Positions 1 through 64,000 of a DNA stretch of 64,000 nucleotides are shown in pieces (position 1 is the stretch's first letter; every line of letters starts with the position of its first letter). Source of the DNA: Candidatus Spongiisociaceae bacterium (GTDB taxonomy: Bacteria > Actinomycetota > Acidimicrobiia > Spongiisociales > Spongiisociaceae); contig OZ253564.1 of assembly GCA_965262915.1 (NCBI GenBank), forward strand, positions 4,800,001-4,864,000, in the 5' to 3' direction. Below the pieces are notes generated by a model. The model was not told the DNA's origin. It searched no databases and saw only the letters and a list, made by a program, of their open reading frames with translations. The position numbers and the translations under genes were made by a program.

Positions 1-186
1 ACCGGTAAGATAGCGGTGGCCGCCGCGGCGCTGGAGCCCCGAAGCGGATTCCATGGAGACCCCGGCGATCAGATCGCTACTGCGACGGCCCTTACGCGGG
101 GAGGGACCCTGGTCACATCAGGCTGAGCTATCCTGGCCTGGGCCGTAAAGAACCCCTCCCCAAAAACCATGGACGCAACACAATGA
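1..186 (+). pseudogene. PIN-domain (VapC-like) toxin C-terminal part with internal stop; truncated by window edge
   Basis: Frame 1 reads ..GFHGDPGDQIATATALTRGGTLVTSG*AILAW.., resembling the PIN C-terminal motif HxDPxDRxIxATA..LVTxD; in-frame TGA at 124-126. Confidence 0.6.
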
Positions 187-576
187 GACAGTGTGTCTGG
201 GCCCTCTTTCACCTCAACTAGTCAACGATAGGAAGGGTCGGTTGTCCGGATCGGGCGCGCAAATACCACCGTCCGGATAGTTTACGAACATCACCAGTGA
301 ATCGGTGTCCGGGGATAGGACTCTCCAGCAAGGGTTGCCCGCAATGACTTGCTGCCGTCAAACCAGCGTGCCTGATATCGAGTTGGTTGGCGATGATGTC
401 ACCCTGGTAATAGAAGGGGCTGGGGAGGTCGGACAGGACCCTGGGATCGAGACCAGGCGTCGACCCGGCAATCTGGAGGTGCCCCGCCAACGCGACACTC
501 TGCTCCAGGTTGCTGCCGATCATCCAACGCAGGCCGTAGGAAGACGCGACAGACCCATGCCTTGGATGGAACAGCA

Positions 577-920
577 CTACGACGGGATGTCGAGGATCAA
601 CCCCACGGTATCCCGGATCCGGGCGAGAGCGACCGGCCCCACATTGCCCCTCACCTGACTGATCCGAACGGATGCGACGGCCCGGATGTGGTGACATTGG
701 GCCACGGACGCTTCGTCCAGCCCGTTATGCCGATCAGGCTCGATCAAGATCTCGGATCTGACCCACGATTCCTGGTGGTCACGGGTACGACATAAACCAC
801 ATTGGGAGATGCCGCGAATAGCGTCGGGGCGGTCACCAGCACAGCCGGGCTGAGGATCCCGGATTCTCTCTCGACGGGTAGTCCCAGATCGAGGTCCACG
901 ACATCACCCGAGGTCAGCAT
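577..920 (-). pseudogene. PemK/MazF-family toxin, frameshifted
   Basis: ATG at 920: MLTSGDVVDLDLGLPVERESGILSPAVLV..VVPVTT, stop near 750; another frame continues EILIEPDRHNGLDEASVAQCHHIRAV..RIRDTVGLILDIPS*; start overlaps the antitoxin 3' end. Confidence 0.8.
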
Positions 921-1110
921 TGAGCCATGCCACCTCGTCGGGAGTAAGGGGCGCCGCCAATTCTTCGCCCATCCGATCCTGGCGAAACCGGCGCACGACC
1001 AACGCTACGGTCTCTCCCATTGTGGTTCCTAGTTCCGGGGCGATCCGGCGGAGTTCCTGATGGGTTGCCCTATCCGCACGAACGCTCGTGGACTGTATAC
1101 ATCTTAGCAT
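904..1110 (-). CDS. Small antitoxin (ribbon-helix-helix-like), partner of the MazF pseudogene
   Basis: STSVRADRATHQELRRIA..GETVALVVRR..WLNADLG, directly upstream of and overlapping the PemK/MazF gene; start uncertain. Confidence 0.65.
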   Translation of the reverse strand: MLRCIQSTSVRADRATHQELRRIAPELGTTMGETVALVVRRFRQDRMGEELAAPLTPDEVAWLNADLG

Positions 1111-1281
1111 ACATAAACATATGCAAACTTAGCGTGGCACGTCGTGACAAGCGGTGATCGACCGGAGTTGGTCGGGCTGGCCGGAACAGGCGATCCACGC
1201 TGGATCGGATTCGAGAGGACACCGGGTTCAGAATCACCCGGCGGGTTGTCCGTCACGCTCACGGCGGTTAGCCTTGCCATC

Positions 1282-1405
1282 GTGAAACAGACGTTGGTAT
1301 ATGCGTATCGCGGCTTTACCGGGCCCGGCGCCCGGGCCAGGCACTGCGTGTAGCACCAGCAATCGTCGCAAGAAAAGGCCCGGAGCAGCCGCTCCGGGCG
1401 GTTTT
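1282..1405 (+). promoter_or_regulatory. Putative leader-peptide attenuator (aromatic amino acids)
   Basis: GTG 1282 to TAG 1353 encodes MKQTLVYAYRGFTGPGARARHCV (Y,Y,F cluster); followed by hairpin GCCCGGAGC-agcc-GCTCCGGGC then GGTTTT (1378-1405), just before the aro gene. Confidence 0.6.
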
Positions 1406-1437
1406 CGTTCACGGGGCGGCCCCACCAGAGGAGCATC

Positions 1438-2499
1438 ATGGAACGGAGAGCGATACGTAACGGATCAGGCGCCGACACGATCGTCGAGGTCGGATCTACC
1501 AGGTTCGGGCATGACCCCTTCCCGGCCATCGCCGGCCCCCGGGCGATCGAGTCGGAGGAGCAGATAATGCAGGTGGCCGAGGCGGTGGCCGAGGCGGGCG
1601 CCGCCGTGCTGCGAGGCGGGGTGTTCGAGTCGAGCGCCTCCCCCTACGCCTTTCCCGGGTTGGGCGAGCCGGGTCTCAAACTCCTCGAGAAGGCCGGCGA
1701 GGCGGTCGGGTTACCCACACTCACCAAAGCGCTGGAGCCCAAGGACGTCGAGATTGTCGCCGCTCACGTGGACATGATCTACGTGGATCCCGGTTCGATG
1801 CAGAACTTCGAGTTGCTGCGGGTGATCGGCCGATCAGGCAAGCCGGTCCTGCTCGAGAGGGGCGGGTCGGCCACTGTGGACGAGTGGCTCTGGGCGGCCG
1901 AGTACATCCTCGCCGAGGGGAACGATCAGGTGGTCCTCTGCGAGGCGGGGATACGAACCTTCGAGAAGTCGACCCGGGCGACGCTGGACTTGAGTGCCAT
2001 CCCGGTGCTGAAGGAGAAGAGCCATCTCCCGGTGATCGTGGCGCCGTCCGCGGCGGTGGGATCCCCGGCCCGTATCCAGCCATTGGCACTGGCCGCCCAG
2101 GGAGTCGGGGCGGACGGAATCATGATCGAGGTCCATCCGGATCCGAGCACGTCCCGCACCAGCGTCTCCAATCACATCACAATCGATGCCTTCTCCCGCC
2201 TCATGGACGCGCTGGGCGTCAACCGGATCCGAATGAACATCGATATGATCGATCGTGACCTGGTGCGGCTGCTGGCTAACCGGCATCATATGGCCATGCG
2301 GGTAGGCCGGATAAAGGCGGAACGGGGAATGCCGGTCCAGATACCCGAGCGCGAGGAGGAACTCCTTGCCATCATCCGGGAAGAGGCCGACCGGGCGGGG
2401 CTGGACCCCGACCAAGTGGAGCGGATCTTCATCCTGATCCTCAAGCAATCCCGCGACGCGCAACACCGGAAACGCGCCCGGACCTGGTCGCAAGGCTGA
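1438..2499 (+). CDS. Type I-beta DAHP synthase-like domain (catalytically degenerate) fused to C-terminal AroQ chorismate mutase
   Basis: IAGP, SPYAF.GLG..GL, MQNF.LL, GIRTFE, TLDL, IEVHPDP motifs; C-terminal RIRMNIDMIDRDLVRLLANR..VGRIK..ERE..SRDAQ is AroQ-like. Confidence 0.9.
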   Translation: MERRAIRNGSGADTIVEVGSTRFGHDPFPAIAGPRAIESEEQIMQVAEAVAEAGAAVLRGGVFESSASPYAFPGLGEPGLKLLEKAGEAVGLPTLTKALEPKDVEIVAAHVDMIYVDPGSMQNFELLRVIGRSGKPVLLERGGSATVDEWLWAAEYILAEGNDQVVLCEAGIRTFEKSTRATLDLSAIPVLKEKSHLPVIVAPSAAVGSPARIQPLALAAQGVGADGIMIEVHPDPSTSRTSVSNHITIDAFSRLMDALGVNRIRMNIDMIDRDLVRLLANRHHMAMRVGRIKAERGMPVQIPEREEELLAIIREEADRAGLDPDQVERIFILILKQSRDAQHRKRARTWSQG

Positions 2500-2568
2500 C
2501 AACGACCCCCGTTCTGGCCGAGACTCGGTTTCCGGACGAGGATTCGGCATGTCTAGCCGGGCGTTTAG

Positions 2569-4384
2569 CCTGAATCCACCGGTAGATATTCTGTGGTTGG
2601 GGGTGGATAGACGCGGAAAGTGCCTCTGATCTGGGACAATAGCCATACGAAACATGGTGATTGGCTCGGAGTCTGGAGGCGCTTCCTGTGAGTGGAGTAT
2701 TGCAGAATATCGACCGGTATGAGGCGGTTTTCGATGATGAGGGGCTGGTGGCCGACGCTGGGTTGTTGGCGGCCGGGACGTTGATGGACCGTTTGGGTTT
2801 GGAAGGTTTGGTGGATCGGACGGTGCGGTTGGGCGGCCGGGTGGGTGGCGCGCATCCGGGTCGTAAGGTATGCACGTTGGTAGCTGCGATGCTGGTGGGC
2901 GCCTCCCATATTGACCATGTGGATCGGCTCCGGGCCGGTTCCACCGACCGGGTGCTGCCCCATGCGGTGATGGCCCCGTCCACTGTGGGAACCTTCCTGC
3001 GTTCGTTCACCTGGGGTCATGTACGCCAGTTGGAGAAGGTGGTGACCGTAGCGCTGGGCCGTGCGTGGGGGGCGGGCGCCGGTCCCGGCAAGGGAGCGGT
3101 GACCCTCGATGTGGACTCGACGATCTGTGAGGTGTCTGCCAAGACCAAACAAGGGGCCGCCTATGGCTACACCAAAGAGTTGGGTTATCACCCGCTGTTG
3201 GCGTTCCGAGCCGATACGGGGGAAGTGGTCGGCGCCCGTCTGCGGGAAGGAGCATCGCAGAGGGGTGTGGTCCATTTCGTTGGGGAGACAGTGCGGCGTG
3301 TGCGACGGGCCGGGGCCAGGGGCCCGGTGAGCGTGCGGGCCGATTCGGGGTTCTGGTCCTATACCCTCTTGGCCGCCCTCGACCGCCTCGGGGTGGGCTG
3401 GTCGATCACCTGCCCGCTGAATGCCAAGATTAGGACACTGATCAGCAATATCGACAAAGACGCGTGGACCCCCATTGCCTATCCCGAAGGCGGGCTGGCA
3501 CAAGTGGGGGAAACAGTCCTGGAGATGACCAACCCCAAGAAACGGTCGCAGAAACGCCGGGTTCGCCTGGTAGTGCGCCGCACCCGCCTGCTCGGTTCCC
3601 AAGCCGAGCTGTGGCCCGACTGGCGATACCACGCGTTCGTCACCAACCTGGACCTGCCCGCGGCAGAAGCCGACCGGCGCCACCAACCCCGGGCCGGACA
3701 AGACGACACCGGCCACCAACCCCGCCGCGGAGAACAAGACACCGAACCGGCCGAACTGCCGGTGGTAGAGATCGGTGACAACCCTGGGGAAGCGCACAGC
3801 CCGCTGCCCGCGGTCGAAATCGACCGGTACCACCGCCGCCACGCCACATGCGAACTCGCCATCCGCGACCTCAAAGACTCCGGGGGTCTCGCCCACCTAC
3901 CCTCCGGCGTCTTCGCAGCTAACGCCGCCTGGCTGATCTGCGCCGCCCTAGCCCATAACCTCTACCGGCAGATAGCCCTCCTCGGGGGTACGCAGCCGCC
4001 CGGGCGGCTGGTCTGTGGACGTACCATCCGTACCCGACTGTTCGGACTCCCTGGACGCCTCGTCAACCACGGCGGACGCCGCCTCCTGCGTCTACCCGCC
4101 CGATGGCCCTGGGCCGGCGCCTACCTAACCACCCTCACTAACCTCCGGGCGCTGCCACAGCTCTGCTGACCCGGCCCGACGGACCCGCCGCAACCATAAC
4201 CAACCACCCAAACCCCGACCACACACGCCCGAAACCATCCCAACCAGCCCCCAACACTACCTAACCCACCAAACCACACCCACCACACCCCCGAAACCCC
4301 CCGAATCCAACCAGCCCCAACCCCTCAACCCCCCACCAACCGCACCCCGGACCACCCCCCGGGGAGGCCGTCGGTGGATTCAGG
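2569..4384 (+). mobile_element. IS1380-family insertion sequence, complete
   Basis: Terminal inverted repeats CCTGAATCCACCG / CGGTGGATTCAGG; flanking direct repeat TTTAG at 2564-2568 and 4385-4389. Confidence 0.95.
2661..4169 (+). CDS. IS1380-family DDE transposase
   Basis: TLDVDST, GYHPLL, VRADSGF, HRRHATCELAIRDLK, FAANAAWL motifs. Confidence 0.95.
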   Translation: MARSLEALPVSGVLQNIDRYEAVFDDEGLVADAGLLAAGTLMDRLGLEGLVDRTVRLGGRVGGAHPGRKVCTLVAAMLVGASHIDHVDRLRAGSTDRVLPHAVMAPSTVGTFLRSFTWGHVRQLEKVVTVALGRAWGAGAGPGKGAVTLDVDSTICEVSAKTKQGAAYGYTKELGYHPLLAFRADTGEVVGARLREGASQRGVVHFVGETVRRVRRAGARGPVSVRADSGFWSYTLLAALDRLGVGWSITCPLNAKIRTLISNIDKDAWTPIAYPEGGLAQVGETVLEMTNPKKRSQKRRVRLVVRRTRLLGSQAELWPDWRYHAFVTNLDLPAAEADRRHQPRAGQDDTGHQPRRGEQDTEPAELPVVEIGDNPGEAHSPLPAVEIDRYHRRHATCELAIRDLKDSGGLAHLPSGVFAANAAWLICAALAHNLYRQIALLGGTQPPGRLVCGRTIRTRLFGLPGRLVNHGGRRLLRLPARWPWAGAYLTTLTNLRALPQLC

Positions 4385-4410
4385 TTTAGGGCGCCGTTCT
4401 ATGGCGTTCG

Positions 4411-4830
4411 CCTAGATAGCACCACGAGAAGGCTGAACAGTGACGGTTGCAGTTGGACCATCGCTCGCTGACCTGGCTTTTCGTCATCGGCCGACGGGAC
4501 GCTGGTAGATCGCTCGGCACGGTCCTGGCTGACAACCCACTGATCCATTAGGTCGCGCCCTGGACCAATGGGCGTTTCTGTTCACTAACCAACAGCCCAG
4601 GCGCCCGAGGATTCTACGACCAACGACGAGCAGCCGACGACCTCCACCACCAAGCCCTACGAGCCCTACGAGCCCTACGAGCCCTACGAGCCCTAGCCAA
4701 CCGCCTCGTCAGCATCCTCCACGGCTGTCTCAAACACCAAACCCCCTACAACGAACACACCGCCTGGGCACACGGAACCATCCCCGACAAAGCCGCAGCT
4801 TGACAATTACGCTCCTGGGATGCTCCTAGA
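4411..4830 (+). mobile_element. Internally deleted IS110-family element (transposase C-terminus only)
   Basis: ~4575-4803 encodes FCSLTNSPGARGFYDQRRAA..HHQALRALANRLVSILHGCLKHQTPYNEHTAW, typical of actinobacterial IS110 C-termini; CCTAGA repeated at 4411-4416 and 4825-4830. Confidence 0.7.
4654..4695 (+). repeat. 9-bp tandem repeat GCCCTACGA, about 4.7 copies
   Basis: Seen directly; expands the ALR tripeptide of the IS110 remnant. Confidence 0.9.
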
Positions 4831-5791
4831 CCGTGGCGTTCTGGGAGACGACGGCGATGAACAGGACGAAGGACGCCAGCAGCACCAGGCCTTGGATTCT
4901 GCCCAGGCGCCGACGACCGGTGATCGCCATGATCCCCACGAGGAGCCCGATCACAATCATCACTACGTGCCCCCAAACCTGCTGTTCGCCTATCGCCCCG
5001 GCACCTATCACACCGGCCAGCCCCACCACCAGCAGCGAGTTGAACAGGTTGGAGCCCAGCAGGTTGCCGATGACCAGTTCGTTGGCCTTGCGACGTGCTG
5101 CCGCACCTGCTGTGACCAGTTCGGGAAGGCTGGTCCCGAGGGCGAAGATGGTGGCCCCGACGAACCCGCCGGCCAGACCGTAGTGATCAGCCACGTTACC
5201 GCCGCCCTCCACGAGCAACCAGGCACCGACCACGATGCCCACCAACGAAGCAAACGCCTTGGCGAGTTCCCGGGTCGCCCGGTACTCCATCGCATCGGCG
5301 TCGTCCTGCAGGGTAGCTCCGGCCAACCCGTCCCTGACATCCCGACGGGACCACAAGACCAGGAACACCGAGACGACCGCCATCGCCGCCACCAGTAACA
5401 GGCCCTCGGTTCTCTGGAGAACATCGTCCCAGGCGACCAGGACCACCGCGCCCATCGCCAGCAGGGTGATGAGCCCCTCCCGGCGGATTATGCGGACCTG
5501 GCCGACCACCGGAGAGATCATCGCACTGACCCCCAACACCAGCGACAGGTTGGCGGCGTTCGAACCGACCACGTTTCCTACCGACTCGGCCAGCTCCCCC
5601 CTGGCCGCCGCCAAGCCGCTGACAACCAACTCGGGGGCCGAGGTTCCGAAGCCGATGACCAGAGCCCCCACAAGAACCGGCGAGACACCCCAGATACTGG
5701 CCAGGCGGGCGGCCGCCTCCACGAACGGATCGGCCACCACCCACAACAGCGCGACTCCCACCACGATCAGGATGACTCCCAGCCACAGCAT
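4826..5791 (-). CDS. Calcium/sodium antiporter (CaCA family, YrbG-like)
   Basis: Two alpha repeats GTSAPEL..GNVVGSN and GTSLPEL..GNLLGSN; about 10 TM segments. Confidence 0.95.
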   Translation of the reverse strand: MLWLGVILIVVGVALLWVVADPFVEAAARLASIWGVSPVLVGALVIGFGTSAPELVVSGLAAARGELAESVGNVVGSNAANLSLVLGVSAMISPVVGQVRIIRREGLITLLAMGAVVLVAWDDVLQRTEGLLLVAAMAVVSVFLVLWSRRDVRDGLAGATLQDDADAMEYRATRELAKAFASLVGIVVGAWLLVEGGGNVADHYGLAGGFVGATIFALGTSLPELVTAGAAARRKANELVIGNLLGSNLFNSLLVVGLAGVIGAGAIGEQQVWGHVVMIVIGLLVGIMAITGRRRLGRIQGLVLLASFVLFIAVVSQNATV

Positions 5792-5859
5792 CTCGTCAGC
5801 CTAACGAACGGAACCAACTTGACGACCTGCCCATCTGCCGATGGCTTTCGTTGGGCTGG

Positions 5860-6229
5860 TCATGCCAACTGCAGACCGGAATTCCCAAACCGGCGGAAGT
5901 CCGCCACATTCGTGGTTGCGACCGGCGCGTCATCCGAGAGAGCCCCGGCGGCGATCATACAATCGCTCAACGATCCACGCCGGCGACCGTTTCATTGAAT
6001 AGGCGCGCGGCAACCTCTGCATGTCCTGCCGTGAGATCGCGGCACTGTCCAACTATCTGGGCTGCCATGTCTAGTTCGGATCTCGGGAGTGGGCCACAAA
6101 GGAACTCTGCCCAAGCGACCGCGCTCATAGTCAGGCTTAGCCCGATGCGATCCAATCACCTATCTTGCCCTCCTCAGGAGTACCGCCACGCAGTGCCAGA
6201 ATGACCAAGCTCGTGTCCAGATGGATCAT
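5860..6229 (-). pseudogene. VapC/PIN toxin, multiply frameshifted
   Basis: MIHLDTSLVILAL.. / MSAVAWAEFLCGP..AARLFNET / SLSDCMIAAGAL / APVATTNVADFRRF in different frames. Confidence 0.85.
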
Positions 6230-6518
6230 CGGGGCTCTGAGAGCGTCGCTGCTCAGCAGCCGCGCGCCGCTCCTCCCGAACGTCACGTGCCCACTGATCG
6301 AGGTTCACGTTGCGCTCGCGCACAGACGCCTGCAGCCGATCGAGCGCATCAAGAGCCGCGACATTGCCCGGATTGTCTCCCGCTACCGCGATACGGATTG
6401 CGCGCCTGAACACCTCGGATTTGGACACCTTCCAACGGCGTGCCAATTCATCCAGTGTTCTCACGGACCCGACATCCAGCGAGTAGGTAGATTTGATAGT
6501 CGTTACGGCCAGACTCAT
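6174..6518 (-). CDS. CopG/RHH-family antitoxin
   Basis: TIKSTYSLD..LDELARRWKVSKSEVFRRAI ribbon-helix-helix pattern, upstream of and overlapping vapC. Confidence 0.8.
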   Translation of the reverse strand: MSLAVTTIKSTYSLDVGSVRTLDELARRWKVSKSEVFRRAIRIAVAGDNPGNVAALDALDRLQASVRERNVNLDQWARDVREERRAAAEQRRSQSPDDPSGHELGHSGTAWRYS

Positions 6519-6658
6519 TGTCTATCAAGGGTGGTTTCCACCTCATTGAGCAGACTATCGAGCAATTCGCCGGTGACCCATCGGCGATGACCAGTCGCAG
6601 TTCAGCGGGAAACAGACCGGTAGCGATCGGAATTGCTCCGCGCTCTCCGAGGAGCGGT

Positions 6659-7435
6659 TCAGGTGTTCTTCTCGTCCCGCCAGGCGATCCACTCGTCGAG
6701 TCCGGCCATGTCGTAGTCGGGACCGTTCACTCCGAGGGTGATCTGGGTGGCGCCGGCTCCGAGCAGGTCGTCGGCCTCGCCGATCTCGTCGAGGTTGGCG
6801 CCCACCGCCCGTTCGATCTCCGATGGGTCCCGGCCGGCGACCCGGCACCACTCGTCGAGGATCCTGGTCTTGCGGCGCACGGTCGCCGAATCGCCGAAGC
6901 CGTGCCAGATGTCGGCATAGCGGGCCGCGATCCGCAGCGTGTGCTTCTCGCCCTGGCCTCCGATCAGGATCGGTATGTCCCTCATGGGTGGGGGATTGAG
7001 CCGGCCCAGCCGCCGCCTGATGCGGTACATACCGGCTTCGAAATCCCGTAGGCGGCCCCCGAAGGTCCCGAACGGGTACTCGTACTCCGTGTAGTCCCGC
7101 TCGGTCCAACCGGCGCCCACGCCGAGGACGAGGCGGCCCTCGCTTATGTGGTCCACGGTGCGGGCCATATCGGCGAGGAGGTGGGGATTGCGGTAGGAGT
7201 AACAAGTGACCAGTGCCCCGAGCTCCACCCTCTCGGTCACCTCCGCCCATGAGGCCAGCATCGTCCAGCACTCGAAATGCCGGCCGTCCGGCGGTCCCGA
7301 GAGCGGGAAGAAGTGGTCCCAGTTGTAGACGATGTCCACGCCCATCTCCTCGGCATGCACCGCGGCAGCCCGAAGATCCCGGTACTCACCATGCTGCGGG
7401 TAGATATGGACGGCGATTCGTACCGGCCTCGTCAT
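6659..7435 (-). CDS. LLM-class (probably F420-dependent) oxidoreductase
   Basis: WDHFFPL, ECWT.LA, YRNP.LLADMARTVDHIS.GR..LG.GAGW, PILIGG.GEK; SD GGAGGGG before ATG 7435. Confidence 0.92.
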   Translation of the reverse strand: MTRPVRIAVHIYPQHGEYRDLRAAAVHAEEMGVDIVYNWDHFFPLSGPPDGRHFECWTMLASWAEVTERVELGALVTCYSYRNPHLLADMARTVDHISEGRLVLGVGAGWTERDYTEYEYPFGTFGGRLRDFEAGMYRIRRRLGRLNPPPMRDIPILIGGQGEKHTLRIAARYADIWHGFGDSATVRRKTRILDEWCRVAGRDPSEIERAVGANLDEIGEADDLLGAGATQITLGVNGPDYDMAGLDEWIAWRDEKNT

Positions 7436-7480
7436 GTGAACTCCCCTCCGGGTCCTCCCGATAGAAGGTAGCCGCATCGA

Positions 7481-8122
7481 TCAGCCGGACGGTAGGGGAA
7501 CGCCTTCAGGGCGATTCCCGAATCGGGCGTCCTCCGTCCGGGTTCGTTTCAGTTCCCAGAATCCGGGGGTGAGGGTGGCCGCCACGACGATGTCCCAGAG
7601 TTGGAGGGAGGCGTCGCGGGGCGGGACCCGGCTGATCACCGGACCGAATATCCCCACCCGGCCGCCGTGGCCGTCCCCAATGGCGATGATCGGAGTCCCC
7701 ACATCCTCGCCCACCAGATCGAGGCCGGCATCCATCCGCTGCCGGATCTCCCCGTCCCAGCCCTGGTCGTCGAACGCCTCGGCGTGCGACGGGTCGATGC
7801 CGCATCCGGACAGCACCTCGCCGATGTCAAAGTCGAGCAACCGGCCATCGTGATGGATGCGGGTACCGAATCCCCAGTAGGCGCGGAAGACGCCGTCGTT
7901 GCCCTCCTCGATTCGCACCGATTCCATCACCCGCAGGAGCCCGTGCGTGCGCACGGAGGGCTCGTACCGGTCGGATTCCGGACCGGGCCGGTTCTTGAAC
8001 AGGAGGCTGATCGGCTCCCATTCGACGCGCAGATCCCTGACCGGCGCAACCTCGTCGACGACCCACCGGGCCGTCACCCAGCACCACGGTCAGACCGGGT
8101 CAACCCAGAAAGAGATCTCCAT
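7481..8122 (-). CDS. Rv2466c-like (mycothiol-dependent, DsbA/thioredoxin-fold) reductase; predicted selenoprotein (Sec at codon 11)
   Basis: SD AAAGGA + ATG 8122; MEISFWVDPV-TGA-PWCWVTARW aligns with family FWFDPxCPWCW; C-terminal GxDVGTP, FGPVISRVP, GFWELKRTR; adjacent to pepN. Confidence 0.85.
8057..8075 (-). promoter_or_regulatory. Putative bacterial SECIS element
   Basis: mRNA hairpin GACGGCCC-GGU-GGGUCGUC starts 14 nt after the in-frame UGA; loop starts with G. Confidence 0.65.
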
Positions 8123-8202
8123 ACCGTTCCTTTCGTCAACCCCGCAACGGTAGCGGCGGGAACCGGAAGAGGCCACCGGCCCACCCCGCCCCGGAACCCG
8201 CG

Positions 8203-10755
8203 TCAGGCAGTCAGTGCGGCCGTCACGGCCGCCGTCTCCCGTTCCCGCATCATCACCAGGGCCCGCAACCGCTCGAGCTTCTGCTCGAGGGCCTTGGCGG
8301 CATGGGGCAGCGGGTTCTCGGCGAAGAAGGCCTCGACTTGGGCTGCCAATCCGGGATGAGACAGCGCCGGAAGGCCTTCCACCATCCTCGAATGGGTCAT
8401 CGGGGGAAGGGAACCGGCCATCCCGGGCCACTCCTCGCGCAGCCTGGTCCAGGCATACGGACCCGATACCCGGTTTGCCAGCATCCTGGCCAGGACCCAC
8501 GTGGTGTCCTGGTTGCGGATGGTGCCGTCCTCGATCAACCCGAAGGTGCGGTCCACCGCATCCCGGTTGTCGAACGTCGCCAGGGCCCGCAGGTACTTCA
8601 TCGCGTCCTGAGGGTTGCCGGCCTCCTTGTGGCGGGCCAGGTATGCACCGTAGGTGGCGCTGTCACCGTGGGAGGCGCAGACGTACAGGCACGCGGTCCC
8701 CACCTCCGGATCCACCGCCGTCGGATCGGAGACCATCCGCTCGTAGGTTCGCCGGGCCCCCTCGATGGTGCCCGCGACATTGGCCAGGCACCCCAGCGCG
8801 CTGATCACCCGGCCGCGCAGGCGGCGCACGAGATCGGTCTCTTCGTCCACGGGATCCCATCCGAGCCGGTCGGCCACGGGCCCCAGCAGACCGGACACCC
8901 AGTTCTCGAAGCCCGAACGGGCCTCGTCGGTGACCAGGTGGTGTCCGATACCCCCGGCACCCCCCAGGAGGGCGCCCCACACCGCCTGCTCGGCCTCATC
9001 GGCGAACGCGGCGGCCATTCCCATGAAGGAGCCCGTCGCGGCCTGGCCCGACTCGACGAACGCCCATGTGTCGTCCACCAGCGTGAAGCGCTCCACGGGA
9101 TCGAGCTCGTCGAGCCGCTCGACGAGAGCAGCCAGCAGGGAACCCTCGTACAGGGACCGGTAGAAGCCGTGGCCGCCGGCATTGGCGATCACCCATTCGA
9201 CCGGCCCATCCACCGGTACCACGGTCCTGCGCCCGTCGAGCAACATCCTGGCCCGAAATGGCTCCCCTCCGGCCATCCCCCGGAGTTGCACCGGGACCTT
9301 CCAGGAGGTCGGGTCCGATCGATCGGGAATGACAAGGAAGCGTCGTTGTTCCAGGGAAACACCCCCCTCAACCGATCGTACCGTCAACTGCGGGTAGCCG
9401 CCTTGAAGGATCCACGTGTCCATGATCTCCCCCACAGGCCGTCCCGACGCCTCGTCGAGGCTCTGCCAGAGGTCCCCGGTCTCGGTATTGGCATAAGCGT
9501 GATCACGTAGATAGGAACCTACCCCCCGGCGGAAAGGCTGCTCACCTATGTACTGCTCCATCATGCGCAACACCGCCGAGCCCTTCCCGTAGGTGAGGGC
9601 GTCGAACATCGCCTCGGCCTCCTCGGGCGACCGGACCTTGAACTCCACGGGCCGGGTACCGGCCAGTTCGTCCACCTTGAAAGCCCAGGGCCGCTCGACG
9701 GCGGCGAACTCCAGCCATCGCTTCCATCCCGGCCGTCGTGCGTCGGTGGCCTTCATCTCCATGAAGGTGGCGAAGGCCTCGTTCAGCCAGATACCGTTCC
9801 ACCACTTCATAGTGACCAGGTCCCCGAACCACATGTGGGCCAGTTCGTGACCGATCACGTCCAGGACCCGCATCTGCTCCGCGGAGGTCGCGGTGGCTTC
9901 GTCGAGCAGCAGCACCGACTCCCGGTAGGTGATGCAACCGAGGTTCTCCATGGCGCCGCAGGCGAAGTCGGGTATCGCCACCATGTCGACCTTGTCGCCG
10001 GGGTAAAGGATCCCGTAGTAGGAGGCCAGGTAGTCGAGGCAGAACCGGCTGCACTCAAGCGCGAACCCGGTCAGATGCTCCTTGCCCCTCGGCACAACGA
10101 TCCGGAGCGGAACACCGTTGACATCTACGGATTCAGTGGCTTCGAAAGGACCCACGACGAAAGCCACCAGATAGGTGGACATCTCGATGGTGTCCGCGAA
10201 CGTGATTGCGACCTTCCCGTCCCCGAACGGCGCCCGACCGATCTCGGCCCCATTCGATACCGCCATCAGGTCGCCGGGCACGATTAGCGTGACACCGAAG
10301 GAGGCTTTGAAGTCAGGCTCGTCCCAACAGGGAAAGGCCCGCCTGGCATCGGTGGCCTCGAACTGGGTGGTGGCGATGACCTGCTCCCGGCCCTCCACGT
10401 CGGTGAACACCGAACGGTAGAACCCCCGCAACTGATCATTGAGGATCCCGCTGAAACGACAGTGGAACTCGGATCGACCGGCCGGGATCTCCTCGGCCAG
10501 ACCGACAACGGCTCGCTGCGCTTCCTCGTCGTACTCCACCTCAGCATCGACCCGGTGACCGCCGTCGACGACGAACCAGGCCTCGTGGATGTCCAGTTCG
10601 ATAGCGTTCAGCACCACCCGATCCGTGGGCTCGGCAACCTCGACTGCCACCACCTCCGACCCGCCGAAAGTAGCCCCATCGAGATCAGGATCGATGCGAA
10701 GCCGGTAGTGCCGAGGCACCACGGTACGGGGCAACCGGTATGGATCGTCGTTCAT
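8203..10755 (-). CDS. pepN: M1-family aminopeptidase N
   Basis: TQFEATDARRAFPCWDEP, GAMEN, HELAH-x18-E (WLNEAFA), YGKG. Confidence 0.95.
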   Translation of the reverse strand: MNDDPYRLPRTVVPRHYRLRIDPDLDGATFGGSEVVAVEVAEPTDRVVLNAIELDIHEAWFVVDGGHRVDAEVEYDEEAQRAVVGLAEEIPAGRSEFHCRFSGILNDQLRGFYRSVFTDVEGREQVIATTQFEATDARRAFPCWDEPDFKASFGVTLIVPGDLMAVSNGAEIGRAPFGDGKVAITFADTIEMSTYLVAFVVGPFEATESVDVNGVPLRIVVPRGKEHLTGFALECSRFCLDYLASYYGILYPGDKVDMVAIPDFACGAMENLGCITYRESVLLLDEATATSAEQMRVLDVIGHELAHMWFGDLVTMKWWNGIWLNEAFATFMEMKATDARRPGWKRWLEFAAVERPWAFKVDELAGTRPVEFKVRSPEEAEAMFDALTYGKGSAVLRMMEQYIGEQPFRRGVGSYLRDHAYANTETGDLWQSLDEASGRPVGEIMDTWILQGGYPQLTVRSVEGGVSLEQRRFLVIPDRSDPTSWKVPVQLRGMAGGEPFRARMLLDGRRTVVPVDGPVEWVIANAGGHGFYRSLYEGSLLAALVERLDELDPVERFTLVDDTWAFVESGQAATGSFMGMAAAFADEAEQAVWGALLGGAGGIGHHLVTDEARSGFENWVSGLLGPVADRLGWDPVDEETDLVRRLRGRVISALGCLANVAGTIEGARRTYERMVSDPTAVDPEVGTACLYVCASHGDSATYGAYLARHKEAGNPQDAMKYLRALATFDNRDAVDRTFGLIEDGTIRNQDTTWVLARMLANRVSGPYAWTRLREEWPGMAGSLPPMTHSRMVEGLPALSHPGLAAQVEAFFAENPLPHAAKALEQKLERLRALVMMRERETAAVTAALTA

Positions 10756-10904
10756 CGTGACTCCAGCGCTCGGGAACAAGCCGGACGGAAGCGGCAGGAC
10801 GGAATACGATCAGTCCGTATGAAGCTCGTCGGCATCACCCGCATGATATGCGCGGCGCACCGCCCGGCCTGTCCGTACAGATACCGCCGGCCCGGAGCCG
10901 GACG

Positions 10905-11912
10905 GTGAGCGGTCCGGGCTTGCTCAGGTTCGATCCCGTACTGGTACCGAAACCGTGGGGTGGAAGGAGGTTGGTTCGTCTCGGCAAGAAACCCCCGGCG
11001 GGTCGACCTCCCGCCACCCGCTACGGAGAGTCCTGGGAAATAGCAGACCTCCCGGAGAGGGCACTATCCGCATCGCAACAAGGACGCACGCAGGTCGCGA
11101 CCGGCCCTCATCGAGGCAAGACCCTCAACAGGCTGATCGCAGAGTATGGGACGGCACTACTCGGCGCTTCCCCCGTGACCCCTGCCGGCGACTTCCCCCT
11201 CCTGTTCAAGCTTCTCGACACCTCAGAGCACCTGTCGATCCAGGTCCATCCCGACGAGAACTACGCAACCACCCAACCTGAGTGGTTGCCCAAGACCGAA
11301 TCCTGGTACGTGCTCGACGCCGAGCCGGGGGCTGCGATCTTCAAGGGGTTCCGTCTTGGAGTGGAGATGGACGATGTGAGGGCTGCGGCTGGTACACCCC
11401 AACTGGCGGATCTTCTGCAACGGCTGGAAGTAAGACCGGGGGACTTCCACCACCTCCCGGCCGGGACCATTCACGGCCTAGGTGCCGGAGTCACCGTCGC
11501 CGAAGTCCAGACTCCGTCCGACACCACGTTTCGCCTCTACGACTGGACCGAGGAGTACGATCGTCCACCTCGCCGGCTACAGATCGGCCATGGTCTCGAA
11601 GCCCTCTCTCTGGATCTGCCATCCGCTATCTCACGCATCCGGATGGACGGGGGAGGAGTGCGCCGGCTGGTGGACACTCCCTTCTACTGGATGCGGGAGC
11701 ATCGGGGCACCGATCAACCGATGATCCTACGGGAATTGCCAGAGCTACGCGTCCTCGTTGTTGCCCGAGGCCGCGCCGGAGTGACAACGGACACCGGTTC
11801 TGCTTTGCAGCTCGGCACCGGTTCCACGGTGCTGGTTCCGGCCTCCTCTGCCATTTCCACGCGTGTTTCAGCCGTCGGAACTACCACACTGCTCGAGATC
11901 GGACTCATGTAG
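10905..11912 (+). CDS. Type I mannose-6-phosphate isomerase (cupin)
   Basis: KPWGG, GESWE, FPLLFKLLD..LSIQVHP, KTESWY, GTIHGLG, EVQTPSDTTFRLYDW. Confidence 0.9.
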   Translation: MSGPGLLRFDPVLVPKPWGGRRLVRLGKKPPAGRPPATRYGESWEIADLPERALSASQQGRTQVATGPHRGKTLNRLIAEYGTALLGASPVTPAGDFPLLFKLLDTSEHLSIQVHPDENYATTQPEWLPKTESWYVLDAEPGAAIFKGFRLGVEMDDVRAAAGTPQLADLLQRLEVRPGDFHHLPAGTIHGLGAGVTVAEVQTPSDTTFRLYDWTEEYDRPPRRLQIGHGLEALSLDLPSAISRIRMDGGGVRRLVDTPFYWMREHRGTDQPMILRELPELRVLVVARGRAGVTTDTGSALQLGTGSTVLVPASSAISTRVSAVGTTTLLEIGLM

Positions 11913-12014
11913 GAAACCGTTCTGACCAGCGTTGACAGCCCACGACTCTCGCTGGTCGGTTACCTACGGGTCCAACCCGTCGATTCGTCGCAGACGGCCA
12001 GTAGGGTTACCGAT

Positions 12015-12953
12015 ATGAGTCTGGAAGAACAGATACGGGATCAGCGCCTTGCCCTGGTCCCGCCGAGAAGCATCGGAGGGCAACCTTCGACGTTCGGCTC
12101 ATACGTCAGGCTCGATACGGATATCGACGGCCCGCTGGACTCCCTTACCTCTCCGGTGATCGTGCGCGGTCGCGCGACCGACGCCTTGGGCCTTCTTCCG
12201 ACCGGCAGTGTTCAAACGGTCGTGACCTCCCCTCCTTATTGGTCGTTGAGGGACTACGACGTTGCCGAGCAGATCGGCCGCGATGACGGACTAGATGACT
12301 ACGTCAAGAGCATCGTCGTGGCCTTCGACCAGCTTCGACGGGTTCTCACCGATGACGGCACCGTCTGGCTCAACGTCGGAGATAGCTACACATCGGGAAA
12401 TCGGAGGTACCGCGCACCTGATCGAAAGGACCGGGCCAGGGCGATGTCGGTGCGCCCACCCACCCCAGAGGGCCTCAAACCGAAGGATCTCATCGGTGTT
12501 CCATGGCGGCTCGCTTTCGCCCTCCAAGATGTTGGTTGGTGGCTGCGATCCGAAGTGATCTGGTACAAGCCCAACGCGCACCCGGAATCTGTGCGCGATC
12601 GCCCGACGAAGGCGCACGAAACCGTATTCCTGCTATCGAAGAACCAGGACTACCACTATGATGTATCGGCTGTCACAGGCCCGAACGGTCGCCGACTCCG
12701 CACGATGTGGGACATCAACACCGAACCTCGCCGACGAGAGGCCGGAGGGATCGATGACCATCCAGCGGTTATGCCGATGACGCTGGCTCGTCGGTGCATC
12801 CAGATCACCAGCCGCCCCGGCGATGTGGTGCTTGATCCCTACGCCGGATCCGGCACCACGCTGCTGGCCGCTATGGAACTCGGTAGGGACTGGGTTGGCA
12901 TCGAGTTGAAACCTGAGTATGTGGAATTGATCGAGCGCAGACTTGCCGGGTGA
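12015..12953 (+). CDS. Orphan beta-class DNA methyltransferase (probably N4-cytosine)
   Basis: Motif IV TSPPYW precedes motif I LDPYAGSGT; HPAVMP. Confidence 0.92.
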   Translation: MSLEEQIRDQRLALVPPRSIGGQPSTFGSYVRLDTDIDGPLDSLTSPVIVRGRATDALGLLPTGSVQTVVTSPPYWSLRDYDVAEQIGRDDGLDDYVKSIVVAFDQLRRVLTDDGTVWLNVGDSYTSGNRRYRAPDRKDRARAMSVRPPTPEGLKPKDLIGVPWRLAFALQDVGWWLRSEVIWYKPNAHPESVRDRPTKAHETVFLLSKNQDYHYDVSAVTGPNGRRLRTMWDINTEPRRREAGGIDDHPAVMPMTLARRCIQITSRPGDVVLDPYAGSGTTLLAAMELGRDWVGIELKPEYVELIERRLAG

Positions 12954-12989
12954 GCGACCACTGCAACCAGCAAGTGGACATCGACGAAC

Positions 12990-14453
12990 TCAAGCCTGGT
13001 AACTGCCCGAAGTCGTGGCGCCTCCGGTACCGGTCCAATCTGTGTGGAAGAACTCGCCGCGGGGGCGGTCGATCCGTTCGTAGGTGTGAGCACCGAAGTA
13101 GTCGCGCTGGGCCTGGACCAGGTTGGCGGGAAGCCGCTCGGAGCGGTAGGCGTCGTAGAATGCCAGCGCCGACGAGTAGGCCGGTACCGGAATGCCGCTT
13201 CCGACCGCCGCGGCGACCACCCTACGCCATCCTGCCTCCGCCTTGCGGAGCGCCTCGACGAAAAACTCGTCCAGGAGAAGGCTGGGCAGGTCAGGCCGCC
13301 GCGCGAAGGCGACGGTGATGTCGTCGAGAAATGCGGCCCGGATGATACAGCCCTCCCGCCACAGCTGGGCGATCCTGCCGTAGTCGAGGTCCCACCCATG
13401 CTCCTTCGAAGCCGCGCCGAGCAGCATGAAGCCCTGCGCGTACGACACGATCTTCGAGGCGTAGAGAGCATCGTGAATGGCCTCCACGAAGCCATCCCCC
13501 TCGCCTTGACGCAGGGATCCCAGCTGTCCCACCCTTGATCCGAGAACCGCGGCCGCCTCGATGCGTTGGTCACGGAGCGCCGACACCACCCGTGCGTACA
13601 CCGCTTCGGCTACCAGGGTCATGGGATAGCCGAGGTGCAGGGAGGAGATCACCGTCCACTTCCCCGTTCCCTTCTGGCCGGCGGCATCGAGGATCAACTC
13701 CAAGGTAGGCTCGCCCCGCTCACCGGTGTGATCGAGGATGTCGGCGGTGATGTCGATGAGGTACGAATCGAGAAGCCCGTCACCCCAGCGGCGGAAGACG
13801 GAGGCCATCTCACAGTAGGACATACCCAGCCCGACCCGCATCAGGTGGTAGGCCTCCGCTATCACCTGCATGTCGCCGTACTCGATGCCGTTGTGCACCA
13901 TCTTCGTGTAGTGACCGGCCCCGTCCGGACCCACCCAGTCGCAGCAAGGGGTCCCGTCGGCAACCTTGGCGGCGATGGCCTGCAGGATCTCCCGAACCCG
14001 GGGCCAGGCGGCCGGATCCCCACCCGGCATGATCGAGGGACCGTGGCGGGCGCCCTCCTCACCCCCCGACACCCCCGTCCCTACGAACAGGATGCCGCTG
14101 TTGCGCAACTGTCGGGTGCGGCGGATCGAGTCCTCGAAGTGGGAGTTGCCCCCGTCGATGATGATGTCGCCCTCGTCCAGGAGGGGGATGAGCCGCTCGA
14201 TGGTCAGGTCCACCGCCCGGCCGGCCTTGACCATGAGCATGATCCGTCTAGGCGACTTCAGGGCACCGACCAGTTCCTCGATGCTTTGGGTGCCTATCAC
14301 TCCGGTGCCTCGGGCCGGACCGGCCAGGAACTCGGTGGTGCGGGCGGTGGTCCGGTTGTAGACAGCCACCTTGAACCCGTGGTCGTCCATATTGAGCACC
14401 AGGTTCTGGCCCATCACTGCCAGACCTATCAGACCGATGTCAGCGGAAGTCAC
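12990..14453 (-). CDS. gndA: 6-phosphogluconate dehydrogenase, NADP-dependent, decarboxylating
   Basis: GLIGLAVMGQNL, GVSGGEEGA, KMVHNGIEYGDMQ, QKGTGKW, QAQRDYFGAHTY. Confidence 0.98.
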   Translation of the reverse strand: MTSADIGLIGLAVMGQNLVLNMDDHGFKVAVYNRTTARTTEFLAGPARGTGVIGTQSIEELVGALKSPRRIMLMVKAGRAVDLTIERLIPLLDEGDIIIDGGNSHFEDSIRRTRQLRNSGILFVGTGVSGGEEGARHGPSIMPGGDPAAWPRVREILQAIAAKVADGTPCCDWVGPDGAGHYTKMVHNGIEYGDMQVIAEAYHLMRVGLGMSYCEMASVFRRWGDGLLDSYLIDITADILDHTGERGEPTLELILDAAGQKGTGKWTVISSLHLGYPMTLVAEAVYARVVSALRDQRIEAAAVLGSRVGQLGSLRQGEGDGFVEAIHDALYASKIVSYAQGFMLLGAASKEHGWDLDYGRIAQLWREGCIIRAAFLDDITVAFARRPDLPSLLLDEFFVEALRKAEAGWRRVVAAAVGSGIPVPAYSSALAFYDAYRSERLPANLVQAQRDYFGAHTYERIDRPRGEFFHTDWTGTGGATTSGSYQA

Positions 14454-14481
14454 GTAACTCCATAGTACGGGAGGACCGAAT

Positions 14482-15180
14482 CTAGTGGCCCGGCCTTCCG
14501 CTCACTCCGGCAACCAGGAAACGGACCAGGACCAGCGCCAAGGCGGCCCCGATCAACTGCATGACTATGAAGCCCGGCGCTGAGCCCGGGGCGATCCCGG
14601 CAAAGGTGTCGGAGAACATACGGGAGATGGTGACCGCCGGATTGGCGAAGCTGGTAGAGGAAGTGAAGAAGTACGCACCGCCTATGTACACACCTACGGC
14701 CGGGGCTACGTACCCCACGCCTCCCCCGCCCGGCCTTGCGATGAGGAATATCACCATCATCAACCCGAGTGTGGCGATCACCTCACCGAGTAGCTGACCC
14801 GTACCGCCGCGCACGGTCTCGGACCAGTGGACTGGATCGAGGGAGAACATGAGGTTCGCGAGGACAGTGCCAACGATACCGCCGACTATCTGGGACCCTA
14901 CGTATGCAGCCCCTTCCCCGGCGGTGCGGTTGCCCATCGCCACGTCCAGCAGGGTGACGCACGGATTGAAGTGGGCGCCCGAGATCGGACCCAGTGACCA
15001 TATGAGCATCATCAGGGCGAAGGCCGTAACCACAGCTGCCTCGAACAACTGGAGCCCTACATCGTTGGGGCTGAGCTTCTGGGCGGCAATCCCGCCGCCT
15101 ACCACGGCCATCAGCAGGAAGGATGTTCCAACGCCTTCGGCCACCACGCGTCGGCTCAACGAATAACAAGGAGACCCCAT
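14482..15180 (-). CDS. MIP/aquaporin-family channel, AqpS-like (arsenite)
   Basis: ISGAHFNPCVT and FTSSTSFANPAVT..FSDTFAGIAP motifs; divergent from arsC; start uncertain. Confidence 0.88.
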   Translation of the reverse strand: MGSPCYSLSRRVVAEGVGTSFLLMAVVGGGIAAQKLSPNDVGLQLFEAAVVTAFALMMLIWSLGPISGAHFNPCVTLLDVAMGNRTAGEGAAYVGSQIVGGIVGTVLANLMFSLDPVHWSETVRGGTGQLLGEVIATLGLMMVIFLIARPGGGGVGYVAPAVGVYIGGAYFFTSSTSFANPAVTISRMFSDTFAGIAPGSAPGFIVMQLIGAALALVLVRFLVAGVSGRPGH

Positions 15181-15284
15181 CGGCCGCAAGACTAGAGGCG
15201 TTGCCAGAGGTCCGATGCCATGCGAACGGCAACTCCACCATAGGTTTACCGGCTGTTCGCGACTCGGTCGTACCATGCGATCCC

Positions 15285-15710
15285 ATGAGCACCGCCACAA
15301 CCGTTCCCGAAGTCCTGTTCGTATGCGTCCACAACGCCGGCCGGTCCCAGATGGCAGCCGGCTTTCTCCGTCATCTGGCGGGCGATCGGGTGACGGTCCG
15401 CAGCGCTGGGTCGATGCCGGCCGAGCAGATCAACCCGGCAGTTCTCGAGGTCATGGCCGAGAGAGGTATCGACCTGAGCGGGCGCCTCCCCGCGAAGCTC
15501 TCGCGGGACAAGGTCTCCGCTTCCGATGTGGTGGTGACCATGGGTTGCGGTGACGCCTGCCCGGTGCTCCCCGGCAGACACTACCTGGACTGGGAGCTCG
15601 GCGACCCCGCCGGGAAGGGCGCCGACCAGGTCCGGCCGGTGCGGGGCGAGATAGAACGACTGGTGAGGGGACTGCTGGCCGACCTGGGTATCGAACCCTC
15701 CCGATCGTGA
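15285..15710 (+). CDS. arsC: Arsenate reductase, LMW-PTP fold
   Basis: VLFVCVHNAGRSQMA P-loop, TMGCGDACP, DWEL.DP. Confidence 0.93.
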   Translation: MSTATTVPEVLFVCVHNAGRSQMAAGFLRHLAGDRVTVRSAGSMPAEQINPAVLEVMAERGIDLSGRLPAKLSRDKVSASDVVVTMGCGDACPVLPGRHYLDWELGDPAGKGADQVRPVRGEIERLVRGLLADLGIEPSRS

Positions 15711-15728
15711 GATCGGACGAGAAACAGG

Positions 15729-16484
15729 GTGAGGGCGCGTGACGTGGTTGTTCGGCTCGGTATCGACATCGGCGGAAGCGGGATAAAGGGGGGTCCGGTC
15801 GATCTCGACTCGGGAGCTTTGATCCGCAAGCGGGTTCGCATCGAGACCCCGCGGCCGTCCCATCCCGAAGCAGTGGCCGGGACGATCCGCCGGCTGGTGG
15901 CGGCATTCCCCGAGGCGACCGGGCGCATCGGATGTGCCTTCCCCGCCATCGTCCTCTCCGGACGGGTGAACTCGGCCGCCAACGTCGACGATTCATGGAT
16001 AGGTACCGACGCCGACCGTCTGTTGTCGGAGACATGCGGCCGCCCGGTGGTGGTGATCAACGATGCCGACGCGGCCGGCCTGGCCGAGGCCCGCGTGGGC
16101 GCGGCGGCCGGCCGGGAAGGGGTGGTCATCGTCCTCACCCTGGGCACGGGAATCGGCTCGGCGCTCCTGCACGACGGCAGGCTGGTACCCAACACCGAGC
16201 TGGGCCATCTCGAAGTGGGCGGGCGGGTGATCGAGAAGGCCGCGTCCAACCGGGCTCGGAAGCGGGAAGGTCTGTCGTTCGAGGCATGGGCGACAAGGCT
16301 CAACGACTACCTGTCCCACCTGGAGCGCCTGTTCTCGCCCGGCCTGTTCGTGATCGGCGGCGGCATCTCCAAGCGTTTCGGAGAGTACGGCCCCTATCTC
16401 CAGACCCGGGCCGAGATCGTGCCTGCCGCCCTCCGCAACGACGCCGGCATCGTCGGCGCGGCCATGCAGGCGGGTCTCCGCTAG
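15729..16484 (+). CDS. ppgK: Polyphosphate glucokinase (ROK family)
   Basis: GIDIGGSGIKG, NDADAAGLAE, TLGTGIGSAL, VPNTELGH. Confidence 0.93.
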   Translation: MRARDVVVRLGIDIGGSGIKGGPVDLDSGALIRKRVRIETPRPSHPEAVAGTIRRLVAAFPEATGRIGCAFPAIVLSGRVNSAANVDDSWIGTDADRLLSETCGRPVVVINDADAAGLAEARVGAAAGREGVVIVLTLGTGIGSALLHDGRLVPNTELGHLEVGGRVIEKAASNRARKREGLSFEAWATRLNDYLSHLERLFSPGLFVIGGGISKRFGEYGPYLQTRAEIVPAALRNDAGIVGAAMQAGLR

Positions 16485-16850
16485 CTGGTCGGATAGCCGG
16501 CACCCGGCCAGGAGGGCTCAGTTCGGCACGGACCCGACTCGCGAAACTTTGCCGCGCGAAGGGGTTGATCCTCTCCCACCGACACCGCGTAGTTGGTGAT
16601 ACCAAGCACCCGAGCGGATTCGAACCGGATGTCATTCGACCGCCCGAGGGATCACGATCTCGGAACCGAGCCGCCCGCACCGGGCGTGGCGGCCCAGACT
16701 CCGATCCCAGGAACGGTGGGGGTGGGGGAGGGCCCTGGCAGGCAAACCGGACAGGCCGGTTTTTCGCGACTTGAACATGGCCTAGCAGAGCGGTGCTCGG
16801 AACCTCGCGGGGATGGCGAGCCCTCGGGGTGACCGGGCCGGCGCCTCCTA

Positions 16851-16978
16851 GGAGGGTGCTGAAAAACGAATCTTGCGGGGTTCGCTGGTTGGCAAACCAC
16901 CTGGTCTGAGCGTTGTGGGCTAGCGTGCGAACCCCTTTGCACAGGGATGCTCCTATGAGTGTTTTTTCAGCACCCTCC
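16851..16978. mobile_element. MITE, about 128 bp, non-coding
   Basis: Inverted repeats GGAGGGTGCTGAAAAA / TTTTTCAGCACCCTCC flanked by TA on both sides; right flank is the hflX stop codon. Confidence 0.8.
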
Positions 16979-18285
16979 TACGGGCTGGTGGCGAACTCCC
17001 GGTAGCGATCGGCCCGCTCCCGCGGTATCCGCACGCTCACCAGGGTGCCGTCGGCCCGGTGGATTTCCTCCAGGACCTCGGCTTCGCGCCGGAGCCTCCC
17101 GAGGACCTCTCCCCTCGTGTACGGGATCAGCAACTCGACCTGTCGCGAGCCACGGGCGAGGTGATCGACCAAGCGGTCCCGCAGATCGGCGAGTCCGGTC
17201 CCCTCGGTCGACGAAACGGTGACTGCCTGCGGATACAGACGCTGGAGCCGGGCGAGGATCGTCCGATCTGCCAGGTCGGCCTTGTTGAGAACCAGCATCT
17301 CGGGGACATGCCCCGCGCCGATCGAGTCGAGCACTTCCCGCACCGCGCCGATCTGACCCGGCGCCCCGGGTTCCGACGCGTCCACGACGTGGAGTAGCAG
17401 GTCGGCGCCCACTGTCTCCTGCAGGGTCGACCGGAAAGCCTCGACCAGCTGGTGGGGAAGGCGACGGACGAACCCGACCGTATCCGAGAGCAGCATCAGG
17501 CGACCGTTGGCCAACTCGAGCTTGCGGGTGGTCGAGTCCAGGGTCGAGAAAAGGCGGTCCTCGGTTCGCACGCCGGCCCCGGTCAGGGCGTTCATCAACG
17601 TGGACTTCCCGGCGTTGGTATAGCCGACCAGGGACGCCAGCGGGATGGCGGCGCCCGCCCGAGTCTTGCGCTGGCTTTGCCGCGCGCTGTGGACCTCCTT
17701 CATGCGCCGCTCCACATGCGAGATACGGCGCATGATGCGACGCCGGTCGGTCTCCAGCTTGGTCTCCCCCGGACCCCGGGTACCGATACCCCCGCCCAGC
17801 CGGCTCAGCTCGGTGCCCCTGCCCCGAAGCCGGGGAAGGTGGTACTTGAGCAAGGCCAACTCCACCTGGAGCATGCCCTCCCGGCTCGTGGCATGCTGGG
17901 CGAAGATGTCGAGAATGACCGCAACCCGGTCCACCACGTCGCACTCGAACAGCTGCTGGAGGTTGCGTTGTTGACCGGGAGCAAGGCTGTTGTCGAACAC
18001 CACGACGTCGACATCGAGCAGGTCGGCATCGCGCGCCAGGTCCTTGGCCTGGCCGGGGCCGACGAAGGTGGCCGGATGCGGCGATCGTCGCTTCAGCACC
18101 ACCGTGCCCACCGGGGTCGATCCGGCGGTATCGGTGAGGAGCCGTAGCTCCCCAATCGACCTGTTGACATCGCCGATGCCCGCTCCGGCGAGATCGACGC
18201 TGACGAGGAGCGCCTTCTGGCGCGCCACATCGAGATCGGTGACGGTGGCTGTGAGGCGGCGACCCCGACGTCCGTCCGTGGTCAT
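16978..18285 (-). CDS. hflX: GTPase HflX
   Basis: GIGTRGPGETKLETDRR, GYTNAGKST, LFSTLD, DTVGF, NKAD. Confidence 0.98.
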   Translation of the reverse strand: MTTDGRRGRRLTATVTDLDVARQKALLVSVDLAGAGIGDVNRSIGELRLLTDTAGSTPVGTVVLKRRSPHPATFVGPGQAKDLARDADLLDVDVVVFDNSLAPGQQRNLQQLFECDVVDRVAVILDIFAQHATSREGMLQVELALLKYHLPRLRGRGTELSRLGGGIGTRGPGETKLETDRRRIMRRISHVERRMKEVHSARQSQRKTRAGAAIPLASLVGYTNAGKSTLMNALTGAGVRTEDRLFSTLDSTTRKLELANGRLMLLSDTVGFVRRLPHQLVEAFRSTLQETVGADLLLHVVDASEPGAPGQIGAVREVLDSIGAGHVPEMLVLNKADLADRTILARLQRLYPQAVTVSSTEGTGLADLRDRLVDHLARGSRQVELLIPYTRGEVLGRLRREAEVLEEIHRADGTLVSVRIPRERADRYREFATSP

Positions 18286-18367
18286 GAGAGGGGCTGGTCG
18301 CGGGAAGAAGCAGTCAGACGGTCACACCGGTGAAAGGTCATCCAGTCGTGCGCATCAGCTAGGAGGT

Positions 18368-18682
18368 TCACAGGTACGAGTTCTCGCCGGTGGGCGAGTC
18401 GTCCTGCTCCTCAGCAATGATCTGCGACTCCCGGACGGCCACCGCTACCCGCCCGCTCTCCGGCCACAGGAAACGCCACGCCCCGGTGGGAACCGCCCAG
18501 AACCGGAGACCGGTGTGGATATCCACCAGCGACAACGCATCGTTGGTCGATTCGGTCCCGGCGGGGACCAGCAACCCCGATCGCGTGGCGGATTCCTCCA
18601 TGAGATGCCCCACCCGCCATCCGGGCAGGATCCGGTAGCCGTTGGCATCGCGGTGTTCGTTCTTAGTGGCAGCCATACTCAC
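18368..18682 (-). CDS. Hypothetical protein, possibly a divergent GroES/Cpn10 fold
   Basis: EESATRSGLLVP resembles the GroES mobile loop; VAVRESQIIA resembles the GroES C-terminus LILRESDILA. Confidence 0.5.
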   Translation of the reverse strand: MSMAATKNEHRDANGYRILPGWRVGHLMEESATRSGLLVPAGTESTNDALSLVDIHTGLRFWAVPTGAWRFLWPESGRVAVAVRESQIIAEEQDDSPTGENSYL

Positions 18683-18891
18683 CTGGGTTCGGTCGCCTGA
18701 GGGTAGTCGCGTCGGCGGCCGGCTCAGAAGGGCTCAACCGCTCACCGGGCCGGCCCCGGGAGCGTAGCCTCGATATGCGGGAGGCGATCCGCGATCTGCC
18801 CTTCGAGGCGCACCCGCAATTCATCACCGCAGACCATATGCTTTCCCCGACCGTCTGGTACGCGCGGGGGAAGGGAAGTAACCTCCGAGGC

Positions 18892-18983
18892 GGAGGCGAA
18901 CGAGCGCCTGGTGGGCTCCCTGGTCTTCAAAACCAGTGGGGGTACGAGAGTGCCCCGGCGGGTTCGATTCCCGTCCGCCTCCG
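18892..18983 (+). tRNA. selC: tRNA-Sec (anticodon UCA)
   Basis: Acceptor GGAGGCG/CGCCTCC, anticodon arm CTGGT-CTTCAAA-ACCAG, long variable arm GGGGTAC-gaga-GTGCCCC, T arm GCGGG-TTCGATT-CCCGT, discriminator G; CCA not encoded. Confidence 0.95.
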
Positions 18984-19571
18984 CTAACGATAGAAGTATT
19001 TCCCCTAGTAGATACCAGTTTATTGGGTTCTGCTCACTGGTTCGGTTACTGGTGGCGACTGGCGCATTCCTGGGCGAGTTGGGAGACCCTCCACTCGGGC
19101 CGCCGACCCGAAGGATGCGCCGGCCTTTACACGCGACGAGAAGGCCCGACTGCGGGCGTTGATGCCCAAGGCCCTGACCTCGGCCCCGCGAAAGAGCCAT
19201 GCACCCTTTCTCCGCCGAAACATCGTGTCGGCCACAACTGTGCCAAGCGGCCCGAGCACGTGGGTTGCGGGAGGATAGCTCGGTCGCCCATCCTCCTCGG
19301 GCGCCTTCCAAGCCACCGTCATCAACCCGTCCCCGGCCTGCCAAACAAACGAGACACCCGCCCAGTAATCACCGAACGCCGTACCCTGATCACATCCAGC
19401 CTCATCATCCTGTTATCACCACCGCGGATCAGCAAATACTGGGGTTCTTTCGTGTTCGTAAACGTCTCGGCTCTCAGACCAGGAGGCCCCCGCCTGTTCA
19501 AGGACAAACCGCGCCCCGACCGCCGCCGGGGTGTTCACATGACCAGCTCCCTGACCGGCTACCGTGGGGGC

Positions 19572-19979
19572 ATGGCATCCGGATTGGCGGACGATCCGTC
19601 CCGCTTGGTGGTGACCGGCTCGGTCGACGACCCGGGACGTTACGACCTGGAGGATCTTCGGCGCCTGGGAGAGCGCCACGGCGACCTCGGGGACGTAGTG
19701 GTGCGGCTGGGGAATGTGATCGGGAAGGCCCGACCGACGACGGACGCCACGCACGTGTCCGCGGTGAGCGCCGACGGCTCCTACTCGGCCTCCATCCCGC
19801 TCCCGGAAGCGATCGCGAAGGGTGAACTTCATGTGGCGGGTGCATCCGGAGGGAATGCCGCTATCCGGCTCCTGGTGCCCGGTGGCATGACCCTGTGTTG
19901 GAATGTCAAAGGGCTCGGTCGGCTCCGGGTCACCGGGGGACCGGAACCGGATAGCCTCCCGGAGGTCCTGACCCACTGA
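19572..19979 (+). CDS. Small protein resembling a reduced molybdopterin-binding (sulfite oxidase-like) domain
   Basis: L.VTG.V..P..Y.LEDL, ADGSYSASIPL, IRLLVPG...CWNVKGL.RL pattern; stop overlaps the next start. Confidence 0.55.
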   Translation: MASGLADDPSRLVVTGSVDDPGRYDLEDLRRLGERHGDLGDVVVRLGNVIGKARPTTDATHVSAVSADGSYSASIPLPEAIAKGELHVAGASGGNAAIRLLVPGGMTLCWNVKGLGRLRVTGGPEPDSLPEVLTH

Positions 19980-20671
19980 TGGCCGAAGACGGGGGGATCG
20001 CCTTCGGCCGCCTCTTCTCCCAGCGACGAGCGGAACTCGACCTGTCGGTGGTGGACATCGCGGTGCAGACCGGGCGACCGATCGAAGTGGTGGTCGGCTG
20101 GGATCGGGGTACGGCGGTTCCCGACAGCGATGACCTCGCCAAGGTGGCCCAAACCCTCAGGCTCCCGAAGCCTCTGCTGGAAGAGGCGCAGAGGAGGGCT
20201 GTCGCGTACCGGAAGGTCAACCCTCCTCTCGACTCCCTCCCGGACGCGGCGTCATACCGCGAGGAACTGCCGGCCCTGGTGACCAAGCCGGGTGCCGAGC
20301 CGGCTCCTGCGACGATCACCGAGTCCTCGATTCCGCCTGCCGACGCAGCGACCGCTTTCACGTCGAGCGCCATATCGACCGCGTCCGCAGTCGCGTCCAC
20401 CGTGGCCGGCGCTCTGTCGAATGTCCTGAGCGCCGCGTCCGACATGGTCGGCGACATACGAGGGGCCATGAGCCGGAGGCGCCGCCTAGCCCGGGCGCCG
20501 ATCGCGCACCCGTCATACGTGGAGGACCGCGACCAGCTCATCACCTACCGGCTGCGCCTAGTGTTCACCGCTGCCGGAGTGGCAGCCCTGGTTCTGATCC
20601 TCCGCTGGTCCCTCGGCGGGCTCGGCTCGGCCATCGCCGACCTGTGGGAGGCGCTGAGCGGGGCACTGTAG
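19979..20671 (+). CDS. XRE-like HTH protein with C-terminal membrane anchor
   Basis: FGRLFSQRRAELDLSVVDIA..WDRG..VP..L.KVA..L HTH; low-complexity linker; hydrophobic C-terminal helix. Confidence 0.7.
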   Translation: MAEDGGIAFGRLFSQRRAELDLSVVDIAVQTGRPIEVVVGWDRGTAVPDSDDLAKVAQTLRLPKPLLEEAQRRAVAYRKVNPPLDSLPDAASYREELPALVTKPGAEPAPATITESSIPPADAATAFTSSAISTASAVASTVAGALSNVLSAASDMVGDIRGAMSRRRRLARAPIAHPSYVEDRDQLITYRLRLVFTAAGVAALVLILRWSLGGLGSAIADLWEALSGAL

Positions 20672-20719
20672 CTGGAGGAGTTACGAACCTGTCCCGAAAC
20701 ACGGCTAGAGTCACACCTA

Positions 20720-20994
20720 CCAGAGAAAGGAGGTGGTCCGGCTTGTTAGACAGTTCATGTAGGACTCTGGAGGTGGCCGAGCGCTAGCGGTCACGGGTCG
20801 CTTCCGAAAACCCCTCCCGGACGGAGCGGGTTTTCGGGCAGGTGGCGACTCCGACTCGGACCACCGAGTCTTCCCGTCCGCATGTTGGTCCTCATGCGGC
20901 ATCGGTGAGGGGAACAGAAACCCACCGATGAAGTACGGGTCGGCAGCTATCCATATCGAGTGTCGTCGGGGGCCCCGTTAGTGGGGCCCCCGAC
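20720..20994 (+). ncRNA. Candidate stand-alone structured RNA containing a 14-aa sORF
   Basis: Between convergent genes; SD AAAGGAGGTG 20726-20735, sORF 20743-20787, six consecutive helices ending in a perfect 12-bp hairpin 20965-20994. Confidence 0.6.
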
Positions 20995-21060
20995 CCGTGT
21001 GCCTGCCTTGGTGCCCGTACAGGTATGTAATGGACCCCACCGCCGGCCGGCTCTCGGCCC

Positions 21061-22008
21061 CTATCCCAAGCCGTGCTCGGCCAGCCACTCCTCGTTCCAG
21101 ATCTTCGACAGGTAGCCGCGCCCCGAATCCGGCAGCAGCACCACGACCAGCTTCCCGGTGTCCTCGGCGGCCACCTCAGCGGCGGCGTGGACGGCCATCC
21201 CTCCCGAACCCCCCACCAGAAGCCCTTCCGAACGAGCCACGCGGCGCGCCATGTCGAAAGACTGCCGGTCGTCGACCATGACGTAGCGGTCGACCACCTC
21301 CCGGTCGAGGGTCTCGGGCCAGAAGTCCTCCCCCACGCCCTCCACCCTGTACTGGTGGATCTCGTCCTCGCAGGCAGCCGAGTAGATCGACCCTTCGGGA
21401 TCGGCCCCCACCAACTCCACCGCCGGCTTCCTCTCTCGCAGGTACCGGCCCACGCCCGTTATCGTGCCGCCCGTCCCCACCCCGGCCACGAAAACGTCGA
21501 TCTCACCCCCGGTCTGCTCCCAGATCTCCGGGCCGGTGGTCAGGTAGTGTGCTTCGGGATTGAAACGGTTCGAGTACTGATCGGGATTGTAGGCCCCCTC
21601 GATCTCGGCGGTCAGGCGCCGGGCCACGCCGTAGTAGGAGTCCTCGTCCTCGGGAAGGAGTTCGGTGGGAGTGACTATGACCTCCGCTCCGTAGGCCCTG
21701 AGGAGGTCGATCTTCTCGGGCGCAACCTTGTCCGGAACCGTGCAGATCACCCGGTACCCCCGCACCGCCCCCACCATGGCGAGGCCCGCACCGGTATTGC
21801 CCGAGGTGGGCTCCACGATCGTCCCGCCGTCGCTCAGCAGACCCATCTGCTCGGCCCGCTCGATCATGTTCACCGCAATGCGCTCCTTGACGGATCCCGC
21901 CGGGTTCATGAAGTCGACCTTGGCGACCAGATTCCCGGGAACGTGGAGGCGCGAGAGACGGACCAGGGGCGTACCTCCTACCGCCTCGAGGGCACTGTCG
22001 CGTATCAC
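21061..22008 (-). CDS. Cystathionine beta-synthase / cysteine synthase family PLP enzyme (no CBS domains)
   Basis: NPAGSVKERIA, EPTSGNTG, GVGTGGT, VEGVGED, PDSGRGYLSK. Confidence 0.92.
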   Translation of the reverse strand: MIRDSALEAVGGTPLVRLSRLHVPGNLVAKVDFMNPAGSVKERIAVNMIERAEQMGLLSDGGTIVEPTSGNTGAGLAMVGAVRGYRVICTVPDKVAPEKIDLLRAYGAEVIVTPTELLPEDEDSYYGVARRLTAEIEGAYNPDQYSNRFNPEAHYLTTGPEIWEQTGGEIDVFVAGVGTGGTITGVGRYLRERKPAVELVGADPEGSIYSAACEDEIHQYRVEGVGEDFWPETLDREVVDRYVMVDDRQSFDMARRVARSEGLLVGGSGGMAVHAAAEVAAEDTGKLVVVLLPDSGRGYLSKIWNEEWLAEHGLG

Positions 22009-22051
22009 GGGCGGAGATTGTGGTGCCGGGTGCCAGCGACCGGACAGGGGT

Positions 22052-24070
22052 TCACAGCAGGGCCATCATCTCGTCGTAGGAAGCTGCGGGAGTCTGGCAG
22101 ACGCCTCGCTCGCAGACGTAGGCCAGGGTCTGCCCCTCCCTGTGCCGGTCCGCCAGGAGCGGAACCCTGCTGTCCGGCCCGGGCGATGGCGCCACGACGA
22201 TGTTCGGTCGGTAGGTCGAAGCGAGCATCCCCGCCCACTCCAGTGAGGCGGGACCTGTGAGCGCCACCTCCCGGTAGCCCATCTGGGAGGTCGCCAGGAC
22301 GGCCAGCAGGTGCCCGGCCGCGCTGGGAGCGGCCGCCACCAGCCGGTCCGCGGACCGGACGATCTGCTCGTACCGATCGTGGTAGGAGTAGTCCCCGGTC
22401 AGGTGGCCGATTGCCAGGTAGCACTCGGCGGCGAGCGATGCTCCCGAGGCGCTCGGATTGTCCTGCTGGTCGGGGGGACGCACGACGAGGTGGGAGGCAT
22501 CGGCGGAGCTGGCGAACACCACTCCCTCGGGACCGCCGAAGTGGCTCTCGAGCAGGTCGACGAGGTCTCGGGCTTCCTCGAACCACTCCGCCTCCCCGGT
22601 GGCCTGGTACAGCTCGATGAGCCCGAGCGCATAGGAGGCGTGGTCCTCGAGAAAGCCGGCCACCGGCGACAACCCGTTACTCCAGGTGCGGGCCAGGCGC
22701 CCGTCCGGGCGGCGCATCTCCCCCAACACGAACCCGGCGTTGGCCCGGGCCGCGTCGAGGTAACGGCCGTCGCCCAGCACCGAACCGGCCACGGCCAGCG
22801 CCCGTAGCGCGAGGCCGTTCCACACCGTGATGATCTTGTCGTCCAGACCGGGCCGGATCCTCGCTTCCCGCCGTACCAGGAGTCGGGCCTTGGCCCTCCC
22901 GATGGCCGCGGCGGCCTCCTCGGCCGACATCCCGAAGCGCTCACCCACCACCTCGACCGGAAGGGCTTCGTGAAACACGTTGGCGCCCTCGAAGTTCCCG
23001 CCGGGTGTCACACCGAAGTAGGCAGCCGCCGCCGGGCCGTCGTCCGGTCCCACCACCTCGTGGAACTCGGCGTCGTCGAAGACGTAGAACTTGCCCTCCA
23101 CCCCCTCCGAGTCGGCGTCCTCGGCGGCGAAGAACCCGCCCCCGGGGTGCGATAGGTCCCCCATGATGTAATCGAGGGTCTCGATCGCCACGCGGTGGTA
23201 GAGCGGGTCACCGGTCAGCTGTCCGGCCCGGAGATACAGCCGGGCCAGGTCGGCGTTGTCGTAGAGCATCTTCTCGAAGTGGGGCACCAGCCAGATCCGG
23301 TCGACGGAGTAGCGGGCGAACCCCCCTCCCAGGTGATCCCTGATCCCGCCGTGAGCCATCCGGGTGAGGGTCGTGGTGAGCATGGTGCCCGCATCAGGCG
23401 CCCAGGGCTGCCCGGCGACGCGAGTGAGGAACTCGAGGACCGGCGCCTGGGGGAACTTGGGCGCCCCGCCGAGACCTCCGTACTGCGGGTCGAAGTGCTG
23501 CCCTAGCGCTTGGTAGGCCTGGGCCACCCGTCCGGGGTCAGGAAGGTCGTCGGCGGGGGGCAGCGGCACCCCGATGGCGCGGGTCAGCTCCCCCGCCTGG
23601 GTTTGGACATCCGCCCGGCGGTTCTGCCACGCATGGCGGATCGCCTCCAGCACCCGCCGGAAGCTCGGCATGCCGTGGCGGTCCACATCGGGGAAGTAGG
23701 TACCGGCGAAGAAGGGCCTTCCCTCCGGAGTGAGGAACACCGTCATCGGCCACCCTCCCCGCCCCGTCATCGTGTTGACCGCATCCATGTAGATCGAGTC
23801 CACGTCGGGCCGTTCCTCACGGTCGACCTTCACCGAGACGAAGTGGCGGTTCATGAACGCGGCGGTCTCCTGGTCGTGAAACGACTCCCGCTCCATCACA
23901 TGGCACCAGTGACAGGTCGAGTACCCGACGGAGAGCAGGATGGGCCGATCGGACCGTGTGGCCGCGGCGAATGCCTCCTCGCCCCACGGGTACCAGTCGA
24001 CCGGGTTGTCCCGGTGTTGGCGGAGGTAGGGCGAGAGGCCCCGCAGGCCGAGGTCTCTCAGAAGTGGCAT
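22052..24070 (-). CDS. YyaL/DUF255 thioredoxin-domain protein
   Basis: [58 protein letters not shown]. Confidence 0.95.
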
Positions 24071-24524
24071 GGCAGGGCTGGCGTAGGGCGGATGGGTTCC
24101 TCGCGTTCGACCGGGCAATGATACGTAGATGGGCCCACTGAGGCCATATCCGGATCGGGACCGGCTCTCAGCACCTTCCTAGAAATCCGGGAACAAAACT
24201 TGAGAAAAGGGGGTTTAGCAAAGAGACCTGAGTCTGGCATAGTTAGATTAGACATGTCGGCAGGGTGATCGTCGTCAGCACCGTCTCCCCGGGCTTTGCG
24301 CTCGGGAAGACGGGTAGAGTTCGATTACCGGGAGGCCCTGTGTGACAGGCCGGTCGGGGTACGCGTGATGACGTGCGACTGCCCGATCAAGATACGACTG
24401 TGGTTTCCGGCAGTACTAGAGGAGAGTGCCCCTCGGTATCCGGAAGGGGACGGCGGGCATCCGAAACGGCCACGGGAACGGTGGCCTAGGCAACATCGGC
24501 ACGCAATACGTGGAGGAACCCCGC

Positions 24525-25595
24525 ATGGTGGTTGCCAACCGGACTCGGAAGAAGCCCATTCGGAAGAAGGCCGTTCGGAAGAAGCCCGTTCGGAAGAAGG
24601 CCGTTCGGAAGAAGGCCATATCGGCGGCAGAAGCTCGAACCCGGCGGGAACGTGAGCGGAATCGCAGCAAGCTCACCGACGAGCGAGGCCGGCTGACCAC
24701 CGATCTGGTCAGCCAGTATCTCGCCGCCATCGGGGAATACGACCTGCTCACCGCCGAGCAGGAAGTGGAGCTCGCCCAGAAGATCGAGTCCGGGCAGGAA
24801 GCAGCGGCCCGCTTGGAAGAGGGCGGCATCGATGACTTCAAGGAGCGGTTCATCCTTGAGCGCCGGAGGAACAAGGGTCGCGAAGCCAAGGACACCTTCC
24901 TCACCGCCAACCTGCGCCTTGTGGTCGCCAACGCCCGAAGGTACGCCAACACCTCCGGGATCGACTTCCTCGACCTGATCCAGGAGGGGAACCTCGGGCT
25001 GATCAGGGCCGTCGAGAAGTTCGACTGGCGGAAGGGTTTCAAGTTCTCGACCTACGCCACCTGGTGGATCCGCCAGGCCATCACCCGCGCCATCGCCGAC
25101 AAATCCCGGACCGTGCGCATCCCGGTCCACCTCCACGACACGCTGGCCGCAGTCCGGGCGGCCCAGGCCAGCCTGAAGGCCGAGCTGGGCAGGGACCCGA
25201 AGCCGGCCGAGATCGCCGAGGAGGCGGGCGTCACCCTCGACAAGGTGGAACTGGCGCTGAGCGTCTCGGATGCGGCTTCTCTCGAGAAGCCGGTCGGCGA
25301 GGACGGCGCCCAGCTCGGGGACTTCATCGAGGACCAGGACGCCGCCGACCCGGTCCGCATCACCGAGGAACTGGACGTGTCCGAGTGCCTGCGACGCTCC
25401 ATCGATCGTCTCCCCCACCGGGAGGGACGGATCCTCGCCCTGCGGTACGGCTTCCTCGACGGCGTACCGCGAACGCTGGAGGAGATCGGGGAGGAGTTCA
25501 ACCTGACCCGCGAGCGCATCCGCCAACTCGAGAAGCTCGCCCTCTGCCGGCTCCGCCACCCCTCCTTCGGGATACGCGAACAGGACCTGATCTGA
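24525..25595 (+). CDS. Sigma-70 factor, RpoD/SigB group
   Basis: [58 protein letters not shown]; SD GGAGG before ATG 24525. Confidence 0.96.
24546..24620 (+). repeat. 15-bp tandem repeat x5 (RKK[P/A][V/I]) in the sigma N-terminus
   Basis: CGGAAGAAG(G/C)CC(GTT/ATT/ATA) x5, in frame. Confidence 0.95.
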
Positions 25596-25709
25596 CAGGC
25601 ACCGCTCCGCAGCGGTCGGTCAGCATCTGATCGGGGTTGCGAACAAAGGGGTTGACACCGCCGAGCAAGTAGTGCATCTTGAGTGCATCTTGGTAGTCCG
25701 GGAACGGCC

Positions 25710-25745
25710 GTCGCACAGCACTCCAGGGCGGGTGAGGATTGAAAC
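25710..25745 (+). repeat. Solitary CRISPR-like repeat unit (no array, no cas genes)
   Basis: GTCGCACAGCACTCCAGGGCGGGTGAGGATTGAAAC: 36 nt, GTCGC start, ATTGAAAC end, degenerate internal palindrome. Confidence 0.45.
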
Positions 25746-25940
25746 GCGTCGGGGAGCGCCGTGTCGTGTACGGAGCTCGCCTTCGGCTCGGACGGCGACG
25801 ATCCCGGACAGGCAACAATCGACGACCAAGCCGTATCCCGCCTTCACCGATGTGTCGTCGGGGGGTGATTCATGAGCGGAATAGACCGTCGGCATCCTTG
25901 AGGTACAACAAATCCTTAAGGTGCAACGAAAGGAGATCCT

Positions 25941-26189
25941 GTGACCGTGCCGACCTTCGACACACATGCCGCCGTTCGGAAGCTACGCTCCGCGGGGATG
26001 GAGGAGCAGACCGCCGAGAGTGTCGTAGAGATAGTCGACAATGCCACGAACCCGCTGGTGACGGGCTATATGCTCAAGACGGAACTGGCCGGGCTCCGGG
26101 CTGACATGTACCGAGCGCTGTGGATACAGGGTGTGGGTATCGTGGCGGTCGTGGGCGGGATCGTCGGGATCGCGGAGGTCATCAACTGA
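25941..26189 (+). CDS. Small DUF1640/CCDC90-like protein with C-terminal TM helix
   Basis: TFDTHAAVRKLRSAGMEEQTAE motif; SD AAGGAG; hydrophobic C-terminus. Confidence 0.8.
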   Translation: MTVPTFDTHAAVRKLRSAGMEEQTAESVVEIVDNATNPLVTGYMLKTELAGLRADMYRALWIQGVGIVAVVGGIVGIAEVIN

Positions 26190-26253
26190 AGCACGATCCG
26201 AGATCGGGGAGAAGGCAACACGCGGTGCTTCCTCGACCGGTCAGGCGCGCCGG

Positions 26254-27579
26254 TCATACTTCGTAAACGTCACCTTCGGGATAGAACGCGCCCCATACGA
26301 ACCAGAACTCGTTGCGGTGGACGGCGATCCGGAGGCGGGTCCCCGCCAGCGGGCCGCTGACCGCCTCGCCCATGAGGGTCCACTCCGACGAGGTCTCGTT
26401 ATCGCGGAACAGGTCCCCTTCCCTGGTGAAGGTGAGTTCCCGGCCGTCCACCTCGCGCACGTATGCCACACCGGTCCCGATCGACCTCCCCTCGCTCACC
26501 TGCCGGGCGTCGAGCGCGTCGGCGGTGTCACCGCCCCAGAACACGGCTACCTTGACCCCACCCACCGAGTCGTTGACCGCCCCGACCTCGGAGATCGCCG
26601 GGAAGGGGTAGGCGGTGGCCGCCCCGCCCTCGGTGACACCCACCACCCGCTCCAGCGCACGGTATCGGGGATCGATCTCCCCGGTGTAGAACGGGTAGGG
26701 CGCCGACCGCGTCGAGTAGCCCACGTAAGGGTTGGAGCCGTACGGGATGGGGGCCCCGCTCGCGCGGGAGAGGGAGACCCCGTCGGGATAGGAGGCGGCG
26801 AACTCGCCGAAGGCCACGATGGCGGTGGGTACAGGAGCCAACACCGTGCCGGTGGCGCTCCCGACAATGGCCTCCCCGGTCACCTGCTGCCACAGGGAAA
26901 CGGAAACGTCGTCCCACATGACCAGGTCCGAGTTGCGGAGCAGGCCCGACACACCGAAGCGAAGCACCCTGCCGTCCACCCTGCGGTCGAACGCTAACGC
27001 CGTGTTGCACAAGGGGCAGTAGGTGACCGCGACCGGGATCCCCCCGATCTCGTCGTTGACTATCTCATGGCGGTGCAGGATGCTCAACGGGTAGAACCGG
27101 GCCTCCCCGCCCAGCAGAACCAGCGCACCCGGAACACGGGCTTCGAGCCATCCGGACGCGGCCGCCACCGGCTCGAACACCGGGTGGTCGATCGGCGGTA
27201 TGGCGTCACGGGGATCCATCATCTGGATACCCAACAGGAGCTCCCCGAGGTCGATGGAGCTCATCGCCCAGTCGGTAGGCCAGGCTTCCGTTACCTGCTT
27301 CACCAGCGGGTCCAGTTGCTCGGCGGGATCACGATGGGCGACCGTTGTGGTCGTGATCGTCGTGGCCACCGCGGTGATGCTCGGCGGATCTTCTGTGGTG
27401 GCTACCGGCCTGCTTGCCGGTTGCGAAGGCGGCGCAGCGGTGGTCGTGGTGAGGGCCTCCCCACCCGTGGACTCCGGAACGGGGACCGCGGGCAGATCGG
27501 TTTCCTCGCTCTCGGACCCCCCGCAGGAGGCAGCCACGATTGCGAGCATCACGGCGGCGATCACCCAGGACCGGCGCAT
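26254..27579 (-). CDS. DUF3179-family lipoprotein
   Basis: Lipobox VAASC; RDAIPPID.P, HEIVND, TYCPLCN, FGVSGLL.NS.LVM.D, FWF.W.AFYP. Confidence 0.9.
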   Translation of the reverse strand: MRRSWVIAAVMLAIVAASCGGSESEETDLPAVPVPESTGGEALTTTTAAPPSQPASRPVATTEDPPSITAVATTITTTTVAHRDPAEQLDPLVKQVTEAWPTDWAMSSIDLGELLLGIQMMDPRDAIPPIDHPVFEPVAAASGWLEARVPGALVLLGGEARFYPLSILHRHEIVNDEIGGIPVAVTYCPLCNTALAFDRRVDGRVLRFGVSGLLRNSDLVMWDDVSVSLWQQVTGEAIVGSATGTVLAPVPTAIVAFGEFAASYPDGVSLSRASGAPIPYGSNPYVGYSTRSAPYPFYTGEIDPRYRALERVVGVTEGGAATAYPFPAISEVGAVNDSVGGVKVAVFWGGDTADALDARQVSEGRSIGTGVAYVREVDGRELTFTREGDLFRDNETSSEWTLMGEAVSGPLAGTRLRIAVHRNEFWFVWGAFYPEGDVYEV

Positions 27580-27703
27580 GAGGAACCCCCGGTACCGAAA
27601 CTCCAGCATGATAATGCCCTCAGAATAGGCGAACCGGTGAGTTAGACGGACCGGCCCCCCCATTGGCGGGGACCGCCGGGCGAGCACGACCCGGGCCGGG
27701 CCG

Positions 27704-28567
27704 TCAACCGGGTGCCGCCAGGTAGTTGGCAGTGGCCAGATCGCCGGCCCTGAAATCGAAGACCCACGTACTACCTTTCGCCAGGGGGAGATCCGCCCTG
27801 TCTCGTATCAACGTGCGCATGGCCGCCTGCAAGATCGGGCGATGGGAGCAGAACAGACTGGTCCCGGCGGGCCGGTCCTCCACCAGCGCACGGACCTCGT
27901 CGACGCCGGCCTCTTCCCACAGCCCTCCGGTGATCTCGGGCACCAGACGCCGGGCCTCGGCCAGCGGTCCGACGGTCTCCCTGCATCGGATGGCGTGGCT
28001 GGTGAGGATGGTGTCGATGTTGAAACCCTCCAGTTGCCTGACGATCGCCTCCGCCTGGGACCTCCCCCGCTCCGACAGGGGCCGGGCCGAGTCGTCGCCC
28101 CGCCATCCGCCCCTCGCACCGGCCCGGGCATGCCGGGTGAGCAGGATACGGTCCGCCGGACCCCTCCACCCGTTCTCCAGGCAGGCCACCAACCTCCGCT
28201 CGGTGACGTACGAGACCCGATCGGCCAGCGATGCCTCCGCCACCCACCGAATCCGATCCACCTCGGCGCACGGTTCGAAGGCGACACTTTCGGCACGCAT
28301 CGCCCAGTAGTGCACCTCCTTGGGAATGCTGATCCGCTTGAAATAGGAGACGTGCCCCAGGTAGCGGCCGATGCCCGCACGCACGCCGCTCTCTTCCAGC
28401 ACTTCTCGCCGGGCACACTCCACCAGGCTCTCGCCTCGCTCTAGCTTGCCCTTGGGAAAGGTCCAATCCCCGTATTTGGGCCGGTGTACGAGAAGCACTT
28501 CGACCCCCCGCCCACGATCGCGCCAGACCACGCCACCGGCGGCAGACTCGACACGGTGATCGGTCAT
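27704..28567 (-). CDS. NUDIX hydrolase plus histidine-phosphatase domain (MutT1-like)
   Basis: HRPKYGDWTFPKGKL..REVLEESG; second domain RHARAG..RPLS.RG..RC.ETV. Confidence 0.9.
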   Translation of the reverse strand: MTDHRVESAAGGVVWRDRGRGVEVLLVHRPKYGDWTFPKGKLERGESLVECARREVLEESGVRAGIGRYLGHVSYFKRISIPKEVHYWAMRAESVAFEPCAEVDRIRWVAEASLADRVSYVTERRLVACLENGWRGPADRILLTRHARAGARGGWRGDDSARPLSERGRSQAEAIVRQLEGFNIDTILTSHAIRCRETVGPLAEARRLVPEITGGLWEEAGVDEVRALVEDRPAGTSLFCSHRPILQAAMRTLIRDRADLPLAKGSTWVFDFRAGDLATANYLAAPG

Positions 28568-28679
28568 GGTGGGGGATCGATCATTGGGTTGGTGATCTGG
28601 CCCATCCGGCAAACTAGAGAATCCGGCATCCTGTCAACCGCTCCAGGAGCACCCGCAGCTCGCACCCTGCCGAACGGCA

Positions 28680-29225
28680 CTACGGGTTCGTCACTCGGAA
28701 ACGGAGCAGTTCGACCGCTTCGGAGGGCGTTTCCACCATGGAGACCAGCCCGGGGGTGGTCCGCAAGTCCCGGGTGACTCGATCGACGATGCTCCCCCAA
28801 GCACCCCGGAAGGCGATGATCGGAACGGGGTCCTCCCCTCGCCGAGCGGAGAGAAAGGCATCGTTCCAGGCCACAGCCAACTCGGTCAGCGTCCCGATGC
28901 TCCCGGGCAACACGACGACGGCGCACGCCATCTGCGACATCACCTTGATCCGGTCAATGAGGCTCTCGGTCGGGACCTCCTCGGTCAGGAACCGGTTACC
29001 GCCCGGCCTGCCCGGGAACAGGGGCGGGGCGGTCACGCCGATCGCCCGGCCGCCGGCCCCGGCCGCCCCGGCCGACACAGCTTCCATCAACCCCGAATAA
29101 CCACCGTTGACAACCGCGAATCCGGCCTCCGCCAAGAGGCGGCCCAACTCGACCGCCGACTCGTAGACCCCGCCACCGGGAACCGACTGCGACGAACCGT
29201 AGACGGCCACGATCTTGTCCTGCAT
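28680..29225 (-). CDS. LOG-family protein
   Basis: VAVYGSS, GGYSGLMEAVS.GA, PGSIGTLTEL. Confidence 0.9.
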   Translation of the reverse strand: MQDKIVAVYGSSQSVPGGGVYESAVELGRLLAEAGFAVVNGGYSGLMEAVSAGAAGAGGRAIGVTAPPLFPGRPGGNRFLTEEVPTESLIDRIKVMSQMACAVVVLPGSIGTLTELAVAWNDAFLSARRGEDPVPIIAFRGAWGSIVDRVTRDLRTTPGLVSMVETPSEAVELLRFRVTNP

Positions 29226-29430
29226 CGGAGTGAGGGTACACGCGCCCACCGGTGGCCGGTGGTCCGCCAACCGCCGACGCCGCACGTCACCGGCTGCCGA
29301 TCGTTCCCCATTCCGCCCCCGTGACCACTAGTCACGCCCACTGATTAGGGTCGGTTGTGAAGCGACAAACTCAATCGGACGCTGGTCACCGGGCCACCGG
29401 CCACCGGCCACCGAGAGGAGCGAGGAGGCC

Positions 29431-30204
29431 ATGTTGAGCGACCGTCCCCGGTTCTACAAGCGAAGGTCCGTACAGATCGGTGCGGTGGTGTTGGCCATCC
29501 CGGCGCTTGCCCTGGCCTGGTGGCTGGGCTCACCCCTGTTCATCGATCAAGTGGTTGACGAGCCCTTCCCCAGGGCAGCTATGGCCGTTATCCCCGAAGA
29601 CATGACCGCCGAGGACGTCGAGCAGAAGATGGTGGAGGCCGAGGCCACGAACATACCGGCGTACGAGGACATGCCGGAACCCGAATCGGCGATGACCACC
29701 ACGAGTAACGCAACCGCCACGACCACGGCATCCACCAAGCCGACCAATACCACCGGAGCTACCGCCGAGGCAAGCACCGAAGGAACCGACCAGACCGATA
29801 CGTCGACGACGGTCCCCGAAGCCCCGGAGGAACAACCGGTGGAGCCCGAGTCCGCCGGTCCGGTGGCTCTTGTCACCGGCGCAATCATGGACGGTGACTC
29901 CTTCCACATGGGTTCCGGGCAGGTGACCCTCTACCGCCTGGAGGACGGTTCGCACCTCCTCCGGCTGGAGGACATCCAGGTGACCAACGGACCCGACCTC
30001 CATGTTCTCCTCACGCCGGTACACGGTCTGGAAGGGCGCGCCGACTTGCAGGAAGCCGGATACATAGACCTGGGCTCCCTCAAGGGGAACATCGGCTCCC
30101 AGAACTACGAAATACCGGCCGGCTACGCGATCCCGGAACAAGTCACCATGGTGATCTACTGCGTCCCGTTCCACGTGGTGTTCGCCACAGCGGAGCTAGC
30201 CTGA
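29431..30204 (+). CDS. Membrane-anchored DM13-domain protein
   Basis: N-terminal TM, Thr-rich linker, NGPDLHV.L, LG.LKGNIG.QNYEIP, IYCVPF.V.FA.A. Confidence 0.9.
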   Translation: MLSDRPRFYKRRSVQIGAVVLAIPALALAWWLGSPLFIDQVVDEPFPRAAMAVIPEDMTAEDVEQKMVEAEATNIPAYEDMPEPESAMTTTSNATATTTASTKPTNTTGATAEASTEGTDQTDTSTTVPEAPEEQPVEPESAGPVALVTGAIMDGDSFHMGSGQVTLYRLEDGSHLLRLEDIQVTNGPDLHVLLTPVHGLEGRADLQEAGYIDLGSLKGNIGSQNYEIPAGYAIPEQVTMVIYCVPFHVVFATAELA

Positions 30205-30367
30205 CACCACGAGGTCGGCTTTCGAGGGTGCGCGGATAGGTGCTCACCTGGGGAAACACCGAGTACGACCGTTGATGAGTACACAGCGACGACCAGGGGT
30301 TCTTCGAGCGGGAGCCGGTTAGGTCTATCGACAGGGGCGGTTACGGTCCGCCTATCCGCGCACCCTC

Positions 30368-32437
30368 TTACCCGAAAGTCTCCTTCACAGCGGACATGAC
30401 TCGCTGCGGGGTGATGATGGCATGGTGCTCGACCCCGAACTGGGGCCAGGGTGCATCGAACCCGGCAACCCGCACGATGGGCGCCTCCAGGTCGTACAGG
30501 GCCTCCTCCGCCACGGTCGCCGCCACCTCGGCGGCCATGCCGGCGGTGCGGGGCGGCTCCTGGACCAGCACCAACCGTCCGGTCTTGCCGACCGAGTCGA
30601 GAACCGTCTCCCTGTCCCAGGGCTTCAGCGTCCTCAGATCGATCACCTCGCACTCCACCCCGTCCCGGGCCAGGTTCTCCGCCGCCTCCAGAGCGACGCG
30701 CACCATGCCGCCGTAGGTGACCACCGTCACGTCGGAGCCCGGTCGGCGGATGCGGGCCCGGCCGATCGGAAGCGTGTAGTAGCCCGTGGGCACGTCCTCC
30801 CGCCCGGCCCTGTAGAGCACCTTCGGCTCGAGGAACAGGACGGGGTCGGGACTCTCCGCGGCTGCGGTGAGCAGGCCCTTCGCGTCCACCGCGGTGGACG
30901 GGATCACCACCGTCAGACCCGGGGTATGGACGAAATAGGCTTCGGGGCTGTCGGCGTGGAACTCGTGCGGAGCGATTCCCCCACCGTTGGGCCAGCGCAC
31001 CACGATCGGCAACGACACGTTGCTCCTGGTACGGAAGCGAAAGCGCGCCATGTGGCTCACGATCTGGTCGAAAGCCGGGTACACGAAGCCGTCGAACTGG
31101 ATCTCGACAACCGGGCGAGCGCCCCCGATGGCCATGCCCACCGCCGTGCCCGCTATTCCGGTCTCGCACAGCGGGGTGTCGATGATCCGATCGGGGCCGT
31201 AACGGTCGAGAAGACCTTCGGTGATCCGGAAGACGCCACCGGTCATCCCGACATCCTGCCCCATCATGAGAGCTTCGTCGTAGCGGTCCAGGATCTCGAA
31301 GAGGGCCGCGTTTATCGCCTCGGCCATCGTCCAGCGGCCGGTGGGACCGCGGAGGGGAGGGTCGTAGCCGATCGTCCACAACTCGTCGGGGGTCACCGCC
31401 GACGGTCTACCTCCCTCCCGCCTCATCACGGTTCCGAGCTGGCGCGCCAGATCCCGCGGTATCCGGGCATACGCGTGGCGGACGGCCTCCTCCCGCGGTG
31501 GCTCCTCCCGCGCTTCGAGGTCCGCCAGAGCCTCGTCGAACTTCACCGATTCGGCCTTGACCTGATCGTCTATCTCATCGGACCACAGACCTTGGTCGAC
31601 CAGGAAGCGTTTGAACCGGATGAGAGGATCCCTGTCCCGCCAGGCTCTGACCTCCTCCTCCGTCCTGTACAGGCTCGGATCGTCGGCGGTGGCATGGGGA
31701 CCGTACCGGTAGGTCATGGCTTCGATCAGGGTAGGCCCGCCCCCGCCCCGGGCCCGTTCGATCGCATCCCTGGTGACCGTGTACACGGCGAGGGCGTCCA
31801 TACCGTCCACCTGCACGCCGGGCATCCCGTACCCGACCGCCTTGTCCGCCAGCGAACTCGCCGCGGTCTGCTTCCGGACCGGCATCGAGATGGCCCAACC
31901 GTTGTTGGAGCACAGGAACACGGTCGGGGTCTTCCAGAGGCCGGCGAAGTTCATGGAGGAGTGGAAGTCGCTCTCGGAGGTGGCCCCGTCCCCGAAGTAG
32001 ACCACGGTTGTGAGGTTCTCCCCGGCCAGCCGGGCGGCGTAGGCATGCCCGACGGCGTGGGGGAGTTGGGTGGCGATGGGGATGGTGTGGATGTTCATCC
32101 GGTAGCGGTGAACGTCCCAGTCACGATTGGGCAGGCCCCGGAAGTAAGAGAGCATCACCGACGGGGGCAGGCCCCTGGCCAGCTGGACCGCGTGCTCGCG
32201 GTAGCTGGGATAGACCCAGTCCTGAGGACCGATGGCGTAGGCGGAACCGATCTGGGTGGCTTCCTGACCCTCCCCCGGGGGGAAGGTTCCGAGACGACCC
32301 TGGCGCTGGAGGTTCATGGCTCGCCGGTCGAACTGGCGGCCCAGCGCCATCAACCGGTACATCTCGACCAGGTCCTTGTCCTCCAGATCCGGCGGCTCTC
32401 CCACGAGACGACCCGAAGGATCCAGGATCTGTAACAC
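30368..32437 (-). CDS. 2-oxoacid dehydrogenase E1, fused alpha+beta subunits
   Basis: Alpha: GQEA, FGDGATSE.DFH..NNGWAIS, YRYGPH; beta: GGVFRIT, DTPL.E.GI, FLEPK, IDLRTL.PWD. Confidence 0.93.
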   Translation of the reverse strand: MLQILDPSGRLVGEPPDLEDKDLVEMYRLMALGRQFDRRAMNLQRQGRLGTFPPGEGQEATQIGSAYAIGPQDWVYPSYREHAVQLARGLPPSVMLSYFRGLPNRDWDVHRYRMNIHTIPIATQLPHAVGHAYAARLAGENLTTVVYFGDGATSESDFHSSMNFAGLWKTPTVFLCSNNGWAISMPVRKQTAASSLADKAVGYGMPGVQVDGMDALAVYTVTRDAIERARGGGGPTLIEAMTYRYGPHATADDPSLYRTEEEVRAWRDRDPLIRFKRFLVDQGLWSDEIDDQVKAESVKFDEALADLEAREEPPREEAVRHAYARIPRDLARQLGTVMRREGGRPSAVTPDELWTIGYDPPLRGPTGRWTMAEAINAALFEILDRYDEALMMGQDVGMTGGVFRITEGLLDRYGPDRIIDTPLCETGIAGTAVGMAIGGARPVVEIQFDGFVYPAFDQIVSHMARFRFRTRSNVSLPIVVRWPNGGGIAPHEFHADSPEAYFVHTPGLTVVIPSTAVDAKGLLTAAAESPDPVLFLEPKVLYRAGREDVPTGYYTLPIGRARIRRPGSDVTVVTYGGMVRVALEAAENLARDGVECEVIDLRTLKPWDRETVLDSVGKTGRLVLVQEPPRTAGMAAEVAATVAEEALYDLEAPIVRVAGFDAPWPQFGVEHHAIITPQRVMSAVKETFG

Positions 32438-32606
32438 CGAGACTCCCCTTCCGACGACTGGCCTGCATTGTAAAGCGGGCCGGACGACCGTGTTGCCGGC
32501 AGGCGGATTCCGGCCTGACGGCACTCCGATGGCCATTCCCCCACTCCGTCATTCACCTCTTCGGCAACCCCGAAACCTCGATCCGGCGCGCTGTTAACGT
32601 GAGCGG

Positions 32607-33689
32607 ATGGTCCGCGTCCGTCCCGAGATCGAATCCCTCACCCCCTACCAGGGCGGCATGGGTATCGAGGAACTCACCCGCCGGTACGGGGTTCGAGACA
32701 TCGTCAAGCTGGGTTCCAACGAGAATCCCCTGCCCCCGTTCCCCGAGGTCCAGGAGGTCATCGCGGCAGCTGCGGCAGGCATCAACCGGTACCCGGACGG
32801 GGGCGTGGTAGGACTGACGGAGGCGTTGTCGGAGGCCACCGGCGTTCCCGCCAAGTGCATCTGGTTCGGAGCCGGCAGCGCGGAGCTGCTGACCACCACC
32901 GCCCGGGCGCTGGGAGGACGGGGACGCAGCTTCGTCTACCCGTGGCCGTCCTTCGCGATGTACCAGATCAACACCGCGCTCGCCTATGCGGAGGGGATCA
33001 CGGCGCCCGTCGACGAGGCACACGCCATCGACCTCGAGGCGATAGGCAAGGCCATCCGCACCGACACCACCCTGGTCTACCTGTGCAACCCGAACAACCC
33101 CACCGGTACGTACCTGCCGCAGTCTGAGATCCGGGAGTTCGTCGACCTGGTTCCCGAGGACACACTGGTGGTGGTGGATGAGGCATACGGGGAGTACGTG
33201 GCGGAGGAGGACCACCCGACCGCCATCCGCCTGGCCCTCGATCGGCCCAACGTGGTCGTGGCCCGCACCTTCTCCAAGATGTACGGGCTGGCCGGCCTCC
33301 GGATCGGGTACATGATCGGCCGCCCCGATACCCTCGGCTCCCTCCGCAAGGCCCAGATCCCGTTCGTCGTCAATTCTCTCGCACAGACCGCGGCCACCGC
33401 GGCCCTCCGCTTCCCCGAACGGGTGGCGGAGCGTTTCGAGATGAACCGGCAGGGCGTCACCCACGTCGAAGACGCCTTCACGGAGAGGGGCATCGAGTTC
33501 GTCCCGACTCAGGCCAACTTCGTGTGGACCCGCCTGGGACCCCGCGCCCCGTCCATCATCAAGGCTCTTCTGGAGGTGGGAACGATCATCCGTCCGGGGA
33601 CCGACGAGTGGACCCGGGTCTCGATAGGAACGCCCGAGGAGAACCGCCGCTTCATCGCCGATCTCGACCGGGTTCTGGTCACGGTCTGA
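32607..33689 (+). CDS. hisC: Histidinol-phosphate / aromatic aminotransferase
   Basis: KLGSNENP, CNPNNPTG, DEAY, RTFSKMYGLAGLRIGY. Confidence 0.88.
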   Translation: MVRVRPEIESLTPYQGGMGIEELTRRYGVRDIVKLGSNENPLPPFPEVQEVIAAAAAGINRYPDGGVVGLTEALSEATGVPAKCIWFGAGSAELLTTTARALGGRGRSFVYPWPSFAMYQINTALAYAEGITAPVDEAHAIDLEAIGKAIRTDTTLVYLCNPNNPTGTYLPQSEIREFVDLVPEDTLVVVDEAYGEYVAEEDHPTAIRLALDRPNVVVARTFSKMYGLAGLRIGYMIGRPDTLGSLRKAQIPFVVNSLAQTAATAALRFPERVAERFEMNRQGVTHVEDAFTERGIEFVPTQANFVWTRLGPRAPSIIKALLEVGTIIRPGTDEWTRVSIGTPEENRRFIADLDRVLVTV

Positions 33690-33808
33690 AGTCGCCGCGC
33701 CGGGGCCGATTACGCCTAAGAACGGCAGCTACATAGGCTGGCATCTCGAACAGTTCCCCCCCACCGGACGGCGCCTGGGCGCCGGGATCCGGCTGCAAAA
33801 GGAGCGCC

Positions 33809-36556
33809 ATGAAGTCGTTGGTCAACGCCCTCGCGACCGCGGTCCGGAGATGGCCCTGGGTAGTCATCGCCCTGACCGTGGCCATCTCCCTCGCCTTCGG
33901 GGGACTGTCACGGAACTTCTCCCCGCAGGAGGAGAACAACGAGGCCTTCGCCCCGAATGCTCCGGAGCTGGCCGCCGCCGCCCGGATCTCGGACCTCTTC
34001 GGCGAGGAGTCCACGACCAGCGTCATGCAGGTGATCCTCACCGCCGAGGACGGCAACGTATTCAGCCGGGACGGCCTGGCCGCCGTCGAGGCGCTCACCG
34101 AGACCATCAGGAACGGCGCCCTGGCCGACCGGCTGGTGGAGGACAGGCCCGATCCCGTAGTCAGCTTCCTGGCCCCCGTGCAGATGGCGACCTCCCGGGG
34201 CACCCCGCCGCCGGGCTCCGACGCGGACGTCCACCGGGCCTTCCGGGACGGGATGGCTGAGATGCCCCCGGGCCCGGCCGGATTCGTGCAGCTGATGGTC
34301 GCCGACGGCGCCGATCTAGAGGCGCCTTTCGCCGACAAGGGCCTGATGATCGTCTTCACCCGCGGGGGTGAGCCGGGAGCCGACTACGAGCGCTTCCAGG
34401 AGGCCAGCGCCCTGGCAGCCGACGAGATCCTGGCCACATCCCTGCCTGGCGGCTTCTCCGCCCAGCCCTTCTCGTTCGAGCTGCTGTTCTCGGGCAACGA
34501 CGAGTTCCAGAGCGAGGTCGGGAGGCTGTTCGGCACGGCCGGCCTGATCATCGCCCTGGTACTCGCCCTCGTGTTCCTCATCCGCCCCCGGCGGAGGGCT
34601 GGGGTAGTGGTGATGCGGGTGGGAATCGTGGTGGTGGCAGCGGCCATCGTGGCGGTGGTACTCCCCACCCTCGCCATCATCCTGGACAGCATCTTCCCCG
34701 ACTCGATGAAGAACTGGGACAGCAACGCGCTCTTCGCGGTGGCCGGCACCCTGATGCTCGTGCTGTTCCTCTCCTGGACCTTCGTCGACCGAGGCCTGCG
34801 GCGCACCACCGCCGACACCGTCCTCACCCTGATCGCCATCTTCTTCGCCATCTCCTGGATGAACGGCATCGGGTACCTGCTGTTCAAGGACATGAGCCCG
34901 ATGGCCCAGATACTGCCGATCCTGCTCATCGGACTCGGGGTGGACTACTCGATCCATGTGAACTCCCGGTTCCGCGAGGAGATCTCGAGCGGGGCCACGG
35001 TCGACGACTCGGTACGGGGGGCGATCCGCACGGTGGGGGTGGCACTCGTCCTGGCCACCATCACCACCGCGGTCGGGTTCCTGACCAACGTATTGAACGA
35101 CATCCCGGCCCTGCGCGAGTTCGGGGTGCTGGCCGCCATCGGTATCGTCGCCTCCTTCGTGCTGAAACTCACCTTCATCCCGGCGGTGCGCCTCATCCTC
35201 GGCCGTCGGGGGATGAGACGGGCCACCGCTGAGTCCGATCAGGTCCAGACAGGAGGCACCCGGGCCCTGGGCACGATCATCGGGAAGACATCGGGCATCG
35301 CCAGGAAGGCGGCCGGCGTCGCCGTGGTGGCGTCCATAGTCCTGGGCGGGGTGGGCGTCTGGGGATGGACGCAGCTGGAGACCAGATTCTCCTTCCTCGA
35401 TTTCATACCCGTCACCTCTCCGCTACGCGCCACCTTCGAGGGTCTGATCGAGGACTTCGGAGGCGGTTTCGGCGAGAACACCCAGATACTGGTCGAAGGG
35501 GACGTGGCTACCGCCGCGGCCTGGAACGCCATGGTGATGTCCAACGGCCGGGTAGCGGACACGCCCGACGTGCTCAGGTTCGGCAACCGGCCCAGCGGCA
35601 CCTCCCCGGTGTCGGTCATCGATCAGCTGTCCGCGCCCCGCTCGCCCGCCCACTCACCGGAGGTCGCCGAGGCCCTCCGAATAGCGGGGGGAGATCCGGC
35701 CACCCTCATGGTCCCCCCGAACGCCGATGTGGCCTCCCTCTACGACGCGGCCTGGGAAGCGGCCCCGGAAGCCATGAGGCAGGTTATCCACCGGAGCGAC
35801 GCCGGCTACGACGCCGCCCTGTTCGACTACACCACCCAGGCCGGGGAGTCCGGCGCCGGACGCCTCCGGATGGGGCTGATCGACGATTTCGCGGCCGTGA
35901 CCGACGCCGGGCTCACCGCGGTGGCGACCTCGGACGGGATCATCCAGGACGTGGTGGTGACCACCCTGCGCAACTCCCAGGTCTCGTCCCTGATCCTGAC
36001 CCTGGCCGCGGCTCTGGTGCTGCTCGTGGCGAACTTCTGGTACGAGCACCGGCGCCCGATGCTGGGAGTGATCACCACCTTTCCCGTCGTGCTGGTGGTC
36101 CTGTGGTCGTTCGGGCTCATGGCGGCGTTCGGTATCGCCTTCGGTCCGGTCACTGCCACCATCTCCGCCCTGGCGATCGGCATAGGCATCCCGTACATGA
36201 TCCACATCACCCACCGGTTCCTCGAGGACCGGCGCCGCCATCCCGACCTGGCAACGGCGATGGAGTCCACCCTCAGCCACACCGGCGGCGCGCTGGCCGG
36301 CTCCGCTCTGACCACCGTGGCCGGGTTCGGCATCCTGGTCACGTCCACCACGATCCCGTTCCGCCAGTTCGGCTTCGTCACCGCCTACACGATCCTGCTG
36401 GCCATGCTCACCGCCGTGCTGGTGCTCCCCTCGATGCTGGTCCTCTGGGCGAGATGGCACGAGCGTAGGCAAGCAACGGTCGGTGACCGGGTGCCGGTGG
36501 CGTCCCGGTCCGGCCACGGCCGTCCAAGGGCTGCACCGCCGGCCGGCGTTCGGTGA
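33809..36556 (+). CDS. MMPL/RND-family transporter
   Basis: Two TM repeats with GLGVDYSIH and GIGIPYMIH, two large extracytoplasmic loops. Confidence 0.92.
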   Translation: MKSLVNALATAVRRWPWVVIALTVAISLAFGGLSRNFSPQEENNEAFAPNAPELAAAARISDLFGEESTTSVMQVILTAEDGNVFSRDGLAAVEALTETIRNGALADRLVEDRPDPVVSFLAPVQMATSRGTPPPGSDADVHRAFRDGMAEMPPGPAGFVQLMVADGADLEAPFADKGLMIVFTRGGEPGADYERFQEASALAADEILATSLPGGFSAQPFSFELLFSGNDEFQSEVGRLFGTAGLIIALVLALVFLIRPRRRAGVVVMRVGIVVVAAAIVAVVLPTLAIILDSIFPDSMKNWDSNALFAVAGTLMLVLFLSWTFVDRGLRRTTADTVLTLIAIFFAISWMNGIGYLLFKDMSPMAQILPILLIGLGVDYSIHVNSRFREEISSGATVDDSVRGAIRTVGVALVLATITTAVGFLTNVLNDIPALREFGVLAAIGIVASFVLKLTFIPAVRLILGRRGMRRATAESDQVQTGGTRALGTIIGKTSGIARKAAGVAVVASIVLGGVGVWGWTQLETRFSFLDFIPVTSPLRATFEGLIEDFGGGFGENTQILVEGDVATAAAWNAMVMSNGRVADTPDVLRFGNRPSGTSPVSVIDQLSAPRSPAHSPEVAEALRIAGGDPATLMVPPNADVASLYDAAWEAAPEAMRQVIHRSDAGYDAALFDYTTQAGESGAGRLRMGLIDDFAAVTDAGLTAVATSDGIIQDVVVTTLRNSQVSSLILTLAAALVLLVANFWYEHRRPMLGVITTFPVVLVVLWSFGLMAAFGIAFGPVTATISALAIGIGIPYMIHITHRFLEDRRRHPDLATAMESTLSHTGGALAGSALTTVAGFGILVTSTTIPFRQFGFVTAYTILLAMLTAVLVLPSMLVLWARWHERRQATVGDRVPVASRSGHGRPRAAPPAGVR

Positions 36557-36749
36557 CAACCCTTCCGGTTGGCAGGCTCACGGAGCTCCGAGACGGTCGC
36601 TGACCGGGAGCGTGCGCCGCCAGGTCAATTGACGTCGGCGCCGGGCTGGGCCGGCGGCGATGGTTCACCGCTCCCCGCCAGCGCCGATGCCCGCACCAGG
36701 CTCCCACACCCGGCTCATGCGGCCAGATCGACTACGACACCGCCTTGCT

Positions 36750-37310
36750 TCAGCCGTCCAGCCAGACTCTGGCCTGCTCCAGCAGCCACATGCTCACGCC
36801 GTGGGCGCACTCGAGGACATCGCAGATCTTCAGTTCCCGCATGGACATCTCCCGCAGCGACAGGTCCAGGTGACCCACCAGCGAGAGGCTGCGGGACGAC
36901 GGGTCGGTGACCGACATGTAGGTGTCGGTGGCCGACACCTCCACCGGGAGGGTGGTGCCCGACACGCCGGCCAACTCGGTGGCGAGGATCAGCAGATCCG
37001 GGGGCTTGGGCAGGGGCGGCAGCGCCCACTTGAAGAACAGGGGTAGCTGGAGCCGCTGGTCCTGCTCCTGCTCCATCTCCAGATGCCCCGCCACCTGGTC
37101 CTCGAAGGCCAGGATCACCCTGGGATCCACTTCGAGCACCATCAGCATCTCCAGCGGACCCTCGCATGCCTCCTCGGGATGGAGATCGACCTCCCATGCC
37201 TGCCCCAGCGAGTAGGACTCGATGAAGTGGCGCTCGGCATGCACGTGGAATCCATGCTCGACGGCGTGGGATTTCATATCGGTGATGAACCCGGCGAGAT
37301 CTACGACCAT
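36750..37310 (-). CDS. Hypothetical protein
   Basis: Protein-like composition and GC3 bias (MVVDLAGFITDMKSHAVEHGFHVHAERHF..); no family recognised. Confidence 0.75.
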   Translation of the reverse strand: MVVDLAGFITDMKSHAVEHGFHVHAERHFIESYSLGQAWEVDLHPEEACEGPLEMLMVLEVDPRVILAFEDQVAGHLEMEQEQDQRLQLPLFFKWALPPLPKPPDLLILATELAGVSGTTLPVEVSATDTYMSVTDPSSRSLSLVGHLDLSLREMSMRELKICDVLECAHGVSMWLLEQARVWLDG

Positions 37311-37392
37311 GGTGTGCCGGCCTAGTGGGGCCGGGAGACGGCATCCTGCCCCGGCGCGGGGGCGGGTGGGGCCGGGCGGCGGTACACTCGGG

Positions 37393-38460
37393 TCACGGGC
37401 GCACTTCGTAGTAGAGGTGCATCGGATCGTCCTTGAAGCGGATCTCCCGGAACCACGTGAACCCGGCATCCCGGGCGATGCGTTCCGCCACCACGGGAGG
37501 AAGGCCGAGGGTACCGAGAGCGGCCCCGCCCTCGGCCGATGCGCCGGACGACAGGCAGGCCGACATGCTGTAGCCGTACTGGAGGGCCAGCATCGGGTTC
37601 TTGAGGTTCTTCTCGAATACCTCCGAGCACTTCATGTCCTTGATCAGCCAGGTGCCGTCCTCTTTGAGGGCCCGCCGTATGGCGGTCGCGACCCGGTCGG
37701 GGAAGGGGACATCGTGCATGCAGTCCAGCGTGATGATCAGGTCGAATCGGGCGTCGGCGGGCAGTTCCTCGCCACCCGCCTGGAGGATGGAGGCGTTGGC
37801 CACGCCGGCCAACCGTGCGTTGGCACTGGCCGAGGCCGGACCCGACGGCTCGTATCCCGTGAAGGTGCTGTTGGGAAAGCGTCGCGCCATGGCCTCCACC
37901 GAGATGGCCCCTCCACAACCGACATCCGCCACCTCGATGCCGGCCTCGAGCTTCTCGACCAACCCGTCGACGCCGGGCAGCACGGTGGAGACCAGGTAGG
38001 TGCCTACCCAGGTCCTGTTCATCCGGTCGATCTGGCGCGCCACCCGATCCCCCATCCGGTGGTAGGTGACCCCCCGGCCGGTGCGGAACGATTCGGCTAT
38101 CTCGTCGAGTTGCTCCGGGGGAAAGCCCCCGATGAAGGCGCCGGTCGCGTAAGCCAGGGCGGTGTCGTCGACCAGTACGTGCTCCCCCTCCGGCTCGAGG
38201 GAGTAGGTGCCGTCGGGCGCACGGATCACCAGGCCGGCTGCGGCCTGGCCGAGCAGCCACTCACGCACCCAGCGCTCGGCCAGCCCGGTACGTTCCGCCA
38301 GTGCGTCGGAAGTGAGTTCGTCCCCCCCGGCCATGGCCTCGTACAGACCGAGCCGGTCGCCGAGGTGGACCATCAGACTCACCACCTCGCCCTGCTTGTA
38401 TTTCCACACTTTGAGGACGTAGGCCTTCAGTCGATCAGTGTCTACGGGTCGCATGGGCAA
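37393..38460 (-). CDS. Class I SAM-dependent methyltransferase with N-terminal winged helix (Rv2258c-like)
   Basis: GDRLGLY.AM..ERWVREWL; VADVGCGG; DCMHD.P.P. Confidence 0.9.
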   Translation of the reverse strand: MPMRPVDTDRLKAYVLKVWKYKQGEVVSLMVHLGDRLGLYEAMAGGDELTSDALAERTGLAERWVREWLLGQAAAGLVIRAPDGTYSLEPEGEHVLVDDTALAYATGAFIGGFPPEQLDEIAESFRTGRGVTYHRMGDRVARQIDRMNRTWVGTYLVSTVLPGVDGLVEKLEAGIEVADVGCGGAISVEAMARRFPNSTFTGYEPSGPASASANARLAGVANASILQAGGEELPADARFDLIITLDCMHDVPFPDRVATAIRRALKEDGTWLIKDMKCSEVFEKNLKNPMLALQYGYSMSACLSSGASAEGGAALGTLGLPPVVAERIARDAGFTWFREIRFKDDPMHLYYEVRP

Positions 38461-38692
38461 TACCCTAGGAGATGCTCGACCCTACCGCACACGCGGCCCG
38501 GGGCTTCCCATGCCGAACCGCGCCCGGCATGCCGGGCGCCCATCCGGCACTTCTCCTTCGAGTCACGGGCCCCGTAAGTGTGCCCTCTCGGTCTCGGGGT
38601 CGGCAGGCGGTGACGGGACATTTCCCCGAACCGGCTTCAGGCGTCCGCACTTCGGAGAACGGCACCCGGCGATCAGTCCCGCTGGGCGCGAG

Positions 38693-38732
38693 GAGATGCC
38701 CGGACCCTGGCGGCGCCGGGTCCGGGCATCTC
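38693..38732. terminator. Strong hairpin downstream of the VWA gene
   Basis: GAGATGCCCGGACCC / GGGTCCGGGCATCTC, 15-bp stem; no U-tract. Confidence 0.55.
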
Positions 38733-38802
38733 GCCATCCCCTCGGGAACGGCCCCCGGGTCTTGCCACCGGGGGCGTCGACCCACCTACGGGCCGAGGAC
38801 GG

Positions 38803-40653
38803 CTAGCGGCTGTAGCCGCTCCGGTCCGATGCCTCGGCCGGAACAGAGCCCATCAGGTGGTCCAGGACGAAGGCGAAGTCGTTGAACGAGTCCAGCCCGC
38901 CCAGGTACCTGCCCAACGGTTGCAACCGATCCGACAACTCCCACAACTGCGTTCCTACGCCTGCCGTGTCTGGCTCGACGTATGGCAGGCTGCTGTACCG
39001 GTCGGACGACAGGGCCACCACCGCGCTGAACTGCACCAGGGCGTCGGCGGATCCGAAGTCCGCGTCCAGGCGGGACCGCATCGTGGTCGACTGCCGGTTG
39101 GACATGCCGCTGAGCGGCGTCACCCACCTGAGCTCCACATCGGCCAGATCGACGGTCTGGCGGGGATTCCTCCATGCCTGATCGGTCAGTTCCAGTTCGT
39201 AGAAGACCGTGGTGGCCGCACCGACCGGTATCTCGGCGAACTCCTTGCGGTCCTCGACGAACGACTCGTCGGAGGTGACCCGATTCTCGTACCCGATCAT
39301 CCGCCACGACTCCACCACCCGGTCGTTCCAGGTCACCTGCGCACGGGTCTGGTCCGCGAACGGAACCGACAGAGCGAGCCAGCTGTCACGGCTGAACGTG
39401 GCCTGTGCCTCTGCGGGACTGCTCAAGTACCGGTACCAGCCGTTCCCGTGCTGGGCGAGCTGTTCGAGCAGGTAGTCGTTGTAGTTGCTTATTCCGACCC
39501 CGATGGTGATCAGGCGCAGCGGGTTGCCGCTGTCGGCGTCATAGGCCGATTCCAGGATCGCGAACGGATCGGTGGCGTCCACATTGGCCACCCCGTCGGA
39601 CATCAGGATGATGTAGTTGTACGCATCGGGGCGTTCCCAACGGATCCGGTCGGCGAGCCACACCCCCTGGTCCAGGCCGGCCTGCACGTTGGTGCTGCCG
39701 TGGGGAGCGAGCTGCCCGATCGAGTTCCTCACGTCCCGATCATCCGGCGTCCGGTGCTCGACCGTGTAACGGCCTATGACCTCGTCGGTGAAGTGGACCA
39801 CAGCGATGCGATCCCGGCTCCGCAGGCCCTGCCTGATGCTCTCCGCCGCCTCGCGGGCGATCGCGACCCGGTTATTCTCCCGCATCGAACCGGACGCATC
39901 GAGCACCAGCGTCACGTTGAGAGGCCGGTCATCCCTGAAGTCCGGCGCCTGGAACCCGATACGCGCCAGGTGCTTGCGGTCGTCCAGGGGATGCCGGACG
40001 AGATCAGTGACGATCCTGAAGTTGTCGAGGTGGGCCGGGTGCTCGTATCCGTAGTCGAATGCGTTGATCCACTCCTCGGCTCTCACCGAATCCGGATCCA
40101 CCTCGTATCCCTGCCGAGCCCAGTTGAGCGCCAGTTGGAACGAGGTGCGATCGGTATCCAGGCTGAAGGTAGATATCCTGTCCCTGGACGCCGACACGAA
40201 CCTCGATCGCTGGTAGTCCTTGAACGTCGTGGCCGAAGGCGGTGCCTCCGAGGCCCTGTAGACACCGATGGTGGTGGTCGCCCCAGCGGTGGTGGCCGGA
40301 GCGTAGGAGTCGCTCGGCTCCTCCGCCATAGCCTGTTCCTCGTACGCCATCGCGTCAGTCGTGGGAGCCGCCGTGGCCACCGGAGCTGCATGAGCCGTGG
40401 TAGCCGTGGTCTGTTCCACATACGACCTCTCGTCTGACTCGGTCTCGAAGTACGCCTCCGTCGTTTGGGGCGCCATCGTCGCGGGCGCCATCGCCGCGGT
40501 CGTAACCGCCGGCTCGTCGTCTCCCCCAGCGCAGGCGGCCACACCCAACACCAGCAACCACCCGAGGGCGACACAGGCGAAGGTTCGCCTCCTCGCCCAC
40601 ACAGAAGCTGCCCGGTCCACGATCTTCAATCCCCCTGTCCTTTGCGAGTGCAT
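38803..40653 (-). CDS. VWA-domain lipoprotein (YfbK-like)
   Basis: Lipobox VAAC, Thr/Ala linker, STFSLDTD..VRAEEWINAF.Y, MIDAS DASGSM..T..SDG.AN, IGYENR. Confidence 0.9.
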   Translation of the reverse strand: MHSQRTGGLKIVDRAASVWARRRTFACVALGWLLVLGVAACAGGDDEPAVTTAAMAPATMAPQTTEAYFETESDERSYVEQTTATTAHAAPVATAAPTTDAMAYEEQAMAEEPSDSYAPATTAGATTTIGVYRASEAPPSATTFKDYQRSRFVSASRDRISTFSLDTDRTSFQLALNWARQGYEVDPDSVRAEEWINAFDYGYEHPAHLDNFRIVTDLVRHPLDDRKHLARIGFQAPDFRDDRPLNVTLVLDASGSMRENNRVAIAREAAESIRQGLRSRDRIAVVHFTDEVIGRYTVEHRTPDDRDVRNSIGQLAPHGSTNVQAGLDQGVWLADRIRWERPDAYNYIILMSDGVANVDATDPFAILESAYDADSGNPLRLITIGVGISNYNDYLLEQLAQHGNGWYRYLSSPAEAQATFSRDSWLALSVPFADQTRAQVTWNDRVVESWRMIGYENRVTSDESFVEDRKEFAEIPVGAATTVFYELELTDQAWRNPRQTVDLADVELRWVTPLSGMSNRQSTTMRSRLDADFGSADALVQFSAVVALSSDRYSSLPYVEPDTAGVGTQLWELSDRLQPLGRYLGGLDSFNDFAFVLDHLMGSVPAEASDRSGYSR

Positions 40654-41005
40654 GTTTCTACCTCCCTCGAAACGACTCTTCGCAGAGCGGCCCAGTACCG
40701 CTCTTATCACATAGACGTTCGGGGAGCGGGGCTTGGTTCCCACGGCGACCGGGTTTTCTTGGACACAGACCAAGCGGCCGCCGGGATGGCCAGACCACGG
40801 CCCGGCTCGGAGCGGGCTAGACCCGAGGTCGGACCCCACCACCCAAGACACGTCCCGGCCGTCCCGGCACCTGACCGAACCGCCCACCGCCACCAGCCCG
40901 ATCAGGTTTCGCGTCGACAGGAGAGGAAGGCTCCGACGGGTATCAAGCCATGCCGGCCATCTGCACCCTCGACCAGCGAGCGAGGGCTTGTCGCGCCCGC
41001 ATCGG

Positions 41006-42253
41006 TCAGCGGGTAGGTCCGTCTCGGGATCGGGCCTCGTACCCGTTGGCGGTACGGATGACTACGAGGCTCTCGGTTTCGAGCCACTTGTGGTGTTTGC
41101 GACAGACGGCGACCAGGTTTTCGACATCGGTCCGGCCACCGTCTCGGTGCCACTCTCGGATGTGGTGAAGCTCGCATCGGTGCATCGGAGCGCCGCACTC
41201 GAAGCATCCGCCGTCCCGTACGGCCACCGCGAGGCGTTGGGCGGCATTCGCGAGGCGCTGGCGGCGGCCCAACCAGAGGGGACGGCCGGCCCGGTCGAAG
41301 ATCATCCCCACCAACTCCGTGTCCGGCGTCAGCGTCTCGAGGATCCGGCGGGGAACCGGACCGGCCCCGATCATCTCGACATGATCCCGGGGATTGGTAC
41401 CGTCCACCACGCCTACCGGTGCAACGAGAATCACCTGGGTAGAGGCCTTGGCTTTCACACCGGGAAGTTCTTCGATGAACTCCCCCGTGTAGGCGTCCCG
41501 GTTGCAGACCAGTTCGAGTACCGCGTCGGCTAGGCGTTGTTTCGGGCTGCGGACCCGGTCTCGATCCCGACTCTCGGCTCCGTCGCGGCGGAGAAGTTCC
41601 ATGTAGTGATGGTCGAGGGCCTGCCTCAGATGGGTGAACTGGGGCTGCGGCAGCTTCGCCATCAGTACGCCGAGCCCGGTTCCATCCTCCACCCACAGTT
41701 TCGCTTCCCGGGCCCGCCGCTGCCGCTCGAGTGGACTCACACCTTGTTCGATCAGCTTGCGCTCCGACCACCTCCTAGCATGCCGCTCGAAGGGGTCCGG
41801 TAGCAGCCGGTCAGCGGACTCCAGCAGGTCTGGATCGGCCTCGACCATGTCGGGCCCCACCTTCTCCGCGGCCTTGGCTAGGGCGGTGGCTTGGTCCAGG
41901 GTGATATCGCCGTCGGCGAACTTCTCCCTCACCTTGGGCATGTCGGACAGCTGTCGGGCTACCTTCACGATCCGTTTGGATTCCCGCCGCGGGAGACGTG
42001 CTCTGGTGCGCAAGATCTCGGCCGGATCGGAGTCGGAGCCCGTATCCGACATTGTCCGGGTGACGTCGCACATCTTCGACGCCACGCAAGTATGGAAGCG
42101 TCCCAGCAGGTCGAGTGTGTGGTCGGCTCGGCGACGGGACATCGCTGTGATCTCGATACTCTCGAACTCGCTCAGGAGGGCCGCGATTCGATCATCCGGC
42201 GCGTCGACCGAACCGATGTGTTGTGCGGAGCCGTTGGATATCCCCGTCCCCAC
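41006..42253 (-). CDS. DUF222 / HNH endonuclease-domain protein
   Basis: QRLADA, PLWLGR..RLA..AQRLA..RDGGC..C..CELHH..W..GG.TD..NL..VC.KHH. Confidence 0.92.
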   Translation of the reverse strand: MGTGISNGSAQHIGSVDAPDDRIAALLSEFESIEITAMSRRRADHTLDLLGRFHTCVASKMCDVTRTMSDTGSDSDPAEILRTRARLPRRESKRIVKVARQLSDMPKVREKFADGDITLDQATALAKAAEKVGPDMVEADPDLLESADRLLPDPFERHARRWSERKLIEQGVSPLERQRRAREAKLWVEDGTGLGVLMAKLPQPQFTHLRQALDHHYMELLRRDGAESRDRDRVRSPKQRLADAVLELVCNRDAYTGEFIEELPGVKAKASTQVILVAPVGVVDGTNPRDHVEMIGAGPVPRRILETLTPDTELVGMIFDRAGRPLWLGRRQRLANAAQRLAVAVRDGGCFECGAPMHRCELHHIREWHRDGGRTDVENLVAVCRKHHKWLETESLVVIRTANGYEARSRDGPTR

Positions 42254-42267
42254 ATTGCCAGGTTATA

Positions 42268-42281
42268 CGAACAACTATTCG
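42268..42281. promoter_or_regulatory. Putative LexA (SOS) box upstream of the HNH gene
   Basis: CGAACAACTATTCG vs Gram-positive consensus CGAAC-N4-GTTCG, one mismatch. Confidence 0.55.
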
Positions 42282-42464
42282 GTTCTCATAGTGTAGTTCT
42301 ATCACGTCCCTGTGACATGTACAACCCCCAAACATCGCAAGCCAACTATCAATGCTCTGAAACCCACTACACATCGACCCGGCAAAGGCCGAAACCGGCC
42401 ACTCGTGAGGCTTCCGACCACTCCCCGAGCCACCACCTCGTCTCGTCCAAGACAGATGGAACTC

Positions 42465-43019
42465 CTAGTTCATCCTCGGATCGGCGGGGTACGTGGCGAA
42501 CCAGGCATAGCGACCCCCGGCCCGCCGCAGAACCTCTTCCCACAACTGCTCGGGGGCCTCGGTAAATACGTCGTCAGCCACGCCATCGACTACGAACCAG
42601 CCATTGGCGGACAACTCCGACTCGAGCTGGCCCGGACCCCACCCGCTGTATCCGGTGAACACCCGCGCTTCGAGACCGGAGTCCGCCCCGGGCTCGACTT
42701 CGAGATCGACCGCCCGGATCCCCAGAACCTCCGGCCACCCCTCCAACGGCGCCGAACCGGCCCCCCTGGCCAGACCGATCCCCCCTCCTTCCCCGACCGG
42801 ACCGCCGACGAACACCACACGGGGGTTGACCGCAGCCGACCACCACGCCGGAAGATGTTCCAGCAGATCAGCCTGCGTAGGCCGGTTGAGCACCACGCCC
42901 ACCGCTCCCTCCGGCGAGTGCTCGACCATGAGCACCACCGTCCGGGCAAAGTTCGGATCCAGCATCCCCGGCACCGCCACTAGCAGCCGTCCCGCGAGTG
43001 ACTCGAACTCCTCACCCAT
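42465..43019 (-). CDS. YqgE/AlgH (DUF179) family protein
   Basis: LLVA.P.MLDPNFARTVV, GVVLNRP, FVGGPV, GYSGWGPGQLE.EL..W, DPRMN. Confidence 0.95.
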   Translation of the reverse strand: MGEEFESLAGRLLVAVPGMLDPNFARTVVLMVEHSPEGAVGVVLNRPTQADLLEHLPAWWSAAVNPRVVFVGGPVGEGGGIGLARGAGSAPLEGWPEVLGIRAVDLEVEPGADSGLEARVFTGYSGWGPGQLESELSANGWFVVDGVADDVFTEAPEQLWEEVLRRAGGRYAWFATYPADPRMN

Positions 43020-43309
43020 CGGTCTCCTCCCCGCGGGCGTGCTCGGTGATCGCTACCGATGTCGTCATGAGTATCCCGAATCTTGCCACATCCTGGGGAA
43101 CGTACCGCAGCCAAGGCGGGTTTCTACCCCCAAGCTGATCTAGGCCTGCCGGACCATCACTGAATCGAGGCACGGCCCTATCCCGCTCCAACGACCACGC
43201 CGGACAGGTGTTGCCGGGGCTCCGGCCCCGGCCTTCATTGAGCGGAGCCGCCGGGTAGCCATATCGTACCGACGGGTGGTGGTGTTGCCGGGGCTCCGGC
43301 CCCGGCCTT

Positions 43310-43646
43310 CAGTGATCGCCATCACCTCCATGCTGGCCGGAACCAGGATCGACCGCACCAGGGTGGCGTCCAGGAGCACGGCCACCGCCAGACCGAAGCC
43401 CATGAGCTGGTTGACGATGGTCCGCCCGGTCGCGAACGCACCGAAAACCACGACCACGATGAGGGTCGCCGCCGCTAATAATCCCGGCGGTCGAACGCAG
43501 CCCGTAGGCCACCGCCTCGGTGTTCTGGTCTCGTCGTAGCGTTCGCGTATCCGGCTCAACAGGAAGACGTGGTAGTCCATGGACAGCCCGAACAGGACGG
43601 CGAAGAGGAACAGCGGCATCCAGGGGTCGATCATGTCGGCGTGCAC
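43310..43646 (-). pseudogene. MMPL transporter C-terminal fragment
   Basis: PLFLFAVLFGLSMDYHVFLLSRIRE and GLAVAVLLDATLVRSILVPA; no N-terminal part; local frame disruption. Confidence 0.8.
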
Positions 43647-43967
43647 GGCCGCAGGAACGGGTATCGGGACCGCTACATCGAGGCCGCGTTGAGGTTCGGT
43701 ACCGCTCCGGGTCGCGCTGGTCTGCCCAACTCACTCGGCCGCACCCGGTGTGGCGCCTAGCGAAATCGGCCCCTCGGCCTTCGCTCCGATTGTCGGGCCC
43801 ACCTGCTGCCACCCGACGGTGTCGTCGGGTTTGGTGTCCGTGATCCGACTGATGACGATCGAGGGCAATCCCCGGGCGGGATCGGCAGTCCTCCTACACT
43901 CGCCGACGTATAGAACATAAGGTGTGGCAAACGAGGAAACCCACCGATGCGGGATGGAGGTAGTCGC

Positions 43968-45497
43968 TTGGCCGATTCCGTGATACAACCCAACATCCTC
44001 TTCGTGATGGCAGACCAGTTGGCTCCGCACTTCACCGGCGCATACGGCCACCCGCTGGTACGCACGCCGGCCATGGATGCTCTCGTGGAGCGGGGAGCCC
44101 GCTTCGACGCCGCCTACTGCCCCTCCCCGCTGTGCGCCCCGTCCCGGTTCTCGATGCTGACCGGCCAACCGGCGTCGGCGATCGGCGCCTGGGACAACGC
44201 CGCCGAGCTGCCCGCATCGGTGCCGACCCTGGCCCACTACCTCCGCCTGGCCGGGTACCGCACCACGCTCTCCGGGAAGATGCACTTCGTGGGACCCGAC
44301 CAACTCCACGGCTTCGACGAGCGCCTCACCACCGACATCTACCCGGCCGATTTCGCCTGGACCCCCAACTGGGACGCCCCCGAGGAGCGTATCGACAAGT
44401 GGTACCACAACATGGACAGCCTCTCGGAGGCCGGCCAGGCGCTGGCCACCTACCAGATCGACTACGACGAGGAGGTCGGCTTCGCCGCCGTGCGACACCT
44501 CTACCACCTGGCCCGGGACCCCGACCGGCGGCCCTTCTTCCTGGCGGCGTCCTTCATCCATCCCCACGACCCCTACGTGGCCCGCCCCGAGTGGTGGAAC
44601 CTCTACGACCACGACCACATCGACCTCCCCGACGTTCCCCCGCTCGAATCGCTCGACCCCCACACCGTCCGCATCCGCCGCGGGATCGAGGCCGACACCA
44701 TCGGCTACACCGAGGCCCAGTGCCGCAACGCCCGGCACGCCTACTACGCCAACACGAGCTACTTCGACTCGTGGCTGGGCGCCCTCGTGCGGGCACTGGA
44801 GGAGACCGGGCAACTCGACAGTACGGTGGTCATCGTCACCAGCGACCACGGCGACATGCTGGGCGACCGGGGGGCCTGGTTCAAGATGTCCTGCTACGAG
44901 CGATCTGCGCGTGTTCCGCTGATCATGGCGGGGCCGGGGATCGCCGACCGCACCGTCCCCAATGCCTGCTCCCTCCTGGATCTGCTCCCCACCCTGGTCG
45001 ACATCGCCACCGATGGAGACCCGCGGCCCGAAGCGCCCGTGCCGCCCGCCGGTCGCAGCCTCTGGGAATCAGCCACCGGAGGCGCTGACCCCGTGGATCT
45101 GGCCACCGTCGAGTACACCGGCGAGATGCTCAGCCATCCGATGTTCATGATCAGGCGCGGCTCCTTCAAGTACATACATTGCGACGCCGATCCACCCCTG
45201 CTGTACAACGTGGTGGCCGACCCGCTGGAGGAAACCAACCTGGCCGGCCACCCCGACCACGCCGACCTGGCCGCCGGCTTCGCGGACGAGGTGGCCCGGC
45301 GCTGGGACAGCACTGCCATCCGCGAGCGGGTCCTGGTCTCCCAGCGCACCCGTCGTCTCCTGCAAGCTGCGATGGAGACAGGCGAACGTATCTCATGGGA
45401 CTACACGCCCGTACGCGACGCCGCCAACGAATACATCCGCAACCACATGGACTGGGCCGAGGCCGGCCCACGCACCCGCTACCCACCACTCGGCTGA
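43968..45497 (+). CDS. betC: Choline-sulfatase
   Basis: PNILFVMADQL, SPLCAPSR (CxPxR), GKMHFVGPDQLHGF.ERLTTDIYPADF.WTP.W, WYHNM, WDY.P..Y.RNHM. Confidence 0.93.
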   Translation: MADSVIQPNILFVMADQLAPHFTGAYGHPLVRTPAMDALVERGARFDAAYCPSPLCAPSRFSMLTGQPASAIGAWDNAAELPASVPTLAHYLRLAGYRTTLSGKMHFVGPDQLHGFDERLTTDIYPADFAWTPNWDAPEERIDKWYHNMDSLSEAGQALATYQIDYDEEVGFAAVRHLYHLARDPDRRPFFLAASFIHPHDPYVARPEWWNLYDHDHIDLPDVPPLESLDPHTVRIRRGIEADTIGYTEAQCRNARHAYYANTSYFDSWLGALVRALEETGQLDSTVVIVTSDHGDMLGDRGAWFKMSCYERSARVPLIMAGPGIADRTVPNACSLLDLLPTLVDIATDGDPRPEAPVPPAGRSLWESATGGADPVDLATVEYTGEMLSHPMFMIRRGSFKYIHCDADPPLLYNVVADPLEETNLAGHPDHADLAAGFADEVARRWDSTAIRERVLVSQRTRRLLQAAMETGERISWDYTPVRDAANEYIRNHMDWAEAGPRTRYPPLG

Positions 45498-45746
45498 GGG
45501 CGATTGCTCTGGTCCGGAAGCGGATCGCGAGGGTATGGGAGCGGGAGTGGGGCTTTCGCTAATCGAAGCAAGTCCTGTTTGACACCCCCGTGCGTGGACT
45601 TCCCTCTACGAGGGCGCTGGGATACCCCCAATGGCTCGACGATCGATAACAAAGCCGCATCAGGCGACGACGTTTCAACCGTTGTCACCGTTTTCCAGCG
45701 CCCTCCCAACTCGCCCACCGTTCGAGGTGGACTACTCAGGTATCGA

Positions 45747-45890
45747 TTACGCCCTCCGCCCATCCCAGGATGCGGTGTCCCCTATCTCAGTCAGAGCCCT
45801 CACGTCGGTAGTGTGCCTCCGGGCAGCACGCCGTAGCCATTCCTCCGCTACTTCGCGATACTGTTCGGGAGCTTGCTCACAGGGTGCCAT
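45747..45890 (-). pseudogene. Truncated HEPN-domain toxin
   Basis: MAPCEQAPEQYREVAEEWLRRA resembles a HEPN N-terminal helix; overlaps MNT stop; only 47 codons. Confidence 0.45.
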
Positions 45891-46272
45891 TGGAGTGCTT
45901 GTCGAACACCAAGCGCCCTTCTTCCTGAGCCCACATGCAGGGGCTGACCACCAGATACCGCATACGCGTGAGGTCCTCGACATCGGTAACAAACACATTC
46001 ACGGGGTAGGGGCAGAAAAACCGTGCCACGTATCTGATCTCCCTCTCCCACCGATCCCAGATCTCTACCGGCATCCCGTCGAAGGCCACGAGAAGGTCGA
46101 TGTCAGATCGGAAGGTGTCCTCTCCCCTTACGGTCGATCCGAACAGGTAGACCTTGTCGGGGTCGAACATCAACGCAACGTCGATCGCCTGGCGGACCCA
46201 ATCCCGGGGAAGTCCCGTGTAAGGCAGGGGCGTCTGCCCGTTGCTGACGGCCCGGCCCTGGCGCTCCAGCAT
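45877..46272 (-). CDS. Minimal nucleotidyltransferase (MNT) antitoxin
   Basis: P.KVYLFGS..RGE....SDIDLLV motif. Confidence 0.88.
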   Translation of the reverse strand: MLERQGRAVSNGQTPLPYTGLPRDWVRQAIDVALMFDPDKVYLFGSTVRGEDTFRSDIDLLVAFDGMPVEIWDRWEREIRYVARFFCPYPVNVFVTDVEDLTRMRYLVVSPCMWAQEEGRLVFDKHSNGTL

Positions 46273-46553
46273 GTCGACATCCGGATGCCCCACCTTGGGG
46301 ATGGCCCAATCCGTTCTCACGGTCAGGGACCCGGCCGAAGCGGGGGTCATGAAGCGGTACCCATCGCCGCGACTCCTTCCAAGGGACGGGAAAGCCCGTG
46401 TGTCCGCCCCGTTGATGCGTCGTGGTTCCCAGGATAGTTAGGGTTCGTGTCTGCCCGGACGTCCCCCCCGGGGGTTCGCAGACGGCGCCGCCGGTCGACT
46501 CCGGCGTCGACGACGACCGGCAGGCGGGAGAGTCATTACAATACGGCACCGAT

Positions 46554-47849
46554 ATGTCACAAGCTTCCATGGCATTGCAGCGGGGAGTGGCGAGTCGTGT
46601 CGCCCAGCGGAGGCTGGCGGCGGCGGGCACCGAGACCCGGACCGAGGTGCTGCGGCATCTGGAGCGTCTGCTTCGCGAGCGGGAGTCCGACCTGGTTGCC
46701 GCCAACAAGCTCGACCTCGAAGCGCCCGGGGCCGGGGATCTTCCGGGACCGATCCTCAAACGGCTGGCGCTGTCGTCCTCCAAGCTGGAAACCCTGCGCG
46801 AGGGCGTGCGGGTCCTCATCGACAACCCCGACCCGGTGGGGAAGCCGCTGCTCCGGCGTGAACTCGACGACGGACTGGTGCTGGAGCAGGTGCGGGTCCC
46901 GATCGGAGTCCTGCTCATCGTCTTCGAGAGCCGCCCCGACGCGGTGATACAGATCGGCTCCCTCGCCCTGCGCACCGGCAATGCGGTGCTGATGAAGGGT
47001 GGATCGGAGGCCCTGCACTCCAACCGGGCCCTCACCGACCTGCTCCGCGAGGCGGTGGCCGAGGCGGGCGCCCACCCCGACGTGGTGCAGAACGTGGAAG
47101 GCCGGGAGGCGGTGACCGACCTGCTGGCGATGGACGAGTACATCGACCTGGTGATCCCCCGGGGCTCGGCGCAGCTGGTGCGCTCGATCAAGTCCGCCTC
47201 GCGGATCCCGGTACTGGGCCACGCCGACGGTATCTGCCACGTGTACGTGGATGCCGCCGCCGATCCCGGCATGGCGGTCAGGGTGACCGTCGACGCCAAG
47301 ACCAACTACGTGGCGGTGTGCAACGCCGCGGAGACCCTACTGCTCCACCGTGACTTCCCGGCCGGATCCGCCGTGGTAGAAGCACTGCTGGAAGCCGGAG
47401 TAGAGGTTCGGGGAGACAAAGCCGTGCAGGCGATGGCGTCAGGCGTCGTCGCCGCCTCGGAGTCCGACTACGGCCAAGAGTTCGGGGACTTGACCATTGC
47501 CGCCCGGGTGGTCGACGGACTCGAATCCGCCATAGAACACATCCACTCGTACGGATCCGCTCACACCGACACGATCGTGACCGAGGATCCCCGAAACGCT
47601 CGGCACTTCCTCGATACCGTGGACGCCTCTTCCGTGTTCTGGAACGCAAGCACGCGGTTCGCCGACGGATTCCGCTACGGGCTGGGCGCGGAGGTGGGCA
47701 TCGCCACCGGGCGCGTCCACGCGCGCGGGCCGATGGGAGCGGAGGGTCTGTTCACCACCAAGTGGCTGCTGAGCGGCAACGGCCACGTGGTGGGCGACTA
47801 CGGACCCGGCAAGAGGTCCTACACACACCGGGATCTCCCGCTCGACTGA
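46554..47849 (+). CDS. proA: Gamma-glutamyl phosphate reductase
   Basis: VPIGV..FESRP, MKGGSEA..SN, IPRG, CNAAETLL, NASTRFADG..G.GAEVGI.T..HARGPMG. Confidence 0.97.
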   Translation: MSQASMALQRGVASRVAQRRLAAAGTETRTEVLRHLERLLRERESDLVAANKLDLEAPGAGDLPGPILKRLALSSSKLETLREGVRVLIDNPDPVGKPLLRRELDDGLVLEQVRVPIGVLLIVFESRPDAVIQIGSLALRTGNAVLMKGGSEALHSNRALTDLLREAVAEAGAHPDVVQNVEGREAVTDLLAMDEYIDLVIPRGSAQLVRSIKSASRIPVLGHADGICHVYVDAAADPGMAVRVTVDAKTNYVAVCNAAETLLLHRDFPAGSAVVEALLEAGVEVRGDKAVQAMASGVVAASESDYGQEFGDLTIAARVVDGLESAIEHIHSYGSAHTDTIVTEDPRNARHFLDTVDASSVFWNASTRFADGFRYGLGAEVGIATGRVHARGPMGAEGLFTTKWLLSGNGHVVGDYGPGKRSYTHRDLPLD

Positions 47850-48033
47850 CCTGCGCCCGCGGCCCGCGGCCCCAGGGCCGTCCCGGCCCGAACACCGAGA
47901 TCGCGAAACCCCGAATTCCCGGCTCCCCTGCGGGCCTCCCCCGTCGTCCCGAGTTCCACTCGGTCGTAGCGGGTTCCAGGAGCCGGCCGCAAATGTCATC
48001 CGCCCATCCGCGCCTGCCCTGTCGCAGGGTGAC

Positions 48034-48474
48034 TCACAGGACCAGCAGGACCACCGTCTCGGCCACGCAGGCGGGCCTGTCACTGCCTTCCAATTCGACC
48101 GTGACCCTCTCCTTGAGCTTTAGACCCTTCGGCGTCTCCGACACCTCCGACAGCTCCGAGACCACCCGCACCCTCGACCCGGCGGGCACCGGGGAGACGA
48201 AGCGAACCCGGTCGAGGCCGTAGTTGATGGTCATCTTCACCCCCGGTGTCTCCAGGAGCGGACCGATGCCGGGTATCAGCGCCAGGGTCATGAAGCCGTG
48301 GGCGATAGTGGTGCCGAACGGACCCCGAGCGGCCCGCTCTCCATCGACATGGATCCACTGGTGGTCGCAGGTGGCGTCCGCGAACATGTCGATGGCCGCC
48401 TGGGTCACGGTGTGCCATTCGCCCACCCCGGTAACCTCGCCGACCTTCGCCGCCAGATCCTCCTTGACGCCCAT
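48034..48474 (-). CDS. MaoC-family dehydratase
   Basis: FADAT.DHQWIHVD.ERA..PFG.TIAHGF.TL, NYGLDRVRF..PV. Confidence 0.95.
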   Translation of the reverse strand: MGVKEDLAAKVGEVTGVGEWHTVTQAAIDMFADATCDHQWIHVDGERAARGPFGTTIAHGFMTLALIPGIGPLLETPGVKMTINYGLDRVRFVSPVPAGSRVRVVSELSEVSETPKGLKLKERVTVELEGSDRPACVAETVVLLVL

Positions 48475-48534
48475 GAGCCCTCCTGCCGTCGGGAGCACGC
48501 TAACGGATCGGATGAGGGCCCGGCCCCGACCGAG

Positions 48535-49260
48535 CTAACCGCCCGTGTCGTCGAGGGCGAGGCGGATCCGCCTGAAACCCCGGCCCTTCGACTGGATCTT
48601 GGTGATCTTCACCCCGCCGACCTCGGCGGTCGACCCCACGTGGGTGCCGCCGTCGGCCTGACGGTCCAGGCCCACTATGTCGATGACCCGGATCCGGCGC
48701 ACGGACGGTGGGATCAGGTTGACCTTGGTACGGATCAGGCTCGGATCCCGATCGGCCTCCTCCCTGGGTAGGAAGTACACCTCGATAGGGTGGTGGCGGG
48801 CGATAGCGGCGTTCAACGCCTCCTCCAGCGGTGTGCGGTTCTCCGGGTTCCAGTCGGGCATCTCGAAGTCCAGGCGGCCGCGGCCCGGCTCCATGTTCCC
48901 GCCGGTGACGGGGCTGCGGAACCATTCCCAGACCACGCCGCACAGCGCGTGCATGGATGTGTGGGTCCGCATCAGCAGGTAACGCCGCTCCCAGTCGATC
49001 CGGCCCTCCACCCGGGTGCCGACACCGGGCAGGCCTCCTTCCAGCCAGTGCCACACCCCGTCGGAGTCCTGGGTGACCCTCGCGACCTCCAGCCGGTCCT
49101 CCCCCACCCACAGCGCTCCCCGGTCGATCGGCTGGCCACCGCCACCCGGATAGAACACCGTCCGGTCGAGCAGCACCCGCCCGTCGTCGGTATCGGTCCC
49201 TACGACCTCGGCGGTCATCCGGGATGCGTAGGCATCGGTCGAGTAGATACGTTCGGTCAT
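48535..49260 (-). CDS. Alanyl-tRNA editing protein AlaX
   Basis: TVFYPGGGGQP.D.G, MRTHTSMH (HxxxH), D.QADGGTHV. Confidence 0.93.
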   Translation of the reverse strand: MTERIYSTDAYASRMTAEVVGTDTDDGRVLLDRTVFYPGGGGQPIDRGALWVGEDRLEVARVTQDSDGVWHWLEGGLPGVGTRVEGRIDWERRYLLMRTHTSMHALCGVVWEWFRSPVTGGNMEPGRGRLDFEMPDWNPENRTPLEEALNAAIARHHPIEVYFLPREEADRDPSLIRTKVNLIPPSVRRIRVIDIVGLDRQADGGTHVGSTAEVGGVKITKIQSKGRGFRRIRLALDDTGG

Positions 49261-49606
49261 CCCCCCAACCTAGTGGTCTGCCTGCAAGACAACCTGCCGT
49301 GCTCTGCTTGCCATCGACGCCCCTCGCTGCGTTCCGTCTCGTCGGGTATGCCTTCGTCGGCGGGCCTTGCGAGGAACACCGCTGCCGGCGCATACCACGC
49401 CGCCATTTCACAGACAGACCACTACCGCCTTCGGCGCCGATTACCACCCGGCGGACCGGGTTCGAGTCCGCCGGGTGGGGTAGGAGGTGCATCATCCGGC
49501 CCGGGACGGCTCGACACCGTCGCCACCGGATCCGGAGCCTTCCCGGTCGGCTCGGAAGAAGCGTGTGGTCGGGTATGCCGGCTCGACCCGTGGCGCCTCG
49601 GCAAGT

Positions 49607-49921
49607 TCAGGGAGGAGATCCTGCCAGATCTTCGAGGTGACGAGCCTCCACGAGCAGGCGGCCCGTAACCATCACCCCGGAGTCGATGGCCTTGACGTAC
49701 ACCTGGGGCGACAGATTCCGGTAGAGGCTGAAGTTCCGGCTGGCGGTCGCCTCCGGGTGGCCCACCTCGCCGGCCTGCTCGGGGTCGACCGCGTAGGTCT
49801 CGATCCGGGTCACGACCGTACGGAGCACCAAGTACCTGAGGGTGAAGATGATGACGAGGAAGAGCAGGCTCAGGCCCAGGTTCAGGGCATGGTCGGAGAG
49901 AAGAACCAGGAACTGATCCAT
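49607..49921 (-). pseudogene. Probable internally deleted MscS-family channel remnant
   Basis: One N-terminal TM helix joined to Y.NLSPQVYV..IDSGV.VTGR.L, resembling MscS C-termini. Confidence 0.45.
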
Positions 49922-50055
49922 GTGCCGGTCACGCTACCCGGCTTCCCGACCCCGACCCTTACCGAGCGGTGTCAGATTCGGTCCGGCCCGCCTCGATACG
50001 CTCCAACCGCATCGAGGATCCACACTCGTCCGGGACGGCCGGCGTCAGGCCGGGA

Positions 50056-50358
50056 TCATCCGGTCTCGCGGAGCTGCCTGAGAAAGATCCGTCGGAGCCT
50101 GCGGCGCTCGCCCCGGGTGGTGCCGCCCCAGATCCCTTCGGTCTGGTTGCTCTCGATCGCGTACGACAGGCACTCCCAGGCGACTGGACAGGGAGCGCAG
50201 ACTTGCTTGGCCCTCTCGACACCTATGCAGTTCCCCGGGTCGGGGAAGAACACCTCAGGGTCGAGGCCCCGGCAGGCAGCCCGGTCACGCCACGAGATCT
50301 CGTCGCCGACGGCAGGCTCGAGGGCCGGTTCGCTTACAACAAGTGATTGTTCATCCAT
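50056..50358 (-). CDS. WhiB-family Fe-S transcriptional regulator
   Basis: W...AAC...DPEVFFP, AKQVC..CPV...CL.YA, GIWGG....ERR. Confidence 0.96.
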   Translation of the reverse strand: MDEQSLVVSEPALEPAVGDEISWRDRAACRGLDPEVFFPDPGNCIGVERAKQVCAPCPVAWECLSYAIESNQTEGIWGGTTRGERRRLRRIFLRQLRETG

Positions 50359-50442
50359 ACCTAGTACAACGCTATTCAGATGAGAATCATTCCTGTGCCG
50401 GCACAGTTAGAAGGTGAACAACAGGTTAACGACTATCGGGTT

Positions 50443-51678
50443 TCAGCCCGGGTAGGGGGGTGGAACCAGGCCGGGTTGGTAACGGGCCAACTCGCGCCGA
50501 GCGACCGACCGGATGTGTACCTCGTCCGGTCCGTCGACGATCTGCAGGGCCCGCACCTGCGCGTACATGTGCGCCAGCGGGAAGTCTCCCGACACCCCGG
50601 CGGCGCCGAACAACTGGATGGCCCGGTCGAGTACCAGCTTCGCCATCCTCGGGACCGCCACCTTGATGGCCGAGATCTCGATCCGGGCCGACCGGACTCC
50701 AACGGTATCGATCAGCCAGGCGGTCTTGAGCACCAGCAGGCGGGCCTGCTCGATCAGGATGCGCGAGTCGGCGATCCAGTCCTGTACCACTCCGTGGTCG
50801 GACAGAGCCGATCCGAAAGTCTCCCTGGCCTTGGCCCGGGAACACATCAAGTCGAAGGCCCGTTCCGCCATGCCGATCGCCCGCATGCAGTGATGGATCC
50901 TCCCCGGACCCAGCCGGGCCTGGGCGATCGCGAAGCCCGCTCCCCGCTCCCCGATCAGGTTCGAGACGGGCACCCTCACCCCGTCGAAGTGGATGGTGGC
51001 GTGCCCTCCCCGCTCGTGGTAACCGAAGATCGAGGAATCCCCTTCGACCTGCACACCCGGTGTGTCCAGCGGCACCGCCACGATGCTCTGGCGGCGGTAG
51101 GGGTGACCGTCCGGATCGCTGACGCCCATGACCAGGGCCACCCGGCACCTGGGGCTCGCCGCCCCCGTCGAGAACCACTTGCGACCGCGAATGACGAAGT
51201 GGTCTCCTTCCTGGCGGATCTGCGTCCTGATGTTGCGGGGGTCCGACGAGGCCACATCGGGCTCGGTCATCGAGATGCACGAGCGGATCGAACCGTCCAG
51301 CAGCGGGTCGAGCCAGCGGCGTTTCTGCTCCTCGGTGCCGAACAGGTGGAGAGTCTCCATGTTGCCCGTGTCGGGCGCCGAGCAGTTGAGGGCCTCCGGC
51401 GCCAGGACGGGACTACGACCGGTTATCTCCGCCAGCGGCGCGTACTCGAGGACCGACAGCCCGGCTCCCAGAGCAGGGTCGGGAAGGAACAGGTTCCAGA
51501 GCCCTCTCGTCCGGGCCTCGGCCTTCAGGTCCTCCATTATCTGCGGGTGGTGGTGCGGGTCGCCGGCCACCGCCATCTGCTCGGCGTAGATAGCCTCCGC
51601 CGGGTAGACCCACTCGTCCATGTACTCCGTGAGCGCCTCCTGGAGCCTCTCCACCCGCGCGGAAAACTCGAAGTCCAG
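50443..51678 (-). CDS. Acyl-CoA dehydrogenase
   Basis: GLWNLFLP, NCSAPDTGNME, MTEPDVASSD, AQARLGPGRIHHCMR, DGPDEVH; probable CTG start behind SD GGGAGGT. Confidence 0.95.
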   Translation of the reverse strand: MDFEFSARVERLQEALTEYMDEWVYPAEAIYAEQMAVAGDPHHHPQIMEDLKAEARTRGLWNLFLPDPALGAGLSVLEYAPLAEITGRSPVLAPEALNCSAPDTGNMETLHLFGTEEQKRRWLDPLLDGSIRSCISMTEPDVASSDPRNIRTQIRQEGDHFVIRGRKWFSTGAASPRCRVALVMGVSDPDGHPYRRQSIVAVPLDTPGVQVEGDSSIFGYHERGGHATIHFDGVRVPVSNLIGERGAGFAIAQARLGPGRIHHCMRAIGMAERAFDLMCSRAKARETFGSALSDHGVVQDWIADSRILIEQARLLVLKTAWLIDTVGVRSARIEISAIKVAVPRMAKLVLDRAIQLFGAAGVSGDFPLAHMYAQVRALQIVDGPDEVHIRSVARRELARYQPGLVPPPYPG

Positions 51679-51951
51679 CTGCTACCTCCCCCGGTTCACG
51701 GCATCCAACGTTAGCCGACCTTCGTAGCACCTCATTCTCAGTCATAGGATGATCCAGTCACACCTATGGTTATCAGCCTCAATCCACCGCTCAGGCTCCT
51801 CGTCCCACACCACATGAGAACGACACAGACCAGATGTCCGGCCGACGCCGGATCTCCATCGGCGGTGGCGGGAACCGAACGGAGCGGGGGTGGGGTGAGT
51901 CGGTTCCGCGGAGGACCCGACCCCGCCGGGTGATCGCGGTGGATGCGTGTC

Positions 51952-52722
51952 TCACATGCTGGTGTAGCCGCCGTCGACCACCAGCAGGGAACCGGTCACG
52001 TAGGCGGCGGCCGGGGAGGCCAGGTACACGGCGGCACCCTGGATGTCCTCCGGCCGGCCGGGTCTGCCCAGGGGGATTCTGGCCATGTGGTAGTCCCACA
52101 CCTCGGGTTCGGCCTGCTGCGCGACCACCGGCGGGGTGAGCATGAAGCCGGGGGCGATGGCGTTGACCCGTATCCCGTATTCCGCCCACTCGACGGCCAG
52201 TGATCGGGTGAGCATGACGAGGGCCGCCTTGGCCGAGTGGTAGGCGGCATCGCGATCCGGGTAGAGCGCTTGGAGTCCCGCGATGCTGGCCATGTTGATG
52301 ATGCAACCTCGCCGCTGGATCGACATAGGACGGAAGGCGGCCTGGGAGAAGGCGAACGGCCCGAACACGTCCACCTCGTAGATCCGGCGGAAACGCTCGG
52401 GAGCGATGCCCTCGGCGGGGCCCAGCTCTCCTATCCCGGCGTTGTTGACGAGTATGTCGAGGCCTCCCCAGGCTTCGACCACCCGACCCACCGAGTTCTC
52501 GGCCACCCCCCGATCCGATACGTCAGCCACCAGCGCGACGGCTGTGCCGCCGGCCCGCTCGATCCTGGCGGTGGCGTCGACGGCCGCCGAGGGATCCCGG
52601 TCCAGGATCGCCACGCGAGCACCGTGCCCGGCCAGCGCGTCGGCTATAGCCCGGCCGAGACCGCTGCCGGCCCCGGTGATCAGGGCTCGCTCACCCTGCA
52701 GGTCGAAGAGATTCGAGATCAC
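51952..52722 (-). CDS. Short-chain dehydrogenase/reductase
   Basis: TGAGSGLG, NNAG, YHSAK, VNAIAPG, VDGG. Confidence 0.95.
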   Translation of the reverse strand: MISNLFDLQGERALITGAGSGLGRAIADALAGHGARVAILDRDPSAAVDATARIERAGGTAVALVADVSDRGVAENSVGRVVEAWGGLDILVNNAGIGELGPAEGIAPERFRRIYEVDVFGPFAFSQAAFRPMSIQRRGCIINMASIAGLQALYPDRDAAYHSAKAALVMLTRSLAVEWAEYGIRVNAIAPGFMLTPPVVAQQAEPEVWDYHMARIPLGRPGRPEDIQGAAVYLASPAAAYVTGSLLVVDGGYTSM

Positions 52723-52877
52723 GGTGTTGTGTATACCAGGCAGGGTCGGCCGAACGCATCGGACTGGGAAGGATGGTCAATTAGACTGGCGGGGATTCCG
52801 GCTTGCCGAGCACCGCCCGGTCGGGTTACCGACCAGGCGGCGGAACCGAGGCAGCACTTTACCGGGGGTGACAAACC

Positions 52878-53525
52878 ATGCTGAGATTCGTCGAGGAAAT
52901 CGTCCTGCTCCTGCTCCGTGATGACGACGGGAGGTTCGTACACGTGTCCAGGCTGTCCCTGGACCGCGCCATCGCAGGCGGCGTCCTGATGGACCTGGCG
53001 ATGGAGAACCGCATCGATACCGATCTCGAACATCTGATCCTGATCGACCCCACGCCCGTCGGCGACGGCCTGCTCGACCCGACCCTGGCCGAGATCGCCA
53101 CGACCGAGCAGAACAACGCCCAGTACTGGGTGGAGCGCGTCGCCCAGAACTCCGACGAGATACGGGAGTGTGCACTCGCCCGGCTGGTCGAGCGCGGCAT
53201 CCTGGAGCAGCACGAGAACCACTTCCTGTGGGTGTTCCGGTCCAGGCGCTACCCGGCCATCGACGGCACGGCCGAGCGTGAGGTGAAGCTGCGGATCATG
53301 GGCGTGCTGTTCAGCGACGAACTCCCCGACCCCCGCGATGTCGTGCTCATCTGCCTAGCCGACGCATGCGGCATCTTCAAGCAGATGCTGTCCAGGCGGG
53401 AACTGGACCAGGCATCGGCCCGGATCCGGCAGGTGCGCAAGCTGGACCTGATCGGCCAGGCCATGTCACGGGCGATCCGCGACATCGAGGTGTCGATCGC
53501 TTCGGCCGGCGGGTATATGTTCTAG
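52878..53525 (+). CDS. GPP34 / GOLPH3-Vps74 family protein
   Basis: EEIVLLLL.D..G, AG.VLMDLA...RI, D.TP.GD.LLD..L..I, LV.RGIL..FLWVF...RYP. Confidence 0.88.
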   Translation: MLRFVEEIVLLLLRDDDGRFVHVSRLSLDRAIAGGVLMDLAMENRIDTDLEHLILIDPTPVGDGLLDPTLAEIATTEQNNAQYWVERVAQNSDEIRECALARLVERGILEQHENHFLWVFRSRRYPAIDGTAEREVKLRIMGVLFSDELPDPRDVVLICLADACGIFKQMLSRRELDQASARIRQVRKLDLIGQAMSRAIRDIEVSIASAGGYMF

Positions 53526-54119
53526 GGGAATGGTCCAAACCACCGGTTGACCCGGCGGTCGATGACAGGATGCCACGTCAGCGGACGACGGGCCCATCAT
53601 TCACCCGTTGCCGAGCACCCTCCCGGTGTCCCGAATTTCTTGGTTCGCTGTGTTCAGAACCCGCGGCGCACGATGGGCAGCTGAAGCGCCCACAGAACCC
53701 TCGCCGGACCGACCGCGCCGGCACAAGGGGGTTGACCGTGTCACAGTCCTGTTGCACACTGGTAGGCAACCGTAAACACCGCCGGTCCGTTTCCGGTACC
53801 GACCGGACCGGGGCAGGGATCATGTTGTCAAAGCCGACCCTCTCGGGGAGGGAGGAACGCGGTCGGAGCCGAGGAGGTGGCGGTTGGGGGAGGGCCCGCC
53901 GGCAGGGGTCCGATCCGGGGATTTTCGCGTTCTCGGTCGCCTCCGGCCCGCCGGGTGGTACGGACGGTTCATTCCGAGTATCCGGAACGGCTTCCCGAAT
54001 CAGGACATTAGGTGCTGAACGATCCACCTGCGGCTGCCGATCAACTCTGAAATGCCCGGTCAGCCGACGGCAGGCCTTGAGCAATCGTCACTGTTCCGCC
54101 TTCTCCTAACGGAACGCAG

Positions 54120-54415
54120 TCGGCCTCCGTCGGCTCTCCCCGGCATGCTCAGATGCCCTCCGATACCCCTACGATGACCGGAACCCTCCCGTCGACGGTG
54201 GCGATGGCGCTCTCGACCACGGGTCGGTTCCACCTCGGTCATCCGGTTGGCTTCACCCATCACGCCGGGCAGCGCGACGCCGCTCGATCGGACGCAACAC
54301 ACAAATCCATCAAGGTAGGGATCGAAGGCAGATCGGTGTTCCAGTCCTCGTCCAGGGGCGTCACAGCAATCGTCACGAGGCCCGATGTCGGCGTTGAGTC
54401 GATCAAGGGGTCGGT
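54120..54415 (-). pseudogene. Dihydrodipicolinate synthase-family (DapA-like) N-terminal fragment
   Basis: IAVTPLDEDW..D / GV..PGVMGEANRMT / VVESAIATVDGRVPVIVGV in three frames; boundaries approximate. Confidence 0.65.
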
Positions 54416-54419
54416 CCCT

Positions 54420-54680
54420 CTCGGTGTACGCATCCCGAAGGGCTGATGCTGCAAAGATAATGGCGACCTGGCACAGCTCCACCACGGGGAGCCCCGGTTC
54501 ACCCTGGAGCCGGGCACGGAGACGGGTCATGCCGGTGCATCCCACCACGACGACGTCCGCTCCCGATTTCGCGAGTTCCTGACCGGCCTCGAGAACGTCC
54601 CCGTAGGCTTCCTCGCCCTCTGGATCGAGCACACGCCGCCCCGGCGGCCGCATCCCCGAGGACTCTCGCTGCAACTCCGA
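54420..54680 (-). pseudogene. Asp/Glu/hydantoin racemase C-terminal fragment
   Basis: GADVVVVGCTGM..L...LQ...GLPVVE motif; boundaries approximate. Confidence 0.7.
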
Positions 54681-54779
54681 TCCCAGTGACGGTCGTGGCG
54701 GGCAGCGACGCGTCGAGGCTGTGGATGACCCCGACACTGCGCCCGCGTAACATCGCGACCGGCGCCGCCGATTCACCTG

Positions 54780-54870
54780 GGGCCTGTTGACACTGCGTAG
54801 GGCTTCGGTTATCAGCACGAAGGTGATGAACCCGATGTAGATCACGTCGAGTTTGTCGTAGCGGGAGAAG
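54780..54870 (-). mobile_element. IS5-family (IS427 group) 3'-end remnant
   Basis: Near-identical to 63433-63523 (GGGCCTGTTGACACTGCG..; FSRYDKLDVIYIGF); cut by IS3. Confidence 0.9.
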
Positions 54871-56166
54871 TGGAGTTCCCCCCGGTGGCCGGACACTTCC
54901 ACAAAGAGCGCGTTTGATGTCCGAGAATGGACGCAGCGCGTGGGGAAGGAGTCCTGTTGGGAGCGAATCGACCGAGACGGAAGTTCTCCGATGAGTTCAA
55001 ACGTGGATGCGGTGGAGATTGTTCGCAGCTGGGGCAGGCCGATACGGCAGGTCGCCAACGAGTTGGGTATTTATGACTCGACGTTGCGGTGACTGGGTTC
55101 GTCAGGATGGGATCAACCGGGGTGAGCGGGAGGGGCTTAGGTCTGGGGAGCGGGAGCGGCTGCGGGAGCCGGGTGCGGGAGAACGCTGGGCTGCGGACGG
55201 GGGCGTGAGCTCGAAAAGACGAGCTGTGGCGTTGTGGGTGCGGGAGTCGAAGGGGTGATGTTGTGTCGCTTTGTCGATGCTCAGAGGGCCGAAGGCTTCC
55301 CGGTGAGGATGGTGTGTTCGGTGGTGGGGGTGTCACCGTCTGCGTATTACGCCTACAAGCAGCGACCCCGGTCTGGTCCTGTCCAGATGGCAGAGGCCGC
55401 TCTGGTGGACGAGATCCGGGCCGTCTGGGCGGACTCGGATGGGACCTATGGTTCGCCTCGGGTGTGCGCCGAGTTGCGTCGGCGTGGCCGGGTGGTGAAT
55501 CACAAGCGGGAGGGTGCGGCTGATGAAGTGCCACCGCATGGCAGGTTTCGTTCCCCGCAAGCGGCGTGTCACCACCACAGCGGACACCGCTCATCGGATC
55601 CCTGATCTACTCAGGGGTGAGTTCACCACTTCGGCACCGGATGAAGCCTGGGTGGGCGACATAACCTACATCCGGACCCGTCAAGGGTTCCTGTATGTGG
55701 CGTTCGTCCTGGACCTGGCGTCCCGCCGAGTTGTTGGTGTCTCTGTGGCACCACACCTCAAGGCCTCGCTCGTCGCTGACGCGCTGCGCGAAGCGATCGG
55801 AACCCGGGGCGGCCAGATGCGGGGGGTAGTGTTCCACAGCGACCGGGGCAGCCCACACACCTCGAGGGCCACCGCTCGGCTCTGCCGGGCATATGGCATC
55901 GCACAGTCGGTGGGACGGACAGGGGTGTGCTGGGACAACGCCGCCGCCGAATTCGTTTCTCGGCACCCTTAAGAAGGAACTCGTCAACCGAGCCGACTAC
56001 CAGAGCCGCCACCACGCCCGCCTATCGATCCGGTACTGGATCCAAGCCTGGTACAACCCCCGCCGGCTCCACTCCACGATCGGGCAACAGCCACCAAACG
56101 AATGGGAGGACAACTACTAGCATCACGGCCGCCTAAACCAAGTGTCCAGCACATGGGGGAACTCCA
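54871..56166 (+). mobile_element. IS3-family element with disrupted orfA/orfB
   Basis: TG..CA ends, IRs TGGAGTTCCCCC..GGACAC / GTGTCC..GGGGGAACTCCA; YGSPRV, WVGDITYI, FHSDRGS, CWDNA, YNPRRLHS motifs split by frameshifts and stops. Confidence 0.93.
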
Positions 56167-56305
56167 GAAAACCACCCCCAACCGATCAATACTCTGCGAT
56201 ACTCCACTCACAGGAAGTGCCTCCTGACTCCGGGCCGAAGCCGCTGTTGCCAATGGCTATTGTCCCAGATCAGAGACACTTTCCACGTCTATCCAACCCC
56301 CAACC
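56167..56305 (-). mobile_element. IS1380 5'-region remnant
   Basis: Reverse complement of about 2596-2730 (GGCTATTGTCCCAGATCAGAG.CACTTTCC.CGTCTATCC). Confidence 0.85.
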
Positions 56306-56358
56306 TCGGACTTTCAAGGACTAGCCAAATGGGGGAGCAACAACCAGGAGGCGAAAAC

Positions 56359-58122
56359 ATGACATATTTCCGTATATCCAGATTGAGGACATTGTGTTTG
56401 CTTGTGGGCGTCTTCGCTCTGATCGCGGCGGCTTGTGGCGGCGCAGATGAGCCCGCAACCGAGGTGCCCGCAACCGAGGCACCCGCAACCGAGGCACCCG
56501 CAACCGAGGCACCCACAGCCGAGGCACCCACAGCCGAGGCACCCACAGCCGAGGCACCCGCAACCGAGGCACCCACAGCCGAGGAGCCCACAACCGAGGA
56601 GCCCACAACCGAGGAGCCCACAACCGAGGAGCCCACAACCGAGGCACCCGCAACCGAGGAGCCCGCAGTCCCGGGCGGCGAGCTGATAATCGCGCTCACA
56701 ACGCAGCCCAACGCGCTCGACGGTGCGAACGCAGCCGAGCGAAACGCGGGCAACGTGTCCAACCAGATATTCGACCCGCTGGTGTGGATCAACGACGACC
56801 TGGAGTTCGAACCGGCCCTCGCCGAGTCGTGGACAGTGTCCGACGACGGTCGCACGTACACGTTCAAGCTGCGCGAGGACGTAGTGTTCCACAACGGCGA
56901 GCCGTTCAACGCGGACGCCGTGGTGTTCTCGTGGGAAGTGCAAAAGCAGCCGGAGAACGCTTACTTCAACTACTACGAACGAGCGTCCGAGGTGAACAAG
57001 ATCGACGAATACACCGTCGAGCTAGTCGCACCGAATCCCAACGCACTGTTCCTCGGCCTCACCGGCGCCATATGGTTCTTCGTTCCTCCCAAGTACTACG
57101 CCGAGGTCGGGCTGGAGGGCTTCGGCCAAGAGCCGATCGGCACCGGTCCGTTCATGCTGACCGAGTGGGTCCAGGGCGACCGCATCGTGTTGGACCGGAA
57201 CCCGAACTACTGGCGCAAAGGCTACCCCAAGCTCGACCGGATCATCTTCCGGCCGATCACCGAGTCCTCCACCAGGGCCGCAGCGATCCAGACGGGCGAG
57301 GTCGACATCGTGAGCCGCCTCAGCCCCGACGAAGCCGCATCGCTGGAGGGCGTAGACGGAGTCAACATCATCGAGTATCCGACCAACCGGGTCTACTACA
57401 TCGCGTTCAACAACCTCACCTCCGGTGTGGGTCAACCAACCGAAGATCCCAGAGTGCGCCAAGCCCTCAACCATGCGGTCGACGTCGAAGGCATCATCGA
57501 CGCTCTGTTCAACGGCAACGGCGTCCGAGCCACCGGGCTGATGACGGCCGCCGACTTCGGTTACAACCATGCGCTGACGCCCTACTCCTACGACCCTGAT
57601 CGGGCGCGGGAGCTGTTGGCCGAAGCCGGGTACACCGAGGGGTTCGACATCGGATTCGCCTGCCCGTCAGCTGCCTACACCAACTTCGAGCAGGTGTGCG
57701 AAGCCGTCGCGGCCCAGCTCGGCGAGGTAGGAGTGAACGCGTCGCTCGATCTCATGGAGTCCGGGGCGTACTGGGATCTGGAGGCGAACAAGCAGTTGCC
57801 GCCGCTGTTCGGTGATAGCTGGTCGAACGCCAATCCCGAGGGCTGGGACCGCCTGCAAGGGGCCATGGGCGGCCAAGCTGCGAGCTATTCAGCATGGTCC
57901 GACCCGGTGGTTGACAGCCTCCTCCTTGAGATACTCGCGACCCCCGACGACAACGCCCGTGCGGATCTGTACCAGAAATTGCAGCAGCAGATGTACGACG
58001 AACCACCGTTCATCTATCTCTACGTGCCGTCCTCGTTCGAAGCAAGGAGCGATCGGGTCGCCAACTACAAGCCGCGCTCGGCCGAGGAGTACTGGCTTTG
58101 GGACTTGGCGGTGGCCAGCTGA
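56359..58122 (+). CDS. Peptide/nickel ABC transporter substrate-binding lipoprotein (family 5)
   Basis: Lipobox IAAAC; PALAESW..S.DG.TYTF.LR..V.FHNG; PIGTGPF; VRQALN.AVD. Confidence 0.95.
56446..56670 (+). repeat. 15-bp tandem repeat, about 15 copies ([15 protein letters not shown] linker)
   Basis: GAGG(CA/AG)CCC(G/A)CA(A/G)CC units in frame after the lipobox. Confidence 0.95.
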
Positions 58123-58153
58123 TCGACGCGGGTTACTGAGTTAGTCATCCATT

Positions 58154-58186
58154 GGTGGGGCCGGGGCGCTGCGCCTCGGCCCCACC
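58154..58186 (+). terminator. Hairpin after the substrate-binding protein gene
   Basis: GGTGGGGCCGGGGCG / CGCCTCGGCCCCACC stem. Confidence 0.6.
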
Positions 58187-58426
58187 GATCAAGCCTGAAT
58201 CCACTGGCGGGGGTACATCTTCGGGAGGGTGGATACGTATAGAAAGCGCTCCTGATCTGCGACGATAGCCATAGCTAAGGCGGCTTCGGGCCCGGATGAG
58301 GAGGAAACAGCCTGTGATTGGAATATCACGGAGATGACCAGGCCAGGGCTGGTTTACGATGACGGCTCGGTGGATCCAGGCTAAGATGAAAAGGGGCCGA
58401 GCAGAGGGAGAGAGTTCGGTGGCGAG

Positions 58427-59449
58427 GTGAGGTACCTAGTCGGGCGCATAGGCCAGTCACTGCTGCTGGTGCTCGGCGTGATGGTGATCGTCTTCTTGAT
58501 GCTGCGAGCGTCAGGGGACCCGACCAACCTGCTAGTTCCCCGGGAGGCAACCCCGGAGCAAAGAGAGGCGGCACGGCAGGCATACGGCCTGGACAAGACC
58601 GTTGCTGAGCAGTTTGTCGACTTCGTGGTGGACGCGGCCCGCCTCGACTTCGGTAGGTCGCTTCGCTACAAGGTCCCGGTACGAGAAGTGGTCTTCGACC
58701 GGATGCCGGCGACGATCGAGCTCGGCCTCGCGGCGATGGCCTTCGCGGTAGCGGTCGGAGTACCGCTCGGAATCCTCGCGGGTGTCAAGGCGGGCGGCCG
58801 CTGGGATGGTGCGGCGCGCGGTCTCAGTCTGCTGGGCCAGACGATTCCGAATTTCTGGCTGGCGTTGGTCTTCATTGTGGTGTTCGCCGTTGGACTCGGG
58901 TGGTTGCCGTCGTTCGGGCGCGGCACGATATCGATATGGTTTTTCACCATACCTAACAAGTCGATCATCTTGCCGGCGGTCGCGCTCGGCTTGTTTCCGA
59001 TGGCTCAGCTTCTGCGGTTCACGAGATCGTCAGTGCTCGAGATCGTCAACGAGGAGTACGTCCGCATCGCTCGCAGCAAGGGCCTCCGAGCGCTGGTCAT
59101 CTACAGACGCTACATCCTGCGCAACGCTCTCATCCCGCTCATCAGCGTAATGAGCCTGCAGATCGGGGCGCTGCTGGGTGGATCGCTGTATATCGAAGCT
59201 GTTTTTGCTTGGCCGGGAGCGGGAGGGTTGTTGGCCGAGGCGGTAGGCAACCGCGACTTCCAGCTTGTGCAGGGAATAGCTTTCTTCGGCGCGCTCATCG
59301 TCATATTATTCTCACTTCTTGCTGACCTGCTGTACACAGTCGCCGACCCGCGAATCAGAATGGGCAAGCTGGGACAGACTCGGCGCAAACGAACTGCGGA
59401 CGATGCGTCGGCGACGATGCCGAAGCCATTCGGAGAGGGGATCACATGA
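58427..59449 (+). CDS. ABC permease (DppB/OppB-like)
   Basis: GDP, DFGRS, PNFWL, YVRIARSKGL (EAA loop), RNALIP, FAWPG. Confidence 0.95.
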   Translation: MRYLVGRIGQSLLLVLGVMVIVFLMLRASGDPTNLLVPREATPEQREAARQAYGLDKTVAEQFVDFVVDAARLDFGRSLRYKVPVREVVFDRMPATIELGLAAMAFAVAVGVPLGILAGVKAGGRWDGAARGLSLLGQTIPNFWLALVFIVVFAVGLGWLPSFGRGTISIWFFTIPNKSIILPAVALGLFPMAQLLRFTRSSVLEIVNEEYVRIARSKGLRALVIYRRYILRNALIPLISVMSLQIGALLGGSLYIEAVFAWPGAGGLLAEAVGNRDFQLVQGIAFFGALIVILFSLLADLLYTVADPRIRMGKLGQTRRKRTADDASATMPKPFGEGIT

Positions 59450-60405
59450 CTGATCACAGCGCTCGGGCAGGCGCTGATTCTCCTACCGGCGAGATCGAAA
59501 CCGGCCATCAAGTCGATATTGAGAAGGACCTACGATTCCGCGCCCGGATTCGTAATGCCCTGAGGCTGCTTCGCCGGTCCAAGGGCGGCACGTTCGGGGC
59601 CTTCGTCTTCGTCATGTTGCTCATCCTCGCGGTGTTCGCTCCGTGGATCGCCCCCCATGATCCTCTCCAACAGACTCTGAGTGACGCCAATATCCCGCCG
59701 TTCTGGACCTATGACGGCTCCACCGACTACCTGGTCGGCACCGACACACTCGGACGTGACATTCTCAGCCGCATCATCTTCGCAACCCGCGTCTCGCTTG
59801 GTGTGGCTCTCGGTGGCGTTGGAATCGCCATCACGCTGGGGATGGCGATCGGTCTTATCGCCGGGTACCGAGGCGGCAAGATCGACGCCGTCATCGTCGG
59901 CTTCATCAACCTGATCCTGTCGCTGCCCTACCTGTTGTTCGTGGTTTTCTTCGCCGCCGTCGTCGGGCGAAGCCTGATCAACGTGATCCTCATCTTCGGT
60001 TTCACTTCGATTCCGGTGTTCGCCCGAGTGACGCGGGGTGAGGTCTTGAAGCTCCGGGAGAGCATGTTCATCGAGGCAGCGAGGAACGTCGGCGTACCGG
60101 AGGGCCAGATCCTGCGGCTGCATCTACTGCCCAACCTTGTCGGCCCGCTGGCCACGCTGGCCACGTTCGAGATGTCGGCCATGATCCTCTATGAGGCCGG
60201 CCTCGGATTCCTCGGTCTGTCCGTGCCGCCCAGCACGCCGAGCTGGGGCAACATGATCAACGCCGGTCGAGGCGTACTCGCGATCCGTCCGTGGATATCG
60301 CTCGCACCGGGCTTTGCCATTCTGCTTGCCGGGCTCGGGCTCAACATGCTCGGCGATTGGTTGCGCGACGCGCTCGACCCCCGATCTCAACGAGTGAAAC
60401 AGTGA
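59446..60405 (+). CDS. ABC permease (DppC/OppC-like)
   Basis: GTDTLGRDILSR, FIEAAR..G, LGFLGL..P..PSWG, GDWLRDALDP. Confidence 0.95.
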   Translation: MTDHSARAGADSPTGEIETGHQVDIEKDLRFRARIRNALRLLRRSKGGTFGAFVFVMLLILAVFAPWIAPHDPLQQTLSDANIPPFWTYDGSTDYLVGTDTLGRDILSRIIFATRVSLGVALGGVGIAITLGMAIGLIAGYRGGKIDAVIVGFINLILSLPYLLFVVFFAAVVGRSLINVILIFGFTSIPVFARVTRGEVLKLRESMFIEAARNVGVPEGQILRLHLLPNLVGPLATLATFEMSAMILYEAGLGFLGLSVPPSTPSWGNMINAGRGVLAIRPWISLAPGFAILLAGLGLNMLGDWLRDALDPRSQRVKQ

Positions 60406-61409
60406 ACACGACGAAACTTCTCGACGTGAAGAACCTTGAGGTCCGGTTCGACATCCCGGAAGGAACCGTGCATGCGGTCAACGGAGTGACGCTCTCCGTC
60501 GCCAAGGGTGAGACGCTGGCCATCGTGGGCGAAAGCGGAAGCGGGAAGTCTGTCACGATGCTCGCCCTGCTGCGGCTGCTCGCCGAGCCACCGGCACGGA
60601 TATCCAACGGCACCGCGACGTTCGAAACCGCGGACGGAACGATCAACCTCCTTGAGGAGTCCCAGCGCCGGCTGCGACGGGTTCGAGGGGCCGAGATCGG
60701 GTTCGTTTCCCAGGATCCCATGAGCTCCCTCAATCCAACAGTGCGAATCTCCACCCAGCTCATCGACGTGATCCGCACCCATCTCGGTCTATCGAGGCGG
60801 CAGGCTCGCAAGCGCGCCATCAAGCTGCTGGAGAGGGTCGGGATACCCGACGCCGCGGGACGCGCCGACGCCTACCCTCACGAGTTCTCCGGAGGCATGC
60901 GACAGCGCGTCATGATCGCTGTTGCAGTGGCCTGCGACCCCCAGCTGGTGATTGCCGATGAGCCGACGACGGCGCTCGACGTGACGATACAGGCCCAAAT
61001 CGCGGAGCTTATGCACGACTTGCGCGAGGAACTCGGGCTGGCCCTGATCTGGATCACGCACGACCTCGGCGTCGTCGCTGGCCTGGCCGACCGAGTAGCA
61101 GTCATGTACGCCGGCCGGCTCGTAGAGATCTCCGATGTGGCCAGCCTATACCAGCGGCCGCTGCACCCGTACACAATCGGGCTCCTAGCCGCTCTGCCCA
61201 AGATGGGCAACCGGGCCGACCGGTTGATCAGCATCCCCGGCCTGCCGCCCGATCTCATCGACGAGCCAACCCATTGCCCGTTCGCGGCTCGCTGCCCCCA
61301 TGTGTTCGACCGCTGCATAAGCGAGGTGCCGCCGCTGTTCGAGCCGACCCGCGGCCGACACGTCGCGTGTTTCTACGACGTCGAGGCGGGGGCGCCCCGA
61401 CATGACTGA
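60402..61409 (+). CDS. ABC ATPase (DppD/OppD-like)
   Basis: GESGSGKS, FSGGMRQR, IADEPTTALD, HPYT..L, CPFA.RC. Confidence 0.95.
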   Translation: MNTTKLLDVKNLEVRFDIPEGTVHAVNGVTLSVAKGETLAIVGESGSGKSVTMLALLRLLAEPPARISNGTATFETADGTINLLEESQRRLRRVRGAEIGFVSQDPMSSLNPTVRISTQLIDVIRTHLGLSRRQARKRAIKLLERVGIPDAAGRADAYPHEFSGGMRQRVMIAVAVACDPQLVIADEPTTALDVTIQAQIAELMHDLREELGLALIWITHDLGVVAGLADRVAVMYAGRLVEISDVASLYQRPLHPYTIGLLAALPKMGNRADRLISIPGLPPDLIDEPTHCPFAARCPHVFDRCISEVPPLFEPTRGRHVACFYDVEAGAPRHD

Positions 61410-62493
61410 GCTCGCTTCCACTGAGCCGGTCGAGCCCGTCGCCGGGTCGGAGCCGGTGGCCGCGGCAGGCAGTCCTGCTGAGCCGGTGCTCCGGGTCGTG
61501 AACATGACGAAGTACTTCCCGGGCAAGTCGATCAACATGCCGATCAAGGCGGTCGATGGTTTGAGCTTCGAGATCTTCGCGGGCGAGACGCTCGGGCTGG
61601 TCGGCGAGAGCGGGTGCGGCAAGTCCACCACCGGGCGGGCTGTGCTGCAGCTCCATCGCCCTTCTTCCGGCCAGGTCTGGCTAGGCGACCTCGAGCTCAC
61701 GACCCTCGGCGAGAAGGAGCTGCGCAAGCTCCGACCGCGTATGCAGATGATCTTCCAAGACTCGTACGCGTCGCTGAATCCCCGTCACACGGTAGGCCGC
61801 ATCATCGGCGAGCCGATGAGGGTCCACACCGAGATGACACCGCAACAGATCCTCGACCGGGTGCTCGAGCTTCTCGACCTGGTGGGCCTCCGGGCCGCTC
61901 ACCGCACCCGCTACCCCCACGAGTTCTCCGGGGGTCAGCGCCAGCGCATCAACATCGCCCGGGCTCTCGCCCTCAGCCCCGACCTGATCGTCTGCGACGA
62001 GCCCATCTCTGCGCTCGATGTGTCGATCCAAGCGCAGGCGATCAACCTCTTGGCCGATCTTCAGGACGAGTTCGGAATCGCCTACCTGTTCGTGGCCCAC
62101 GACCTCTCGATGGTGGAGCACATCTCCGACCGAGTCGCGGTGATGTATCTCGGACACATCGTCGAGCTCGCCGAGACTGAGTCTCTGTTCGAGGCGACGC
62201 TCCACCCGTACACGCAGGCCTTGTTGTCGGCGGTTCCCGTTCCAGATCCCATGATCGAGTCCGGCCGGACCCGCATCCCTCTCGTCGGAGAGGTTCCGAG
62301 TCCCGCGGCCCCACCGCCCGGGTGCGTGTTCTCGACCCGCTGCCCGTTGGTTGTCGACCGCTGCCGTGCTGAGGTGCCCGAACTCCGTGAGATCATCCCC
62401 AACCATTGGGCTGCGTGCCATCTAGCCGATCAGGAAGGCTCGTCGATAGTCGGTAAGCCCCGTCGTCCGATCAGCGGGGGGGCGCGACAGTGA
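61402..62493 (+). CDS. ABC ATPase (DppF/OppF-like)
   Basis: GESGCGKS, FSGGQRQR, CDEPISALD, HPYTQAL, GC.F..RCP. Confidence 0.95.
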   Translation: MTELASTEPVEPVAGSEPVAAAGSPAEPVLRVVNMTKYFPGKSINMPIKAVDGLSFEIFAGETLGLVGESGCGKSTTGRAVLQLHRPSSGQVWLGDLELTTLGEKELRKLRPRMQMIFQDSYASLNPRHTVGRIIGEPMRVHTEMTPQQILDRVLELLDLVGLRAAHRTRYPHEFSGGQRQRINIARALALSPDLIVCDEPISALDVSIQAQAINLLADLQDEFGIAYLFVAHDLSMVEHISDRVAVMYLGHIVELAETESLFEATLHPYTQALLSAVPVPDPMIESGRTRIPLVGEVPSPAAPPPGCVFSTRCPLVVDRCRAEVPELREIIPNHWAACHLADQEGSSIVGKPRRPISGGARQ

Positions 62494-62569
62494 GTTCAGC
62501 GCGTCGTCCCTAGCCAATGGGCCATCAACTAGCCGACGCGACCCTGCCGGCTCCTCCGACGGCGCTCTG

Positions 62570-63433
62570 ATGAAGTTCGTATCATACAACATCCGCTTCT
62601 CACAGGGAAAGGACGGCCGCTTCGACCTCAGGAGAATCGCCGACGCGGTACGTGGCGCCGACGTGATCGCACTGCAGGAAGTCGTGCGCAACGTCGACGC
62701 GGTTCCTGACAAAGATCAACCAGCCCGGCTGGGCGAGTTGCTCACTCAGCATCACTGGGTGTACGGAGCCAACGTCGATCTCGACGCGAGCTCGAGAACT
62801 GCCAGTAGGCCACTCGAGCATCGTCGACTTCAGTTCGGCAACGTGGTCCTTTCCCGCTGGCCGATCCTGTCGTGCCGGAATCTGCTGTTGCCGAGAGTCA
62901 GGGTCATCAATGCCCACGGAGCTCAACTCGGCGCGCTTGAAGCAGTCATCGACGCCCCATCCGGGCCTCTTCGGTGCTACTCGCTCCATCTCGATGCGGT
63001 CAACCCCCGGCAACGGCGAACCGCGATCGAGTACCTGCTGCCGCTTCTGTTTCGAGTTCCCTTTGACGGGGTGTCGGTCACCGGCATCGAATGGCTGGGT
63101 ATCGCCGAGAGCCCAGCGCCCGCTGAGTTCGTGGCGATGGGCGACTTCAACCTGACTCCAACGTCGGCCGAGTACCCGCTCATCGTCGGCGAGGCTGACT
63201 ACTACTACGGCCGTACTCTCGCAGGTGACCGGCTGGTGGACACGTGGACCGCGGCCGGCAACCCTGTCGAGGAGGGAATCACCTGGTACGACGAGAGCCA
63301 GGGGTTCGAGGTCGGCTTGAAGCTCGACTACGGATTCGTGACGCCGGGCCTGGCATCAGGGGTCGAATCTGCGTGGATCGACGACGACGCGGTCGGGTCG
63401 GACCACCAGCCAACGTGGTTCGAGCTCAACTAG
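62570..63433 (+). CDS. Endonuclease/exonuclease/phosphatase (EEP) family protein
   Basis: SYNI, ALQEV, GN.VLSR, GDFN, LDY.FV, SDHQP. Confidence 0.93.
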   Translation: MKFVSYNIRFSQGKDGRFDLRRIADAVRGADVIALQEVVRNVDAVPDKDQPARLGELLTQHHWVYGANVDLDASSRTASRPLEHRRLQFGNVVLSRWPILSCRNLLLPRVRVINAHGAQLGALEAVIDAPSGPLRCYSLHLDAVNPRQRRTAIEYLLPLLFRVPFDGVSVTGIEWLGIAESPAPAEFVAMGDFNLTPTSAEYPLIVGEADYYYGRTLAGDRLVDTWTAAGNPVEEGITWYDESQGFEVGLKLDYGFVTPGLASGVESAWIDDDAVGSDHQPTWFELN

Positions 63434-64000
63434 GGCCTGTTGACACTGCGTAGGGCTTCGGTTATCAGCACGAGGGTGATGAACCCGATGTAGATCAGGT
63501 CGAGTTTGTCGTAGCGGGAGAAGATACGGCGGTATCGTTTCAGCCGGCGGAACAGTCGCTCTACCTGGTTGCGTCTCTTGTACATCTGTCGGTTGTGGTC
63601 CCACGGTGTTTTGCGGTTGCTTTTGGGGGGAACTACCGGTGTGTAGCCGAGTTCGAGCGCGAGTTGTCGTGTCTGGTTGCCCTCATGGGCACGGTCCATC
63701 ACCAAGAACCGCTTCTGGGGCTGGGGACCGACGCCTGCGAGCAGTTCGCAGCCCGGTCGGGGCGTCGTGGGCTTGACCCGGCGACAGCGACAGGGTTATC
63801 GCTGTCCGGTCGTGGGCGGCGACCGTGTGAATCTTGGTGGTCCACCCGCCCCGGGACTTCCCGATGGACTGTGGACCCCCTTTTTGTGGGTGCCGGTACC
63901 GTAGGGATGGACCTTGACGATTGTGGAGTCGATCCCGACGGCTTCGGTGTTGAGGTTTATGGTCCCTTCTTGGGCTAACCCCTTCAGTATCCGGTCTAGG
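63433..64000 (-). mobile_element. IS5-family (IS427 group) element, partial at window edge; transposase frameshifted
   Basis: IDSTIVKVH, IGKSRGGWTTKIH, MDRA.EG, YKRRNQVERLFRRLK..RYDKL; frameshift near 63750; end GGGCCTGTTGACA. Confidence 0.93.

What the first reader, a model, noticed from the sequence alone, without database searches (positions are those of the whole stretch)
20700..20994. Stand-alone structured RNA candidate with strong SD and 14-codon sORF
It lies between convergent genes, so it is not a 5' leader. Seen: a -10-like TAGAGT (20706-20711); SD AAAGGAGGTG (20726-20735) 7 nt before a TTG; sORF MLDSSCRTLEVAER* (20743-20787) containing a second SD-like GGAGGTG (20769-20775); its stop codon is in the loop of hairpin GTGGCCG/CGGTCAC. 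Back-to-back helices follow: 20797-20849 (CCGAAAACCC/GGGTTTTCGG core), 20853-20870, 20878-20899, 20900-20930 (the last two closed by CCCGT/ACGGG into a junction) and a perfect 12-bp terminal hairpin 20965-20994. It does not look like tmRNA, RNase P, SRP or 6S to me. Inference: a ribosome-engaging or dual-function ncRNA that I cannot assign to a known family.
Basis: partly seen in the sequence, partly recalled or inferred. Interest (0 to 1): 0.75.

Follow-up and report, generated by a model that had tools for sequence, protein, structure and literature searches.

The report
Conserved ribosome-loading small RNA gene
This is a real, single-copy small RNA gene, a distant relative of the actinobacterial sRNA Ms_IGR-5, that carries a near-perfect docking site for the ribosome and a tiny reading frame kept open in many bacterial phyla; what it does is still unknown.

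Summary
The region 20719 to about 20995 (+) is a single-copy gene. It was found in 59 of 61 related genomes and in 81 of 151 sampled genomes of the phylum. Rfam gives no hit at its cut-offs. The best sub-threshold hit is full-length Ms_IGR-5 (RF02471), 24.2 bits against a cut-off of 45.

Comparison across genomes redraws the fold:
- Helix P1 and helix P2 display a 16-nt complement of the organism's own 16S 3' end in an internal loop.
- The start codon lies in the P2 loop.
- The second GGAGGUGG is one strand of a long-range helix, P3, with an anti-SD-like CUCGGACCACC.

The mini-ORF is kept as a frame, not as a peptide. 135 of 149 loci have a canonical in-frame start, against 20 and 2 in the other frames. 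144 of 149 have a stop exactly 15 nt after GAGGUGGC.

Loci with the same architecture occur in Acidobacteriota and other phyla. Neighbouring genes are unrelated to it.

My reading is a ribosome-engaging RNA whose mini-ORF translation unzips P1, P2 and P3. The output of that switch is unknown. I class it as a new variant of a known kind.

The parts
20706..20711 (+). -10-like box TAGAGT (TANNNT), 7 nt upstream of the predicted first base, about 20719
   Evidence: Read directly. By my reading of the alignment, the same position reads TANNNT in 24 of the 30 aligned relatives. One RNA-run contig starts at 20719, which is only a weak hint. The sigma-70 consensus scan found nothing.
20719..20995 (+). 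Whole predicted RNA, about 235-277 nt. The 3' end is not fixed. It could lie at the terminator or near 20950-20976.
   Evidence: BLAST conservation spans query 2-296 in the closest relatives. Short whole contigs from 4 runs of 2 studies lie inside 20719-20976.
20720..20724 (+). P1, 5' strand (CCAGA). It pairs with 20766-20770.
   Evidence: Measured on 134 distinct loci. Pair 6-76 reads AU 58, CG 53, GC 13. Pair 7-75 reads CG 71, AU 38, GC 11. Pair 8-74 reads GC 81, AU 17, CG 5, UA 4. For P1 and P2 together (the call's whole-structure figure), the covariation score is 0.325 against 0.116 in shuffles, and 0 of 500 shuffles reach it.
20724..20739 (+). SD1: AGAAAGGAGGUGGUCC. It is a 16-nt complement of the genome's own 16S 3' end GGAUCACCUCCUUUCU, with 15 Watson-Crick pairs and one G-U. 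Its core lies in the internal loop between P1 and P2.
   Evidence: Window sequence. 16S 3' end read from L192. AAGGAGGUG and UCC are invariant in all aligned relatives.
20736..20739 (+). P2, 5' strand (GUCC). It pairs with GGAC at 20762-20765. The P2 loop holds the start codon.
   Evidence: pair 21-66 reads GC 97, AU 11. The other three pairs are nearly invariant; 93.8% of cells are paired.
20743..20787 (+). Mini-ORF, TTG start, 14 codons, TAG stop (MLDSSCRTLEVAER)
   Evidence: 135 of 149 loci have a canonical in-frame start, and 147 of 149 if CTG and AUH codons are accepted. 144 of 149 have the stop at the fixed position. Length ranges from 11 to 17 codons. All three stop codons are used.
20766..20770 (+). 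P1, 3' strand (UCUGG)
20772..20786 (+). 5' strands of long-range helix P3 (GGUGGCCGAG, inside the second SD-like element) and of its extension P3b (CGCUA, covering the last sense codon and the UA of the stop)
   Evidence: RNAalifold predicts it on 65 sequences. P3 is 99.7% paired, with 18 GC-for-AU and 4 UA-for-GC compensatory cells. P3b is 99.4% paired, with one-sided changes only.
20804..20837 (+). Variable hairpin (CCGAAAACCC/GGGUUUUCGG in this genome)
   Evidence: I4. Sequence and length vary among relatives while staying self-complementary. The length of the insert has no multiple-of-3 bias: 19, 22 and 24 loci in the three residue classes.
20843..20865 (+). 3' strands: P3b (UGGCG, 20843-47), conserved junction ACUCCGA (20848-54), and P3 (CUCGG-A-CCACC, 20855-65). 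The P3 strand is an internal anti-SD-like sequence. It matches the 16S GGAUCACC in 7 of 8 bases.
   Evidence: (I6) shows that the same strand is also a perfect 9-nt complement of the SD1 tail at 20732-40.
20873..20939 (+). 3' domain. CCCGU/ACGGG closes two hairpins. H5 is 20878-20899, with loop UUGGUCCU at 20885-92. H6 is 20900-20930.
   Evidence: For H5, all 6 pairs show changes on both sides. The Rfam alignment places the H5 loop GUCC on the GUCC loop of Ms_IGR-5. H6 and the CCCGU/ACGGG closure were not tested for covariation.
20965..20994 (+). Terminator-like 12-bp G+C hairpin. It has no U run in this genome.
   Evidence: I2. Most relatives have a hairpin at this place followed by a T-rich tail. 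The simple terminator scan did not call it.

Best explanation
Positions 20719 to about 20995 (+) are an independently transcribed, single-copy small RNA gene. It belongs to a wide RNA family whose class-Actinomycetes branch is Rfam Ms_IGR-5.

The 5' module is a ribosome-loading device. Two short helices, P1 and P2, hold a 16-nt complement of the 16S rRNA 3' end in an internal loop. The start codon of an 11-17-codon frame sits in the P2 loop.

I infer the following sequence of events:
1. The 30S subunit docks on the exposed SD core.
2. Its 16S tail invades the 5' strand of P2.
3. The mini-ORF is translated.
4. The ribosome must unzip the 3' strands of P2 and P1, and then the long-range helix P3/P3b. 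In P3 the second GGAGGUGG is normally masked by an internal anti-SD-like CCACC strand.
5. The stop codon lies at a fixed 15 nt after GAGGUGGC. At termination this places that SD-like element where the ribosome's own anti-SD can take it over.

Translation would thus act as a switch. It toggles the 3' domain between a closed and an open state and ties the RNA's state, or its stability, to ribosome availability. The peptide would be a by-product.

Shown here: the gene, its conservation, the helices and the maintained frame. Inferred: translation in this organism, the switching, and any output.
For: - Single copy.
- Conservation: 59 of 61 related genomes, 81 of 151 sampled genomes of the phylum, nearly always one copy per genome.
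- A -10-like box at a fixed distance in relatives, and a hairpin with a T-rich tail in most of them.
- RNA-run contigs confined to 20719-20976. In one metatranscriptome the contig depth is 60, against 3 for the contig just upstream. This is weak evidence.
- SD1 is a 16-nt complement of the genome's own 16S 3' end.
- P1 and P2 covary.
- P3 is predicted by RNAalifold, is 99.7% paired, and has 22 compensatory cells.
- Across phyla, 94 of 146 loci find a 10-bp partner for their own P3 strand. Foreign strands do so in 317 of 1460 trials.
- ORF kept: 144 of 149 loci have the stop at the fixed place. 135 of 149 have a canonical start in frame 0, against 20 and 2 in frames +1 and +2. Length varies from 11 to 17 codons. 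The 138 canonical ORFs give 105 distinct peptides.
- Three loci (L050, L097, L144) have the stop 1-2 nt off, and the start moves with it.
- The conserved residues (RT, EVA) coincide with strands of P2, P1 and P3.
- Ribosome-protected reads are reported on MS_IGR-5 homologues in M. abscessus and M. smegmatis (PMC4974804, passage).
- The RNA is detected in S. lividans and S. avermitilis (PMC8079986 and PMC8780764, passages).
- Neighbour orientation is random and no gene family is shared by the neighbours.
Against: - There is no experimental datum for this organism. The contigs cannot show ends, strand or level.
- In the 120 loci found with the motif search, both SD elements were fixed by the search pattern itself. 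Their invariance there is by ascertainment. Only the 57 BLAST-found relatives are free of this.
- The sequences are related to one another, so the counts overstate the number of independent events.
- The ORF's conserved codons overlap RNA helices. Part of the 'ORF conservation', especially the absence of stops, could come from RNA constraints.
- P3b shows only one-sided changes.
- The switching is not shown. The alternative local hairpins are 85-88% paired but have no compensatory change.
- No output, target or partner is known.
- Very long SD duplexes can slow ribosome clearance (my knowledge). The site may therefore hold ribosomes rather than promote translation.
Confidence: 0.6

Rival explanations
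1. It is a purely non-coding sRNA. The 5' SD complement only binds a 30S subunit and shields the 5' end from 5'-dependent RNases, as the STAB-SD element does. Translation of the short frame is incidental.
For: The SD sits 5 nt from the predicted 5' end. The STAB-SD precedent is a 5'-proximal SD that binds 30S, does not direct translation and blocks RNase J1 (PMC4113751, section 3.2 passage). The conserved peptide residues are all explained by RNA helices.
Against: A start codon at SD-appropriate spacing (7-14 nt) and in frame with the stop is present in 135 of 149 loci, or 147 of 149 with near-cognate starts. Other frames have it in 20 and 2 of 149. Length changes keep the frame. In the three loci where the stop moves, the start moves with it. 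Ribosome-protected reads are reported on mycobacterial homologues.
Confidence: 0.15
2. It is a tiny-protein mRNA. The 11-17-residue peptide (...EVAxx) is the functional product and the RNA structure only tunes its synthesis.
For: A strong SD, a conserved start and stop, and a conserved C-terminal E-V-A in 135 of the 138 canonical ORFs.
Against: The N-terminal half is highly variable, with 105 distinct peptides among 138 ORFs. EVA is encoded by GAGGUGGC, which is itself a strand of P3. L050, L097 and L144 read that element in another frame and give unrelated peptides. About 200 nt of conserved, covarying RNA follow the stop. The peptide strings were found in no paper searched.
Confidence: 0.1
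3. It is a cis-acting leader or attenuator that controls a downstream gene.
For: It has a short ORF plus alternative helices plus a terminator, which is the grammar of leader-peptide attenuators (my knowledge).
Against: The next gene here is convergent. In 105 other loci the downstream gene is co-oriented in 56 and opposed in 49. No family is shared; the commonest is THAP4_heme-bd, in 16 of 103. S. avermitilis maps the homologue as an sRNA transcription unit.
Confidence: 0.03
4. It is a repeat or mobile element (MITE/REP), or a chance G+C-rich structure.
For: Both strands fold well.
Against: There is one copy in the genome. Relatives mostly have one copy per genome. Conservation is order-wide, with covariation and strand-specific G-U pairs.
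Confidence: 0.01

Closest known systems
Rfam RF02471, Ms_IGR-5 (actinobacterial sRNA of unknown function; first described in M. smegmatis, a reference I recall and did not see)
   Same: Full-length sub-threshold alignment over model positions 1-184, E = 0.0018 in a 701-nt search. The order of parts is the same: extended SD, start codon, GGAC, GAGGUGGC, stop 15 nt later, the CGCUA/UGGCG pairing, an AAUCC-like junction, a ...CACC strand, and a hairpin with GUCC in its loop. All 13 loci that pass the Rfam cut-off carry the same mini-ORF.
   Different: The score is 24.2 bits against the 45-bit gathering cut-off, and there is no genome-wide hit. The organism belongs to another class (record titles of the nearest pattern hits say Acidimicrobiia). 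The P3 3' strand is GGACCACC with a bulged A. Between P3 and the terminator there is an extra domain, H5 and H6 closed by CCCGU/ACGGG. In the Ms_IGR-5 type, the GUCC hairpin sits inside the terminator stem. The Rfam consensus structure shown does not contain P1, P2 or P3.
Rfam RF01867, CC2171 (Caulobacter and Methylobacteriaceae sRNA, function unknown)
   Same: A 5' GAAAGGAGGUGAUCC followed closely by a start-like GUG, with a terminator at the end (consensus shown). The RNA is expressed and the conditions that affect it are unknown (bioRxiv 10.1101/2022.01.24.477521, passages).
   Different: The score is only 19.5 bits against a cut-off of 75. Only the SD and a hairpin align. I could fetch no CC2171 sequence to test for the ORF or P3. 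The search found 0 of 41 genomes; the control rang in Caulobacter but returned no locus. This is a lead, not a relationship.
STAB-SD 5' stabiliser of B. thuringiensis cry3A mRNA
   Same: A 5'-proximal sequence complementary to the 16S 3' end that binds a 30S subunit (PMC4113751, passage).
   Different: [quoted passage not shown] Here a start codon and frame are conserved, and the RNA is a stand-alone structured molecule.
Leader-peptide attenuators (trpL, ermCL) and dual-function sRNAs (SgrS/SgrT, RNAIII/hld, SR1/SR1P); from my knowledge, not looked up
   Same: A short translated frame inside a structured regulatory RNA. Ribosome position decides which helices can form.
   Different: There is no downstream gene to attenuate. 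In the dual-function sRNAs the peptide is conserved and active, whereas here the peptide varies.

Membership tests
Rfam RF02471 Ms_IGR-5 | Score at or above the family's gathering cut-off (45 bits) | tested here: not met
   24.2 bits, E = 0.0018, at 20719-20919 (+). No hit at gathering thresholds or genome-wide. In the same test, 13 of 18 loci from other taxa pass with 62-190 bits.
Rfam RF02471 Ms_IGR-5 | Conserved 5' block: extended SD, then GGAC, then GAGGUGGC, then CGCUAGC | tested here: met
   Aligned column by column with the model consensus and with cut-off-passing loci in alignment A3.
Rfam RF02471 Ms_IGR-5 | Pairing of the CGCUA(G) region with ..UGGCG.. (present in Rfam's consensus structure) | tested here: met
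   P3b, 20782-86 with 20843-47, is 99.4% paired in 65 sequences. The equivalent pairs are marked in the Rfam structure line.
Rfam RF02471 Ms_IGR-5 | 3' hairpin with GUCC in the loop | tested here: met
   H5 at 20878-20899 has the loop UUGGUCCU. cmscan aligns it to the model's GUCC loop. All 6 H5 pairs covary.
Rfam RF02471 Ms_IGR-5 | Independent sRNA transcription unit in Actinobacteria | tested here: inconclusive
   The context fits: own -10-like box, terminator hairpin, convergent genes. Only contig-level RNA evidence exists.
Rfam RF01867 CC2171 | Gathering cut-off of 75 bits and the long-range helix of the model | tested here: not met
   19.5 bits. The model's long-range helix is deleted in the alignment.
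tmRNA / RNase P / SRP / 6S | A match to the Rfam models or to ARAGORN | tested here: not met
   None is listed even at E up to 10. ARAGORN finds only tRNA-Sec at 18894-18982.
Leader-peptide attenuator | A co-oriented regulated gene downstream | tested here: not met
   The downstream gene here is convergent. In other loci 56 are co-oriented and 49 opposed.

The most novel reading that the evidence does not exclude
This would be a multi-phylum class of trans-acting 'ribosome-sensing' or ribosome-holding RNAs. It occurs in Actinomycetota and Acidobacteriota, and in scattered MAGs labelled Syntrophobacter, Krumholzibacteriia and Eisenbacteria.

An exposed 16-nt anti-anti-SD captures 30S subunits. 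Translation of a content-free mini-ORF then opens an internal SD:anti-SD mimic helix. The terminating ribosome is handed the second SD, so the RNA either reports free-ribosome supply or parks ribosomes and shields the 16S 3' tail.

On this reading, Ms_IGR-5, and possibly CC2171, would be local names for branches of one ancient family.
Probability: 0.25. Interest if true: 0.85.

Novelty: new variant of a known kind. Interest (0 to 1): 0.62.

Why it matters
Ms_IGR-5 has been in Rfam for years as a name without a function. The papers I could find only list it.

This locus and its relatives add four things that I found in no paper searched:
- The family reaches beyond the Rfam model, into Acidimicrobiia, Thermoleophilia-type MAGs and other phyla.
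- It always carries a translatable mini-ORF whose frame, but not its peptide, is conserved.
- The ORF's stop is locked in register with an SD-like element.
- That element is masked by an internal anti-SD-like strand.

This gives a concrete hypothesis about how a housekeeping sRNA could couple its structure to ribosome availability. It can be tested in model actinomycetes. It also gives a basis for a better covariance model.

Tried and rejected
- **Promoter and terminator scan**: 0 sites. The -10 box is TANNNT-type and the hairpin has no U run here, so the scan's criteria do not apply.
- **Fold energy as a guide to strand**: both strands fold well, so this is not informative.
- **The search of earlier findings**: nothing for this genome. 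One note (e1-3113094) shares only 3 of 107 words and concerns a multicopy family, so it is unrelated. One search failed on word format.
- **A guess that the S. coelicolor homologue is scr4389**: only show scr4389 in lists. The identity is not shown, so I dropped it.
- **CC2171 link**: 0 of 41 genomes in the class of G211. The control rings in Caulobacter but no locus is returned, so the architecture could not be compared.
- **Literature search for an anti-SD sponge sRNA**: nothing relevant among the 20 papers listed.
- **Literature search for the peptide strings**: 0 papers.
- **Neighbour analysis**: no conserved neighbour. The ORF calling was a G+C-third-position heuristic and some calls are spurious.
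- **Read laying**: the parts of the stretch without contig cover, 20500-20584 and beyond 20976, say nothing. Contigs cannot give ends or strand.
- **Alternative local hairpins** (58-64/75-81 and 195-199/204-208 in A4): 85.5% and 87.6% paired with no compensatory change. They are possible alternative states but are not supported as the conserved fold.
- **Pairing between the P2 3' strand and the H5 loop**: 1.81 extra flanking pairs on average against 1.41 in permutations, with 0 of 2000 permutations reaching the observed value. The sequences are related and the best of several sites was taken, so this is only a hint.
- **A long ORF on either strand**: stop-free runs are common in this G+C-rich DNA, and insert lengths show no multiple-of-3 bias. 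Rejected.
- **Model R1 false positives seen by eye**: L161 and L164. L110 is a coding-region chance hit of the pattern.
Full report
**Observation**

- the -10-like TAGAGT at 20706-11
- AAAGGAGGTG at 20726-35
- TTG at 20743
- the 14-codon frame 20743-20787 ending in TAG
- the second GGAGGTG at 20769-75
- the hairpins
- the perfect 12-bp terminal hairpin at 20965-94

The flanking genes are convergent. ORF 19979-20671 (+) has no Pfam match. ORF 21061-22008 (-) is a PLP-dependent enzyme. The + strand folds far better than shuffles (z = -5.35). So does the - strand (z = -6.55), so energy does not decide the strand.

**Known families**

Rfam at gathering thresholds finds only a tRNA-Sec at 18892-18982 in the whole window. 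ARAGORN agrees and finds no tmRNA. With relaxed thresholds on 701 nt, the best hit is a full-length alignment to RF02471 Ms_IGR-5 at 20719-20919. It scores 24.2 bits against a cut-off of 45, with E = 0.0018. Next is RF01867 CC2171, at 19.5 bits against a cut-off of 75. Both models begin with GAAAGGAGGUG(A/G)UCC. Genome-wide, the Ms_IGR-5 model finds nothing.

**Copy number and conservation**

- The 301-nt stretch occurs once in the 5.06-Mb genome.
- BLAST finds it in 59 of 61 related genomes, counting the window's own, and in 44 of 45 high-quality ones. Two of the 61 are unpublished genomes, and both have a match.
- In nearly every family of the order there is one place per genome.
- The alignment of 30 loci shows invariant blocks, a variable but always self-complementary hairpin, a TANNNT box at a fixed distance upstream in 24 of 30 by my reading, and a terminal hairpin followed in most relatives by a T-rich tail.

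**Wider distribution**

I scanned one genome per species for the two SD-like blocks 20-40 nt apart. By record titles these come from:
- Acidimicrobiia, Streptomyces, Kitasatospora, Micromonospora, Nocardioides, Mycobacterium and Solirubrobacteraceae
- outside the phylum, MAGs labelled Terriglobales, Blastocatellia, Pyrinomonadaceae, Syntrophobacter, Krumholzibacteriia, Eisenbacteria and others

One hit is a chance match inside a coding region (L110). L050 looks doubtful.

Of 18 of these loci given to Rfam, 13 pass the Ms_IGR-5 cut-off with 62-190 bits. These are seven Mycobacterium-type loci, three Streptomyces, and one each of Kitasatospora, Micromonospora and L036. Five do not pass: Nocardioides L035, Solirubrobacteraceae L054, Acidimicrobiaceae L109, Blastocatellia L068 and Terriglobales L045. 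The Rfam model therefore covers only part of the family.

I built a covariance model of the 5' domain, R1. Its results were:

| Sample | Genomes with a hit | Notes |
|---|---|---|
| The window's phylum | 81 of 151 | Nearly always one copy. Six of the 151 are unpublished, all with a match. Most genomes listed without a match are small. |
| The phylum of the Blastocatellia MAG | 15 of 81 | Includes the seed genome. Of the 12 loci I read, 11 show the architecture and L161 does not. |
| The phylum of the Syntrophobacter MAG | 2 of 81 | One is the seed genome. The other, L164, is a false positive. |

R1 was trained mostly on actinobacterial sequences, so these are lower bounds.

**Structure**

On 134 distinct 5' domains, helix P1 covaries strongly. 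Here P1 is 20720-24 with 20766-70.
- Pair 6-76 reads AU 58, CG 53, GC 13.
- Pair 7-75 reads CG 71, AU 38, GC 11.
- Pair 8-74 reads GC 81, AU 17, CG 5, UA 4.
- For P1 and P2 counted together (the call's whole-structure figure), the covariation score is 0.325 against 0.116 in shuffles, and 0 of 500 shuffles reach it. Slid controls give at most 0.068.

P2 (20736-39 with 20762-65) is mostly invariant, with GC 97 and AU 11 at its outer pair. The SD core therefore lies in an internal loop between P1 and P2, and the start codon lies in the P2 loop.

On 65 order-level sequences, RNAalifold itself predicts a long-range helix, P3. It pairs GGUGGCCGAG (20772-81, inside the second SD-like element) with CUCGG-A-CCACC (20855-65). 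P3 is 99.7% paired, with 18 AU-to-GC and 4 GC-to-UA compensatory cells. Its extension, P3b, pairs CGCUA (20782-86, the last codon plus the UA of the stop) with UGGCG (20843-47). P3b is 99.4% paired, with one-sided changes only, many of them U-G to U-A. Those changes also mark the + strand as the RNA strand. All six pairs of hairpin H5 (20878-99) covary.

They are GUGGCCG/CGGUCAC around the stop, and CUCGG/CCGAG. They may be alternative states but are not the conserved fold.

Across phyla the variable half of P3 changes in step. Examples are CCGAG/CUCGG, CCGGG/CCCGG, CUGUC/GACAG, CUGCU/AGCAG, CUACG/CGUAG and CGAGC/GCUUG. 94 of 146 loci have a full 10-bp partner for their own strand, against 317 of 1460 trials with foreign strands. 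That search picks the best site, so it is weaker evidence than the alignment-based count.

The Rfam consensus structure printed contains the P3b-like pairing and the GUCC hairpin, but not P1, P2 or P3.

**The ribosome site**

The genome's 16S rRNA ends ...GGAUCACCUCCUUUCU. Positions 20724-39, AGAAAGGAGGUGGUCC, are its complement over 16 nt, with one G-U. In the 57 relatives found by BLAST rather than by the pattern, the position opposite the 16S U is always G or A. In 16 of 65 sequences it is A, which mismatches its intramolecular partner C in P2. That fits selection for pairing with 16S rather than only for P2.

The P3 3' strand GGACCACC resembles the 16S GGAUCACC. It is also a perfect 9-nt complement of the SD1 tail (I6).

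**The mini-ORF**

Of 150 loci, 138 have ATG, GTG or TTG 7-14 nt after GGAGG and an in-frame stop just beyond GAGGUGGC. In 135 of the 138 the stop is exactly 15 nt after the G of that element.

Of the 12 without a canonical start:
- ten have CTG at the start position and one has ATC, all in frame
- the last is the chance hit L110

Against the other frames: a stop at the register position occurs in 144, 1 and 0 of 149 loci in frames 0, +1 and +2. An open frame with a canonical start occurs in 135, 20 and 2 of 149. Length ranges from 11 to 17 codons. TAG, TAA and TGA are all used, in 106, 16 and 16 loci. There are 105 distinct peptides.

In L050, L097 and L144 the stop is displaced by 1-2 nt and the start moves with it, which gives unrelated peptides. 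The conserved residues (R-T and E-V-A) are encoded by strands of P2, P1 and P3. What is conserved is therefore a translatable frame in fixed register with P3, not a peptide.

The central insert between the P3b strands varies in length without any multiple-of-3 bias, with 19, 22 and 24 loci in the three residue classes. No longer ORF on either strand is conserved.

**Expression**

Four public runs from two studies hold short whole contigs that lie inside the RNA. One run is recorded as a metatranscriptome. The other three are RNA only by the tool's guess. The contigs span 20719-20871, 20729-20953, 20738-20950 and 20792-20976. In the metatranscriptome the RNA contig has depth 60 and the contig just upstream (20585-20732) has depth 3. 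Contigs cannot show ends, strand or level, so this is a weak hint.

For homologues, papers report:
- an RNA-seq-validated Ms_IGR-5 in S. lividans (PMC8079986, passage)
- an sRNA transcription unit in S. avermitilis (PMC8780764, passage)
- ribosome-protected reads on MS_IGR-5 homologues in M. abscessus and M. smegmatis (PMC4974804, passage)

None assigns a function. I found no other paper with the name. For CC2171, the conditions affecting it were still unknown in 2022 (bioRxiv 10.1101/2022.01.24.477521, passages).

**Genomic context**

The orientation of the next gene is random: 56 co-oriented and 49 opposed. No Pfam family is common among 107 upstream and 103 downstream neighbours. The commonest is THAP4_heme-bd, in 16 of 103. 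This argues for an independent gene and against a leader.

**Mechanism (inference)**

The free RNA shows the SD core in a loop, which could act as a toehold for the 16S tail. Full 16-nt pairing must displace the 5' strand of P2 and expose the start codon. An elongating ribosome must then open the 3' strands of P2 and P1, and then P3/P3b.

With the stop codon in the A site, GAGGUGG lies 6-12 nt upstream of the P-site codon. That is the usual SD position, so the ribosome's anti-SD could replace the internal CCACC strand. The freed P2 3' strand (AGGAC) is complementary to the H5 loop (GUCCU). Flanking bases tend to extend that complementarity across taxa, with 1.81 extra pairs on average against 1.41 in permutations and 0 of 2000 permutations reaching it. 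That is a hint only.

The output could be any of three things:
- protection of the RNA, as with STAB-SD (PMC4113751)
- a structure-dependent activity of the 3' domain
- holding of ribosomes

None of these is shown.

**Verdict**

This is a real, conserved, ribosome-engaging small RNA gene. It is homologous to Ms_IGR-5 but outside the reach of the Rfam model. It has structural features (P1, P2, P3, the frame locked to P3) and a multi-phylum spread that I did not find described. I class it as a new variant of a known kind.

Noticed in passing
window 18892-18982 (+): A tRNA-Sec gene (Rfam 77 bits; ARAGORN anticodon TCA) lies next to an HflX-like GTPase gene at 16978-18285 (-). The mechanical ORF 18936-19979 overlaps the tRNA, so its true start is probably later.
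   Followed up: partly
window 20965-20999: The terminator hairpin lacks the U run that most relatives have. Its 3' arm plus tail (CCGACCCGUG, 20990-99) is complementary to two copies of ACGGGUCG, at 20793-20800 and 20935-42 (D4, I10, I11). This was not seen as conserved and remains unexplained.
   Followed up: no
L042, L048, L052, L063, L077, L098, L109, L137, L145, L149 (CTG); L128 (ATC): One group of loci, most from records titled Acidimicrobiia, Acidimicrobiales or Acidimicrobiaceae, has CTG at the start-codon position of the mini-ORF. One further locus has ATC. In all of them the codon is in frame with the conserved stop. This suggests non-canonical initiation behind the very strong SD.
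   Followed up: partly
L096, L122, L123, L134, L158, L159, L160, L162: A third architectural subtype of the same RNA. The start GTG follows directly after GAUCCA, the stop lies in a CCCC-GUA-GGGG-like hairpin, and the junction reads AACCCAAC before GCCACC. The loci come from MAGs labelled Krumholzibacteriia and from genomes of the phylum of the Blastocatellia MAG. The consensus 5' end of CC2171 shown looks most like this subtype.
   Followed up: no
L164 (G342): A false positive of model R1. It is a short Cys/Lys-rich ORF behind a perfect GAAAGGAGGUGAUCC. Such maximal SDs therefore also occur on ordinary small-protein genes.
   Followed up: no
window 19979-20671 (+): A 230-residue ORF that ends 35 nt before the RNA's -10 box has no Pfam match.
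   Followed up: no
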